Position numbers and translations under genes: made by a program
Part shown: in pieces, positions 1 to 55,019 of the stretch
Layout of the letters: each line of letters opens with the position of its first letter
Numbering within the stretch: position 1 is the stretch's first letter
From: a virus
Lineage: Duplodnaviria; Caudoviricetes
Direction: 5' to 3' (one strand)
Virus record (IMG/VR): IMGVR_UViG_3300028557_000047
Location: 1 to 55,019 of that record
Length of the DNA: 55,019 bases
Notes under the pieces: model-generated
Databases searched by the model: none
The model's input: only the letters and a program-made list of their open reading frames with translations
What the model was told of the DNA's origin: nothing

Positions 1-260
1 TAATACAGTTGCGGTAACGGGTGCAGCCACATTTTCAAATACTATTGCGGTAACAAATACTGCCACATTCAGTAATACAGTTGCGGTAACGGGCGCTGCC
101 ACATTTTCAAATACTATTGCGGTAACAAATACTGCCACATTCAGTAATACAGTTGCGGTAACGGGCAACGCTACGTTCAGTAATACAGTTGCGGTAACGG
201 GTGCAGCCACATTTTCAAATACTATTGCGGTAACGGGTGCGGCCACATTTTCAAATACGA
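1..260 (+). repeat. Coding tandem repeat, ~7 x 36 bp (12-aa unit ATFSNTVAVTGA)
   Basis: Units such as gccacattcagtaatacagttgcggtaacggg are directly visible. The same unit recurs at ~1741-1930, ~2677-2835 and ~3226-3330. Confidence 0.9.
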
Positions 261-2290
261 TGGGGGTCACCGGACTAACTACGCTTGGGGCAGTTAATGC
301 CATCACCGCAAACGCGTCTGTCATTGTCAATGTTGGTGCAAATGTCCATGCCAATACTACTTCACTTAAAGTTGGTAATGCCACTGTAAATACTGTGGTG
401 ACTAGTGCTACTGTTACTGTAGCCAATTCGACCACCTCACTGGTAACCACTCCCGGCTCTGTTGCTACTGGTATTACTACTGTAAATACTACGGCGCTGA
501 GTGTTGGCGCGAATGTGGTAGCAAATAGTTCAGCCTTGGTTGTGGGTAACACTACGGTCGGTCACGTTACCGTATCAGTGGGCGCCAATGTGGTTTTAGA
601 AACATCTAGACTGGCGGTAGGTAATTCTACAACAAATACTATTATTTCACAGGCACAAGTTCACACTGATGGCAACTTAACGGTCGCAGGCACTACTACT
701 CTAAGTGGAGTAAATAATCTTAACGGTGCCACTACAGTTGCCAATACACTAGGTGTCACAGGACTAACTACACTTGTAAATGTGAATGCTGCCGTTGCAA
801 ACGCATCAACTATTGTGAACGTAGGCGCCAATGTTCATGCTAATACAACCTCACTTAAGGTTGGTAACTCAACTGTAAATACTGTTGTAACTGGGGCTCT
901 TACTACACTACAAGACGCAACTGGCTCGATCACCCTATCACCATCTGTGATTACCGCCGGGCTTGCTACTATTAACTCTACTGCAATCGCGGTTGGAGCA
1001 AATAATGTGTCTAATAGCTCTGCCGTGGTGGTAGGGAATACAGTACTAAGGCATACAACAGTCACAGTAGGTAGCAACGTATCACTGGATACAGCCGCGG
1101 TTCGAGTGGGCAACTCAACTGTGAATACTGTTATTTCTCAATCGTCAGTTTACACCGACGGCGCTATCACCGTGCAGGGTGCAGCAACAATTAATGGCAC
1201 AGTAACTCTAACTGCGCTTACCGCCGCCAATAATCTAACTGCTAACGTAGCTAACGCGGCGACAATTGTGAATGTCGGTGCCAATGTTCATGCTAATACT
1301 ACTTCACTCAAGGTAGGCAACTCTACCGTAAATACCGTAATTACATCTTCTACTACAAACGTATCAAACTCTACTGTCAATACGTTTATCACTGTAGGTT
1401 CTGGGCTATTTGGTAATTCTACGGCTAATGCTACTGTGAACTCATCCTCGTTCATGACACAGAGTTCAGCCACAGTTAATACTTCTATCACTCCTACTCA
1501 GATTAGAATTATTAATAGTTCTGGTAATGCAACCATCACACCTACTTCTATTACTGTAGGTCTGTTTACCGGCAATGCTACTTCAATGGCGGTCGGCGCC
1601 AATGTGGTTGCCAATACTACCTCGCTTGTCATCGGCGCTAACGTGTCTCTTGATGCCGCTGCGCTTCGCGTAGGAAACTCCACTGTCAACTCAGTCATCA
1701 CCTCGTCGTCATTATCTACTACTGGCACGCTTGGGGCCATTGGAGCAGCTACATTTAGCAATACTGTTGCGGTTACAGGCGCAGTTACACTCAGTAATAC
1801 ATCTAGCCACGTTGGCGCTGCTACTTTCTCCAATACCGTGGCGGTTACTGGCGCTGCCACATTCAGTAACACGGTTGCGGCCACGGGTGCCGCTACATTC
1901 AGCAATACCGTAACTGTTACTGGCAATGTCAATGCAAATGCTTCAGTTACCATCAATACCGACTACAGCATGATTGTTACTGCAAATACTAATGTCGGAT
2001 CAAATTCGGCGCCTAGAATTGTATTCAGTTTCCCTAAGGCCACATGGAAAGGCGCCAAGATCATTGCCATGGCCGACAACGCGGGAACAAATCAGATCAC
2101 AGAAATGGCAGTGGTGCACGATGGTACAACAGCTTGGTCTACTACATACGCAACAATCTCGTCTCCTGGCGGCGGTGAAACCGCTCTAGGAACTTACTCT
2201 TCACAGATAAATAATGCTAACGTAGAGATTTTACTCACTCAAGTTCTATCTGGCACCTCCGTTAAAATCATCAGTCACCTTATAAAGTAA
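1..2290 (+). CDS. Long Asn/Thr/Val-rich tail fibre / virion structural protein, 5'-truncated by the window
   Basis: Frame 2 is open from base 2, so the ATG at 260 is internal. Contains repeats AATFSNTVAVTG and VGANVHANTTSLKVGNST; C-terminal domain resembles that of the next gene. Confidence 0.75.
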   Translation, partial: NTVAVTGAATFSNTIAVTNTATFSNTVAVTGAATFSNTIAVTNTATFSNTVAVTGNATFSNTVAVTGAATFSNTIAVTGAATFSNTMGVTGLTTLGAVNAITANASVIVNVGANVHANTTSLKVGNATVNTVVTSATVTVANSTTSLVTTPGSVATGITTVNTTALSVGANVVANSSALVVGNTTVGHVTVSVGANVVLETSRLAVGNSTTNTIISQAQVHTDGNLTVAGTTTLSGVNNLNGATTVANTLGVTGLTTLVNVNAAVANASTIVNVGANVHANTTSLKVGNSTVNTVVTGALTTLQDATGSITLSPSVITAGLATINSTAIAVGANNVSNSSAVVVGNTVLRHTTVTVGSNVSLDTAAVRVGNSTVNTVISQSSVYTDGAITVQGAATINGTVTLTALTAANNLTANVANAATIVNVGANVHANTTSLKVGNSTVNTVITSSTTNVSNSTVNTFITVGSGLFGNSTANATVNSSSFMTQSSATVNTSITPTQIRIINSSGNATITPTSITVGLFTGNATSMAVGANVVANTTSLVIGANVSLDAAALRVGNSTVNSVITSSSLSTTGTLGAIGAATFSNTVAVTGAVTLSNTSSHVGAATFSNTVAVTGAATFSNTVAATGAATFSNTVTVTGNVNANASVTINTDYSMIVTANTNVGSNSAPRIVFSFPKATWKGAKIIAMADNAGTNQITEMAVVHDGTTAWSTTYATISSPGGGETALGTYSSQINNANVEILLTQVLSGTSVKIISHLIK

Positions 2291-2297
2291 AGATCAT

Positions 2298-3170
2298 ATG
2301 GCCGATACAAGATTCAAGGTAGAAAATGGACTGTTAGCAGTAGGAGGGGCTGGGAGTAGTTCTAGATTTGAACACCCTCTTACCGTTGCTGCCAACACTA
2401 CAATTGACGGAGACCTGCTATTGGTGCAGGGTAACTTTACCGTCGTTGGTAACACAATTTACCAGGGTGTTCTAAACTATGCAGCCGATCTTATTCCGAC
2501 TACCAATGGCACGTTAACAATTGGCACTTCCACCAACACCTATAACGGGCATTTTAATACCCTAATTAGCCATAGTGGAATCTTTCCGTTAGCAAATACC
2601 GTAGCACTAGGAAATACAAGCAGACGGTTTGAAGGCTTTGTAACTAATATTAATGCATCTGGCACTGGAACAATCACAGGCGCCGCAACATTCTCTAACA
2701 CAATTGTTGTTACGGGGAACGCACAGTTCTCTAATACAGTTGCTGTAACGGGTAATGCTACATTCTCTAATACAATTGCTGCCACTGGTGCTGCTACATT
2801 CTCTAATACAGTTACAGCAACCGGCGCCGTAACTACTCCTGCGGTCATTCTTACCAACGGCGGACTTTATTCCAATCAAGCTACAGTGTCCACTACTTCC
2901 CCAACCGTAGTTGATTCGTTCCCACTTGCCTCTGCTACTGGCGCAAGGTATACTGTTACCGCAAGACTTGCGGGTACTTCTAGACATGCAGTTGAACTTC
3001 TTACCGTTCACGAAGGCACCAATGTTCTTGCTACTCAATACGCAGAGATTTTTAATACCAGGCTTGGGGTGTTTGATATAAATATCAATGGCGCAAATGT
3101 TGAACTAACATTCACTCCTCTTACCGCCGTGGCTCATACCGTCAGAGTCATCCGCCAGCAGATACTATAA
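2298..3170 (+). CDS. Tail fibre-associated virion structural protein
   Basis: AATFSNT repeats; C-terminal domain (VVDSF..A.Y.V..H..ELL.VHEGT...TQY) similar to the upstream gene. Confidence 0.7.
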   Translation: MADTRFKVENGLLAVGGAGSSSRFEHPLTVAANTTIDGDLLLVQGNFTVVGNTIYQGVLNYAADLIPTTNGTLTIGTSTNTYNGHFNTLISHSGIFPLANTVALGNTSRRFEGFVTNINASGTGTITGAATFSNTIVVTGNAQFSNTVAVTGNATFSNTIAATGAATFSNTVTATGAVTTPAVILTNGGLYSNQATVSTTSPTVVDSFPLASATGARYTVTARLAGTSRHAVELLTVHEGTNVLATQYAEIFNTRLGVFDININGANVELTFTPLTAVAHTVRVIRQQIL

Positions 3171-3179
3171 GGATAACCA

Positions 3180-5309
3180 ATGGCTATCAATAATAATTTC
3201 AGGGCGGTACACGGGCTAGAGGCTAACGGGGCCGTAACTTTTGCTAATACGCTTGCCGTGACCGGTGGCTCTACCCTGTCTAATACACTGGCGGTGACTG
3301 GCGCAGCCACATTTAGCAATAACGTAACGATCGGTGGTAACTTTACCGTAACCGGCACTACCACCTACGTCAACACGGCTGTTCTTAATATTGCCGACAA
3401 TATTATGTCTCTTAATTCAGATGTTGTCGGAGCTCCTACGGAGAATTGCGGGCTGGAAGTTAACCGTGGCTCATCTGCTAACGTTTCATTTATCTGGAAT
3501 GAAACATCTGATAGATGGCAGATTACCAATGACGGTTCCACCTTCGGTAATGTGCACTCGACTTTAGCTTCTGTTGTGCTTGGAACTCATACTTCTGGCA
3601 ATTATGTAGGCACCGTGACCGCTGGTACTGGCGTCAGTTTATCTGGAGCTTCTGGCGCAAATGCTGCTCACTCCATTTCAATTGGGCAGAACGTAGATAC
3701 TACGGCTGCTGTTACATTCGGCCGCCTGACCGCTGGGGCCGGTAGCGCTAATAGTTCTGCAAACAGCACGGTTGTCCAGGTAGCCAACAGTACACTTTCT
3801 TCTCAGATGACTGCAGGAGGGTTTACGGCTGGTTCTACTACTATGACCGCATCTGGGTTCACTGGGAACTTAACCGGTACGTCATCCAACACTACCAATC
3901 TCAATGGGCAACCCGCTTCATTCTATTCAAACGCCACTAACCTAGCCACGGGCACGGTGCCTACTGCTAGACTTGCTACCTCTGGTACTGCAAACTCTAT
4001 TACATTTTTAGCGGGGGATCAAACTTGGAAAGTAGGGCCTCTAGGATACACCGGGTCTCAAGGAAACCAGGGTAACCAGGGGGTCATCGGCTTTACTGGA
4101 TCAACCGGCTTTACTGGATCGCAGGGCATTCAGGGCGCCACAGGAGCCACAGGCGGGCAAGGGCCCATCGGCTTTACTGGATCAACCGGCTTCACAGGTT
4201 CAACCGGCTTTACTGGATCGCAGGGCATTCAGGGCGCCACAGGAGCCACAGGCGGGCAGGGCCCCATCGGCTTTACTGGATCAACCGGCTTTACTGGATC
4301 GCAGGGCTCTCAAGGAATCCAGGGCAATCAAGGAATCCAGGGTAACCAAGGCAGCATCGGCCTCACAGGTTCAACCGGCTTTACTGGATCGCAGGGCATT
4401 CAGGGCAATCAAGGAATCCAGGGTAACCAAGGAATCCAGGGCAACACCGGCTTCACAGGTTCAACCGGCTTTACTGGATCGCAGGGCATTCAGGGCAATC
4501 AAGGAATCCAGGGTAACCAAGGAATCCAGGGCAACACCGGCTTTACTGGATCGCAGGGCATTCAGGGCGCCACAGGAGCCACAGGCGGGCAGGGTAACCA
4601 AGGCAGCATCGGCCTCACAGGTTCAACCGGCTTTACTGGATCAAGGGGATTCAAAGGAGATCTAGGAGACTCTGGCGTGGCCGGCGGAATAGGCCTCACT
4701 GGATCAACTGGATCAACTGGATTTACTGGTTCTAAAGGAGATACTGGCACCACTGGTACTCAAGGCGCCACTGGATTTACTGGTTCTAAAGGAGATACTG
4801 GCACCACTGGTACTCAAGGCGCCACCGGCTTTACTGGCTCTGGATATGGCACCGCGGCTAATGTTGAGATGAACTCTCTTGGAGTTGGTACTCCGGGCTC
4901 TGGTACTGCAGGTGAGATTCGTGCCACCAATAATATCACGGCATACTATTCCGATAGAAGGCTCAAGGAAAATATTGTATGCATTCCAGATGCGCTGGAT
5001 AAAGTTGACTCTATCAATGGAGTGACATTTACTTCTAACGATCTAGCCGAAACCTTTGGTTATCTGGATAAGTCTAGTCAGGTGGGTGTTATCGCGCAGG
5101 AAATTCAAGCGGTGCTGCCTCAAATCGTAGTACCGGCGCCATTTGACATTGGTCAGAATGAGGATGGCACTGAGTATAGCTTATCCGGTGAGAATTATGT
5201 AACCGTTCACTACGAAAAACTCATCCCGTTGCTTATCGAGGCGATCAAGGAACTTAGGGCAGACCTCCGCGAACTTGAAACTAAGGTGACCAACCATGGT
5301 GTCAATTAA
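3180..5309 (+). CDS. Tail fibre with collagen-like Gly-X-Y region and C-terminal intramolecular chaperone (Peptidase S74-like)
   Basis: GFTGSQG/GIQGNQ repeats; YYSDRRLKENI autocleavage motif; terminal YEKLIPLLIEAIKEL coiled coil. Confidence 0.85.
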   Translation: MAINNNFRAVHGLEANGAVTFANTLAVTGGSTLSNTLAVTGAATFSNNVTIGGNFTVTGTTTYVNTAVLNIADNIMSLNSDVVGAPTENCGLEVNRGSSANVSFIWNETSDRWQITNDGSTFGNVHSTLASVVLGTHTSGNYVGTVTAGTGVSLSGASGANAAHSISIGQNVDTTAAVTFGRLTAGAGSANSSANSTVVQVANSTLSSQMTAGGFTAGSTTMTASGFTGNLTGTSSNTTNLNGQPASFYSNATNLATGTVPTARLATSGTANSITFLAGDQTWKVGPLGYTGSQGNQGNQGVIGFTGSTGFTGSQGIQGATGATGGQGPIGFTGSTGFTGSTGFTGSQGIQGATGATGGQGPIGFTGSTGFTGSQGSQGIQGNQGIQGNQGSIGLTGSTGFTGSQGIQGNQGIQGNQGIQGNTGFTGSTGFTGSQGIQGNQGIQGNQGIQGNTGFTGSQGIQGATGATGGQGNQGSIGLTGSTGFTGSRGFKGDLGDSGVAGGIGLTGSTGSTGFTGSKGDTGTTGTQGATGFTGSKGDTGTTGTQGATGFTGSGYGTAANVEMNSLGVGTPGSGTAGEIRATNNITAYYSDRRLKENIVCIPDALDKVDSINGVTFTSNDLAETFGYLDKSSQVGVIAQEIQAVLPQIVVPAPFDIGQNEDGTEYSLSGENYVTVHYEKLIPLLIEAIKELRADLRELETKVTNHGVN
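4035..4850 (+). repeat. Collagen-like coding repeat array
   Basis: Many near-exact copies of ggctttactggatc and caaggaatccagggtaac. Confidence 0.9.
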
Positions 5310-5628
5310 AACTAAGTTGCGGATGGAACAGGGCGCTAATTTTAGTGCTACCGTTCCTGTGCTAGGAGATGATGGCTTACCATTCAATTTGACTGGGTAC
5401 ACTGGCGCAGCACAAGTAAGAAAACACTATTCGTCTTTGACCGCTTATACTTTTACTGTTGCTCTAGGCGGAAACACAGGCATAGTTACTTTAAGCATGA
5501 CTCCAGTACAAACTGGAGCTATTAGCCCTGGTATCCACGTATTTGACTGTGAAGTCACATCAGGAAATACTGTGTATCGCGTAGCCGAAGGGCAAGTACA
5601 TATAACCGCACAGGTTACTAAAGCTTAG
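5296..5628 (+). CDS. Small virion/baseplate-fibre adaptor protein (BppU-N-like)
   Basis: EQGANF...FNLTGYTGAAQVRKHYSS motif typical of T4-like structural proteins; position in fibre cluster. Confidence 0.6.
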   Translation: MVSIKTKLRMEQGANFSATVPVLGDDGLPFNLTGYTGAAQVRKHYSSLTAYTFTVALGGNTGIVTLSMTPVQTGAISPGIHVFDCEVTSGNTVYRVAEGQVHITAQVTKA

Positions 5629-5630
5629 TT

Positions 5631-8600
5631 TTAGCGCCGGATAAAGTAATAATCTCCGTCTGGCTTATCTACCTCGGTGAATTGACCTGCACACTCAAAG
5701 CCAATGCTATCCAGATATTCAATCACTTCTTCAGCTTTAGGCGCACCGACATTGTAGTCGGTTTTCTGTAGTTCAAGAAGTAGGTGGTTACACCCTTTCA
5801 GGGTTTCAGTTGCGCCTTTAAGCACATCGAGTTCCGCTCCCTGAATATCCATCTTGATCAAGTCGGGTGTTGGAAACTGATTCATCTTGCACACGCTATC
5901 AAGTGACATTCCGATCCGCTTCTTCTTATTCTCTTCTGGGAATAGAGTTGGAGCAAGAGGACTGAGTTCTGGGTTCTCTGTGTAATAACTATTTCCAGCC
6001 GGATCATGCGTGTTTTCGTTGAAGTCTAGTTCCGTGAAATCATTCTCGGTAAGCAGGCCTAGGTGATGATCGTAGTCGTTGTAAAGAAATCTAACCTCTG
6101 ACATTGCCTCAAATAGCACAAACTTGGATTCAGGCCATACCTTTTTAGCTTCGTTAGTCCAATGAAGAACACAAGAGCCAATGTCATAGATAACGGCAGG
6201 TTTGATCATGCCGCTAAGTTTTCTCAGGAACTCTATGTGGTCAAGTGGCAACATAGGAGTATCATGTAGAGCTTTGAGTCTTTGTCTCTCTGGAGACTCT
6301 GGAGCCGAAGCATTATCTTCAATACGGAACACCCGATCCCCGTGATGGTCACAAACAATCGTAACATCGCACCAAATACCATAACCTAGCTTGCGAGCTT
6401 TCATACAGAAGTCTAGGTCCTCACTGACTGTATTGGTATGATCTAGTGCCGAGTGATAGACAAACTGTGGATAGCCTACGGCTTTGAATACTTCAGACTT
6501 GATCAGAACACAGCCCAGCCCACAACCGCAAATCTCTACAAAAGACCATTGTTTAAGAGCCGCCCAGGGAATGTTATGGTGAAGATGATCATACACTTCA
6601 AGAATTTGTTCCTCTTTGCGCTGTCTATAAACTCCGGTTACAATAGGTTTATCATGCGCCAGTAGTTTTACCAGCGTATCCGGCGCAAATGCAATATCAT
6701 GATCCACAGAAAAAAGATAATCGTATGATCGAACGGTCCAGTCTGCAATGAGATTCCGAACTTGGTCTACGTTGTAGCCATAGAAATATTGAAAGTCAAC
6801 TTCATAGCCTTCCGGCACGATAAGATCATAGATTGATTTGAATGTTGCGACCTCAATATTTTTGGCGGTGGGAATTGCAATTAGTATCTTCTTATTTTTC
6901 ATAATCTTGCCCTTGGTTACAGCATTCACGGTTCTTGTTTGTTCGTCACTATTAATCTTATAGTCATTTATCGGATTCTTATCGTTGTAGTTATACACGA
7001 TATCAGGCACACATACGACTTTGTCTGGGTCAGCTAGTTCCAATAGAGTGTAAAAGACGGCGGTGTCTCCACCTGCTTTAAGCCATTTGTCATCCTTATC
7101 TTGGAACGCCGTATCATCTGGCACCAAGTTAAACAACTTGCCTTTAAATGTCCTCATATGAGTGTAAGGCATATGCCAGTTGAACTCATAGCTGCGGTAC
7201 GATTTGTTTCTTTTAATCTCTGGAGGATATGGCTGTGCAACTAGAGGAATGTTGTCAGCCATAGACCAACAAGAGCCGTATGTAAACTCAGCACCTTCGT
7301 CGTACAGGTTGTTGTACATATGGAAGATAGTTGGATCATTAACTAGAGTATCGTCTCCGTCAATGAGTATACAAATATCATCGCCATCTGGCTCAATATT
7401 GCGAAGGCTTGTTATCTGATTACATACAGCGCCGCGGTTGACGGTATTATTTATTAGGTGAAATTTGCTCTCTGTTTCCAAGTCAAGCGTGTTTAGTGCG
7501 TTGTTTATACGATCCCAAGTGGAATCAGTTGATGCATCATTAATAATTGTTACGTCATAGTTATCATAATCTTGGGCCGCAATAGACTTAATGCAATCCT
7601 CAATATAGTTCTCTGCGTTATAGACAGGAACGATAACGTGTATGCGCTTTTCTTTTGTCTTTGGTTGTAGTAGCTCCTCGGGGTTTAGATATCGGCGATT
7701 GAACACCGATCGTACCTTCTTATTAATAGCAGTCACCTTTCGGTATTCGTCAACTCGAAGATAGTTTCCCATCTTGTGATACAGATGTTGTTTCCATTGT
7801 AGGGCAACGGAATCCCAACCACAAATAGTGGCTACGTCCCCGCAGGCTTTTTGCTTTTCATCAAGCCTTGAGTAGTGGTATGCATCAATGACTAGATTAG
7901 CAAACTCTTGAGCTTGCCGATCGGCATCAAGCTCAGGTACTATCCAATTTGGTTCAACTGGGTACTTAAGTTTCCATGAGGCCGCGTCAATAGCGGTCTC
8001 TGATAGTCCGGCATAATCACAAGTGATGACCGGAGTATTGTAGTAGAGTGACTCAAGCACGGAAATACCAAACGTCTCAGGCTGATCACACGGATAGATC
8101 ATATAGGTGGAACTTGCCACCTCTTGTGCTACTTGCTTCGGGGTCAGTATTCCAGTGAACGTGATAGTATCATTGCAGGTAAGCTTTGATAGCCGATTGT
8201 ATTCTACTTCTTGTGCATCGGGACCGTGCGACTCGGCAAATTTGTAGTAGCCACCTAGAACTTTCAGTCGTGCGGTCGGAATGGCCGCTACTACTTTAGG
8301 CCAAATCTTTTCTACCAGAGGAGTCATACCTTTTGATACCGCAGAATTGAACACAAAGAGGTTGGGATCTTTTTTGGCGTGAGGAGAGATCTTGTGTCTA
8401 GCCATTCCATTTCTTGTGTGGAATTGTTTCTTCTTAAAGTTCTCTGACATTCTGTAGTGCCCATGATTGGCATTAGCAACATATGAACTGTGCCAGTCTG
8501 TCAGGGTGAATACCTCGTCTAGCCGATTTTCGTTCAGATATTGCTCGAGCAGACCATCGCCGTCCAGGAAGGTATCGTGCATCCATAAAGCTTTAAAGCC

Positions 8601-8948
8601 CGATTGCCCGATCATCCCGCTGAAGTCTGGAAGATAGGTATAGGTTTTGAAGTTCTCTCTCATCTCGGGTGGTGCGTATGCCACCAGAGAACGACTGGCA
8701 ATTACGATATCAAAGCCTGGATGCCCTTGCACATCAATGAGAGGCCTATACAGAACACCGTTATAGAAGCCAGGCTTTGTGTCGGGGCCTTCGCACGTGT
8801 TAAACACCGTTACATCAAAGCCAATCTTTGCAAGTTCGGCAGATAATAGTATTACTGAGGCCTCAGAACCACCGAGACCTCTTTTGTTTAGGGTATCACC
8901 ATCGTAGCATTGCCCCAGGGTATCAATGAATGCAATTGTCTTGTTCAT
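5631..8948 (-). CDS. Multidomain glycosyltransferase: GT-B (GT4-like) + GT2 + second GT-A + FkbM-like methyltransferase
   Basis: GLGGSE and ETFGIS (GT4); VIVPVYNAE/INDASTD/LIDGDD (GT2); ILIAIPT/SVDHD/SEDLDFC (GT-A); YDIGS and IKMDIQGAELDVLKG (FkbM). Confidence 0.85.
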   Translation of the reverse strand: MNKTIAFIDTLGQCYDGDTLNKRGLGGSEASVILLSAELAKIGFDVTVFNTCEGPDTKPGFYNGVLYRPLIDVQGHPGFDIVIASRSLVAYAPPEMRENFKTYTYLPDFSGMIGQSGFKALWMHDTFLDGDGLLEQYLNENRLDEVFTLTDWHSSYVANANHGHYRMSENFKKKQFHTRNGMARHKISPHAKKDPNLFVFNSAVSKGMTPLVEKIWPKVVAAIPTARLKVLGGYYKFAESHGPDAQEVEYNRLSKLTCNDTITFTGILTPKQVAQEVASSTYMIYPCDQPETFGISVLESLYYNTPVITCDYAGLSETAIDAASWKLKYPVEPNWIVPELDADRQAQEFANLVIDAYHYSRLDEKQKACGDVATICGWDSVALQWKQHLYHKMGNYLRVDEYRKVTAINKKVRSVFNRRYLNPEELLQPKTKEKRIHVIVPVYNAENYIEDCIKSIAAQDYDNYDVTIINDASTDSTWDRINNALNTLDLETESKFHLINNTVNRGAVCNQITSLRNIEPDGDDICILIDGDDTLVNDPTIFHMYNNLYDEGAEFTYGSCWSMADNIPLVAQPYPPEIKRNKSYRSYEFNWHMPYTHMRTFKGKLFNLVPDDTAFQDKDDKWLKAGGDTAVFYTLLELADPDKVVCVPDIVYNYNDKNPINDYKINSDEQTRTVNAVTKGKIMKNKKILIAIPTAKNIEVATFKSIYDLIVPEGYEVDFQYFYGYNVDQVRNLIADWTVRSYDYLFSVDHDIAFAPDTLVKLLAHDKPIVTGVYRQRKEEQILEVYDHLHHNIPWAALKQWSFVEICGCGLGCVLIKSEVFKAVGYPQFVYHSALDHTNTVSEDLDFCMKARKLGYGIWCDVTIVCDHHGDRVFRIEDNASAPESPERQRLKALHDTPMLPLDHIEFLRKLSGMIKPAVIYDIGSCVLHWTNEAKKVWPESKFVLFEAMSEVRFLYNDYDHHLGLLTENDFTELDFNENTHDPAGNSYYTENPELSPLAPTLFPEENKKKRIGMSLDSVCKMNQFPTPDLIKMDIQGAELDVLKGATETLKGCNHLLLELQKTDYNVGAPKAEEVIEYLDSIGFECAGQFTEVDKPDGDYYFIRR

Positions 8949-10249
8949 GCTATGGTTCCTAGTTCACACTTATTCAATGTTCGGCGCCCAAATACTTTAT
9001 GGGCTCGCTGATTTATACGATTGACTTTATTTAGCAAAGCTTTACTCATGGGCTTTCCAAATGTAAAGCAGAAGTGTTGGTGCCATTGTAAGGCAACTGT
9101 GTCCCACTCACAAATATCAGCTACTGCGTTGCAGGCATATTGCTTTTGCTGGTGCAGATAGGGAGTGTTGTATGCTCTGATTACCATATCGGCAAACAGT
9201 TGAGCCTGAGCATCTTGATCAATCCACGGCACCATCCAGTTTGGAGTCACTGGATATCTAATCTTGTATGATGCGGAATCAATTGCTGTTTCCTCTAGCG
9301 CTGCAAACTCGCAGGTGAATACTGGGGTATTATAGTAGATGGATTCTAGGGTGGAGATACCAAAGGTCTCTGGATCAGCGCACGGAAAGATGGTATAGGC
9401 GGCTTTGGCTAAAATATTAGCGATTTCCGATTGCTTGATAATGCCGGTGAACTCGATGGAATCACCGCACAGTGCTTTAAGTCTCAGATAGTTCTGTTCA
9501 AACATATCAGGCATGTCGCAATCATTGAACCTATAATACCCGCCGATAATCTTTAGTCTGGCTTGAGGAATTGCTTTGTGGACAATAGGCCAAACTTTTT
9601 CGACCAGCGGGGCCATTCCTTTTGACACTGACGCATTGTATACGAAAAGGTTCGGGTCTTTATCTTTGATATCTACCCAGTCAATGTGCTTCTTGATGCC
9701 GTTGCGGGTCTGGAAAATCTTCTGATGGAAGTTTTCGGACATTCTCTTTTTGCCATGGTCAGCATGTGAAACGTAGGAACTATGCCAATCTGAGAGAGTA
9801 AACACTTCATCGATCACGCCGTCGTTCAGGTATTGCTCAATCAAATGATCGCCATGACAGAACGTATCTTGCATCCATAGGATTTTGTGCAATGCGGCAT
9901 CAACTATAGGACTAAAGTCTGGAAGATGGGCGAAAGCGTTGAGCGAATCCCTTTCTTCATGCGGGACAAATGCCGCTACGGACCTGAAGCCAATGACGAT
10001 ATCGTATTCATAGTACTCTGGATTTTCCACCTCGCGTAGAGGCTTGAACGATACTCCGTTATAGACACCAGGGCTAGAGTATGGACTCTCACAATTATTG
10101 TAAACAGTTACATCATAACCAAGTTTTACCAGTTCTGCCGACATGTAAATGACCGCCGACTCGGAGCCACCTAGGCCTCGCTTGCTTAGGGTTTCACCGT
10201 CATAACTTAACCCCACCGCATCAATAATTGCAATTGTGTACATGTTCAC
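8945..10249 (-). CDS. GT-B (GT4-like) glycosyltransferase, paralog of the N-terminal domain of the downstream gene
   Basis: KRGLGGSESA and ETFGISTLES motifs; colinear similarity with residues ~1-430 of 5631..8948. Confidence 0.85.
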   Translation of the reverse strand: MNMYTIAIIDAVGLSYDGETLSKRGLGGSESAVIYMSAELVKLGYDVTVYNNCESPYSSPGVYNGVSFKPLREVENPEYYEYDIVIGFRSVAAFVPHEERDSLNAFAHLPDFSPIVDAALHKILWMQDTFCHGDHLIEQYLNDGVIDEVFTLSDWHSSYVSHADHGKKRMSENFHQKIFQTRNGIKKHIDWVDIKDKDPNLFVYNASVSKGMAPLVEKVWPIVHKAIPQARLKIIGGYYRFNDCDMPDMFEQNYLRLKALCGDSIEFTGIIKQSEIANILAKAAYTIFPCADPETFGISTLESIYYNTPVFTCEFAALEETAIDSASYKIRYPVTPNWMVPWIDQDAQAQLFADMVIRAYNTPYLHQQKQYACNAVADICEWDTVALQWHQHFCFTFGKPMSKALLNKVNRINQRAHKVFGRRTLNKCELGTIA

Positions 10250-10272
10250 CTATGTCCAGACTATTTTCTTAT

Positions 10273-10280
10273 TATAAATA
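10273..10280 (+). promoter_or_regulatory. T4-type late promoter for gp13
   Basis: TATAAATA upstream of the neck genes. Confidence 0.85.
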
Positions 10281-10324
10281 CACGGAGTAATAAAGTCAAC
10301 CATATAGTTGCATTATCCCGCACC

Positions 10325-10332
10325 TATTTATA
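10325..10332 (-). promoter_or_regulatory. T4-type late promoter for the glycosyltransferase operon
   Basis: tatttata on + equals TATAAATA on -, ~75 nt upstream of the 10249 start. Confidence 0.75.
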
Positions 10333-10344
10333 GCGAGAAATACC

Positions 10345-11088
10345 ATGGCAACACCAACAAATAAAGCTGAATTCAAAGAATATTGCCTCCGTAAGTTAGG
10401 TAAGCCCGTAATTGAAATTAACGTAGACGACGATCAGATTGACGATCGGATTGACGAAGCGCTACGATACTACTGGGACTATCACTTTGACGGCACCGAG
10501 AAAATCTACTACAAGCATCAAGTGACACAGCAGGATATAGATAACCAGTACATTACTCTGCCCGAAAACATCATCGGCGCAGTATCAATTTTTAACGTCG
10601 ATGATCCATCCATCGCCAACGCGGACATTTTTAATCTACGATATCAGATTGCCTTGAACGATATCCACACGCTTACTTCTGTTTCAATGGTTCCATACTA
10701 TATGGCCATGGAAAAGCTGGCTCTAATCTCTGAAATGCTGGTCGGCAAGGCTCCTATCCGATACACGCGGCACTCAAATAAACTACACATTGACTTCAAC
10801 TGGTCACGGGTTAACGTAGGAGAGTTCTTGCTGGTTGAAGCATACGAAATACTCGATCCTGCTGTCTATACCGACGTTTGGAACGACCGCTGGCTACAGA
10901 ACTATGCTACAGCAAAGATCAAAGCAAACTGGGGCGCCAATATATCTAAATACAGTGGTATGCAACTTCCCGGCGGAGTCACATTTAATGGTGATAGAAT
11001 CCTGGACGATGCAAATGCAGAAATTGCAAAGATGGAAGAAGAAATGATTTCGTCCTATTCGCTGCCAGTTCTGGATATGATCGCGTAG
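10345..11088 (+). CDS. gp13: Neck protein gp13
   Basis: YCLRKLGKPVIEINVDDDQ and QLPGGVTFNG motifs; synteny. Confidence 0.93.
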   Translation: MATPTNKAEFKEYCLRKLGKPVIEINVDDDQIDDRIDEALRYYWDYHFDGTEKIYYKHQVTQQDIDNQYITLPENIIGAVSIFNVDDPSIANADIFNLRYQIALNDIHTLTSVSMVPYYMAMEKLALISEMLVGKAPIRYTRHSNKLHIDFNWSRVNVGEFLLVEAYEILDPAVYTDVWNDRWLQNYATAKIKANWGANISKYSGMQLPGGVTFNGDRILDDANAEIAKMEEEMISSYSLPVLDMIA

Positions 11089-11118
11089 CATATACTTCGT
11101 GAAGATAGGATATAGTAC

Positions 11119-11856
11119 ATGCCGGTAAATCCATACTTTAATAATTTCAAGTCCTCAATGGAACAGACACTCATTGAGGACCTTGTAGTGGAATCTATTA
11201 AAGTATACGGCATTGATGTTCAGTATTGCCCTCGCACTATTGTTGCCAAGGATGAACTGTATGGTGCTGATACAGTATCCGAATATAACTCATCCACCGA
11301 TATTGAAATGTACATTAAGAGTGTCGATGGTTTTGAAGGTGATGGAGTCTTCCTGTCTAAATTCGGGCTTGAAATGCGGGATCAGATTGTTCTTACTGTA
11401 TCACTTAGGGCCTTTGATAATGAGATACGGCACATTTCAAACCAAGAGAAGCCCAGAGAAGGCGATCTTATTTACTTTACACTAAATCCAAATCGCCCAC
11501 AACTATATGCGGTCAAGTATGTTAATGATCGCTCTATTTTCTATCAGTTAGGCGGGATGCAAGTGTATGATCTAACCTGTGAACTCTTCGAGTATTCAGG
11601 AGAGCAACTAAATACAGGCATCGATGAAATTGACGCTCTCGAAGCCAAGCTTACTACAAACATGGGCGCATTCGGTATTCTAACTCACGAAGGAAAGAAC
11701 ATTGTCACCTCTGCTGGTTACAGCATTATACGAAGTGAGTTCAACTTAGATACACAGTTGCAGGATGCCGGCGACGATTCTGAATACTTCCAATCTAATG
11801 CTAATGGCTTTATTGACTTCAGTGATATTGATCCGTTTTCAGAGGGAGCATTCTAA
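11119..11856 (+). CDS. gp14: Neck protein gp14
   Basis: EQTLIEDLVVESIKVYG, LSKFGLE, PREGDLIYF motifs. Confidence 0.93.
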   Translation: MPVNPYFNNFKSSMEQTLIEDLVVESIKVYGIDVQYCPRTIVAKDELYGADTVSEYNSSTDIEMYIKSVDGFEGDGVFLSKFGLEMRDQIVLTVSLRAFDNEIRHISNQEKPREGDLIYFTLNPNRPQLYAVKYVNDRSIFYQLGGMQVYDLTCELFEYSGEQLNTGIDEIDALEAKLTTNMGAFGILTHEGKNIVTSAGYSIIRSEFNLDTQLQDAGDDSEYFQSNANGFIDFSDIDPFSEGAF

Positions 11857-12678
11857 ATGTTTGGTCAAACTTGGCACCATGGGCTGATCAGGAAATACGT
11901 CATTCTGTTTGGAACTCTATTCAATAATATCTACATCAACCGCGAAGCCGCAGATGGAACTCACCTGCAAACACTTAAAGTGCCGCTTACCTATGGCCCT
12001 AAAGATAAGTTCCTATCAAGAGTAGACAACGATCCTGGCATGGATAAGGCGGTGGGAATAAGTCTGCCTATCATGTCGTTTGAAATGAATACTCTAGAAT
12101 ATGCGGCAGACCGTAAACTTAATACTATCAATAAGATGGTAGCGGTAGGCACTTCTCCCAATAAAGTTCAGTTTCAATACGGCCCGGTCCCATACAACAT
12201 TAACTTTTCGTTGAATATAATGGTGAAGAATGTTGAGGATGGAACTAGAATCATTGAGCAAATCTTACCATATTTTACTCCGGAATGGACGGCGTCCGTA
12301 AGGGTTATTCCTGAAATGAACATCGTTCATGATATTCCTATCATCCTCAACTCTACTTCAGTCGAAGATAGTTATGCCGGTGAATACACCCAGAGGAGAG
12401 CATTAACTTATACACTTGAGTTTACTATGAAGGCATATATTTACGGCCCGGTCAAAAAGCCTGGCGCTGCAATAATCAAAACGGCAACTGGCGATATATT
12501 CAACGGACTTACCGCTAACAGTGCTAGTGCTTCAGTTGATGTTACACCCGGGCTTGATAACCAAGGAAACCCAATTAACTATTATGGAACTCTAGCCAAC
12601 ACTGGCACAATCGACATTGCCTCTATCGATGCAGGTGATGATTATGGGTTCGTTAATACTATCACGGAAGATAACTAA
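11857..12678 (+). CDS. gp15: Tail sheath stabiliser / tail terminator gp15
   Basis: FGTLFNNI, KVPLTYGPK, EQILPYFTP motifs. Confidence 0.93.
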   Translation: MFGQTWHHGLIRKYVILFGTLFNNIYINREAADGTHLQTLKVPLTYGPKDKFLSRVDNDPGMDKAVGISLPIMSFEMNTLEYAADRKLNTINKMVAVGTSPNKVQFQYGPVPYNINFSLNIMVKNVEDGTRIIEQILPYFTPEWTASVRVIPEMNIVHDIPIILNSTSVEDSYAGEYTQRRALTYTLEFTMKAYIYGPVKKPGAAIIKTATGDIFNGLTANSASASVDVTPGLDNQGNPINYYGTLANTGTIDIASIDAGDDYGFVNTITEDN

Positions 12679-13073
12679 TGTCAACACTAGATAACGCACT
12701 AGGACTTACTCCATACAAACCAGAAAAACAAAGTCCTACACTAGTTCAAACTGAGAATGTAGATACGGTAGACTTTGATCATGCCAGGTCAACACTCTAT
12801 GATGTGCTCGAGGAAACCAAGTCCGCAGTAGATGAAATGATCGGCATTGCTAGCCAGTCTCAGCACCCAAAGTCATACGAAGTGCTCAATGGCATACTTA
12901 AGACTATGGCAGATGTAAGTATGAACTTAGTGGACTTGGATATAAAGCGACGTAAAGTGCTCGGTGCTACAGAAGCGGCCGCTGCTCCTGTGACAAATAA
13001 TCTGTTTGTCGGTAGCACTGCTGAGTTGCAAATGATGATTGCTCAGATGCAAGCAAGTAAAGATGAGCAGTGA
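12678..13073 (+). CDS. gp16: Terminase small subunit gp16
   Basis: HPKSYEVL and NNLFVGSTAEL motifs; lies before gp17. Confidence 0.9.
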   Translation: MSTLDNALGLTPYKPEKQSPTLVQTENVDTVDFDHARSTLYDVLEETKSAVDEMIGIASQSQHPKSYEVLNGILKTMADVSMNLVDLDIKRRKVLGATEAAAAPVTNNLFVGSTAELQMMIAQMQASKDEQ

Positions 13074-15339
13074 GTTTAAGGGCTACAATGGCAATCACAA
13101 TCTAAAGAAAGGCGGAGTTCAGATTGACTGGACTCCCGCCCTAGTACAAGAGTATCTAAAGTGTTCACAGGACCCAGTATACTTCTGTGAAACTTACATG
13201 AAGATCATTAACGTCGACGAAGGTCTAATCCCATTCGAGATGTATGATTACCAAAAGGAAATGATTACCAGTATGGCGGATAATCGCTATACTATTATCA
13301 CCACGGCTCGCCAGACCGGAAAATGTGTTGATGGGGGCACAAAGGTAGAAATTAAGTTTTTAGACTCTGGTTGGGCAAAGCTTTCTATTAGCACGATTCA
13401 TGAAATTAGTCTTTTTGTAAATAACTACAGGTTACGGTGGTTGCAGGAAGACGACTATAATGTTTTTAGAAAACAAGTATACATTTACTTATCTTCTATT
13501 GATGAGGAAGAGGCAAACGTATTTGATCGACTTTGGAGAGAAGCATCACATACTACCAAAGTCTCTTGGTGGGAGCAACTTACCAGAACATCTAGTTATA
13601 ATGAAAGCAGTCTGGGCGCTAAGGAAAGCGACAAAAAATTCATTGAGTCCTTCAGCCTAACCGGTTTTTATACTACATCAAGTGACGGTGTGGTTCCCAT
13701 TTCGGAATCCCACAAAACTATTGAATATAATGTCTGGGAACTAGTAACAGAAACAAAAACACTAAACGCAGCTGATATGCATATAGTGTTTTTGAAAAAT
13801 GATGTGCAAAAATTCATAAAAGACTTAATGTTAGGTGATGAAATCATTACTGACACTGGGTTAGAAAAGATTATATCAGTCACAAAGACAGCCCGTTCTG
13901 TTAATATGTATGATCTTGGTATTAATCATGAACAGCATCGCTATTATACCAATGGAATTTTATCCCATAACAGCACCACTACTTGCGGGTTTATTCTTTG
14001 GTACATTCTATTCCACTCTGAAAAAACGGTTGCTCTACTTGCAAACAAAGGCGATACCGCCCGAGAAATTCTAAGTAAGATTCAGCTTGCTTATGAGCAT
14101 CTACCCAAGTGGCTTCAGCAAGGTGTGCGCGAATGGAATAAGGGTTCGTTTGAATTAGAAAACAACTCCAGAGTTATTGCTACTGCCACCAGTGGCAACA
14201 ACATCCGTGGTTATGCCATTAACCTACTGTTCATCGACGAAGCCGCGTTTATTGCTAACTGGGAAGAATTCTTCACATCAGTACTACCTACTATCTCGTC
14301 CGGTAAGTCCACAAAAATTGTGCTTGTGTCTACTCCAAACGGGCTAAATCACTTCCATAAACTTTGGGCTGGTGCCAATGATGGGACCAATAACTTTAAT
14401 CCGATTAAGGTTATGTGGAGCGAAGTGCCGGGGAGAGATGAGACCTGGAAAAAAGATACTCTAGCAGCGATGGGTAACGATACGGAAAAGTTCAACCAAG
14501 AACACTGCTGTGAATTCCTAGGCAGTTCTGGCACTCTCATTGCTGGCTGGAAGCTAAAAGAACTGACTTTCAAACTCCCTCGACTTGCTGGGGAAGGTGT
14601 TTCTCAGTACGAAGCTCCAATCCCGGATAACAAATATGTAATGGTGTGTGATGTGTCACGAGGTAAGGGTCTTGACTATTCTGCATTTCAGTTGATCGAT
14701 ACCACTGCCATGCCTTACCGGCAAGTAATGGTTTACCGAAATAATCTAATTTCACCGATTGACTATGCCGAAGTGATCCATCGAATTGCAAAGACGTACA
14801 ACAATGCCGCCATTCTGGTGGAATCCAATGATATCGGGCAACAAGTTGCCGACACAATCTATCAAGAATATGAGTATGAAAATATCCTATTTACTGAGGG
14901 TGCTGGTAGGGCTGGTAAGAAAATCTCATCTGGCTTTAGTTCTGGGTCTGACATTGGCGTCCGAACCACAAAATCTGTTAAGGCGGTCGGATGTTCTATT
15001 CTCAAACTACTCATCGAACAGAACCAACTTATTCTTCGCGATCATCAAACTATTAAAGAAATATCTACGTTCTCAAAGAAAGCCAACTCATTCGAGGCCG
15101 AGTCTGGTTGTCACGATGATTTGGTCATGGGACTAGTACTATTTGCCTGGCTATCCGACCAGCAGTACTTTAAAGACATGACGGACATTAATACTCTCAT
15201 GCGACTAAGAGAAAAAACGGAAGATGAATGGGATAGAGAACTGATTCCGTTCGGCTTTATTGAAACCGGGCAAGAGGAACACGAAGATATAGTGGAACTT
15301 AAGCCTGGCGATACATTTGAGTCAAGACTGTGCGGCTAG
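13063..15339 (+). CDS. gp17: Terminase large subunit gp17, intein-containing
   Basis: Walker A ARQTGK/STT split by an intein; LFIDEAAF, VSTPNG, HDDLVM motifs. ATG at 13063 preferred over TTG at 13039. Confidence 0.95.
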   Translation: MSSEFKGYNGNHNLKKGGVQIDWTPALVQEYLKCSQDPVYFCETYMKIINVDEGLIPFEMYDYQKEMITSMADNRYTIITTARQTGKCVDGGTKVEIKFLDSGWAKLSISTIHEISLFVNNYRLRWLQEDDYNVFRKQVYIYLSSIDEEEANVFDRLWREASHTTKVSWWEQLTRTSSYNESSLGAKESDKKFIESFSLTGFYTTSSDGVVPISESHKTIEYNVWELVTETKTLNAADMHIVFLKNDVQKFIKDLMLGDEIITDTGLEKIISVTKTARSVNMYDLGINHEQHRYYTNGILSHNSTTTCGFILWYILFHSEKTVALLANKGDTAREILSKIQLAYEHLPKWLQQGVREWNKGSFELENNSRVIATATSGNNIRGYAINLLFIDEAAFIANWEEFFTSVLPTISSGKSTKIVLVSTPNGLNHFHKLWAGANDGTNNFNPIKVMWSEVPGRDETWKKDTLAAMGNDTEKFNQEHCCEFLGSSGTLIAGWKLKELTFKLPRLAGEGVSQYEAPIPDNKYVMVCDVSRGKGLDYSAFQLIDTTAMPYRQVMVYRNNLISPIDYAEVIHRIAKTYNNAAILVESNDIGQQVADTIYQEYEYENILFTEGAGRAGKKISSGFSSGSDIGVRTTKSVKAVGCSILKLLIEQNQLILRDHQTIKEISTFSKKANSFEAESGCHDDLVMGLVLFAWLSDQQYFKDMTDINTLMRLREKTEDEWDRELIPFGFIETGQEEHEDIVELKPGDTFESRLCG
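13324..13971 (+). mobile_element. 216-aa intein in the terminase Walker A motif
   Basis: Begins CVDGGT, has block B-like AADMHIVF and block F MYDL, ends NGILSHN followed by Ser(+1). Excision restores RQTGKSTT. Confidence 0.93.
13460..13660 (+). pseudogene. Degenerate HNH homing-endonuclease ORF in the +1 frame inside the intein
   Basis: MFLENKYT...EKHHILPKSLGGSN..HLV motif; AGGA at 13445-13448 upstream; lacks the downstream EHxxxH helix. Confidence 0.7.
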
Positions 15340-15360
15340 AATTCCTGTAAATGGGTAAAG

Positions 15361-15368
15361 TATAAATA
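15361..15368 (+). promoter_or_regulatory. Late promoter for gp18
   Basis: TATAAATA. Confidence 0.85.
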
Positions 15369-15405
15369 TAAGCAATGAATCACACACTTCTAAAGGGAGA
15401 ATAAC

Positions 15406-17505
15406 ATGGCGGTTTCTAATTTTGGCTCAGGTGGAGGTGGATTCCAGGTCAGCCCAGGCATCAACATCAGCGAAATTGATATCACTAGCGTAGTTCCAGC
15501 AGTTTCATCTACTGTTGGTGCCATCGGCGGCGTATTTCGTTGGGGCCCGGTTGACAAACTACAACTAGTTGACTCAGAAAACTCACTGGCTATTCTATAT
15601 GGCAAGCCTTCGAACCTAAACTCAGAAACCTGGTTCACCGCTGCCAGCTTTCTTTCATATAGCAATGCGCTCTATGTCAGCCGCGCTAAGGACGTTTCGC
15701 TTCTATCAGCTGTAGCCGGGACCGGCCTTTCCACTTCAAATTCTGCTCATACCGTTCTCAATTCAGACGATCATGAAGCAAAACAAGCCACATTCGATGC
15801 CGCCGTGGACTATGTTGCTCGTTACCCTGGCGCTCTTGGCAATACGCTTAAAGTTTCCGTTTGTGACTCAGCCGCTCAATATAGTTCAAATGTTAATCTA
15901 GGCACCGTCGGAAGCAACACACTATTTGGCAATGCTGCAACTAAGCTAACACTAGCCGTAGGCAGCAACACTGCTCAGGTTGTTCTTGCAAACACAGGCG
16001 CACTTGTTAATGATAACTCTGCGCCATATGCAATTACTGTTAAGGCCCAATTCACTGTCGGTGATGTAATCACAGTTGGTAATAGCACCATCGGCACACA
16101 AACAATTAAGATCACGGGCCTAGGTGAAACCAGCACCACTGTATATGCCAACGGATCAAATCTGCCCGCTGGTTATGCTGCATTTTCCGTATCACTTGAT
16201 CAGCCTCTAAAACTTGCCGGTGCGGTTGATACCGTGACCGTCCCTCGTTTCTGGGAATACTTTAACCAAGTCAACCAAGCCCCAGGGAAGTCCGAATTCC
16301 AGAATTCATACGGCACCAATGTCAATGACGAACTTCACGTAGTTGTTGCTGACGAGGACGGCCTATTTACAGGCAATCCCGGCACCGTGCTAGAAGTCTA
16401 CGCAGGTCTATCACGCGCAACTGATGCCAAGCTATCAGATGGTGGCACAAACTATTACAAGAATGTTATCAATAGCCGGTCACAGTTTATTTGGTTTGCA
16501 TCAGATCGTGCGCTAGCCACCTCCGCGGCCGCCGCATCCCTTACTGCATCTACAAATACGGTTCCTCTGACCCTATCTTTTGTCGGCGGAGTTGATACTG
16601 CCACAGAAGATGCTATTCTGTTTGGTGGCCTAGCGACTGCTTATGACCTCTTTGCTACCACCGCCGGCATCGATATCTCACTTCTCATGACCGGTAAGTC
16701 AAGAGGCGGTTCAACTGGAGAGCAGCTAGGTAACTATCTCATCGACAATGTTGCCGAGGTTCGCAAGGATTGTATTGTGTTTGTCTCACCAAGACGGGAA
16801 GCGGTTGTTAATAACCCCATCACCGCCGCAGCAGACATTGTTGCCATGAGAAACAACATGAGATCATCTTCATATGGAGTCATGGATAGCGGCTACAAGT
16901 ACATTTATGACAAGTACAATGATCTGTATCGCTACATTCCGCTAAACGGTGACATTGCCGGTCTCTGTGTTCGCACCGACGCTAATCGTGACCCATGGTT
17001 CTCACCTGCCGGTATCAATCGCGGGCAGATCAAGAATAGCATCAAGCTATCTTATAACCCATCAAAGGCCGATCGTGACGTTCTATACAAGTCAAGCGTT
17101 AACCCAGTCGTAACACAGCCTGGCTATGGCAGCATGCTGTTCGGTGATAAGACACTTCTCTCAAAGCCAAGCGCCTTTGATCGTATCAATGTTCGTCGCC
17201 TATTCATTGTTCTTGAGAAAGCCGTTGCAAATGCGGCTCAATCCACAATCTTTGAATTCAACGATGAGTTCACCCGCACTCAGTTCCGCAACCTAATCGA
17301 GCCTTTCCTACGGGATATTCAGGGCCGTCGGGGTATCTATGACTATAAGGTGGTTTGTGATGAAACAAACAACACCGCCGAGGTCATTGACGGTAACCGA
17401 TTCGTAGGTGACATTTATGTCAAGCCCGCCAAGTCAATCAATTACATTCAACTGAACTTCGTTGCTGTCAGAAGTGGCATTGAGTTCTCCGCCATTGTCG
17501 GCTAA
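15406..17505 (+). CDS. gp18: Tail sheath protein gp18
   Basis: SPGINISEID, PWFSPAG, FDRINVRRLF motifs. Confidence 0.96.
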   Translation: MAVSNFGSGGGGFQVSPGINISEIDITSVVPAVSSTVGAIGGVFRWGPVDKLQLVDSENSLAILYGKPSNLNSETWFTAASFLSYSNALYVSRAKDVSLLSAVAGTGLSTSNSAHTVLNSDDHEAKQATFDAAVDYVARYPGALGNTLKVSVCDSAAQYSSNVNLGTVGSNTLFGNAATKLTLAVGSNTAQVVLANTGALVNDNSAPYAITVKAQFTVGDVITVGNSTIGTQTIKITGLGETSTTVYANGSNLPAGYAAFSVSLDQPLKLAGAVDTVTVPRFWEYFNQVNQAPGKSEFQNSYGTNVNDELHVVVADEDGLFTGNPGTVLEVYAGLSRATDAKLSDGGTNYYKNVINSRSQFIWFASDRALATSAAAASLTASTNTVPLTLSFVGGVDTATEDAILFGGLATAYDLFATTAGIDISLLMTGKSRGGSTGEQLGNYLIDNVAEVRKDCIVFVSPRREAVVNNPITAAADIVAMRNNMRSSSYGVMDSGYKYIYDKYNDLYRYIPLNGDIAGLCVRTDANRDPWFSPAGINRGQIKNSIKLSYNPSKADRDVLYKSSVNPVVTQPGYGSMLFGDKTLLSKPSAFDRINVRRLFIVLEKAVANAAQSTIFEFNDEFTRTQFRNLIEPFLRDIQGRRGIYDYKVVCDETNNTAEVIDGNRFVGDIYVKPAKSINYIQLNFVAVRSGIEFSAIVG

Positions 17506-17532
17506 TAAATAAAAGAAACATAGGAGAAATAA

Positions 17533-18084
17533 ATGGCTTTTAACATTAACGACATGAGAAGTAATCTTAAGTTTGGTGGAGCTCGCCCAACACTCTTTCA
17601 GGTTACTATCACTAACCCGGTAAACCCGGTTGCGGATATTCAGATTCCGTTTCTTGTTCGGACTACCTCTCTTCCTGCCTTTAATCTTGGCACGGTTGAG
17701 GTTCCTTACTTTGGGCGTAAAATGAAGGTGGTCGGTGACCGCACATTTGAACCGTGGTCCACTACTGTTATCAATGATGAAGACTTTGCCATCCGAAATT
17801 CACTTGAGGCTTGGTCTTCCGCAATGAATACCAATCTTACTAACGCTCGGAACCTTCCTAGTTCTGCTCCAGCAGAATATAAGTCTACCGCTCAGGTCAT
17901 TCAGTTTGGTAAGAAGGGTGAAATTCTGCGAGAATATCGCTTTAACGGTTGCTGGCCTTCAGAAATCTCAAGTATCGACCTAGACTGGGATCAGACTGAC
18001 ACCATTGAAACTTTCAATGTCACATGGCAGTATGATTGGTTTGATGTTACTCGCGGCACCACAGTCGATGGTACTGTTATCTAA
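17533..18084 (+). CDS. gp19: Tail tube protein gp19
   Basis: GGARPTLFQV and GDRTFEPWSTTVIND motifs; AATAAATA late-promoter variant at 17504-17511. Confidence 0.95.
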   Translation: MAFNINDMRSNLKFGGARPTLFQVTITNPVNPVADIQIPFLVRTTSLPAFNLGTVEVPYFGRKMKVVGDRTFEPWSTTVINDEDFAIRNSLEAWSSAMNTNLTNARNLPSSAPAEYKSTAQVIQFGKKGEILREYRFNGCWPSEISSIDLDWDQTDTIETFNVTWQYDWFDVTRGTTVDGTVI

Positions 18085-18094
18085 ATAATGAAAG

Positions 18095-18118
18095 GTGGGC
18101 GGGGGAAACTCCGCCCAC
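18095..18118 (+). terminator. GC-rich hairpin after gp19 (terminator or mRNA-stability element)
   Basis: gtgggcgggg-GAAA-ctccgcccac; no clear U-tract. Confidence 0.55.
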
Positions 18119-18146
18119 ATCTATACAGATAGAAAGAAGTGACACT

Positions 18147-19694
18147 ATGGATCTATTTGGATTCGAGATTAAAAGAGCCAATAACGCAGTAAAGCCATTA
18201 CCTTCATTTGTAGCCGATGATAGAATTGACGGGTCCATGGTGGTCGAAGGCGGCATCCAAGGGTCCTATTTGGACCTTGATGGAGTAGTTCGCAACGAAA
18301 CTGAGCTAGTAAACCAATACAGAGAAATGACTCTGGCGCAGGAAATTGACCAGGCGCTAGATGACATTGTAAACGAGGCTATTGTAGGCGAAGCCGGAGT
18401 CAAGGTAGTAGAAATTAACCTTGAAAATCTAAAACAGCCCGATAGAGTAAAAAATATTATCCGAGATGAGTTTCAAACTATTCTAGAACTATATGACTTC
18501 AAGCATAATGGTTACGATATCTTTAGACGTTGGTATGTGGACGGGCGGCTTCCATACCATATTACTGTCGATCCAAAAGATACCAAAGCTGGGATCAAAG
18601 AACTTAGGTACATTGACAGCAGAAAAATCCGTAAAGTACGAGAGATCAAAAAGAATAAAACTGAAAACAATGTAATCGTGCAGGAGATAAAGTCCGAGTA
18701 CTATATCTATAATGAAGCCGGCTTCATTAAAACAATTCCGGGTATTGGGCGATCAGGTACCGCCTCGGGCATTAAGATTGCTAAGGATTCTATTATCTAC
18801 TGCACAAGTGGCCTAACAAATCCAGATGGTGACCAAACATACTCATATCTCCATAAGGCTATTAAGCCACTCAATCAACTTAAGTCACTCGAAGATTCAC
18901 TTGTTATCTATCGTATTTCCAGAGCGCCAGAACGTCGTATCTTTTATATTGACGTAGGCAATCTACCAAAGATTAAAGCTGAACAATATCTACGCGATAT
19001 TATGACTCGGTTCAAGAATAAAGTTGTCTATGACTCCAAGACTGGTCAAATCAGAGACGATAGAAAACATATGACTATGCTAGAGGACTTCTGGCTACCT
19101 AGGCGTGAAGGCAGCCGCGGCACAGAAATCTCTACACTAGCAGGAGGGCAGAACCTAGGCCAGATTGAAGACGTAGTTTACTTCCAGCAAAACTTGTTTA
19201 AGTCACTGAATGTTCCCATCACACGGCTTCTTCCAGAGACACAGTTTAGTGTTGGGCGTTCAGCAGAGATTAGCCGTGACGAAATTAAGTTTTCCAAATT
19301 CATTGATCGCCTACGGTCTAGGTTCTCCTTTATCTTTACTGAAGCTCTAAAGGTTCAACTTATCCTCAAAGGTACCGTGACACTTGAAGAATGGCCTGAA
19401 TTTGCTACCGCCATTACATATGACTATGGGCAGGACAACTATTTTGCGGAACTTAAAGAGACTGAAATTCTTCGTGATAGGATATCAATGCTGAGAGACC
19501 TGGACGATGCTGTAGGCAAATATTACTCTATTTCTTGGGTTCGTAAAAATGTGCTTAGGCAGTCTGAGGAAGATATTCAAGATATTGATAGAGAAATTGA
19601 AGAAGATAAAAAGAAATACGGCGAACCTATGGAGCAACAGACTCCGCAGCCAGATCAGCAACCAACAGCTCAGCCTAGCGAGCCGCCTAAATAA
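18147..19694 (+). CDS. gp20: Portal protein gp20
   Basis: YRISRAPERRIFYIDVGNLP and EDFWLPRREG motifs. Confidence 0.96.
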   Translation: MDLFGFEIKRANNAVKPLPSFVADDRIDGSMVVEGGIQGSYLDLDGVVRNETELVNQYREMTLAQEIDQALDDIVNEAIVGEAGVKVVEINLENLKQPDRVKNIIRDEFQTILELYDFKHNGYDIFRRWYVDGRLPYHITVDPKDTKAGIKELRYIDSRKIRKVREIKKNKTENNVIVQEIKSEYYIYNEAGFIKTIPGIGRSGTASGIKIAKDSIIYCTSGLTNPDGDQTYSYLHKAIKPLNQLKSLEDSLVIYRISRAPERRIFYIDVGNLPKIKAEQYLRDIMTRFKNKVVYDSKTGQIRDDRKHMTMLEDFWLPRREGSRGTEISTLAGGQNLGQIEDVVYFQQNLFKSLNVPITRLLPETQFSVGRSAEISRDEIKFSKFIDRLRSRFSFIFTEALKVQLILKGTVTLEEWPEFATAITYDYGQDNYFAELKETEILRDRISMLRDLDDAVGKYYSISWVRKNVLRQSEEDIQDIDREIEEDKKKYGEPMEQQTPQPDQQPTAQPSEPPK

Positions 19695-19719
19695 ATAGAA
19701 GGTACACAGGAGAACAACT

Positions 19720-21009
19720 ATGAGCATCATCGACCATATCCTAAAGGAAAAAGCAAGTTCAGTCTATTTTGAACTTTCACGCATGCTCGACGAGAAGGCA
19801 TCTGAAATTGCTTCTCAGTACAAAAATGAGTTTGACAAGGAGTGCTTTGACGATATCAATGAAAGCCCTCTTACCGGCAATCAGCACAAGATTGATGCCA
19901 ATAAAAACGGCAAACTTGATGCCCATGACTTTAAGCTCCTTCGTGCAAAAAATGATAAGCCGCCTTTCGATCAGCCTTATTCCAAGACTAAGGTGCACAA
20001 GGATGAGTATGGTAACGTAATCAGAAATGTTGCTAAGCGCCTAGCCAAGAAGGGTATGGCCGCTAACGAAGAAATGAGTCCGCAAGAAGCACATTACCGC
20101 AAACGTGGTTTCTATAGTTACGCACTCAAAGCTCCCACCCCAGCTGAGGCAATCGGCCATGCAATGAATACGATTACCGCGAAGTATGCAAAATCAAAGA
20201 AGAAAACTAACGAAGAAGCTGACCTTCATGAGCTGTCTAAAGAGAAGCTCGCAGATTACTTAGACAAGAGCCAAAGCGGCAGACAACACCCTACTCCCGA
20301 AAAGTTCCGTAAGTCAGCAAAAATGGCTACCATTGCGGCCAAAAAGATCGGGAAACGCTTCCCTGGTTCGGGGCAGGTAAGTGTTAAGGTCAAAGCGACT
20401 AACGAAGAAGCTGTTATTGACGAAAACGCGAAGGCATACGACGCTCACTTTGACAAGCAAACAGACGCAGTTAAAAACAGACTTAACCTCCATATGAGAA
20501 ACGGGTTGACATATCCCGAGGCGGTAGCAAAAACTAGAAAAGTGGGAAGCTCAGTAAAAGGTTGCACACCACTCAACGAAGAAGTTGAAGATGACGGCTG
20601 GTATGCTCATAAAGAAATGCACGGCAAGGTTTCAAAAGAAGATTGGAAAAAAGGCTGGAGATATAACAAGCTCCGCCCCAAGGTTCCTTTCTATCATGGG
20701 CCGACGAAGACGTACCACGCTAAAATTAAAGAAGAATATATGGATGAGAAGACACTCACCTCAGCTGAAATGAAAAAGCGGGAAGAAGTTGTCAAAACCA
20801 TCGAGCGTAAAAAAGAGCGCAAGGGATATGACCCCGGTGCTGACGAGGCTGTTTACGAGGATAAAACTCGAGTCGGAACCCTTGCACAGCGCACTCAAGC
20901 GTATCGTGATGACAAAGCAAAGGCGCTAAAAGGTAAGCAGCACAAACTCGACAAGAACAAGAACGGCAAACTTGATGCTCACGATTTTAAGCTATTGAGA
21001 AAAGATTAG
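19720..21009 (+). CDS. Putative internal head / prohead-core polyprotein with two EF-hand-like repeats
   Basis: Lies between gp20 and gp21; Lys/Glu-rich; recurrent xNEE/KEE sites; duplicated QHKxDxNKNGKLDAHDFKLLR. Confidence 0.55.
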   Translation: MSIIDHILKEKASSVYFELSRMLDEKASEIASQYKNEFDKECFDDINESPLTGNQHKIDANKNGKLDAHDFKLLRAKNDKPPFDQPYSKTKVHKDEYGNVIRNVAKRLAKKGMAANEEMSPQEAHYRKRGFYSYALKAPTPAEAIGHAMNTITAKYAKSKKKTNEEADLHELSKEKLADYLDKSQSGRQHPTPEKFRKSAKMATIAAKKIGKRFPGSGQVSVKVKATNEEAVIDENAKAYDAHFDKQTDAVKNRLNLHMRNGLTYPEAVAKTRKVGSSVKGCTPLNEEVEDDGWYAHKEMHGKVSKEDWKKGWRYNKLRPKVPFYHGPTKTYHAKIKEEYMDEKTLTSAEMKKREEVVKTIERKKERKGYDPGADEAVYEDKTRVGTLAQRTQAYRDDKAKALKGKQHKLDKNKNGKLDAHDFKLLRKD

Positions 21010-21074
21010 AATTACTGCTATTCCTGAATAATACAATATGATAAATATAAAGAACTCAACAAGGAGGACTTCTC

Positions 21075-21908
21075 ATGCCACAATGGGGCAATACGGACAA
21101 CACTGCTAACTCAGTCCTGTGGGGTGTATCACAGCTAAAGCAAGTTGCAAATTCAACTACTCAAACCAACCTATACGGCAATACTACACCTGATGCTTTC
21201 ATTAGCGGGCAGACAACCGGAGTGTTTGGTCTTGATACCACAGAAATTGGAGTTGCAAACAGCTCGGTTGTGGCATATGAAGTAACATTCACCGGCTCTG
21301 GTTATACAGCTAATGCCGCGGTTACAGTAAGCGGTACTGCTACCGCCAATGCTACTGCCAACTCAACCGGTCGCATCTCTGCTGTAAACATTGTTCTTCC
21401 TGGCAACTCATACACAACGGCTCCTACCGTCGCTGTAGCCGCGCCTGCCGCCATTACATTTTCTGCTAACTCTACCTCAGTTACAGTAGGGAACTCTACC
21501 GTTAAAGGGTTTATCACTCTAGGTGCCAATACTCTTTTCTTAAGTAACAATGATATTGTTAACTATCGTGTTCCAGCTGCAAATACAGCCGTTGGTGGTC
21601 TTGCCAACAACAACAACTATTTTGTCATCGTCGCAAACTCTACTGCGATCCAACTAGCCACCAATGCCGATGGTCCTGCAATCAATCTTGCTTCGGTTGG
21701 AACTGGTGCTCAACCTCACACCCTAACCGGGCAGGCAGCTCTTGCTACCGCTACTGTGTCTGGTGTTGCCTCTGGTGCCGCTCACGTAGGTTGGGTTCTT
21801 CGTACCGTAGGCAAAGGTGGGCGTGCAGGGCGGGTTCAATACGAAACACTAGTAGCAATGTCTGGCATTACCAGTGATGGTGAAGATACCATCCTGAAGG
21901 ATGCCTAA
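21075..21908 (+). CDS. Virion structural protein (head/neck decoration-like)
   Basis: MPQWG N-terminus and HVGWV...GRAGRVQYETLVAM C-terminus; GATAAATA at 21040-21047. Confidence 0.6.
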   Translation: MPQWGNTDNTANSVLWGVSQLKQVANSTTQTNLYGNTTPDAFISGQTTGVFGLDTTEIGVANSSVVAYEVTFTGSGYTANAAVTVSGTATANATANSTGRISAVNIVLPGNSYTTAPTVAVAAPAAITFSANSTSVTVGNSTVKGFITLGANTLFLSNNDIVNYRVPAANTAVGGLANNNNYFVIVANSTAIQLATNADGPAINLASVGTGAQPHTLTGQAALATATVSGVASGAAHVGWVLRTVGKGGRAGRVQYETLVAMSGITSDGEDTILKDA

Positions 21909-21935
21909 TAAATAAGCGGTAAGAAGGAGACAATT

Positions 21936-22220
21936 ATGAGTCAGACCAAAAACATCGTAGAGGCAGTAATGAATGAATCACCAACTACCGCGAAAGAGCT
22001 AGTATCAGAACTTCTTAAGAGTAAAGCCACCAATCGGGTGCTTGAACACAAAGAATATTTTAGCCGCACTCTGTTCACTGAAGAAGATGAACTTGAGGAT
22101 GACGATCTGGACCTAGACGATGAAGATGATTTTGATGATGACGCCGACGACTTTGATGACGATGATCTAGACTTGGATGATCTAGACCTAGACGACCTAG
22201 ACCTGGATGACGAGGACTAA
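21936..22220 (+). CDS. Prohead core protein (gp67-like) with Asp/Leu-repeat acidic tail
   Basis: Short helical N-terminus plus very acidic DDLDL tail; position in head module. Confidence 0.6.
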   Translation: MSQTKNIVEAVMNESPTTAKELVSELLKSKATNRVLEHKEYFSRTLFTEEDELEDDDLDLDDEDDFDDDADDFDDDDLDLDDLDLDDLDLDDED

Positions 22221-22223
22221 TCT

Positions 22224-22850
22224 ATGAAAAAATTCTCACAGTTCCTTGAACCTAAAAAAGGCGAGGCCTCAAAGGCCACTGGGTATCTCCGGGTCCGTTC
22301 ACCAGACGAGCAGCGGTTTCTTGATGCTCATAGGCTAGAGGTAACTCCTGATGCCAATGGCAATGACGACGATCTGTTCAAAGCCAAAACCATCAAGTAC
22401 ATTAAGCGTAAGCCAGAGCGCCATGGTTATGATGCTCCTAGAGATGCCGAAGTGAACGAAGCTACAATGTGTTCAGCCGATCGTAGAAAAGCTAGACTCA
22501 GAGAAAAGCTTAATGGCGCCAAAACAATGAAGGAAGATGCTAAGTCTGCTTCATACAGTGAGATTAACGTGCGCGAACCAAACGGCAAGATTGTTACTCG
22601 CAAGAAAAAAGACGTAATCAAGTTAGAGTCAATTCTTGATACAGATTATGGTGTGCCTATTATTCTTGAGTTTGCCGATCACACGGAACGGCTGCCGACC
22701 GCTAAGGAAGTTGCTCTAATGAGTGCAACTATTAACTCACTCTCAGAAGCTAACGCTAACGAGTTTATCATCACAGCGGAACGAAATGCTGCTGGCTTTG
22801 ATGCCATGCTTTCGTTTGCTATTGAAAACAAAGAACTACTGGGGGTCTAA
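22224..22850 (+). CDS. Head-module hypothetical protein, likely internal/core
   Basis: N-terminus MKKFSQFLE resembles a capsid-targeting sequence. Confidence 0.5.
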   Translation: MKKFSQFLEPKKGEASKATGYLRVRSPDEQRFLDAHRLEVTPDANGNDDDLFKAKTIKYIKRKPERHGYDAPRDAEVNEATMCSADRRKARLREKLNGAKTMKEDAKSASYSEINVREPNGKIVTRKKKDVIKLESILDTDYGVPIILEFADHTERLPTAKEVALMSATINSLSEANANEFIITAERNAAGFDAMLSFAIENKELLGV

Positions 22851-23234
22851 ATGACATATAGTATTCAAGCAAATAGAAAGAATCTATCAGCAACACTGCA
22901 TTTCACTGCCAATTCTACTATCACTATTGCAGGTAATAATTCTGTTTCTAACGTCGCTATCGGCTCTGAAGTTCTAACTGGAGCATATATCACCCAGGCT
23001 TGGTGCGGAAGTTCATCTGGCGCAGGTGCCTATTGGAGAGTAAAGCGTGGCGCCAATACCGTGGCAGTCTTTGACTCTACTGCATATCTTGATTTTGCTG
23101 GTTGTGGCAATCCACTTACTCTAGATTCCACTGCAACCTTAGTAGTAGATTTGATCGGTGGCACTGACGGATTTTTGATTCTTGAATTGGCTAAGCAAGG
23201 CACATTGCCGTCACCGTATTTCACCCAGGAATAA
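22851..23234 (+). CDS. Hypothetical structural protein
   Basis: ORF abutting neighbours just upstream of gp21. Confidence 0.55.
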   Translation: MTYSIQANRKNLSATLHFTANSTITIAGNNSVSNVAIGSEVLTGAYITQAWCGSSSGAGAYWRVKRGANTVAVFDSTAYLDFAGCGNPLTLDSTATLVVDLIGGTDGFLILELAKQGTLPSPYFTQE

Positions 23235-23237
23235 ACT

Positions 23238-23906
23238 ATGAAGCTTATTACCGAAATTAACGAAGATGTAAAGTATGTGACTGAAGCCAAGGAAGATGGC
23301 ACCAAGTCGCTATACATCCAAGGCCCATTCTTGCAAGCAGAGATCACCAATCGTAATGGTCGGTGCTATCCTGCTAGCATTATGGAAAATGAGGTAAACA
23401 GATATACAAAGGAACTTGTGGGCTGTGGGCGCGCCCTTGGTGAACTTGGGCACCCTGACACTCCTGCAATTAATCTTGACCGGGTGTCACATATGATTGT
23501 AAGTCTAGTCCGTGAAGGTAATAACTGGAACGGCAAAGCTAAAATCATGAATACTCCAATGGGAAATATTGCTCGTGGACTTATCGAGGATGGAGTTCGG
23601 CTTGGAGTTTCTTCCCGTGGCCTTGGTTCACTAGAAAATAGAAATGGTATCAAATACGTTAAAGAAGACTTCCGTATCTCAACCGCCGCAGATATTGTAG
23701 CCGATCCTTCTGCCCCCGATGCATTTGTTAATGGCATCATGGAGGGAGTTGAATATTGGTATGACTCAAAGGGCGCTCTGGTCGCAGAACAAATTGCAGA
23801 TCGCGCCCGTAAGGATATCGAAACTCTAGCCAGAACTCGTAAGCTCACAGAAGCCAATAAACTTAAAGCTTTCAAGTCATATCTCAATCGTCTAACCAAG
23901 TCTTAA
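23238..23906 (+). CDS. gp21: Prohead protease gp21
   Basis: MKLITE, NRNGRCYP, ALGELGHP, GVSSRGLGS, DIVADPSAPDAFV motifs. Confidence 0.96.
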   Translation: MKLITEINEDVKYVTEAKEDGTKSLYIQGPFLQAEITNRNGRCYPASIMENEVNRYTKELVGCGRALGELGHPDTPAINLDRVSHMIVSLVREGNNWNGKAKIMNTPMGNIARGLIEDGVRLGVSSRGLGSLENRNGIKYVKEDFRISTAADIVADPSAPDAFVNGIMEGVEYWYDSKGALVAEQIADRARKDIETLARTRKLTEANKLKAFKSYLNRLTKS

Positions 23907-23925
23907 AACCTAAGATCACCACTTT

Positions 23926-23933
23926 TATAAATA
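23926..23933 (+). promoter_or_regulatory. Late promoter for gp22
   Basis: TATAAATA. Confidence 0.85.
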
Positions 23934-23960
23934 CCAGATAATCTATCAAGGAGATTACAT

Positions 23961-24986
23961 ATGTCCGAACTACCAGAAGATGACTACATTGACGATCTAG
24001 AAGATTATCTAGACGATGAAGAAGACGACCTAGAGCCCGTTGACGAATCCGCTGCATCCGATACACTTGCTCCAGGCAAGGGGTCTGGTGGTGGTGATCA
24101 GGGTCGCACTCAACTCATGGCCTCAGTCGTTGCTGCTATGGGCGGCATGGGCAAGGAAGACCTCAACAAGTTCAGTGAGGTTCTTGCTCAATTTGCCAAG
24201 AACAAGATGCCCGGCGCGGTTGATAACTCTGCCAAGAATAAGAACTCAATTCGTGCTACTGGTGTGGTTCGTGAGGATGTTGATGCTCTTTTTGAAGGCC
24301 AGGACCTATCCGAAGAGTTCAAGGCCAAGACCACTGCTCTGTTTGAAGCCGCAGTTTCAATCCAAGTTGAACTAGAAGTTGCTCGTCTCGAGGAAGCTTT
24401 TGAAGAACAGCTTGCAGAAGAAACGCAAGAGATTGAAACTCGCCTTGGTAAGTATCTTGACCACATTGTAGAAGAATGGCTCGAAGAAAATCAGATTGCC
24501 ATTGATTCTTCACTTCGGGTTGAAGCCACAGAGAACTTTATTGAAGGCCTTCGTAACCTATTCGCCGAGAACTTCATCGATGTTCCCGATGAGCGTCTAG
24601 ATATCGTTGGTGAACTATCGGCTCAACTTGAAGCCCTTGAGGATAAGCTAGATGAAGTAATCAATGAAAACATCGAACTCACTTCACTAGTCAATGAAGC
24701 CACACTAGAAGCTACATTCGAGGATGTTGCTGAAGGTCTTGCCATTACTCAAGTAGAAAAGCTACGCAATATTGCTGAAAACCTAAGCTTTGACTCGGTT
24801 GAAGAGTACAAGGAAAAGCTAGAACTCGTTCGTGAAAATTACTTCACTGCAAAACCAGCAACCTCAGAGTTATTCACCGAATCATTTGTTGCCCCAACTT
24901 CAATCTTTGAAGAAGCAGAAACCACAATTGCGGACCCTACAATGAATCGGTATGCCCAAGCCATCGCCAAAACCACTAAGAAATAA
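23961..24986 (+). CDS. gp22: Prohead core scaffold gp22
   Basis: LSEEFKAK..LFEAAV, YLDHIVEEWLEEN, MNRYAQAI motifs. Confidence 0.93.
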   Translation: MSELPEDDYIDDLEDYLDDEEDDLEPVDESAASDTLAPGKGSGGGDQGRTQLMASVVAAMGGMGKEDLNKFSEVLAQFAKNKMPGAVDNSAKNKNSIRATGVVREDVDALFEGQDLSEEFKAKTTALFEAAVSIQVELEVARLEEAFEEQLAEETQEIETRLGKYLDHIVEEWLEENQIAIDSSLRVEATENFIEGLRNLFAENFIDVPDERLDIVGELSAQLEALEDKLDEVINENIELTSLVNEATLEATFEDVAEGLAITQVEKLRNIAENLSFDSVEEYKEKLELVRENYFTAKPATSELFTESFVAPTSIFEEAETTIADPTMNRYAQAIAKTTKK

Positions 24987-24991
24987 GTTCT

Positions 24992-24999
24992 TATAAATA
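24992..24999 (+). promoter_or_regulatory. Late promoter for gp23
   Basis: TATAAATA. Confidence 0.85.
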
Positions 25000-25032
25000 A
25001 AAAAACTAATCACCCATAGGAGGGAAAGAATT

Positions 25033-26352
25033 ATGAATCTCACAGAAGAAAACCTACGCAATAAGTGGCAGCCAATTCTAGAGCATGCTGACCTTGCCCC
25101 AATCGTTAGCGCCCAGCGCCGCGACATTACTGCTACTCTACTAGAGAACACAGAAATTGCGCTACGCGAAAGCGGCTCTTTCCAAGGTCACACTCTACTT
25201 GGCGAGTCACCAGCCAACGTCACTGGTTCATCCATTGACAATTTCGACCCAGTCCTAATCTCACTTGTCCGTCGTTCAATGCCTAACCTAATGGCATATG
25301 ATATCTGCGGCGTTCAGGCCATGACAGGCCCTTCAGGTCTAATCTTCGCCATGCGCGCCCGTTATGGTGCTCAGAACGGTCCCGAGGCCTTCTACAATGA
25401 AGCCAACACCGGCTTCTCAACCATCGGTTCCGGTAACACTACTGTTAACCTAGCTGGTGGCCGTAATATCGGTGCCAACCTTACTTCTTCTAACAACGCC
25501 GGTTCAAACACCTATAACTATGCTACCGGTCTTGCTACTTCAGTCGGTGAACTATACGGTAACTCAACTGTTGAAATTCCTGAAATGTCCTTCTCAGTCG
25601 AGAAGGTTACTGCAACCGCTGTTACCCGTGCTCTAAAGGCCGAGTACACAATGGAACTTGCGCAGGACCTCAAGTCAATCCACGGTCTAGATGCCGAGAG
25701 CGAACTTGCTAACATCCTATCAGCCGAACTAATTGCCGACATCAACCGTGAAGTTGTCCGCGCCATTAACGTCTCCGCCGTTCAGGGTGCTTCATCCGAT
25801 ACTACTACTGCTGGTATCTTTGACCTAGACACCGACTCAAACGGCCGCTGGTCAGTTGAGAAGTTCAAGGGTCTAATGTTCCAGATCGAGCGTGAAGCTA
25901 ACAAGATTGCCCGTGACACTCGTCGCGGTAAGGGTAACATCGTGATCTGTTCATCTGATGTTGCTTCAGCCCTACAAATGGCTGGTGTCCTTGACTATGC
26001 TCCTGCTCTAAACAGCAACAACCTAAATGTTGATGACACCGGCAATACCTTCGCTGGTGTTCTTAACGGCCGCATGAAGGTCTACATCGACCCATATGCT
26101 GGCACTAACTATATGACCGTCGGTTATAAGGGTGCTGGTAAGTTCGATGCTGGTCTATTCTATTGCCCCTACGTTCCTCTACAAATGGTTCGTGCGACCG
26201 ATACCAGTTCATTCCAGCCCAAGATCGGCTTCAAGACCCGCTATGCCATGGTTGCCAACCCATTTGCCGAAGGTACTACCGAGGGCAATGGCGCTATCAC
26301 TCAAGATACCAACCGGTATTACCGCCGGATCATCGTTCAGAACCTACTATAA
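25033..26352 (+). CDS. gp23: Major capsid protein gp23
   Basis: DPVLISLVRR, ELAQDLKSIHGLDAE, FQPKIGFKTRY motifs. Confidence 0.97.
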   Translation: MNLTEENLRNKWQPILEHADLAPIVSAQRRDITATLLENTEIALRESGSFQGHTLLGESPANVTGSSIDNFDPVLISLVRRSMPNLMAYDICGVQAMTGPSGLIFAMRARYGAQNGPEAFYNEANTGFSTIGSGNTTVNLAGGRNIGANLTSSNNAGSNTYNYATGLATSVGELYGNSTVEIPEMSFSVEKVTATAVTRALKAEYTMELAQDLKSIHGLDAESELANILSAELIADINREVVRAINVSAVQGASSDTTTAGIFDLDTDSNGRWSVEKFKGLMFQIEREANKIARDTRRGKGNIVICSSDVASALQMAGVLDYAPALNSNNLNVDDTGNTFAGVLNGRMKVYIDPYAGTNYMTVGYKGAGKFDAGLFYCPYVPLQMVRATDTSSFQPKIGFKTRYAMVANPFAEGTTEGNGAITQDTNRYYRRIIVQNLL

Positions 26353-26376
26353 GTTTCGGCGCCCACAACTAAGATC

Positions 26377-26403
26377 GGGGGAGCTTTCGGGCTCCCCCTT
26401 TTT
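26377..26403 (+). terminator. Rho-independent terminator after gp23
   Basis: gggggagct-ttcg-ggctccccc followed by ttttt. Confidence 0.9.
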
Positions 26404-26441
26404 AGCATATAAATAGAGTAGGAAGAAGAAAAGGATTTGTA

Positions 26442-26960
26442 ATGAGCTTGAATACACAACCCGATAATGTCAATTTTCTATCTCCGGTAGGTTTCAAGAT
26501 GGTGCTTACAAGAGCGCCAACTACTTCGTTTTTTCTACAGAATGTTACCATTCCAGGTATTTCCATGCCATCTACTACACAGCCCACCCCATTTGTAAAA
26601 ATTCCTATCCCTGGGGATCATATCGACTACGAGGATCTTCAGATCGCGTTTAAGCTCGACGAAAATCTCTCAAACTGGCTAGAGATTCACAACTGGCTCG
26701 AAGCTCTTGGATTCCCAGATAAGTTCGAGCAGTATAAGGCTCTGGCAAATAAAGAAAACGGTGATACAGATTTAATCACTTCTGATATTACTGTGACGAT
26801 CCTAAATAGCGCCATGAAACCTAACATCGAATTCAAGTTTGAGGATGCATTTCCCATCTCTCTTAGTTCGTTTGACCTAAATACTATGGATCAGGGGATT
26901 GATTACGTATCATCTAGCGCTACATTCAAGTATAGAAAATATACCATTACAAAGTTGTAA
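26442..26960 (+). CDS. gp3: Tail completion / tube terminator gp3
   Basis: NFLSPVGF, LDENLSNWLEIHNWL, AFPISLS motifs; TATAAATA at 26408-26415. Confidence 0.88.
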   Translation: MSLNTQPDNVNFLSPVGFKMVLTRAPTTSFFLQNVTIPGISMPSTTQPTPFVKIPIPGDHIDYEDLQIAFKLDENLSNWLEIHNWLEALGFPDKFEQYKALANKENGDTDLITSDITVTILNSAMKPNIEFKFEDAFPISLSSFDLNTMDQGIDYVSSSATFKYRKYTITKL

Positions 26961-26976
26961 TGGGCGCACTTTTTTG

Positions 26977-27005
26977 TTGACATTGAACTAGTACGTGATT
27001 ATAAT
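26977..27005 (+). promoter_or_regulatory. Consensus sigma70 promoter upstream of uvsY
   Basis: TTGACA-17 bp-TATAAT. Confidence 0.9.
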
Positions 27006-27159
27006 AGGTTAGTGACCCTGACAAATGAACATAGGTTTCATTACAATCAAACACATCATAAATCATTTTTGTTTGGAAGCTTGTCTTCCAACGCGAAGCG
27101 GGTTCGGTAAAGTTTATCAGGTTGGGTTAATGCCTGGTTGGACATAGAAAGAGTATAGC

Positions 27160-27594
27160 ATGAAGCTGCAAGATATCTTTGACCTCTGGAAGGTTGATGT
27201 TGAGATCAATAGAAATGAACTAGGCGAGGAAGCACTCAAACTACCAAAGCTACACCACAAGTACTTTAGTATCTTCACGGAAGAAAAGCTAAAGCTTAGA
27301 GCATATGAGGCAGAGCTCAAGAAACTAAGGCTAGACAAGTATGAGTTTTTTACTCAGGGACCTTCGGATGAAACTGAAGCACTTGGTTGGAAACTTCCTC
27401 CAATTGGTAGAATAATTAAAGCCGATGCCAATAACTACATCGACGTAGATGAAGAAGTGGTTAAGCAGACTCTGCGGATCGGCATTCAGCAGGAAAAGAT
27501 TGCACTTCTGGACTCGATTATCCGCTCGCTAAATACTAGAGGCTTCTTGATTAAGAACGCCATCGACTGGGCGAGATTCCAAGTAGGCGGATAG
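27160..27594 (+). CDS. uvsY: Recombination mediator UvsY
   Basis: LPKLHHKY and RGFLIKNAIDWARF motifs. Confidence 0.9.
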   Translation: MKLQDIFDLWKVDVEINRNELGEEALKLPKLHHKYFSIFTEEKLKLRAYEAELKKLRLDKYEFFTQGPSDETEALGWKLPPIGRIIKADANNYIDVDEEVVKQTLRIGIQQEKIALLDSIIRSLNTRGFLIKNAIDWARFQVGG

Positions 27595-27597
27595 AGT

Positions 27598-29070
27598 ATG
27601 GACAGAATTCATCTACAGTATGTGAACGAGAGCTATGTAAAAGTAGTGGCGGATATGGCCCTCATGGCAGAGCTCAACGATCACTTTACCTACTTTGCAG
27701 AGAACTATAAGTTTCACCCAAAGTTCAAGATGGGCTTCTGGGATGGCAAGATACGACTTCTCAATATGATGACTGGGCTAATCTACGCAGGTCTTGCTCA
27801 TAAGATCAAGAAGTTCTGTGACAGTAGAGGTTATACATTTACGTTTGACGATCAGCTAGCATATGACGATGTATCTGTAGCCGAGGTGCGGAAGTTTATC
27901 AAGACTCTGAACCTACCTGCAGATAGAGAGCCTCGTGAATATCAAGTGGATGCGGTGGTAAAGTGTCTTAGGTCCCGCCGCAGAACTCTACTATCTCCTA
28001 CCAGCTCTGGTAAGTCACTCATCATCTACATACTATGTATGTGGTACAATACCAAGCAACTAATCATTGTGCCTACTACTGGTCTTGTTCTACAGATGAC
28101 AGCAGACTTTGAATCATATGGCTATAAGGGCACGATCCATAAGTCTACCGACAAGCTTAACAAAGGTCTCATCGAAGAACCTATCACTATAGCTTGCTGG
28201 CAGTCGATTGATAACGGTAAGTATAGTGTTCCGACTGCATGGTACTCTCAGTTTAAGTGTGTTATTGTAGACGAAGCTCATACTGCCAAGGCTACACAGA
28301 TCATCAAGATTGTTTCCAAGATGACCAAGTGTAAGTATCGCTTTGGCACTACGGGTACACTGGATGATAAGGACCTAAACACTGCCACCATCGAAGGACT
28401 ATTTGGTCCAAAGTATGCGGTTACTACCACAAAAGAACTAATGAATGATGGGCACGTCTCAAAGCTTACCATTAAGTGTATTATACTAAAGCACACAGAA
28501 AAGTCAAGGAAAGAATTCAAGGCTAAAGGAACTACCTACCCGGAAGAGATTGACTTTATCGTAGGGCACAATAGGCGGAACCATTTTATTAAGAATCTGG
28601 CGCTTTCCCTTAAAGGAAACAAACTTATCTTCTTTAAGTTGGTTGACAAACATGGCAAAGTGTTATATGATATACTTAAGGATGAAGCTAAAAATGTATT
28701 CTACATTGATGGCGCCGTAAAAGCCGTTGATCGGGAAGCAATTCGTACCGCAATCGAACAAGAAGAAGATGCAATACTTCTAGCTTCCCTGGGAACAACC
28801 TCAACCGGGGTTTCTATCAATCGACTTAAGCATATGATTGCCGCCTCTCCGTCAAAGTCAAAGATCAAAGTTCTACAGTCAATCGGTCGACTTCTGCGCC
28901 TGCACGAGGACAAGGAAGCTACAGGTGCTATCCTTTATGATATCGTTGACGACCTAGGCACAAAATCCAGCCAGAACTATACACTAAAGCACTTTGCCGA
29001 ACGTATCAAAATCTATGATCGTGAAGGCTTTGATTACAAAATCTATGTAGTAGGAATGAGAGATGAGTGA
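27598..29070 (+). CDS. uvsW: SF2 DNA helicase UvsW
   Basis: WDGKIRL, SPTSSGKS, DEAH, QSIGRLLR motifs. Confidence 0.95.
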   Translation: MDRIHLQYVNESYVKVVADMALMAELNDHFTYFAENYKFHPKFKMGFWDGKIRLLNMMTGLIYAGLAHKIKKFCDSRGYTFTFDDQLAYDDVSVAEVRKFIKTLNLPADREPREYQVDAVVKCLRSRRRTLLSPTSSGKSLIIYILCMWYNTKQLIIVPTTGLVLQMTADFESYGYKGTIHKSTDKLNKGLIEEPITIACWQSIDNGKYSVPTAWYSQFKCVIVDEAHTAKATQIIKIVSKMTKCKYRFGTTGTLDDKDLNTATIEGLFGPKYAVTTTKELMNDGHVSKLTIKCIILKHTEKSRKEFKAKGTTYPEEIDFIVGHNRRNHFIKNLALSLKGNKLIFFKLVDKHGKVLYDILKDEAKNVFYIDGAVKAVDREAIRTAIEQEEDAILLASLGTTSTGVSINRLKHMIAASPSKSKIKVLQSIGRLLRLHEDKEATGAILYDIVDDLGTKSSQNYTLKHFAERIKIYDREGFDYKIYVVGMRDE

Positions 29071-29380
29071 ACGGTACCTTCTTATTAAGCTTTGTAACGG
29101 TGAGGAACTCATCGGCGAAGTAGTATCCTCTGAGGGTAGCAATGAGATGCTCATCCACAAACCAATGTCAATTAGTCAAGGAAGTATTTCCAGGTATCAC
29201 TACTATAGAGATGAAGATGATCCATATGTAGTGCTGTTTAAGCATGGGATAATCTCTACCGCTACTCCGGGCGCCCAATACATCAACTTCTATCTAAAGT
29301 GTCTTGATCTTGAGAAAGGTATGACCACCGTTCCAGTTCTAGCAGATACTGTGTTTGAAGGAACAGGCACTATCAACTAA
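29063..29380 (+). CDS. Conserved T4-like hypothetical protein (Sm-like fold suspected)
   Basis: LIKLCNGEELIGEV; usual position between uvsW and gp55. Confidence 0.6.
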   Translation: MSERYLLIKLCNGEELIGEVVSSEGSNEMLIHKPMSISQGSISRYHYYRDEDDPYVVLFKHGIISTATPGAQYINFYLKCLDLEKGMTTVPVLADTVFEGTGTIN

Positions 29381-29386
29381 GTTGTG

Positions 29387-29414
29387 TTGACTTTATTACA
29401 GTTTGTGATACTAT
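29387..29414 (+). promoter_or_regulatory. sigma70-type promoter for gp55
   Basis: TTGACT-16 bp-TACTAT. Confidence 0.7.
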
Positions 29415-29441
29415 GACTATATTATACCCAGGAGACTACCA

Positions 29442-30023
29442 ATGACAGCAAAGCCGAAGCCCGCGCACTATGTCGATAACAAGCTGCTTTATCAAGTGAT
29501 GAAGGAGTACATTGATGCTGTCAACGAGGCTGAGCGCGCCGGCAAGGAAAAGCCTAAGATTCCAAAGTATGTTGGTGAATGTATTGTTAAAATCTCCACT
29601 AGACTAGCTAGCCGCCCGAACTTCTACAACTATTCCTACAAGGATGATATGATATCGGACGGCATTGAGACTTGTTGTAGGTATCTGCATAACTTCTCTA
29701 CAGAAAAATCACAGAATCCATTTAGTTACTTCACACAGATCATCTACTACTCTTTCCTACAGCGGATTGCTAAAGAGAAGAAGCAAGCTTATGTGAAATC
29801 AAAGGCAATGGAAACCTACAGCATCATGAATATGCTAGTGGACCAGCCATTTAGTGATGATCACTTTACACTACCTGATTCCATTGCCAAGACCATTCCT
29901 GGTGATAAGATCAAGGACTATGAAGATACTATGAACGCCAAAAAGAAAATGAAACTTAAACCAGCAAAAGGACTTGACAAGTTTATTCCGGTCGAGGAAG
30001 AGGAGGAAGATTATGGATCATGA
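29442..30023 (+). CDS. gp55: Late-transcription sigma factor gp55
   Basis: HYVDNK, YSYKDDMISDGIE, NPFSYFTQI motifs. Confidence 0.95.
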   Translation: MTAKPKPAHYVDNKLLYQVMKEYIDAVNEAERAGKEKPKIPKYVGECIVKISTRLASRPNFYNYSYKDDMISDGIETCCRYLHNFSTEKSQNPFSYFTQIIYYSFLQRIAKEKKQAYVKSKAMETYSIMNMLVDQPFSDDHFTLPDSIAKTIPGDKIKDYEDTMNAKKKMKLKPAKGLDKFIPVEEEEEDYGS

Positions 30024-30195
30024 TAACGTGCCTGTGGCTATTCAGCAGATGTTTAGCAATGCAATGGATCAGACCACACCAAAGCACATCCGTTATAACT
30101 ATGTTGTGTCCATGCGCGCCGTGATTAAGTATTGTGAACGCGCTATTGCTAGCTATGAGAAATCACTAATTGGTTCGCCGGAGAAAAAGAAGTAA
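30013..30195 (+). CDS. Small hypothetical protein
   Basis: ATG at 30013 after GAGGAGG; overlaps the end of gp55. Confidence 0.55.
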   Translation: MDHDNVPVAIQQMFSNAMDQTTPKHIRYNYVVSMRAVIKYCERAIASYEKSLIGSPEKKK

Positions 30196-30246
30196 ACATT
30201 AGAAGAAGGTGCCTTCTTTGTTACAACGGAACTTGGAGATATATGA

Positions 30247-31308
30247 ATGAAGATTGCCCTGATAAATGATCAGCATTTTGGCGCAAGAAATGATAGCATA
30301 AAATTTCTAGACTATATGGAAAAATTCTATAGTAAAGTATTCTTTCCTTATCTGGAAGAGCATAACATCACGCGCATCATTGATGGCGGGGATACGTTTG
30401 ACCGTAGAAAGTATGTAAATTTTTATACTTTAGAAAGAGCTAAGAAATTTTGGTTTGACCCGATTGAAGAAAAAGGTCTTCGGCTAGATGTGATAGTTGG
30501 TAACCACTGCACATACTTCAAAAACACCAATGAGGTTAACTCACCTAATATTTTACTAAACCAATATAATAATGTGTTCGTCTATTCTGAACCAGTAGAA
30601 CTAGAGATTGATGGACTTAAGATTGCTCTGCTGCCCTGGGTATGCTCTGGAAACTATGTGGAAAGCATGAAGTTCATCGAGAACACCACGGCGACAGTTC
30701 TGTATGGGCACCTGGAACTCACTGGGTTTGAAATGTATCGTGGCGCTATGAATGAGCACGGCATGGACCCATCGGTCTTTTCCAAGTTTCAGATTGTCAT
30801 GTCAGGGCACTTTCACACCAAATCTACCAAAAAGAATATCCACTACCTTGGCGCACCATATGAGATGACTTGGTCGGACTATGATGATGCTCGGGGCTTC
30901 CATGTGTTTGATACTGAAACTTTAGAGTTGACATATATTAAGAATCCATATAGTATCTTCCATAAGGTGTATTATAACGACTTGGATAAGACACTTGACG
31001 AAGTACTAAACTTTGATCCTTCTGTCTATACCAACACGTTTGTAAAATTAGTCGTTAGGGCTAAGAGCAATCCCTACTGGCTGGATATGGTGGTGGAGAA
31101 ACTAGAGGCAGCTGATGTTCTTGATCTACAGATCATTGAAGATAATATCGGACTTGCTCTAGATGACGACAGTGACACCGTGGATGAAGCAGATGATACC
31201 CTGGTCATCCTAAAGAAATATGTGGACCAACTCGAGACAAATGTAGACCGAGGACTCATTAACAAGTTCATCTCGGACCTGCATCACGAAGCGCTTAACC
31301 TGGAGTAA
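30247..31308 (+). CDS. gp47: Recombination nuclease gp47 (Mre11/SbcD-like)
   Basis: DQHFG, GDTFD, GNH, SGHFH motifs. Confidence 0.95.
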   Translation: MKIALINDQHFGARNDSIKFLDYMEKFYSKVFFPYLEEHNITRIIDGGDTFDRRKYVNFYTLERAKKFWFDPIEEKGLRLDVIVGNHCTYFKNTNEVNSPNILLNQYNNVFVYSEPVELEIDGLKIALLPWVCSGNYVESMKFIENTTATVLYGHLELTGFEMYRGAMNEHGMDPSVFSKFQIVMSGHFHTKSTKKNIHYLGAPYEMTWSDYDDARGFHVFDTETLELTYIKNPYSIFHKVYYNDLDKTLDEVLNFDPSVYTNTFVKLVVRAKSNPYWLDMVVEKLEAADVLDLQIIEDNIGLALDDDSDTVDEADDTLVILKKYVDQLETNVDRGLINKFISDLHHEALNLE

Positions 31309-31310
31309 CT

Positions 31311-33023
31311 ATGAAATTAGACTTTAAGAAAATCAGGTGGCAGAATTTTCTATCTACTGGTAATGTTTTTACTGAAATTCAACTGAACCGTTCCAAGTCT
31401 ACCATGATCGTCGGTGAGAACGGTGCGGGTAAATCTACTCTGCTCGATGCGCTACTTTATGTTCTATATGGTAAACCATTCCGCAATATCAATAAGCCTC
31501 AGCTTGTCAACAGCATAACAAAGAAGGACCTATTGGTCGAGATTGAATTCTCTACCGGTGGCAAAGAATACCTAGTCCGTCGTGGTATGAAGCCTAACAT
31601 CTTTGAAATCATAATCGACGGTAAACTGCTCAACCAATCTGCAAGTGTTAAAGAATACCAGGACCTTCTAGAGAAGAACATTCTCCAGATGAATACCAAG
31701 TCGTTCAGTCAGATTGTAGTCCTAGGTTCCGCCAACTATATGCCTTTCATGCAACTACCTGCACAGCATAGGCGAGAGGTAATCGAGGACCTTCTAGACA
31801 TTCAAATCTTCTCGGTGATGAATAGCCTACTTAAGACCAAAATTGCAGACAACAAGACCTCCATAAGTGATACGGACTATCGTATTGCTCTATGCGAGCA
31901 GAAGTTGGATATGCACCGTAAGCATCTTGATGGGCTAAAGCAGAACAATGATGCCATCATCAAGCACAAAGAAGGAAAGATCAAGGAGCACCAGGAACGA
32001 ATTGCACAGATTGACCTAGAACTATCAGCAAGGTATGTGGAAATCTCCGATCTTTCATCCACCATTACGGGCTTTGCCGGAACATTTGAACGGAACAAGA
32101 AACTAGTTGATACCAAGAAAGCACTAGAAGACAGAATTAAGAAACTCACTAAGGAAATTGCATTCTATCAGGAAAACGACAACTGCCCGACTTGTCACCA
32201 AGGCATTGAGCATAACTTTAAGAGTACTGTTGTCTCAACTAAGGAAACAAAGATTGATGAAGTGAATGCCGGGCTAGAGAAGCTTGACATTAGTTGGAGA
32301 AAAGTACTAGATAGACTTGACCAAATCTCCGAAGTACAAAGGCAAATCAATGAACTGAATGCCACTATTGCCGATCTAAATAAAGACAGGTGGTTTGCGA
32401 CTGGGCACATTGCAGAACTTGCTAAGGAACTGGCACTTCTAAATAAACCAGCTGAAACTCGCTCTAATAATGTGACAGAACTATATACTATCAATGCCGA
32501 ATTGTCAGACTTTAAGAAGCAAAAGGAACAACTAGTTAACAGCCGAGAACTCTACGAGGTGTCTGGGTATCTACTTAAGGATGGTGGTATCAAGTCCAAA
32601 ATCATCCGTCAGTATATTCCCATCATGAACAAGATCATCAATAAGTATCTAGCTTCAATGAACTTCTTTGTCAACTTTGAACTCGACGATTCGTTCAACG
32701 AAACTATCAAATCAAGAGGAAGGGATGACTTTACCTATTCCTCATTTAGTGAAGGTGAAAAGGCTAGACTAGACCTAGCACTCATGTTCACTTGGCGCGC
32801 CCTGGCAAAACTAAGAAACTCTGCTTCTACTAACTTGCTCATCTTGGATGAAGTTTTTGACTCATCACTTGATACCGCAGGTAATGACTATCTAACTGAT
32901 ATTCTAGACCTGCACACGGATGGTAACGTATTTGTAATCAGTCACAAATCTACAGGCAGAGACAAGTTCCATAGTATTATTGAGTTCACAAAACACAAGA
33001 ACTTTAGCAGGATAGAACAATGA
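31311..33023 (+). CDS. gp46: Recombination ATPase gp46 (Rad50/SbcC-like)
   Basis: GENGAGKS, CPTC zinc hook, FSEGE, LDEVFD motifs. Confidence 0.96.
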   Translation: MKLDFKKIRWQNFLSTGNVFTEIQLNRSKSTMIVGENGAGKSTLLDALLYVLYGKPFRNINKPQLVNSITKKDLLVEIEFSTGGKEYLVRRGMKPNIFEIIIDGKLLNQSASVKEYQDLLEKNILQMNTKSFSQIVVLGSANYMPFMQLPAQHRREVIEDLLDIQIFSVMNSLLKTKIADNKTSISDTDYRIALCEQKLDMHRKHLDGLKQNNDAIIKHKEGKIKEHQERIAQIDLELSARYVEISDLSSTITGFAGTFERNKKLVDTKKALEDRIKKLTKEIAFYQENDNCPTCHQGIEHNFKSTVVSTKETKIDEVNAGLEKLDISWRKVLDRLDQISEVQRQINELNATIADLNKDRWFATGHIAELAKELALLNKPAETRSNNVTELYTINAELSDFKKQKEQLVNSRELYEVSGYLLKDGGIKSKIIRQYIPIMNKIINKYLASMNFFVNFELDDSFNETIKSRGRDDFTYSSFSEGEKARLDLALMFTWRALAKLRNSASTNLLILDEVFDSSLDTAGNDYLTDILDLHTDGNVFVISHKSTGRDKFHSIIEFTKHKNFSRIEQ

Positions 33024-33511
33024 ATCTAGTAGCATCAACCGACCCCATCCTAAAGACTGCCGCATTGCCATTTGAGTTTGGTGACCAAATGCCAGTGAAT
33101 CCAATCGAGCTATATAATGATATGGCAAAGTTTATGCTAGAGAAATCTGGACTAGGTTTATCCGCTAATCAGGTCGGGCTACCATATCGATTTTTTGTGA
33201 TGCGAGCTGAGGAAGTGATTGGGTGCTTCAATCCTAAGATTGTGGACTTTGGTGAGCAGACTGTCTATTTGGATGAAGGCTGTCTATCATTTCCAGGGCT
33301 CTTCATTAAAGTAAAGCGCCCGGCAAATATCAAGGTTCGCTATACAGAACCAAATGGCAACACCGTGACCAGAAAGTTCAGTGGGATGTCAGCTAGAATC
33401 TTTCAGCACGAACTTGACCATCTAGATGGTGTGACCTATAAACAAAGAGCCGCTAGAATCCATCTGGAAAGAGCCGAACGGGCAAAACACGCAGCAAAGA
33501 AAGCTAAATAG
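33020..33511 (+). CDS. def: Peptide deformylase
   Basis: GLGLSANQVG, EGCLS, QHELDHLDG motifs. Confidence 0.95.
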   Translation: MNLVASTDPILKTAALPFEFGDQMPVNPIELYNDMAKFMLEKSGLGLSANQVGLPYRFFVMRAEEVIGCFNPKIVDFGEQTVYLDEGCLSFPGLFIKVKRPANIKVRYTEPNGNTVTRKFSGMSARIFQHELDHLDGVTYKQRAARIHLERAERAKHAAKKAK

Positions 33512-33515
33512 CCGG

Positions 33516-33544
33516 TTGACATTAATATCAGCCCAATGTAAAGT
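33516..33544 (+). promoter_or_regulatory. sigma70-type promoter for the putative DNA-modification cluster
   Basis: TTGACA-17 bp-TAAAGT, with TATAAT nearby. Confidence 0.6.
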
Positions 33545-33563
33545 GGATATAATAAAGGAGAAC

Positions 33564-33929
33564 ATGATGAACAAACCAGAAGAATTTGACGACTGCATCG
33601 GCTTTAAAGAACAAAAGGACCGCCCAGGTTCTCTAGCTGGTTTTCTTGGAATTGACGAAATCCCAGAGACTGAGGCAGATGCTTGGGCAGAACACAACTA
33701 TATGAACTGGCGTGAACACTGGCAGGATATGCCAGACTTCAAGGTCCGTAATATGGAAGCAGTGAAGCAACTCCTTGTGAACTTTAAGACACAAGAAGAG
33801 TTCCTTGCGTTTGCGGCGGTCCTTGGGCAGAGCCTGACACCTAAAACTCGTAGCGTCTGGTGGCCTCCACAGGAACGTGACAGTAATATCCTAAAGCGCT
33901 GGATTGACGAAGATGATGCGGGGGTATAG
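33564..33929 (+). CDS. Hypothetical protein, probable partner of the TAGT-like glycosyltransferase
   Basis: AAGGAG RBS; EHWQDMPDF...VNF...TPKTRSVWWP. Confidence 0.6.
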   Translation: MMNKPEEFDDCIGFKEQKDRPGSLAGFLGIDEIPETEADAWAEHNYMNWREHWQDMPDFKVRNMEAVKQLLVNFKTQEEFLAFAAVLGQSLTPKTRSVWWPPQERDSNILKRWIDEDDAGV

Positions 33930-34363
33930 AAATGGCTAAATGGAATCTGAGCCCCAAATACGAGAAGAATATTGAAGACATTAACTTCTGGGCAAAAGAA
34001 GATAAGATGATTTGGTATAGTACTTGGTGGAGAGGCGGCACCGTTATTATTACCACTGCCACCGATGAAGCACCCGTTATCGATTTGGATAATATCAGTG
34101 ATGATGGACTATCAGTTTATGATCTTCTTGGTGATGGTGAAACCATACTAGATGTAGAAGTGGCTCATTTGTGGGACGGTGACAACTCCGAATGGGCTGT
34201 TATCTCCGGAGATGCATCAGACGAACTGCAAGAAGTTATTGCTGCCTGGGAAGAAGATTGGACCGAAGGGGTAGAAAACCTTGGCTGGACTCAAGAAGAT
34301 ACCGTAATATTTTTCCACGGTGAACTAATACTTGAAAAGATTGACGAAGATGATGCAGGAGTA
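33902..34363 (+). repeat. 25-bp direct repeat (33902-33926 and 34339-34363, 23/25 identical) bracketing ORF 33932
   Basis: gattgacgaagatgatgcgggggta vs gattgacgaagatgatgcaggagta. Confidence 0.85.
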
Positions 34364-34378
34364 GTGAGTGAGCAATAA
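33932..34378 (+). CDS. Acidic Trp-rich hypothetical protein
   Basis: ORF with RBS, between direct repeats. Confidence 0.65.
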   Translation: MAKWNLSPKYEKNIEDINFWAKEDKMIWYSTWWRGGTVIITTATDEAPVIDLDNISDDGLSVYDLLGDGETILDVEVAHLWDGDNSEWAVISGDASDELQEVIAAWEEDWTEGVENLGWTQEDTVIFFHGELILEKIDEDDAGVVSEQ

Positions 34379-35255
34379 GCCAGAACACCAACCAAAATAT
34401 CCGATCTATATTATTTCCAAAGGGCGTGCAGATACAAGGTTTACAAGTAAGGCGCTAGAACTACTCAAAGTACCATATTACATCGCCGTTGAAGAACACG
34501 AATATGATGCCTACTGTGCGGTGATTGATCCTGCCAAGGTACTGAAGCTACCATTTAGCAACCACGGCAAGGGCTCTGGTGTGGCTCGAAACTGGGTGTG
34601 GGAACACTCTATTGCTAATGGCTTTGATCGTCACTGGGTTCTTGATGACAACATCAAGGAATTTTGGCGCTTCCATCACAATCAACGTATTCGTGTTCAG
34701 TCCGGTTCATTCTTTAGAGCCTGTGAGGACTTCTGTGATCGGTATGAGAACATCGGGCTTGCTGGCTTGCAGTATAAGTTCTTCTGCATGGACAACTATC
34801 CGCACCCGCCTATCACTCAGAACACTCGCCTCATGTCGTGCATTCTCATCGATAACAAGATGGAACATCGCTGGAGAGGCAAGTATAATGAGGACGTGGA
34901 CCTATCACTCAGAGTGCTAAAGTCTGGACTATGCACTATCTTGTTCTATGCTTTCTTGCAGGGTAAGATGAGAACTGGTACCGTGAAAGGCGGCAACACT
35001 GATGAACTGTATGGCATTGGCACATTTGAAAAGTCAAAGATGCTAGTTGAAATGCATCCCGACTGTGTGAAACTTGCCCGACGGTATGGGCGCTGGCACC
35101 ATGTCGTAGACATGAAGCCATTCCGAGGAAATAAACTCATCAAGAAGGAAGGGCTAAATATCAAGAACCAAGTCAATAACTATGGGCTGGTCCTGGCAGA
35201 TAATTTTGGTACCCCAGAGCAGTGTATCATGGAAAAACCGAGAGAAAGATTTTAA
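34368..35255 (+). CDS. TET-associated/GREB1-like GT-A glycosyltransferase (putative DNA-base glycosyltransferase)
   Basis: YPIYIISKGR, HWVLDDNI, WRGKYNEDVDLSLRVLK, GGNT motifs. Confidence 0.75.
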   Translation: MSNKPEHQPKYPIYIISKGRADTRFTSKALELLKVPYYIAVEEHEYDAYCAVIDPAKVLKLPFSNHGKGSGVARNWVWEHSIANGFDRHWVLDDNIKEFWRFHHNQRIRVQSGSFFRACEDFCDRYENIGLAGLQYKFFCMDNYPHPPITQNTRLMSCILIDNKMEHRWRGKYNEDVDLSLRVLKSGLCTILFYAFLQGKMRTGTVKGGNTDELYGIGTFEKSKMLVEMHPDCVKLARRYGRWHHVVDMKPFRGNKLIKKEGLNIKNQVNNYGLVLADNFGTPEQCIMEKPRERF

Positions 35256-36214
35256 TGAGCAAAATTCTAATCACCGGCATTGCAGGCTTTATCGGCTCGA
35301 CGCTTGCACACAAACTTAAAGCCGAAGGGCATGATGTTTGTGGCTTTGATAGCTTCAACGACTATTATGATATCAAACTTAAGTATGATAGAGCCAACTT
35401 GCTAGCTACGGCTTCTGCACCTAGAGTTCCAGTTCACAATTGCAATCTTCTTGAGATTCGCAGACTAGACCGACTGTTTGACTTGGTGAGACCCGAGGTG
35501 GTAATTCACCTAGCGGCATATGCAGGTGTCCGTCACTCATTTGACAACCAGCAACTTTACATTGATAACAACATTACTGGCACTCAGAACCTTATTGAGG
35601 TGTGCGAACGGTATGGTGTCGAGAATGTAATCTATGCTTCGACTTCATGCACTATGGCTGGTTGCCCGCTTCCATGGAAAGAAGACCAGCCGCTGAATAT
35701 GCAGCTGAATCCATATGGTTACACAAAGCGAACCAATGAGTGCCAGTTCAACATGTCAAAGATTAAGAACACCATCGGACTTAGATTTTTTACTGTTTAT
35801 GGTCCATGGGGGCGCCCTGACATGGCGCTGTTTACCTTCACCAAGAAAATCCTAGCTGGTGAACCGATCGACGTGTTTAACAATGGCAATATGATCCGTG
35901 ACTTTACCTACGTGGATGATATTGTAAACGGGCTAAATATTATGATCAACCACATTAATTCGGTTGACAATGCTCGAGAAGTATATAATATAGGTAATGG
36001 TAGACAGGTAAACCTGATGGACTTTATTGCAGAGATTGAGAAAAACCTCGGCATCAAAGCTATTAAGAACTATCTACCAAAACACCCAGCGGATACAATT
36101 GAAACTTGGTCAGATACCACCAAAATTCAAGCGCTAGGCTACACAGCCAATACTCCTATCGAGCAAGGTGTGGCTGAATTTATCAAATGGTATCGTTCTT
36201 ACTATGGAGTCTAA
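35255..36214 (+). CDS. NAD-dependent epimerase, UDP-glucuronate 4-epimerase-like
   Basis: ITGIAGFIG, HLAAYAGVRHS, YGYTK, RFFTVYGPWGRPDMALF motifs. Confidence 0.88.
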   Translation: MSKILITGIAGFIGSTLAHKLKAEGHDVCGFDSFNDYYDIKLKYDRANLLATASAPRVPVHNCNLLEIRRLDRLFDLVRPEVVIHLAAYAGVRHSFDNQQLYIDNNITGTQNLIEVCERYGVENVIYASTSCTMAGCPLPWKEDQPLNMQLNPYGYTKRTNECQFNMSKIKNTIGLRFFTVYGPWGRPDMALFTFTKKILAGEPIDVFNNGNMIRDFTYVDDIVNGLNIMINHINSVDNAREVYNIGNGRQVNLMDFIAEIEKNLGIKAIKNYLPKHPADTIETWSDTTKIQALGYTANTPIEQGVAEFIKWYRSYYGV

Positions 36215-37058
36215 CTTGAAAATTGCAATTGTTGGTTTTGGTTTTGTTGGCAAAGCCGTGTCATGGGGGTTTACTCATAAAAAAGTACGACAGTACCTGG
36301 TAGACCCTCTACTGGGTAAAGATATCAGTTCACTAGATAACGTGCACCCAGACATTGCATTTGTCTGTGTCCCTACCCCAATGTCTGAGACGGGAGAGAT
36401 TGAGCCCGCTCTAGTGGTGAATACAGTCAAGTACCTAATTGAAAACACTCCGGCGCTTGTGGTGATTAAGTCGACTATCACCCCTACAGTACTTAAACTA
36501 ATCAAGATGAGTTTGAATCATCCTGGTACTATGGACCGGGTGGTTTATAACCCTGAGTTCTTGACTGAGAACAACGCCAACAGTGACTTTGCAAATCCAG
36601 ACCTGCAGGTCTTTGGTGGAAACATCGTAAGCTGTGAACAGGTGGCGGCAGCATATGATGCATACAGTATTTGTGCTCCATGTCGTACATATTTTGTCAC
36701 ACACGAGGAAGCTAGCTTTATCAAGTATGGCATCAACTGTTACCTTGCCAGTAAAGTTCTTTGGTTTAATCAGTTCAGTGACATTGTCGAAGCCTCAGGA
36801 TGTAGTTACGATGCTGTTTCTACCGCCATGCAAGCAGATGATAGAATCGGCACTTCACACATGATGGTCCCTGGTCCTGATGGTAAAAAAGGCTTTGGCG
36901 GTGCTTGCTTTGCAAAAGACACGGCTGCATTCTCACACTACTCTAATGAGTACTTCACTGTCCTAGATGAAGTCATTGCTAGGAACAACGAAATTCGACT
37001 ACAATATCCTCTTGACCCACGCGAAATCGCGCAATCTGTAACATATAAAGGAAAGTGA
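36204..37058 (+). CDS. ugd: UDP-glucose 6-dehydrogenase (short phage form)
   Basis: GFGFVG, CVPTP, IKST, NPEFL, GFGGACFAKD motifs. Confidence 0.88.
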   Translation: MESNLKIAIVGFGFVGKAVSWGFTHKKVRQYLVDPLLGKDISSLDNVHPDIAFVCVPTPMSETGEIEPALVVNTVKYLIENTPALVVIKSTITPTVLKLIKMSLNHPGTMDRVVYNPEFLTENNANSDFANPDLQVFGGNIVSCEQVAAAYDAYSICAPCRTYFVTHEEASFIKYGINCYLASKVLWFNQFSDIVEASGCSYDAVSTAMQADDRIGTSHMMVPGPDGKKGFGGACFAKDTAAFSHYSNEYFTVLDEVIARNNEIRLQYPLDPREIAQSVTYKGK

Positions 37059-37501
37059 TGATCGACTACAAATATAGTGAAGATAAAATCCTAAAGGAAG
37101 TCACTGACTATGTCAATGGCACGTATGGTGGGCATTACAGTTACAGTAAGTTCCAAGCTACAGAGTTTATCTTTGATGCTGGTCATGGCACCGGCTTTAA
37201 CATTGGCAACATCCTGAAGTATGCTCAGCGATATGGGCGTAAAGGAACCAAGGAAGAATGGCGCAAGGATATGATGAAAGTCATCCATTATGCCATCATG
37301 CAGCTTCATGTTCACGATAATGAGCAAGATGAACTCATTGAATTCACGGATGCCATTACTCCTGTTACTCCTGATTTTGACTTGAATGGTATCCCTTACC
37401 CTAGCACTGCTGGATACGCCCGCGGAAAACCGATCGATCTAAAGACCGCAGTAGAAACTAAGCTTTCAGTTCCATATGTAAGTAGCAAATCGCATAAATA
37501 A
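37055..37501 (+). CDS. DUF3310-like protein (possible nucleotide kinase)
   Basis: TYGGHYS, GFNIGNILKYAQRYGRK, DMMKVIHYA motifs. Confidence 0.55.
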   Translation: MMIDYKYSEDKILKEVTDYVNGTYGGHYSYSKFQATEFIFDAGHGTGFNIGNILKYAQRYGRKGTKEEWRKDMMKVIHYAIMQLHVHDNEQDELIEFTDAITPVTPDFDLNGIPYPSTAGYARGKPIDLKTAVETKLSVPYVSSKSHK

Positions 37502-37561
37502 GATAGGCGTTAGAGTTTACACTCACCCAAAATCCCCGACATTACATAATAGGAGACAAAT

Positions 37562-38416
37562 TTGTCCATCGAAATTAAAGTACCCATCGAAACTATGCGC
37601 CGCCGTAAACTCTTCGTAGCAACACCGATGTATGGTGGGCAATGCGCCGGAATGTTTACTAAGTCAATTGCTGACCTTTCGGCTCTATGCACAGCAAACG
37701 GAATCCAGGTCCGATTCTACTTCCTATTCAATGAATCACTAATCACAAGAGCTCGAAACTACTGTGCCGATGAGTTCATGCGGTCGGGCGACACTCATAT
37801 GATGTTTATTGATTCTGATATCGGCTTTAATCCTCATGATGTTCTAGCGCTTATGGCTCTACAGGATCATGAAGATGAAACCAACGAATACGATATCATC
37901 GCCGGTCCTTATCCCAAGAAGTGTATCTCATGGGAGAAAATTAAACTGGCAGTAGACAAGGGCTTTGCAGACGAGAATCCAGAAGAACTAAGTAAGTTCG
38001 TTGGTGACTACGTGTTCAACCCAGCCAACGGGACTACCTCTATCCTTCTAGGCGAACCAGCCGAAGTTCTGGAAGCTGGCACTGGCTTCATGATGATCCG
38101 TCGTAAGACCTTTGAAAAGTTCCAGGAAGCATATCCTGAGCAGATGTACACACCCGACCACGTTCGCACTGAGCACTTTGATGGCACCAGGCAGATTATG
38201 GCTTTCTTTGATACTCCCATCTGTAAGGATAGCAACCGGTATCTATCAGAGGACTATATGTTCTGTCAATGGACCCGCAAAGCCGGCATGAAGGTTTGGC
38301 TCTGCCCATGGATGCAACTCAGCCATGTCGGTATGATGATCTTTGGCGGTTCACTAAGTGACCTGGCTAAGATTGGCGCAAATGCTACCGCCGACAGTAG
38401 TGTGAAAAAGAAATAG
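37562..38416 (+). CDS. GT-A-fold glycosyltransferase-like protein
   Basis: VATPMYGG, ESLITRARN, FIDSDI, GTGFMMI, YLSEDYMFC motifs; TTG start with AGGAG; CATAAATA at 37493-37500. Confidence 0.75.
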   Translation: MSIEIKVPIETMRRRKLFVATPMYGGQCAGMFTKSIADLSALCTANGIQVRFYFLFNESLITRARNYCADEFMRSGDTHMMFIDSDIGFNPHDVLALMALQDHEDETNEYDIIAGPYPKKCISWEKIKLAVDKGFADENPEELSKFVGDYVFNPANGTTSILLGEPAEVLEAGTGFMMIRRKTFEKFQEAYPEQMYTPDHVRTEHFDGTRQIMAFFDTPICKDSNRYLSEDYMFCQWTRKAGMKVWLCPWMQLSHVGMMIFGGSLSDLAKIGANATADSSVKKK

Positions 38417-38463
38417 AATATTCTTATAAATACATAGGAACACTTTCTTAAAGGACCACCTCC

Positions 38464-39063
38464 ATGCCATTACCCGCTTCAGGCGCAATCTCGTTAAATG
38501 ACCTACAAACTGAGTTTGGTGGGTCCAATCCTATTGCCATAACTGAGTATTATCGGGGGGGTGGGCTTGTCCCCGATATTGCAGCAAATAGTTCAGTGCC
38601 GACGAGCGGGCAGATCAGCCTGTCCAACTTCTATAATGCTACCAATGCGGACCCTGTTCCTGCGGCGTTTGATATCACCGGACCTGCAGGTAATGCAAAT
38701 AGTAATCAGATAACCATCACAGGCATCAATACTCCGATTACTCTGAACTTCGGAACAAGTAACGCATATGCCAACGGCATCGACCCAGATCCACTCTATC
38801 TCGAGGAACCCGGCGAAGAATCTATCAGTCTTCAGCTCTACATCTATGTAAACGGATCGTTAGCGAATACGGTGTCATGGGCCTCGCCAGGCGTCGGCAA
38901 CTCAGGTAACATTACTCTTAATGCGAAAGTTACCGTTTCTAATAATGACACACTTAAAGTTGGGCTGGGTGTTTCCGGAGGTGGGAGCGGAGGTGCAACG
39001 TTCAACATAACAAACGACTCTAGTTCTAACACCTCGTTGGATACATTTGATGTCTCGTCATAG
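38464..39063 (+). CDS. Short fibre/adhesin-like virion protein
   Basis: MPLPASGAISL..LQTEFGGSNPI...EYY N-terminus typical of fibre-associated proteins; own late promoter TATAAATA at 38425-38432. Confidence 0.75.
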   Translation: MPLPASGAISLNDLQTEFGGSNPIAITEYYRGGGLVPDIAANSSVPTSGQISLSNFYNATNADPVPAAFDITGPAGNANSNQITITGINTPITLNFGTSNAYANGIDPDPLYLEEPGEESISLQLYIYVNGSLANTVSWASPGVGNSGNITLNAKVTVSNNDTLKVGLGVSGGGSGGATFNITNDSSSNTSLDTFDVSS

Positions 39064-39246
39064 CATCTAAAAAGAACGGTATCAAATAATGATGTGGTTA
39101 CAGTCAACTATTTGATATCTGTCACAGGTGAAAGTCCGGGCGGAGGAGGAACTCAAGTGCCTACCTTATGGACAGTGTCTAATGATTCGAATGCCAACAC
39201 CATACTATCTACATTTACACTTTCCGGGTCTCTAACTAATACATAA
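39064..39246 (+). pseudogene. Start-less, in-frame paralogous C-terminal segment following the stop of 38464..39063
   Basis: Reads HLKRTVSNNDVVTV...GGGG...WTVSNDSNANTILSTFTLSGSLTNT*, paralleling TVSNNDTLKV...GGG...FNITNDSSSNTSLDTFDVSS. Confidence 0.7.
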
Positions 39247-39290
39247 TAATAAGCTAGTGGCTCGCCAAGATAATCTCTAAAACAAATTGG

Positions 39291-39319
39291 TTGACTTTAT
39301 TGTCTTCCCATAGTACTAT
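39291..39319 (+). promoter_or_regulatory. sigma70-type promoter for gp45
   Basis: TTGACT-17 bp-TACTAT. Confidence 0.8.
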
Positions 39320-39347
39320 CAATAATCGTGAAACTAGGAGTTTAATA

Positions 39348-40001
39348 ATGAAATTTACACCATCTACTATCCAACTACTTAAGAACTTTGCGGCAATCAA
39401 TCCTTCAATTATCTTCAAAGAAGGTGATACCCTAAGTACTCTATCTCAGTCAAAGTCTGTTTTGGCAAAGGCTAAGCTAGATACTACCATCGTAAAGCAA
39501 TTTGCCATTTACGATCTATCTCGGTTCCTATCGACTCTGGCACTATTCAGCGATCCAGTAATCGAGATCAATGATACAAATATGACTATCAAGCAAGGTA
39601 CTCGTAAGATTAACTACGTCTTTGCCGACCCGTCGCTTATCATTGCGCCACCCGAAAAAGACCTAAAGCTGCCAGCCCCAGAGATTAAGTTCACGCTTAA
39701 TGAAACTGACTTTGCCGACCTAATGAAGGCGCAGTCTGTTCTAAGCCTGCCTGAAATCTCAATTACTGGCGACGGTGAAACCATCACCATCGGCTGTGTC
39801 GATAGTAAAAAGGGCGGCGATAGCTACAGCACTGCCGTTGGCAAGACAACTGATACCTTCCGAATGCTCATCCTTGCAGAGAACATCCGAATCCTGCCTG
39901 GCAATTATGAAGTTGAAGTCACTTCAAAGGGCCTTTCCAAGTTCACCGGTGCTCAGGCAGAGTACTGGATTGCAGTGGAATCCAACAGCACCTTCGGCTA
40001 A
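39348..40001 (+). CDS. gp45: Sliding clamp gp45
   Basis: LLKNFAAINPSI, FAIYDLSRFL, YWIAVE motifs; TAGGAG RBS. Confidence 0.94.
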   Translation: MKFTPSTIQLLKNFAAINPSIIFKEGDTLSTLSQSKSVLAKAKLDTTIVKQFAIYDLSRFLSTLALFSDPVIEINDTNMTIKQGTRKINYVFADPSLIIAPPEKDLKLPAPEIKFTLNETDFADLMKAQSVLSLPEISITGDGETITIGCVDSKKGGDSYSTAVGKTTDTFRMLILAENIRILPGNYEVEVTSKGLSKFTGAQAEYWIAVESNSTFG

Positions 40002-40020
40002 ACAATAGGACCTTTACATT

Positions 40021-40962
40021 ATGATAAAAGATGACTTCCTTTGGACCGAACTCTATCGGCCCAAGACAATTGAAGACACAATCCTATCCCCTGAGTATAA
40101 GAAAATGTTCCAGAAGTTTGTGGACCAGGGCAACATCCCTAACCTCATTCTCTCTGGAACAGCAGGGGTAGGCAAAACCACTGTAGCCAAAGCCATGCTA
40201 GAGCAACTTGGGTGCGATTACATCGTAATCAATGGTTCGCTCAATGCAGGTATTGACGTCCTTCGGCATGACATTCAACAGTTTGCATCGTCGGTCTCTA
40301 TGCTCGGCGGCCGCAAGTATGTTATTCTTGACGAGGCGGACTATCTATCTGCTGACAAAGTGCAACCGGCTCTGCGTAACTTCATTGAAGAATACTCAAA
40401 GAACTGTGGTTTCATTATGACCTGTAACTACAAGCACAGGATCATTGAGCCACTACACTCTCGGTGCACGGTCATCGACTTCAAGATCAAGAAGGAGGAC
40501 CTACCTTCTCTTGCAGGTCAGTTCCACAAACGTGCTATGCAAATCCTCAAGACTGAAAATGTTGAGGCTGACCCAGCCGCGGTTGCTGCTCTGATTAAGA
40601 TGCACCTACCCGACTGGCGCCGAGTACTAAATGAGCTTCAACGCTACAGTGCCTCTGGTAAGATTGACAGTGGTATTCTCACTTCACTTGATCCTCGGGC
40701 ATTCAAGGAACTCACCGGGTTCCTAAAGAACAAACAGTTCGGTGATGCTCGTCGGTGGCTTGTAGCCAATGCCGACACAGATACCGCTACTCTGTTTAGA
40801 GCGCTATATGATAACTGCTCTCAATACGTAGAACTTGGCTCGATTCCAGCGATGGTGATGGTTCTGGCAAAGTACCAATACCAAGCGGCTTTCGTTGCAG
40901 ATCATGAGATCAACCTTGCTGCGGCGCTGGTTGAACTTATGGTCGAATGTGAGTTCAAGTGA
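40021..40962 (+). CDS. gp44: Clamp loader large subunit gp44
   Basis: WTELYRP, GTAGVGKTT, DEADYL, SRC motifs. Confidence 0.95.
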   Translation: MIKDDFLWTELYRPKTIEDTILSPEYKKMFQKFVDQGNIPNLILSGTAGVGKTTVAKAMLEQLGCDYIVINGSLNAGIDVLRHDIQQFASSVSMLGGRKYVILDEADYLSADKVQPALRNFIEEYSKNCGFIMTCNYKHRIIEPLHSRCTVIDFKIKKEDLPSLAGQFHKRAMQILKTENVEADPAAVAALIKMHLPDWRRVLNELQRYSASGKIDSGILTSLDPRAFKELTGFLKNKQFGDARRWLVANADTDTATLFRALYDNCSQYVELGSIPAMVMVLAKYQYQAAFVADHEINLAAALVELMVECEFK

Positions 40963-41342
40963 CCACCGAGCCATGGCCCTGGCTGGCTAGCATTAACGGC
41001 AACAAGAAAGACCTGATGGTGGATGATATTGCAGAAAAGCAATATCCCGCCTGGGTAATCAACCGAGGTCTATCGTACTACCCTGATACAGTCATGCAAT
41101 CCAACTTTGTCAATATGCACCACCACCTAGACAATAGGATGGCGTATGACTATCTTATAAATAGCATAAGACCCAGGAAGCGTAATGAGAAGTGGGGTCA
41201 GAAGAATAAATCTGCTGATCTAGCTCTTATATGTGAATATTATGGTTGTGATCGCCGCAAAGGACTCACCGCTCTTTCTATTCTTACGCTCGACCAGATC
41301 GAAGCTATTAAGAAAAAGAACAATAAGGGTGGCGTAAAATGA
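40959..41342 (+). CDS. gp62: Clamp loader small subunit gp62
   Basis: INRGLSYYPDT and YDYLINSIRPRKR motifs; internal TATAAATA at 41156-41163. Confidence 0.92.
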   Translation: MTTEPWPWLASINGNKKDLMVDDIAEKQYPAWVINRGLSYYPDTVMQSNFVNMHHHLDNRMAYDYLINSIRPRKRNEKWGQKNKSADLALICEYYGCDRRKGLTALSILTLDQIEAIKKKNNKGGVK

Positions 41343-41743
41343 ACATTGTTGACAGGCTAGTGGAAATCCGACTTGGTGAACAAGACGACTTTCTTAAGGT
41401 AAGAGAAACTCTTACTAGGATCGGTGTGGCTTCTTCAAAAACAAAGACTATCTATCAGTCATGCCATATCCTGCACAAGCAGGGCCTTTATTACATTGTT
41501 CACTTCAAGGAGCTATTTGCTCTAGATGGCAAGCCTAGCAACATGACAAGCGACGACATAGGGCGCCGGAACACCATCATCTCATTGCTCGCCGACTGGG
41601 GCCTTATCAAAGTTGTGGGCATTGATAAGATCAAAGAACCAAGGTTGCCTCTGAACCTAATCAAGATTCTCCCGCACAAGGAAAAGGGTGACTGGGAGCT
41701 TGTGGCAAAATATAATATCGGTAGGCGCATTATTTCTGGATAA
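41339..41743 (+). CDS. regA: Translational repressor RegA
   Basis: DDFLKVRETLTRIGVAS and CHILHKQG.YYIVHFKELFALDG motifs. Confidence 0.97.
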   Translation: MNIVDRLVEIRLGEQDDFLKVRETLTRIGVASSKTKTIYQSCHILHKQGLYYIVHFKELFALDGKPSNMTSDDIGRRNTIISLLADWGLIKVVGIDKIKEPRLPLNLIKILPHKEKGDWELVAKYNIGRRIISG

Positions 41744-41748
41744 TTCGT

Positions 41749-41800
41749 TTGACTTTAATCTTGGTCCTGTTATTATGATAATAGGAAGTGAAAAGGAATA
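41749..41800 (+). promoter_or_regulatory. Repeated early promoter+RBS cassette, copy 1
   Basis: ttgactttaatcttggtcctgttattatgataataggaagtgaaaaggaata. Confidence 0.85.
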
Positions 41801-41805
41801 CCGAA

Positions 41806-42186
41806 ATGCTTACCCTCGCTCAAATCACCGATGACCGCGCCGCCATTTACTCGGACCTGTATAAGGACGTGTACGGCTCACGGCCGCGGAACGTTGTTTT
41901 TGCTTCGCGAGAGGCATTCAATGAGGAATGGGATTACCTCGAGGGCGCTCTGGAGCGCAACATGGAGCGCGAAGCCCAAGAACAAGCTCTGGCCATGGAG
42001 CAATTTGTCACCGCCGTAAACATTGTGCGCGGTACCATGCGGTGCGGTCTTCAGAAGGCAATTGATACCCTTATTGAGGCCGATGCCGCACTTGACGTGG
42101 ACTTCTACGGGTATGAGGAGGTGGAATACGCCTACGGTCTCAAATATGGCTCCATTAAGAAAATGCTAGACGAGGACAAAAGCTAA
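41806..42186 (+). CDS. Early hypothetical protein
   Basis: YSDLYKDVYGSRPR motif; ATG after the cassette RBS. Confidence 0.7.
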   Translation: MLTLAQITDDRAAIYSDLYKDVYGSRPRNVVFASREAFNEEWDYLEGALERNMEREAQEQALAMEQFVTAVNIVRGTMRCGLQKAIDTLIEADAALDVDFYGYEEVEYAYGLKYGSIKKMLDEDKS

Positions 42187-42428
42187 CCTCGAGTAGCTGG
42201 TTACACATTTACTACCTGCCGGTATTTGATGTGTGGGTTAAAATCATATCCATGATTGGTGAGGAGCGGTAGGGGGCGACTTCACAACTTTATTATTATG
42301 AGAGAGAAAAGGAAGCACTGAGAGATGTAACAACTTGCTGTGGTCTTTCAGCGGATGTGCTAAACTAGTGGTTGACTTTATATCAGAGATGTACTATATT
42401 ATATAATGATCTTGTGGAGAATATGGAC

Positions 42429-42632
42429 ATGACCGAAGTAAAGCATTTTGACCTCCCCACTATGGCAAAAGATGGCCCGGTGGTGGTTGAGAATAAATAT
42501 TGCGAAATCCTGAACCTACGACGGAACGGCAGCGAAGTGCCTAATGAAGTACTTGACTGGATGGACGCAGCTAACACATGGCTAATCACAGCCGACAACT
42601 TTCAACAAAAGGTATACGATGCTAATCTTTGA
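42429..42632 (+). CDS. Small hypothetical protein
   Basis: GGAGA RBS; TTGACT at 42372 upstream. Confidence 0.55.
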   Translation: MTEVKHFDLPTMAKDGPVVVENKYCEILNLRRNGSEVPNEVLDWMDAANTWLITADNFQQKVYDANL

Positions 42633-43446
42633 ACCTACCGTCACAGTAGTGGGTAAATCCCAGTTTGATTTTGAGGGACTTGAGTCCTGGGCCATTCAGA
42701 ATGGCTATGGTGACTTGGACGAAACGACACCATTTGGTAACATTATGGAGTCAGAAAGCTATCCAGCACCAGAACTCATCTCTGAGTTTGCTGGGCGATT
42801 CTGTTACAACAGCTTCTCTAAGGGCCGCCCGTCTGACGAGTATCTAGCCAACGTGATCGAGATGCGGCATGGGTCGGTGCTAGAACACGTTAACTTTACC
42901 TTTGCTATTTCTGGTGTGTCGAGAGCTCTGACGCACGAACTTATCCGACACCGAGCTGGCTTTGCTGTAAGTCAAGAGTCACAGCGCTACGTTGACGCCA
43001 AGGACATCAAGTTCGTGGTGCCGCCTCTGCTTCTGTGGCAGTGTTCTTTCAATAAAGACCACCCAAGAATCAAACGGTTTGAAGCCTCATGCGCCAGAGC
43101 ACTTGAGGACTATAAGCTCGAGCAGGCGGACTATGTTGCCGCGCTCAATGAGGTTGATGATATCAAGGAAAAGACGGTAATCAAGAAGCGTGCAAACGAA
43201 GCGGCTAGGTCCGTTCTTCCAAACTCATGTGAGACAAAGCTTGTATGGACTGGAAACATGCGAGCTCTAAGACATGTTCTAGAACTTCGTGGTGATAGTC
43301 ATGCAGACCTTGAGATTCGCCGCCTGGCCGCAGAACTTGCCTATCTCATGCTACTAGAAGCTCCGTATACATTCAATGATATTACCATTCATCCCGATGG
43401 CGACTTTGGTGTTCCGATTACAACTGTAAAAGCAACGAAAGTATAA
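42619..43446 (+). CDS. thyX: Flavin-dependent thymidylate synthase
   Basis: HGSVLEH, SRALTHELIRHR...SQESQRY, EAARSVLPN, HADLEIR motifs. Confidence 0.95.
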   Translation: MLIFEPTVTVVGKSQFDFEGLESWAIQNGYGDLDETTPFGNIMESESYPAPELISEFAGRFCYNSFSKGRPSDEYLANVIEMRHGSVLEHVNFTFAISGVSRALTHELIRHRAGFAVSQESQRYVDAKDIKFVVPPLLLWQCSFNKDHPRIKRFEASCARALEDYKLEQADYVAALNEVDDIKEKTVIKKRANEAARSVLPNSCETKLVWTGNMRALRHVLELRGDSHADLEIRRLAAELAYLMLLEAPYTFNDITIHPDGDFGVPITTVKATKV

Positions 43447-43447
43447 T

Positions 43448-43957
43448 ATGACTATGAACACACTTAAATACGCTACAAATGACGTTATCGGCTTTCATCT
43501 AGCATTCAATCATCCAGCTCCACTCACCCCTACCATGCTAACTAGAGAACGCGCAGCGCAGCGTGCTAGTTGGTGTGAGGAGGAAGCTCAAGAACTACGT
43601 GATGCCACTACTCTTGTAGAACAAGCTGATGCGGCTATTGACGGGCTTTATTTTAATATCGGAATCCTTGTAGAGCTTGGACTAGACCCAGGCCCGCTGT
43701 GGGATATTGTCCATACAGCCAATATGAAAAAGTTACATCTAATCGATGGTGTCTACAAAGTGGTATACTATCCTGAAGGGCACCCAAAAGCCGGCAAAGT
43801 TATGAAGCCCGCGAACTGGGCCGACCCAGGCCCAGAGCTTCAGACCGAGATTGATGGGCAAATTCGGCGTGCCGCAGCAATGGAAGAACTTGAAAAGATT
43901 GCTGAATACCAGGACAAACTCGAGGCTCTAAAATGGGTGGCGCAAAATAGCGGTTGA
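43448..43957 (+). CDS. MazG/PRA-PH-like NTP pyrophosphohydrolase
   Basis: EEAQEL, EQADAAID, VHTANMKK, GKVMKP motifs. Confidence 0.75.
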   Translation: MTMNTLKYATNDVIGFHLAFNHPAPLTPTMLTRERAAQRASWCEEEAQELRDATTLVEQADAAIDGLYFNIGILVELGLDPGPLWDIVHTANMKKLHLIDGVYKVVYYPEGHPKAGKVMKPANWADPGPELQTEIDGQIRRAAAMEELEKIAEYQDKLEALKWVAQNSG

Positions 43958-44005
43958 CTTTAATTAGAGTCCTGTTACTATGATAATAGGAAGTGAAAGG
44001 GAATA
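43954..44005 (+). promoter_or_regulatory. Promoter cassette copy 2
   Basis: ttgactttaattagagtcctgttactatgataataggaagtgaaagggaata. Confidence 0.88.
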
Positions 44006-44009
44006 CATT

Positions 44010-44213
44010 ATGATTGATCGTCACGATTTTATAGACCACCGTCTTGAAGCCGCTAAGGCCACCGGAGACCGCTATGCCCGAGAACGGTCTTGGTGCATTA
44101 TCCCTGAAGCGGAAAAGACTCCTATTTCCGTTCGGGTAGTTCTTGGTTGCGTCATTGCTGCCACCGTTCTATTCGTTGCTGTGCCCGTCATTGTTAGAGC
44201 TCTATTGTCGTAA
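44010..44213 (+). CDS. Small protein with C-terminal transmembrane segment
   Basis: VVLGCVIAATVLFVAVPVIV hydrophobic stretch. Confidence 0.6.
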   Translation: MIDRHDFIDHRLEAAKATGDRYARERSWCIIPEAEKTPISVRVVLGCVIAATVLFVAVPVIVRALLS

Positions 44214-44219
44214 ACCCGT

Positions 44220-44270
44220 TTGACATTAATTAGAGTCCTGTTACTATGATAATAGGAAGTGAAAGGGAAT
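44220..44270 (+). promoter_or_regulatory. Promoter cassette copy 3
   Basis: ttgacattaattagagtcctgttactatgataataggaagtgaaagggaat. Confidence 0.88.
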
Positions 44271-44274
44271 CAAA

Positions 44275-44490
44275 ATGCTACCCGAAATTGGTGATCATGT
44301 CTCGTGGGTCTCAGAGAAAGGCCTGCGCTGCGGCACCGTCTGCAATCTCTACCCAAAGGCAGGAACCGTTCTCGTAAAACACTCAAAGGACGGTGATTTT
44401 TACATCAAAGACACATTGGCGAACCTCCGTATGATCGATTTTTCGGTTGATCGTCGCGGCGGCAGAGGCGCAATGGCTCTTGCTGTATGA
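44275..44490 (+). CDS. Small early hypothetical protein (SH3/KOW-like suspected)
   Basis: IGDHVSW...GTV; follows a cassette. Confidence 0.6.
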   Translation: MLPEIGDHVSWVSEKGLRCGTVCNLYPKAGTVLVKHSKDGDFYIKDTLANLRMIDFSVDRRGGRGAMALAV

Positions 44491-44494
44491 TTTT

Positions 44495-44570
44495 AGGCGC
44501 GTAGCTCAATGGTTAGAGCCGACCGCTCATAACGGTCTGGTTGCAGGTTCGAGACCTGCCGCGCCTACCA
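44495..44570 (+). tRNA. tRNA with CAU anticodon, most likely tRNA-Ile2 (alternatively Met)
   Basis: Acceptor aggcgcg/cgcgcct; anticodon arm gaccg-ctCATaa-cggtc; T arm gcagg-ttcgaga-cctgc; encoded CCA. Confidence 0.92.
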
Positions 44571-44619
44571 AATTTTCATATAAATACGCGATCATGCTTA
44601 GCACACAGGAAATAGCAGA

Positions 44620-45627
44620 GTGAAAACTTTTAATCAATTCGTGGCAGAATCTTACGTTCGAATGACGACTCTTCGAGAAATTGTCGCTGCAATCGCCGTT
44701 CATAAAAAGGCTGGTGAGATTGTAAATCCTGTCTATCAGGACCTCAGCTCTCAAGCTCGTCGTGTCTTTGGCAAAGAAGCCGAGATCGGCCGTGACTTGA
44801 TCCTTAAAGTCATGCATGCTGGTGGCGGCGCACAGAATCGTGACGCTGATATTTCAGATCTTTATTATGCATGGCCACATGACTCATTCCAGGGCCTAGG
44901 CAAGTTTGAAAAGATTCTGCTCAAGGTCGAGAAGATGAAGAAGCAAAATATGGCTCCGGTCATTAAGGCTGGAAAGGACATTCTTGCTAACTGGAAACCT
45001 GTTGCCGAAGACCTTAAAATGCTCAAAGGCAAGGTGGTTAAGATCACTGCTAAACGAGCTCAAGCTAAACAGGCGGCTGCTAAAGAAATGGGCGCAAAAT
45101 TCAATGACTCATCTTCGCTTATCAAGGTGCTGGAAAGCCACCTCGGTGAGTATAAAGCTATGGCTAAACAGCGTGCCGAAGAGTTTATCGAGAATAAACT
45201 CGATTACCTTAGTAAACATGACTGGATTCTAAACAAAGCGGCGCCCTACCCTAGTGGATACGGTGCCGACTACAAGCGGGTGCAGAATATGCGGTCACTG
45301 TATAATTCCATCACCAAGTCAAAGTTTACCAGCCGCCCGGTTGGCGAGCCTGACATTCTTGCGCCCGATCAGCAGAAAATTGATCGCTATGTTAAAAATA
45401 GTGTTGATGGTGCCGAAGCAAGCTATCGTGAGTTCATGGCAAAGATGATCACGAAGATTGGCAAACCAGTTATTGATGCTAAGATGCTTGGCAATATTTG
45501 GACCAATGCGGTGCTAACTGTCACCACAAACGACGGTGAAGAGCAAGTCTGGAACACGAAGATGATCCTGAACTTCTCGAAATACGGCCGGCAATTTAAT
45601 CAGTTTCCATCCCGCCGAAAGAGTTGA
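44620..45627 (+). CDS. Putative internal head protein with capsid-targeting-like N-terminus
   Basis: MKTFNQFVAE resembles the T4 CTS MKTYQEFIAE; late promoter TATAAATA at 44579-44586. Confidence 0.65.
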   Translation: MKTFNQFVAESYVRMTTLREIVAAIAVHKKAGEIVNPVYQDLSSQARRVFGKEAEIGRDLILKVMHAGGGAQNRDADISDLYYAWPHDSFQGLGKFEKILLKVEKMKKQNMAPVIKAGKDILANWKPVAEDLKMLKGKVVKITAKRAQAKQAAAKEMGAKFNDSSSLIKVLESHLGEYKAMAKQRAEEFIENKLDYLSKHDWILNKAAPYPSGYGADYKRVQNMRSLYNSITKSKFTSRPVGEPDILAPDQQKIDRYVKNSVDGAEASYREFMAKMITKIGKPVIDAKMLGNIWTNAVLTVTTNDGEEQVWNTKMILNFSKYGRQFNQFPSRRKS

Positions 45628-45648
45628 AAAAACTTTTAGGAGTACGAC

Positions 45649-45777
45649 ATGACAAATATAACACATAAAATGTTTACCGCAAACATGGGTGGGACTGCTG
45701 CGGCAAATTACATCGGCATCACAGTCTTCACCTTATCCGAGACCTGCGGTTCCAAGTGCGGTTCTTACTGTAACTAA
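45649..45777 (+). CDS. 42-aa small ORF with Cys-rich C-terminus (not in ORF track)
   Basis: TAGGAG RBS; MTNITHKMF...ETCGSKCGSYCN. Confidence 0.4.
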   Translation: MTNITHKMFTANMGGTAAANYIGITVFTLSETCGSKCGSYCN

Positions 45778-45795
45778 AATCTAAGGCTTAATATT

Positions 45796-46335
45796 TTGAA
45801 TATCTTTTATGTACATGAAAATCCAGTTATAGCAGCTCAAAGTCTCGTTGATAAACACGTTGTGAAAATGGTTCTAGAAACTGCGCAGTTACTATCGACC
45901 GCGCACAGGGTCATTGACGGCGTTATGTCGGTTGATGCATCGTCTGGGCGTAAGAAGAAAGTATGGAAACTACCAGACGACCGAGACGATATTCTGTATA
46001 GCGCTACTCATATTAATCACCCAAGTGCCGTATGGGCTCGACAATCAATCTCAAACTACAACTGGCTGGTTGAGCATTTGTTTGCCCTTGGTGATGAGTA
46101 CACATACCGCTATGGCAAAAAGCATCTGACTATGACTAAGCTAGGGTATGAGCTTCAGTCCCCGCCATTTAAGTTAAAAGAGTATGACTGGACTAAAATG
46201 CCTTCTTGTATGCCAGACTGCTACAAGACGTCGGATAACCCCGTTATCAACTATCGGAACTACTACCGAGGCGACAAAGCCCGTATGCATGCCTGGAAAA
46301 AACGAGATATCCCAGATTGGATTAAAACCGTTTGA
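45796..46335 (+). CDS. Pyrimidine-dimer DNA glycosylase (DenV-like family)
   Basis: MNIF, DKHVVKMVLETAQLLSTAH, THINHPSAVWAR, EYTYRYGKKH motifs. Confidence 0.8.
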   Translation: MNIFYVHENPVIAAQSLVDKHVVKMVLETAQLLSTAHRVIDGVMSVDASSGRKKKVWKLPDDRDDILYSATHINHPSAVWARQSISNYNWLVEHLFALGDEYTYRYGKKHLTMTKLGYELQSPPFKLKEYDWTKMPSCMPDCYKTSDNPVINYRNYYRGDKARMHAWKKRDIPDWIKTV

Positions 46336-46383
46336 CTTTAATTAAGTTCCTGTTACTATGATAATAGGAAGTGAAATGGATAT
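46332..46383 (+). promoter_or_regulatory. Promoter cassette copy 4
   Basis: ttgactttaattaagttcctgttactatgataataggaagtgaaatggata. Confidence 0.88.
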
Positions 46384-46389
46384 ACATAC

Positions 46390-46995
46390 GTGACTAAGAT
46401 TAATAAGTCTAATTTTGTCCCGATGGATGAACGCCCGCGATGCTCTGAAGAAGGTTGTAACAATGCCGCGCAGAAAAATGGTAAATACTATGCCAAGCAA
46501 TGTTGGTCTTGCGGAAAAGGCCGGTTGGCCAAAAATAGGGTTATTCCCCCAATACACGAACGCCCATTTTGCAAAGTAGAAGGATGCACCGACCGCGTGA
46601 CAACTGCGACCGGGTGCAGAAAAGATGGTACTGCATATCTCAGAAAGAAATGTTGGCAGCACATCCAGTATGATCTTGCAATAAAGCGCGGATTTAATTC
46701 TATAACAGAGTTGGTAAATAGTCGGAGTCCCTACCGTAAGCACCGAAAAACATATTGTGAGAATATTGACGGCAGACTTGGGTTCGTTTGCACCACAACC
46801 ATCTTAGATGAGGCCCAAGGCGCCCAGCTCGATGTAGATCATCGGGACGGTAACAAAAAAAATAACAATGATGAGAATCTTCAGACTCTTTGTGCGTCAT
46901 GTCATCGTTATAAAACTTGGAAAGAGAAAGATACGAGATCGGCAAAGCGCAAGGACTATAAACGCATGCATGGCATCGTGGCTGAAGCACTTTAA
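46390..46995 (+). CDS. HNH endonuclease with Cys-rich N-terminal repeats
   Basis: LDVDHRDGNKKNNNDENLQTLCASCHRYKT; ERPxCxxEGC occurs twice. Confidence 0.85.
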   Translation: MTKINKSNFVPMDERPRCSEEGCNNAAQKNGKYYAKQCWSCGKGRLAKNRVIPPIHERPFCKVEGCTDRVTTATGCRKDGTAYLRKKCWQHIQYDLAIKRGFNSITELVNSRSPYRKHRKTYCENIDGRLGFVCTTTILDEAQGAQLDVDHRDGNKKNNNDENLQTLCASCHRYKTWKEKDTRSAKRKDYKRMHGIVAEAL

Positions 46996-47021
46996 CACAA
47001 ACTCAAGGCGAATAGTTCAAA

Positions 47022-47261
47022 ATGATTAACCTAAACACCAAGCAATTTTCTAAGCACGAAGCTACGATGAAAGAGCTCGGGCTCACTGAACTACCACAGC
47101 ATATCAACATGCGGGTGGATCAGCTCAATCGGGCGCTCATGTACGAACTCACTAGCGAAGTGCTAGACGAGACCGATGAAACTCTAGTCATGGCTGTATA
47201 CGAATGTATGGCACGGCATTGCTCTATGTCCAATGTCAAGTACTACGTGTTCCCAGACTAA
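47022..47261 (+). CDS. Hypothetical protein
   Basis: ORF in operon orientation. Confidence 0.55.
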   Translation: MINLNTKQFSKHEATMKELGLTELPQHINMRVDQLNRALMYELTSEVLDETDETLVMAVYECMARHCSMSNVKYYVFPD

Positions 47262-47264
47262 TCC

Positions 47265-47303
47265 GTCTCCTTAGCTCAGCTGGATAGAGCAACAGACTAA
47301 GTT
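47265..47303 (+). pseudogene. Truncated 5' half of a tRNA (Arg-UCU-like)
   Basis: gtctccttagctcagctggatagagcaacagac gives acceptor 5' strand plus intact D arm; no T arm or 3' acceptor strand follows. Confidence 0.7.
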
Positions 47304-47329
47304 TATGTTTTTCATAAATAAAGTTAAAT

Positions 47330-47404
47330 GCAGCTATGGTGAAAAGGATATCACAGGAGCCTTCTAAGCTCTTATTCCAGGTTCGAATCCTGGTAGCCGC
47401 GCCA
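47330..47404 (+). tRNA. tRNA-Arg(UCU)
   Basis: Acceptor gcagcta/tagccgc (one mismatch); anticodon arm ggagc-ctTCTaa-gctct; ccagg-ttcgaat-cctgg; CCA. Confidence 0.88.
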
Positions 47405-47412
47405 TTTTTTGT

Positions 47413-47463
47413 TTGACTTTAATTAGAGTCCTGTTAGTATGATAATAGGGATTGAAAAGGAAG
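47413..47463 (+). promoter_or_regulatory. Promoter cassette copy 5
   Basis: ttgactttaattagagtcctgttagtatgataatagggattgaaaaggaag. Confidence 0.85.
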
Positions 47464-47467
47464 AAAT

Positions 47468-47653
47468 ATGACCACCACAAGTAAAGCGCTCACCTATCAG
47501 GAACTACTGTTTCTGTTGGCTGAGTACCAAGCATTCATGAACGCTGAGGTTAAGGATGTTGACCCTGACGGCTTCAGGACTTGGATGACTTCGTGCATTG
47601 AACTTGAGGATAGAGTTACTGCAGCCATTTCGGCGGTAGAGAATAACGTATGA
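47468..47653 (+). CDS. Small early hypothetical protein
   Basis: Follows the cassette RBS. Confidence 0.6.
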   Translation: MTTTSKALTYQELLFLLAEYQAFMNAEVKDVDPDGFRTWMTSCIELEDRVTAAISAVENNV

Positions 47654-47709
47654 CCGCCGCAATTATTATCGTCGGGCCCTGGATGGCCATCACATAGAAA
47701 GGCTGTATA

Positions 47710-47889
47710 ATGAGTGAACTGTTACTTGGAGCCGCCATCGTTCTCTCTTGTTTACTTAACCTGCTGATAGGTTTTATCATCGGAGAGAAATATGGTGTTA
47801 AGTCTGGGTCCATCTTTACGGTGGAGCTATTCAAAAAACATGGGTTCCTGAAAGTAGATGAAAACGGGAACATCGAAAAAATCGTTTGA
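47710..47889 (+). CDS. 59-aa membrane protein (not in ORF track)
   Basis: MSELLLGAAIVLSCLLNLLIGFIIGEKYG...; GAAAGG RBS; stop inside the next -35 box. Confidence 0.6.
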   Translation: MSELLLGAAIVLSCLLNLLIGFIIGEKYGVKSGSIFTVELFKKHGFLKVDENGNIEKIV

Positions 47890-47927
47890 CTTTAATTAGG
47901 GTCCTGATAGTATCATACTATGATAAT
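47886..47927 (+). promoter_or_regulatory. Promoter cassette copy 6 (short variant without RBS)
   Basis: ttgactttaattagggtcctgatagtatcatactATGataat. Confidence 0.75.
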
Positions 47928-48426
47928 CAATGTGACTGGCGGAAACGCGAAAGAACGACTTGCTGTGAACGCGGCGGCTGCATTTTATGCCGACCTCCTT
48001 CTTCATCCTGCTACCAACCGAAAGGTTGTAGTGGATATTGAAATCAGTTCCACTGGCAAGTTTATGGGGCTTTGTGTCAACGAAGATGCAAAGCGGAATC
48101 CCAGAGAGTTTACCATCCATCTTCGTAAAAAGAAGGGTGACGACTGTATGCTCAAGACTCTGGCTCACGAAATGGTCCATCTAAAGCAGTTTGCAAAGAA
48201 TGAGTTGACCGACGTGGGTGGCAATAAGTCAACCGTCTATCGTGGCGGGCAAAGCTACTCCACTAAGTGGATGGGCAAAGTCTGGGCGCCGAAAGGCAAA
48301 GAACATCCCTACTATGATGCCCCATGGGAAATTGCAGCTTATGGGCAAGAAGTAGGACTATATAAACGACTGGCTGAACGAATTGAGGGCCTAAACAATG
48401 AGGAACAATATGCTAGATCAGAATGA
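47920..48426 (+). CDS. HExxH zincin-like metallopeptidase
   Basis: TLAHEMVHLKQ and PWEIAAY motifs. Confidence 0.75.
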   Translation: MIINVTGGNAKERLAVNAAAAFYADLLLHPATNRKVVVDIEISSTGKFMGLCVNEDAKRNPREFTIHLRKKKGDDCMLKTLAHEMVHLKQFAKNELTDVGGNKSTVYRGGQSYSTKWMGKVWAPKGKEHPYYDAPWEIAAYGQEVGLYKRLAERIEGLNNEEQYARSE

Positions 48427-48613
48427 ACTACTTGACGGCTTTGCGAAGCTGCAAACTCGACTTATGGCCGATATCATGTCTGGCATCGGTGTCACGGCTT
48501 GCGCTGTAGATGACATCGTCGCAGAGACACGAGAACAAAACCGCGACACTTGGACTTCGTATTGTCTGGATATGCAGAGGCTGTTTGCCTCAGCGGCGCT
48601 TAAGGACGACTAA
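48410..48613 (+). CDS. Hypothetical protein
   Basis: GAGGA RBS before MLDQNE; overlaps the upstream stop. Confidence 0.5.
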   Translation: MLDQNELLDGFAKLQTRLMADIMSGIGVTACAVDDIVAETREQNRDTWTSYCLDMQRLFASAALKDD

Positions 48614-49230
48614 GCGGCAGCAAGCCAGCCAAAGTACTGTCTGGTTAGCTTTTCGCGGTGATCAAGTCCGTTAGTGCCGCCGTTTACCTTCTTGGTAACA
48701 GCAAGAATAGCACTGTCGGTTACACCTGCATCACAGGCATCCCAGAGTCCAGCTCTTGTATTAAAGTAATGCAGGGCGGATTCAAACGAGTAGTCAGTAG
48801 CTACTACATCTGGATTGGAAAGAATCTCTGGCTTGTTCAGCGCTTTGCTAAAGAGTTCGTAGTTATCCTGCCCGGTGAGTTGAATAGCACCCCGGCCTCT
48901 AAACTTCCAGCCGTCACCAGACGCCTCAGGTCCATTTCCCATACGGCCGCCATAAACTCTATTGGCAATCATCTCTGGCTTTCTAGCATATGCTTTAGCG
49001 GTCGTAGCATTGAAATACTTACCAAATGTTTTTAGCAGACCTTCGGCGGAGTAGTTTAGGTTTTCGGTGAACACTCGGAACTCTCCGGTCTCATGCGCTA
49101 CCTGCCCAAAGAAATGTGCCGCACGAACATTGGATAGTTTGAAATGCGCCGCGGCGGCTCTAAGGGTTTTGGGGCCAAATGTGCCATCAGCAGTAAGGCC
49201 TAGTTTCTTTTGTAGTGCAATGAGACTCAT
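48610..49230 (-). CDS. Endolysin: peptidoglycan-binding domain + GH19 catalytic domain
   Basis: LQKKLGLTADGTFGPKT; AHFFGQVAHETG, ENLNYS, FRGRGAIQLTG, VNGGTNGL motifs; AGGA RBS before ATG 49230. Confidence 0.9.
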   Translation of the reverse strand: MSLIALQKKLGLTADGTFGPKTLRAAAAHFKLSNVRAAHFFGQVAHETGEFRVFTENLNYSAEGLLKTFGKYFNATTAKAYARKPEMIANRVYGGRMGNGPEASGDGWKFRGRGAIQLTGQDNYELFSKALNKPEILSNPDVVATDYSFESALHYFNTRAGLWDACDAGVTDSAILAVTKKVNGGTNGLDHREKLTRQYFGWLAAA

Positions 49231-49245
49231 TTGTAATCCTTTGGG

Positions 49246-49274
49246 TTGACAGTAAATGGTGGTTGTAGTACTAT
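49246..49274 (+). promoter_or_regulatory. sigma70-type promoter for gp43
   Basis: TTGACA-17 bp-TACTAT. Confidence 0.8.
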
Positions 49275-49299
49275 ATATAATCTCACACAAGGATAGCGC

Positions 49300-51819
49300 A
49301 TGACTAAGTTTTTCACCAACGTGTCGCTCCAAGGCGATAATATCCTTCTCAGAGGCTATGAGGACGGCAATCGAATCTTCACCAAGATTCCATATAAGCC
49401 GTATCTGTTTGTGCCTGCAAAGAATGGTGAGTCCGATTATAAAACCATTGGCGGCACCCCGGTTGGGCGGGTCGACTTTGATAGCATTGGATCGGCAAAG
49501 GACTTTGTAAAGACGTACAAGGACGTTAATGGAATGCCTATCTATGGCATGACCAACTTCCAGTATCCCTTCATCAACGACTACTACCCGGGTGAAATCA
49601 AATACGACCCAGCGCAGGTAGCCGTGGTGGGTATTGACATTGAGGTGGATATCTCGGATGGATATCCAGATGTAGAAAAAGCACAGAACGAAGTTACCGC
49701 CATCACTCTCTCCAGAGATGGTGTCAAAGTAGCACTTGGTTGTCGTGACTATACTCCGCCCGATAAGAGTATCACGTACTACAAGTGTACGAACGAGGAA
49801 CATCTACTACAGTCCTTCCTTGGTTTGTGGCAGGGCCCAACCTACTCACCTGATATCGTGACCGGATGGAACGTGGAGTACTTTGACATTCCATATCTGG
49901 TCAACCGTATCGGTGTCGTCCTAGGCGAGGAAGCTATCAAACGAATGTCGCCTTGGTATCGAGTGACCGAGCACCTTGTTACTGTAATGAATAGGACCCA
50001 GCAGTCGTATGACTTGGCTGGCATTTCAGTTCTTGACTACCTTCAACTATACAAGAAGTTTGTTTATGTCAAACACGAGTCCTATACTCTGGACTTCATT
50101 GCCAACTACGAGCTTGGTGAACGAAAGCTTGACTACTCCGAGTTTGACGGGCTGAATGGACTATACCATAACAACTTCCAGAAGTACATGGAGTATAACA
50201 TCCGAGACGTAGAGCTTGTCGATCGGTTGGATGATAAGCTTAAACTCATTGAACTAGTGATGACGTTTGCCTACGATGCCAAGGTCAACTACAACGACAC
50301 GTTTGCTACGGTGCGGCCCTGGGATGTTATTATCCACAACCATCTACTTGATCAGAACATTGTCATCCCACAGAACCAAAACAATGGAAACCCAGACGAC
50401 TTTATGGGCGGGTACGTCAAGGAACCGATGGTGGGTATGCACAAGTGGGTGGTGTCGCTCGACCTAAACAGCCTTTATCCTCACCTGATCATGCAGTATA
50501 ATATCTCGCCTGAGATGCACAGAGGCACTCTTGGCGTCACGATGACAGTTGACGATATCCTGGCTGGGGGACTGACTGAACATCACAAGACTCTGGTTGA
50601 CAACGACCTTACCGTTGCCGCAAACATGAATGTGTTCTATCGGGCAAAGCAGGGCTTCTTGCCCAAACTCATGCAGAAAATGTATGACGACCGCGTGGTC
50701 TACAAACAAAAGATGCTTGAGGCCAAGAAGGAACTCAACGACCTGAAGCCTGGGCAGGGCGGGACTCAACTGGTAAAGGATATTGCCCGATACCACAATC
50801 TTCAAATGTACAAAAAGATTGCCCTGAACTCCGCATATGGCGCTCTGGCAAATCAGCACTTCCGTTGGTTCCAGCTAGAGTTTGCTGAAGCCATTACATC
50901 CTCTGGGCAACTATCAATCCGATGGATCGAAATCAAGCTCAACGAATACCTCAACAAGTTGCTCAAGACCCAAGGCATTGACTACGTGGTTGCCATGGAC
51001 ACAGACAGTTGCTACATAAAACTAGATACGCTGGTTGAAAAGTACTTCCCTGGTGAAACCGACTCTCCCAAGATTGCAAAAATGCTTGATCGGTTTATCA
51101 CCGACAAACTAGAGCCCTACATCGACGAATCGTACCAGTTGCTTGCGGATTATACAAACAGCCGCGAACAAAAGATGAAGATGAAACGAGAGTGCGTGGC
51201 TGACCTTGCTATCTGGACGGCCGCCAAGCGCTACATCCTTAATGTCTATAACGAGGAAGGTGTTATCTACGACACGCCGAAACTAAAGATGACGGGCATC
51301 GAAGCCATCAGAACCTCGACTCCGATGGCTTGCCGTGATGCTATTAAGGAAGCCATGAAGATTACTATGCGTGGTGACGAAGCCGCACTGCAGGTGTTCA
51401 TTGAGGACTTCAGAAGCAAGTTTATGGCTCTGACTCCGGAGGAAATCTCATTCCCGCGTGGCATGCATGAAATGGGCAAGTGGCAGGATGCAAAAACCAT
51501 CTACAAGAAGGGCACTCCAATCCACGTGAAGGGCTCGCTTCTCTACAATGCCACCATCAAAAAGCTAGGGCTATCATCCAAGCTACAGGATATCACCTCA
51601 GGTGAAAAGATTAAGTTCGTGTATCTGGTAGAGCCAAACCCACTGCGGGCGCCGGTGATATCCTTTCCGCAGCGGCTACCCACCGAACTAGGGCTGGATA
51701 AGTATATCGACCGGGACCTAATGTTTACAAAGACGTTCCTTGACCCGCTTCAAGGTATCCTGAAGGTGATCGGATGGAGTTCGACTAAAGTTTCTACCCT
51801 GGAGGACTTTTTTTCGTAG
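49300..51819 (+). CDS. gp43: Family B DNA polymerase gp43
   Basis: DIEV, DLNSLYPH, KIALNSAYG, DTDS motifs; C-terminal clamp-binding TLEDFF. Confidence 0.97.
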   Translation: MTKFFTNVSLQGDNILLRGYEDGNRIFTKIPYKPYLFVPAKNGESDYKTIGGTPVGRVDFDSIGSAKDFVKTYKDVNGMPIYGMTNFQYPFINDYYPGEIKYDPAQVAVVGIDIEVDISDGYPDVEKAQNEVTAITLSRDGVKVALGCRDYTPPDKSITYYKCTNEEHLLQSFLGLWQGPTYSPDIVTGWNVEYFDIPYLVNRIGVVLGEEAIKRMSPWYRVTEHLVTVMNRTQQSYDLAGISVLDYLQLYKKFVYVKHESYTLDFIANYELGERKLDYSEFDGLNGLYHNNFQKYMEYNIRDVELVDRLDDKLKLIELVMTFAYDAKVNYNDTFATVRPWDVIIHNHLLDQNIVIPQNQNNGNPDDFMGGYVKEPMVGMHKWVVSLDLNSLYPHLIMQYNISPEMHRGTLGVTMTVDDILAGGLTEHHKTLVDNDLTVAANMNVFYRAKQGFLPKLMQKMYDDRVVYKQKMLEAKKELNDLKPGQGGTQLVKDIARYHNLQMYKKIALNSAYGALANQHFRWFQLEFAEAITSSGQLSIRWIEIKLNEYLNKLLKTQGIDYVVAMDTDSCYIKLDTLVEKYFPGETDSPKIAKMLDRFITDKLEPYIDESYQLLADYTNSREQKMKMKRECVADLAIWTAAKRYILNVYNEEGVIYDTPKLKMTGIEAIRTSTPMACRDAIKEAMKITMRGDEAALQVFIEDFRSKFMALTPEEISFPRGMHEMGKWQDAKTIYKKGTPIHVKGSLLYNATIKKLGLSSKLQDITSGEKIKFVYLVEPNPLRAPVISFPQRLPTELGLDKYIDRDLMFTKTFLDPLQGILKVIGWSSTKVSTLEDFFS

Positions 51820-51824
51820 GGGGG

Positions 51825-51876
51825 TTGACATAATACCTAGTCCTGTTACTATGATAATAGGAAGTGAAATGGATAT
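51825..51876 (+). promoter_or_regulatory. Promoter cassette copy 7
   Basis: ttgacataatacctagtcctgttactatgataataggaagtgaaatggata. Confidence 0.85.
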
Positions 51877-51880
51877 AAGC

Positions 51881-52180
51881 ATGAACCGAGACATTCTACA
51901 GAAACAACTATCAGAAAAGATCGTAGCTCAGCGGATTGCTAAAGCTCGAGCCTGCGGAAAGTCGGAGGCCGTGCATGGGTCTACCACTTACTGGGGTCGA
52001 GTGTATGCAGACGAAGCCCGACAATGGGAAGCTGCAGCAGAACGAGCAAAGGCAGGCGACCTGACACCATTTACGCTGAAACCAGTAACTCCTTCAGCTG
52101 TGGTTTTCAATGGCGTCAGCTATGAAGCAAAACAACAAATCAATGTGGCAATCCAGGCTTATGGAGTAATCAATGCTTGA
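51881..52180 (+). CDS. Early hypothetical protein
   Basis: ATG after the cassette. Confidence 0.6.
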   Translation: MNRDILQKQLSEKIVAQRIAKARACGKSEAVHGSTTYWGRVYADEARQWEAAAERAKAGDLTPFTLKPVTPSAVVFNGVSYEAKQQINVAIQAYGVINA

Positions 52181-52517
52181 TCAAACTATCGAAGACGTAA
52201 AGAAAGCTCTAGCTGCTATCGCGGACGGTGCTTCGTATAGCACCTCCGACATATATGCAGGAAGCCTACTAGTTCTAGTAGAGAATGCCGAGTATACGCC
52301 AGATAATGGGCAGGACCCACACTTGGGCTTTGAAACTCCTGTTCGTTCGGCGAAGGTTGGTGCTGGTCTGGAGCAAATGTCTCTTGACAAGTTTTTTGCG
52401 GATTATCTCATTCCACATGCAACACAAGCAGAATACGAAGGCGATTACGTAAAGGCGCTTGTTCTTCGAGAAGCAATTCGTCGCCTTGAACAAAATAATA
52501 CATATGTCGTGGAATAA
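52173..52517 (+). CDS. Hypothetical protein
   Basis: GGAG RBS; overlaps the upstream gene. Confidence 0.6.
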   Translation: MLDQTIEDVKKALAAIADGASYSTSDIYAGSLLVLVENAEYTPDNGQDPHLGFETPVRSAKVGAGLEQMSLDKFFADYLIPHATQAEYEGDYVKALVLREAIRRLEQNNTYVVE

Positions 52518-52566
52518 TATAATCCCTGGGTCTATTGCCCATATATGAGCGCACTGGAAAACCAGC

Positions 52567-52665
52567 ATGACTACAGGAAAATTCTATGCAGGTATAGGAA
52601 GTCGAGATACACCTCCTGATATCCTAGAGCAAATGGCAGAAATTGCTAGCATCTTCTTGATCTGA
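52567..52665 (+). pseudogene. Truncated SLOG/DprA-like gene fragment (32 aa)
   Basis: MTTGKFYAGIGSRDTPPDILEQM...*; YAGIGSRxTP is the N-terminal motif of longer phage SLOG-fold proteins. Confidence 0.6.
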
Positions 52666-52698
52666 TGTATTTAATACACTTTCTTTAAAGGACTATAA

Positions 52699-52941
52699 AT
52701 GAAACCTTCAATCGATATGGATAACTTTGACTTCGGCTTTACCGCGGTAGGTGAGGCTGATATCTTAGCGCCAGCGGTAGAGCAAGAAAATAGCAAGGTC
52801 GAGACCATGTATAAACTCATTATGCCTCTCCTGAATAATCTGATTAAAGATTCAGAGACCAAGGAGTATATCCACTGGCCTAATCGTAAAGCAAAGCTCG
52901 AGGAATTTGTAGCCAAACTAAATGCACTAAGATCATCTTAA
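52699..52941 (+). CDS. Conserved T4-like hypothetical protein
   Basis: FDFGFT and IMPLLNNL...KEYIHWPNR motifs. Confidence 0.7.
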   Translation: MKPSIDMDNFDFGFTAVGEADILAPAVEQENSKVETMYKLIMPLLNNLIKDSETKEYIHWPNRKAKLEEFVAKLNALRSS

Positions 52942-52944
52942 TGA

Positions 52945-52973
52945 TTGACATAATTGTCCTCTTATAGTACTAT
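52945..52973 (+). promoter_or_regulatory. sigma70-type promoter for uvsX
   Basis: TTGACA-17 bp-TACTAT. Confidence 0.8.
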
Positions 52974-53000
52974 CAATAATCGCCGAACACAGGAGGACAA

Positions 53001-54074
53001 ATGTCCGATCTACTAAATAAGCTGCGCAAGAACTCAACTATCAAGGAAACAGATATCCTTGTTGACTCAAAGTTTTTCAACAAAAAAGATATGGTCCAAA
53101 CACCAGTGCCTGCGATTAACGTGGCACTATCTGGCTCACTAACTGGTGGCCTGACCCCAGGTCTTACTACTCTGGCTGGTCCGTCTCGACACTTCAAGAC
53201 CGGCTTTGGGCTACTGATGGCTAAAGCCTACATGGACAAGTATCCAGATGCCGTGCTAATGTTCTATGACTCGGAGTTTGGTACTCCAAAGTCATACTTC
53301 GAGGCGTTTGACATTGACGCTTCTCGAGTGCTGCATACTCCGCTCACCGACATCGAACAGCTCAAGTTTGATGTGATGACTCAGCTCGATGTTATTACTC
53401 GAGGTGAGCGTGTCATCTTTCTAATTGACTCGGTGGGCAACCTGGCCTCAAAGAAGGAAGTAGATGATGCAATCAAGCAGAACTCTGCCGCTGATATGAC
53501 CAGGGCAAAGCAACTCAAGTCTCTGTTCCGTATGATCACCCCACACCTGAACATTAAAGATATTCCTATGCTGGTGGTGAACCACGTGTATATGACTCAA
53601 GAGATGTTCTCCAAGCCAGTGGTCAGTGGTGGTACCGGTGTCATGTACTCCAGCGATACTGTGTTCATCATCGGCCGCCAACAGGAAAAAGATGGCAAGG
53701 AACTCATGGGCTACAACTTTATCATCAATGTCGAGAAGTCTCGGTACGTGAAAGAAAAGTCTAAGATTCCAGTCGAAGTCACCTTTGAAGGTGGTATCTC
53801 TCGGTGGGGTGGGCTGCTTGAAATGGCTCAGGAATCCGGGCACGTGATCAAGCCAAAGAACGGTTGGTACCAGCGAGTTGATATGGCCACAGGTGAAGTT
53901 GCGGATAAGAGCTATCGTGAAAAAGATACCTATAAGGCAGAGTTCTGGAACCCAGTGCTAAGTTGCCCTGTGTTTGGCGAGTACATCGAGAAAAAGTACC
54001 AAGTATCACACGGTGCTATTATGAAGAGCGAAGACACGGTTGATGAAGTATACAGTAACATTACGGAGGACTAA
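53001..54074 (+). CDS. uvsX: RecA-like recombinase UvsX
   Basis: AGPSRHFKT, FYDSEFG, IDSVGNLASKKE, DMTRAK motifs. Confidence 0.95.
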   Translation: MSDLLNKLRKNSTIKETDILVDSKFFNKKDMVQTPVPAINVALSGSLTGGLTPGLTTLAGPSRHFKTGFGLLMAKAYMDKYPDAVLMFYDSEFGTPKSYFEAFDIDASRVLHTPLTDIEQLKFDVMTQLDVITRGERVIFLIDSVGNLASKKEVDDAIKQNSAADMTRAKQLKSLFRMITPHLNIKDIPMLVVNHVYMTQEMFSKPVVSGGTGVMYSSDTVFIIGRQQEKDGKELMGYNFIINVEKSRYVKEKSKIPVEVTFEGGISRWGGLLEMAQESGHVIKPKNGWYQRVDMATGEVADKSYREKDTYKAEFWNPVLSCPVFGEYIEKKYQVSHGAIMKSEDTVDEVYSNITED

Positions 54075-55019
54075 TGCAAGTAGAGCATCTTATTCTAAAG
54101 AACCTGCTTGCGAATGAGGAATATACTAGACGCGTATTACCATACGTCAAGCCGGAATACTTCCATAATCGTGTGGATAAAATTGTACTAGAACTAATCT
54201 CTGACTACACCAACAAGTACAACAAAGTCCCTACCAAGGATGCTTTGCTAGTTGATATCGGGGCTCTTTCTGGGCTTCATGCCGAAGAATATACTTCCGG
54301 TGTAGCTCTAATCAATGAAATGTCTGCCAGAGGAGATGATCTTCCCGCCGATATCGAATGGGTTCTGACTACTACAGAGAAGTTCTGTCAGGACAAGGCC
54401 ATCTATAATGGTATTATGGATGCTATCAAAATCCTAGACGATAAAGATAGCAGTATCTCTAAGGGCGGCATTCCAAAGATACTATCCGATGCCCTTGGAG
54501 TTAACTTTGATGCCCATATCGGGCACGATTTTATTGAGGACAGTAATGCTCGATTTGAGTTTTACAATCGAGTTGTGAGTAAAATCCCCTTCGACCTAGA
54601 GTACTTTAATAAAATCACCGGCGGTGGGCTGCCTAGTAAAACACTCAGTGTCTGCTTGGCGGGCACCGGGGCTGGCAAGAGTCTTTTCATGTGTCACTGT
54701 GCGGCTGCAAACCTCATGGACCACAGGAATGTTCTCTATATCACATTGGAACTAGCAGAAGAACGGGTAGCAGAACGAATTGATGCTAACCTGCTCGACA
54801 TTCCAATCTCTGAACTTGCCACGATTGACAAGGCTCGATATGACTCAAAGATGACTCGGGTCAAGTCTAAGTCTAAGGGCAAACTTGTGGTGAAAGAATA
54901 CCCAACGGCATCTGCTGGCGCCGGGCACTTCCGTCACCTACTGAACGAACTGAAGCTTAAAAAGAACTTCAAGCCTGACATTATCTACATTGACTATATG
55001 AACATCTGTACTTCCAGCA
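54074..55019 (+). CDS. gp41: Replicative helicase gp41, 3'-truncated by the window
   Basis: MQVEHLILKNL..., EKFCQDKA, LAGTGAGKSLFMCH, KEYPTASA, YIDYMNIC; runs off the end. Confidence 0.93.
   Translation, partial: MQVEHLILKNLLANEEYTRRVLPYVKPEYFHNRVDKIVLELISDYTNKYNKVPTKDALLVDIGALSGLHAEEYTSGVALINEMSARGDDLPADIEWVLTTTEKFCQDKAIYNGIMDAIKILDDKDSSISKGGIPKILSDALGVNFDAHIGHDFIEDSNARFEFYNRVVSKIPFDLEYFNKITGGGLPSKTLSVCLAGTGAGKSLFMCHCAAANLMDHRNVLYITLELAEERVAERIDANLLDIPISELATIDKARYDSKMTRVKSKSKGKLVVKEYPTASAGAGHFRHLLNELKLKKNFKPDIIYIDYMNICTSS

Follow-up and report, generated by a model that had tools for sequence, protein, structure and literature searches.

A TerL intein of a T4-like lake phage carries the out-of-frame remnant of a Mob-like HNH homing endonuclease gene

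The architecture in which an intein and a nuclease gene share the same DNA in two reading frames is rare but has already been reported. In the cyanobacterial dnaX intein, the endonuclease occupies a different frame or strand (Gorbalenya 1998, as cited in bioRxiv 10.64898/2026.09.14.751524), and in actinobacteriophage inteins it is either an endonuclease VII-like gene in frame 3 or one of the LAGLIDADG/VSR-like genes on the antisense strand (bioRxiv 10.1101/2025.01.02.630785). The authors of these preprints (bioRxiv 10.64898/2026.09.14.751524; 10.1101/2025.01.02.630785) hold that a free-standing endonuclease gene invaded the intein. HNH nucleases are listed as in-frame only in the available text of both preprints, whose supplements may hold further out-of-frame cases. 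A first-pass annotation of the locus described here had taken the architecture to be undescribed, a view that does not stand, as intein nucleases lying out of frame or antisense go back to a proposal of 1998 and are reported in the preprints of 2025–2026. An out-of-frame HNH insertion is also described for the ShiLan-type phage DNA methylase, where the hidden HNH gene lies in another frame and the host ORF remains open, as it does here; no splicing domain was identified in the methylase, whereas the carrier at this locus is a recognisable intein (PMC11855218).

Two further groups are relevant for comparison. The first is the atypically split TerL inteins, namely AceL-TerL, GOS-TerL and the Cat consensus (PMC11766414), and the 'Terminase' fractured gene of Dassa et al. 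2009 (PMC2677866). As described in these sources, their host is a myovirus gp17-type terminase and the break falls just past motif N1, so that the N part is short and the C part approximately 120 aa long; the gp17-type host is shared with the locus reported here, and the break with its split relatives. Related structures are PDB entry 6dsl and the atypical split intein VidaL (6vgv). The second group is the free-standing Mob-type HNH genes of T4-like phages, represented here by the RB16 Mob-like gene and phiM19 MobE, which adjoin or separate host genes; mobE of Aeh1, for instance, splits nrdA according to the available text of PMC2677866.

The window analysed is the whole 55,019-nt stretch of IMG/VR record IMGVR_UViG_3300028557_000047, which belongs to a T4-like lake phage with an intein in its DNA-packaging enzyme. 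The record is approximately 31% complete. The intein interrupts the large terminase gene (TerL), around which the T4 gene order of TerS, tail sheath, tube and portal was identified. The precursor encodes 758 aa, or 542 aa without the intein. The ORF caller opened the gene at TTG 13039 (13039..15339), though the N-termini of relatives indicate that ATG 13063 is the probable start. Pfam analysis of the TerL ORF identified Terminase_6N (E = 6.9e-16) and Terminase_6C (E = 1.2e-12), both solely 3' of the insert. As in the preprint inteins, to the extent that these are described in the available text, a splicing domain overlaps a separately encoded nuclease while the host frame is kept open, the hosts include TerL, and such elements are expected to decay to mini-inteins. 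This locus and its relatives differ from them in that the nuclease is a Mob-like HNH+NUMOD3 protein or, in relative L041, the product of a sense-strand DUF559/Vsr-like gene, in that the carrier is a T4-like phage of lake metagenomes, and in that the gene lies 5' of block B. The HNH type, the site within the intein and the link to split inteins appear to be new. The coordinates of the features are collected in Table 1.

Table 1. Features of the intein-bearing TerL gene in the window, and the corresponding features of two relatives.
Feature	Coordinates	Strand	Basis
TerL (T4 gp17-like) precursor gene, probable start	13063..15339	+	ORF call, Pfam, N-termini of relatives
Contiguous class-1-type intein, 216 aa	13324..13971	+	Cys1, SHN/S, relatives, profile, fold
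TGTAAATA, candidate decayed late promoter	13416..13423	+	One mismatch against TATAAATA
Shine-Dalgarno-like AGGA	13445..13448	+	11 nt before the +1-frame ATG
Mob-like HNH homing-endonuclease remnant	13460..13660	+	+1 frame relative to the intein; PHROG 655
Junction zone of internal deletion	13597..13632	+	DNA and protein alignment to relatives
Intein block B region, NAADMHIVF	13765..13791	+	Conserved His; downstream of the nuclease remnant
Intein C-terminal blocks, NMYDLGI...HRYYTNGILSHN	13900..13971	+	Alignment A1; VidaL and gp41-1 alignment
L003 intein	1475..2689		
L003 nuclease gene, 254 aa	1608..2369		+1 frame; PHROG 655, E = 7.5e-34
L006 intein	2028..3350		
L006 nuclease gene, 286 aa	2161..3018		+1 frame; PHROG 655, E = 2.3e-43

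The insert that breaks the TerL ORF is open throughout (CVDGG...GILSHN/STT) and coincides exactly with the intein boundaries; the insertion point is in the Walker A motif, between Lys and Ser (RQTGK/STT). The Cys encoded at 13324 immediately follows RQTGK and is common to all 8 inteins of alignment A1, which consists of the window and seven relatives and contains 41 invariant columns, including C1, H153, H215 and N216. Residues A150, D151, H153, I154 and F156 of block B are invariant as well, and the block reads A-D-M-H, with Ala in place of Thr as in the aligned VidaL sequence. Toward the C-terminus the invariant positions are M195–G199, H205, R206, Y208 and I212–N216, with GILSHN/S located at 13954–13974 and Ser+1 encoded from 13972. 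The intein-family profile matched the VidaL intein 6vgv (E = 1.8e-11) and gp41-1 (E = 1.7e-4), and a Foldseek search with the AlphaFold2 model of the intein returned 12 matches at E ≤ 0.001, all of those listed being inteins (VidaL, E = 4.7e-5). The Pfam Intein_splicing model scored 16.1 bits on the window intein, under its cut-off of 35.8, and Pfam identified no in-frame endonuclease domain, so that the ORF and Pfam results together confirm an open intein frame free of an in-frame nuclease, as first annotated. Removal of the intein would rejoin the Walker A motif as RQTGK-STT. A group I or group II RNA intron is ruled out by the zero Rfam matches at E ≤ 1 on L001, L003 and L006.

Within the intein, the +1 frame contains an ORF of 66 codons plus a stop (stop-to-stop span 13421..13657), and the ATG and preceding AGGA noted in the first-pass annotation are present. 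Alignment A1 places it between block A and the block-B His, outside the canonical endonuclease region, which follows block B, in agreement with the non-canonical site that had been proposed. The +1 peptide exhibits homology with PHROG 655 'homing endonuclease' over residues 3–47 (E = 1.7e-8), which bears out its assignment as an HNH homing endonuclease. In a scan of the entire 55-kb record (~31% complete), the match reached E = 1.7e-9 and the remnant was the sole copy of the nuclease family. A tblastn search of phages with the peptide gave 788 records (best E = 1e-5); among the best 40 of these, 27 matches lay under genes annotated as homing, mobile or Mob-type endonucleases and the rest were unannotated or 'hypothetical protein'. 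The Pfam HNH_5 model was under its cut-off (E = 0.005, 17.1 bits against 27.5), and Pfam identified no NUMOD3 repeats in the 66 aa. The remnant retains Y, Y, E28, HH, P and GG of the family, yet it has H where the family has N45 and is missing L49, E53, H54 and H58; decay of this copy had been suspected. The complete HNH catalytic motif is absent from the window and present in both L003 and L006.

The spacing between the AGGA and the ATG exceeds the optimum in the window; in L003, a GGAG is located 6 nt ahead of the ATG. The T4-type late-promoter motif TATAAATA occurs 10 times in the window against 2.5 expected, a count of at least 10 being reached in 0 of 100 shuffles, and several copies are positioned just upstream of ORF starts, for example at 15361 before the ORF at 15406. 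There is no exact TATAAATA ahead of the +1-frame ATG of the window. The variant TGTAAATA found there is probably the decayed promoter of the nuclease gene, a predicted function based on the motif itself, and it would be homologous to the motifs at position 1567 of L003 and position 2148 of L006.

Relative to L003 and L006, approximately 560–690 nt are absent from the window, with both frames preserved. Residues 1–47 of the remnant are homologous to the N-terminus of the intact genes and the gene end overlaps the conserved KKFIESF of the intein, meaning that compared with the free-standing Mob-type genes only the first ~47 codons and the gene end are kept. Homology on the left stops at 13587–13596 and secure homology on the right resumes from 13633 (KKFIESF); with global and local DNA alignments at ~60% identity, the left breakpoint is fixed and the right one is not resolvable. 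The last ~18 codons of the +1 ORF can be assigned securely to the C-terminus of the original gene solely where they overlap KKFIESF. Lost with the deletion are the latter half of the HNH motif and every DNA-binding repeat, and because of this loss and the mutated promoter motif, the nuclease of the window is dead. Contigs of run X7 end at 13588 and 13602, near the junction; the depth there is 3–7 and the contigs break elsewhere too, and nothing is concluded from these ends.

Relatives with an intact alternate-frame HNH gene inside an open intein frame were sought, and L003 and L006 are of this type. Each encodes a complete HNH+NUMOD3 gene with its own ATG, its own stop codon and a T4-type late-promoter motif, TATAAATA being located 41 nt (L003) and 13 nt (L006) ahead of the nuclease ATG, and the initial Met aligns with the start of free-standing homologues. 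NUMOD3 was over the Pfam cut-off in both (L003, E = 1.1e-7; L006, E = 5.7e-14), and the HNH models were under it for L003 (HNH_5, E = 0.0097; HNH, E = 0.032). A tblastn search with the intact nuclease frame gave 827 phage records (best E = 1e-18), and 29 of the best 40 are annotated as homing, HNH or Mob-like endonuclease or as 'endonuclease', the rest as 'hypothetical protein'. Free-standing Mob-type genes are 29–34% identical to the L003 gene over 79–94% of its length and share the N-terminal motif ..Y..Y...E.HHI.P..GG...N.V.L..REH..AH followed by NUMOD3 repeats. AlphaFold2 modelled a strand-strand-helix unit at residues 28–63 of the L003 nuclease with pLDDT of at least 95. A Foldseek search of the PDB with this 254-aa model gave nothing at E ≤ 0.001, the top HNH rows being Cas8f-HNH at E ~1 (probability 0.54–0.60), and VIA-align wide returned generic helical matches (Z ≤ 6.1); both structure searches were uninformative and do not speak against an HNH fold. 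A PDB sequence search with the L003 nuclease gave only E ≥ 0.06.

The intein frame contains no stop codon within the nuclease gene over 762 nt in L003 and 858 nt in L006. When the nuclease codons were shuffled synonymously, 0 of 5000 shuffles were stop-free for either gene (mean 13.6 and minimum 4 stops for L003; mean 15.0 and minimum 5 for L006), and five free-standing homologues contain 21–29 stops in the equivalent relative frame. The intein frame of these relatives is therefore under selection to remain open. Over the same aligned nucleotides, L003 and L006 are 48.4% identical in the nuclease frame and 22.6% identical in the intein frame. A third relative, L041, encodes a 313-aa DUF559/Vsr-like nuclease in the +1 frame of its intein. 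Here, too, no stop interrupts the intein frame, an outcome that none of 5000 shuffles reproduced (mean 22.8 stops). The independent DNA sequences with an intact overprinted gene are thus three in number (L003-type, L006 and L041), the L003 type comprising four contigs with identical intein DNA. Similarity in the intein frame suggests that P0001–P0003, P0005, P0017 and P0054 may also carry out-of-frame genes. A search of a 5.8-billion-protein collection returned 57 proteins, the best 61% identical, with the L003 nuclease itself absent; hidden nuclease genes of this kind are systematically missed because gene callers report the long TerL ORF only.

Together, these features make it very likely that the locus is a composite selfish element in decay, an intein of the essential TerL gene that was once invaded by a free-standing Mob-like HNH+NUMOD3 gene cassette. 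The earlier proposal of a free-standing HNH gene lodged out of frame in an intein whose own frame stays open is upheld mainly by L003 and L006. An ancestral intein would have received the cassette, complete with a start codon, a stop codon and a late promoter of its own, in the loop past the first beta-hairpin and helix of the intein, 5' of block B. Selection would then keep the intein frame across the cassette stop-free. As the cassette lies in the +1 frame, a ribosome translating TerL would therefore read through it in the intein frame, and protein splicing would discard the extra peptide together with the intein. The nuclease may be produced separately by internal initiation and presumably cleaves those TerL alleles of co-infecting phages that lack the intein, after which repair would copy the intein and the nuclease gene into the cut alleles. 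In the window, the frame-preserving internal deletion and the mutated promoter motif suggest an element that is becoming a mini-intein.

The surviving 5' part could still be useful, either as a structural or regulatory helical insert (approximately residues 22–88 of the intein) or as a functional 66-aa +1 peptide. The deletion spared this segment, and its intein-frame sequence is alignable in 7 of the 8 sequences of alignment A1. AlphaFold2 predicts helices at residues 22–39, 45–59, 61–73 and 76–88, with block pLDDT of 80–96 for residues 41–80, in a model built on only 8 sequences. The intein-frame translation had been described as non-conserved and as a junk loop that splicing removes; the alignment with relatives speaks against the former, and the predicted helices, with pLDDT up to 96, leave the latter unsupported for the part that survives. 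Conservation here can, however, stem from the overlapping catalytic core of the nuclease, as over 46 codons the remnant is 63% identical to L003 and 56.5% to L006 in the nuclease frame, against 43% and 39% in the intein frame. The mini-intein P0007/L002 does without the remnant-overlapping segment entirely. The sole polymorphism detected, C>T at 13488 in run X7 (n = 1), is synonymous for the intein and alters the +1 peptide. A retained function is accordingly considered unlikely.

It is very improbable that the nuclease was once an in-frame HNH domain which two compensating frameshifts turned into a +1 relic, with no separate gene ever present. In-frame HNH domains are known in phage inteins, according to the available text of bioRxiv 10.1101/2025.01.02.630785, and the window copy is indeed decayed. 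Against this, the entire gene is in the +1 frame in L003 and L006, aligned from its Met to its own stop, with TATAAATA ahead of it and the nuclease frame the better conserved of the two, and its closest homologues are Mob-like genes that stand free. When 120 related TerL proteins were screened with the nuclease profile (hmmsearch), none had the HNH in frame; the only match was to NUMOD3 repeats of P0006, in a GIY-YIG-like part further downstream. An indel introduced by assembly or a chance ORF, short ORFs being common in AT-rich DNA such as this region (36% G+C against 45% across the whole window), has next to no probability and is refuted by the independent contigs of runs X7, X8 and X9, which cover 13100–14200 without indels, by the frame relation shared by the independent assemblies L003 and L006, and by the PHROG 655 profile match (E-values of 1.7e-8 to 1.7e-9).

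The invaded-intein interpretation can be tentatively extended, with slightly less in favour of the extension than against it, to a reading in which the loop after N1 is a landing site for free-standing homing-endonuclease genes, with read-through or splitting of the intein as two stable outcomes and the window as the last stage. The intein family includes mini, read-through and split forms, and L005 has a read-through and a split intein next to each other in one gene. In the split relatives (L007–L014 and L021–L032), the break is at the point homologous to the nuclease site and the N parts are approximately 38–47 aa, and 52 of the 120 related proteins begin 115–149 aa before the C junction. 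In L008, L022 and L023, a homologue of the L041 nuclease (44% identical, E = 7e-74) stands free between the two halves of a split intein, and 61–64 stops fall in the intein frame across it. The read-through outcome would be a stop-purged, cis-splicing dual-coding element, as in L003, L006, L041 and the ancestor of the window. The split outcome would be an atypically split form of the AceL-TerL type, as in L008 and others with the 44%-identical nuclease. In the window, the nuclease gene would have been deleted, leaving a de novo, possibly folded helical insert.

Unlike the atypically split TerL inteins, the window intein is one contiguous open frame. Going by their published descriptions, AceL-TerL and GOS-TerL may be its orthologues; the Cat consensus 6dsl scored E = 0.12 with the family profile and 5e-3 with the intein model in Foldseek. 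The nuclease site is apparently the break point of the atypical split TerL inteins used in biotechnology. If the landing-site reading is true, natural read-through and split versions of one intein exist with one nuclease family, and the gene-breaking model of split-intein origin becomes directly testable. The locus and its relatives add T4-like aquatic phages to an architecture documented recently in actinophages and cyanobacteria, along with two nuclease types (Mob-like HNH+NUMOD3 and sense-strand Vsr-like) and a new position within the intein. They also provide natural material for studying the origin of split inteins, the tolerance of the loop for long inserts, and the stop-free upkeep of overlapping genes.

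Among cultured phages, TerL mini-inteins occur in Ackermannviridae and in phages of Campylobacter and Vibrio (309 records). Three of these records were inspected (Serratia phage 2050H1, Vibrio phage VP-1 and Dickeya phage LIMEstone1); in each, the match is within the annotated TerL gene, with 33–46% identity over the C-terminal 52–94% of the window intein, and one contiguous TerL gene is annotated with no nuclease gene inside. In LIMEstone1, the free-standing endonuclease gene F-LimIX is located directly upstream of TerL.

The viral record (55,019 bp; completeness estimated at ~31%) carries a T4-like structural module whose gene order is that of T4: head closure, sheath stabiliser, small terminase, large terminase (TerL), tail sheath, tube, portal and major head protein. 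The TerL ORF is interrupted within its Walker A motif by an insert whose ends are read directly, with Cys first, His-Asn last, and then Ser. Alignment of the insert with seven relatives gave 41 invariant columns, among them Cys1, the block-B His (A-D-x-H) and the C-terminal HN. The family profile matches the solved inteins VidaL (E=1.8e-11) and gp41-1 (1.7e-4), and the AlphaFold2 model of the insert (mean pLDDT 76.5) returned only inteins as its best Foldseek matches. On these grounds the insert is an intein. The intein locus has no match to Rfam families.

Coordinates of the window features and of relatives carrying a nuclease gene in the +1 frame of the intein
Locus	Feature	Coordinates	Size	Remarks
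Window	Large terminase ORF	13039/13063..15339		Terminase_6N and Terminase_6C matched after residue 311 only
Window	Insert	13324-13971	216 codons	Open; between RQTGK and STT of the TerL Walker A motif
Window	+1 ORF	13460..13660	66 codons	PHROG 655 'homing endonuclease', E=1.7e-8
L003	Intein	1475..2689		
L003	+1 gene	1608..2369	254 aa	PHROG 655, E=7.5e-34
L006	Intein	2028..3350		
L006	+1 gene	2161..3018	286 aa	PHROG 655, E=2.3e-43
L041	Intein (protein P0040)		451 aa	Same family as the window intein
L041	+1 gene		313 aa	DUF559/Vsr-like; same site as the HNH genes

The +1 ORF is the sole match within the 55-kb record to its nuclease family (Mob-like HNH); the first-pass observation of an intein with an HNH-related ORF in the +1 frame is confirmed. 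In the profile search of the +1 peptide, Pfam HNH_5 reached 17 bits only. TBLASTN of the ORF against phages matched 788 records, and 27 of the 40 matches listed coincide with genes whose annotation reads homing, mobile or Mob-type endonuclease.

The intein region, used as the query, identified 133 related proteins (120 listed), including six with the same intein at a length of 344-441 aa (P0001-P0006). These six feature a K/R/S/T/E-rich stretch exactly at the position of the window remnant. DNA was obtained for two of the long-intein types, L003 and L006; L004, L005 and L016-L019, together representing four distinct contigs, have intein DNA identical to that of L003. The +1 frame of both encodes a complete gene, with NUMOD3 DNA-binding repeats above the Pfam cut-off. 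The gene is 29-34% identical to free-standing Mob-like HNH counterparts in T4-like phages (best E=1e-18 among 827 records). All near-invariant family residues are present (Y8, Y12, E28, H30, H31, P34, G38, G39, N45, L49, E53, H54, H58), and in the nuclease model residues 1-80 have pLDDT values no lower than 95, with a strand-strand-helix at 28-63. The T4 late-promoter motif, TATAAATA, is found 41 nt (L003) and 13 nt (L006) upstream of the nuclease ATG, and L003 also contains GGAG 6 nt 5' of this codon. The earlier proposal that a free-standing HNH gene lies out of frame inside an intein is well supported by these relatives. In the window itself, TATAAATA has 10 matches where 2.5 are expected, a four-fold enrichment that none of 100 shuffles attained. 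These sites include 10273, 15361, 23926, 24992, 26408, 38425 and 44579, and several are located directly 5' of an ORF start (15361 precedes an ORF at 15406), as expected for T4-type late promoters.

An assembly error is dismissed, as contigs from three runs not flagged as a possible source of the record (X7, X8 and X9) span 13100-14200 with zero indels. A single C>T at 13488 was observed in run X7; it leaves the intein-frame residue unchanged and replaces Thr with Ile in the +1 frame. The HNH might instead have been in frame in the relatives, but an HNH of the window type in frame with the intein occurs in none of the 120 listed. Chance openness of the intein frame also fails: no stops occur across the nuclease gene over 762 nt (L003) and 858 nt (L006), whereas the same relative frame contains 21-29 stops in five free-standing homologues (RB16 Mob-like, Klebsiella GF, phiWae14, CAU_YEP3 and phiM19 MobE). 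Of 5000 synonymous-codon permutations, none was stop-free (mean 13.6 and 15.0 stops, minima 4 and 5, for L003 and L006 respectively). The stop-free frame is therefore not due to chance. Over the same aligned nucleotides, L003 and L006 are 48.4% identical in the nuclease frame versus 22.6% in the intein frame, so the nuclease is under purifying selection and the intein frame is merely held open. Across the 3' two-thirds of the gene, the intein-frame product is 69-72% K/R/E/S/T/N/Q/G/P/D.

Homology of the window remnant with the intact genes extends from the ATG to ~13587-13596 (approximately nuclease residue 47) and securely restarts at 13633 (KKFIESF), the site of the nuclease gene end. Approximately 560-690 nt are absent relative to the intact genes, a loss that preserves both frames. 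The remnant retains the HH pair, has His in place of the family's Asn45, and lacks both the helix bearing E53/H54/H58 and any NUMOD3 repeats, in agreement with the earlier description of a decayed copy. At 13416-13423, roughly the offset from the nuclease ATG at which L003 has TATAAATA, the window reads TGTAAATA. Owing to these changes, the window nuclease is dead, and the copy is at the mini-intein stage that the homing cycle predicts.

Over the surviving 5' part (within 13324-13590), intein-frame residues ~22-88 form four helices in the AlphaFold2 model, with a pLDDT of 80-96 at residues 41-80 and below 50 at 90-105. This helical insert may be de novo folded. Alternatively, the helices may be an artefact of the shallow 8-sequence alignment, with conservation stemming from the nuclease frame. 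In free-standing homologues, the -1 frames are full of stops and show similarity to the helical peptide around the HH codons only.

A second nuclease family occupies the same site in L041, where the intein frame has no stops over 939 nt (0 of 5000 shuffles stop-free; mean 22.8, minimum 8). A homologue of the L041 nuclease (44% identical, E=7e-74) is free-standing between split intein halves in L008, L022 and L023, and the intein frame across it contains 61-64 stops. Contiguous inteins are long (at least 300 aa) in 9 of the 120 listed relatives and short in 36; another 52 proteins start 115-149 aa ahead of the C-terminal junction and are either C halves of inteins split just past motif N1 or truncated genes, while 23 fall outside these pattern-based classes. 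In split loci L007-L014 and L021-L032 the N parts are ~38-47 aa. The available text of Dassa et al. 2009 (PMC2677866) describes a 'Terminase' fractured gene with an unusual split point and a C part of 122 residues containing every N motif but N1; the split relatives share this pattern, as matched by published description only. They likewise agree with the descriptions, rather than by sequence comparison, of AceL-TerL, GOS-TerL and Cat, listed as atypical split inteins in the accessible part of a review (PMC11766414). The finding has an informative link to the atypically split TerL inteins. In several split loci (L009, L013, L026-L030) the N-part ORF extends into a short Cys-rich tail, e.g. ...CKHCSVEF...; no full nuclease gene lies between these halves, where the intein frame has 7-9 stops, and the tails are probably what is left of a nuclease gene that was lost.

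The first-pass claim of an undescribed architecture does not hold. Actinophage inteins, some in TerL, are reported with a frame-3 gene resembling endonuclease VII or with antisense LAGLIDADG or VSR-like genes, and HNH is given as in-frame only, in the available text of a preprint whose authors propose that free-standing genes invade inteins, with split inteins the commoner outcome (bioRxiv 10.1101/2025.01.02.630785). Cyanobacterial dnaX inteins with an out-of-frame LAGLIDADG gene are described in the accessible portion of another, which credits Gorbalenya 1998 with the first proposal (bioRxiv 10.64898/2026.09.14.751524), and a phage methylase harbours an HNH that is out of frame, with no intein, according to the part available (PMC11855218). 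The texts cited here and the full-text literature searches gave no report of an HNH+NUMOD3 gene out of frame in an intein, or of a contiguous intein with a nuclease gene at its N-proximal site. The architecture belongs to a known, rare kind, with the window copy in a decayed state.

Further inteins and nucleases were observed in the TerL relatives. In L005 (3900-5889), of the L003 phage type, the TerL with the read-through intein also ends in a short intein N fragment after ...AQEF|CISGDTK. A free-standing 209-aa ORF (4160-4789, start MFYVYKITRFDGLSYIGITK) follows, presumably GIY-YIG-like from its appearance, and overlaps by 28 nt a gene (4762-5889) that joins the intein C part to the TerL C-terminus, an arrangement that places a classical 'fractured gene' beside the overprinted one. 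In L006 (P0006 residues ~590-959; also L033 and L034), ...SIRGLSMN is followed by CVTGDAK..., seemingly the N part of another intein, in the Walker B region. In frame past it, a GIY-YIG region resembling SegE scores E=3.3e-4 (below cut-off) and NUMOD3 scores above cut-off. L007, L013, L014, L021 and L030 have ...SLLY|CLDG... at the same site. L007 (2063-3720) also encodes the intein C part and start of the TerL C-extein in two near-identical tandem copies in different frames, the first running on into divergent TerL sequence; this duplication may have been left behind by recombination or homing. The cultured Dickeya phage LIMEstone1 (L044, 1252-2136) carries the annotated free-standing homing endonuclease F-LimIX, flanked by the genes for the small and large terminases, and its TerL bears a related mini-intein; this nuclease and intein could be co-operating in homing.
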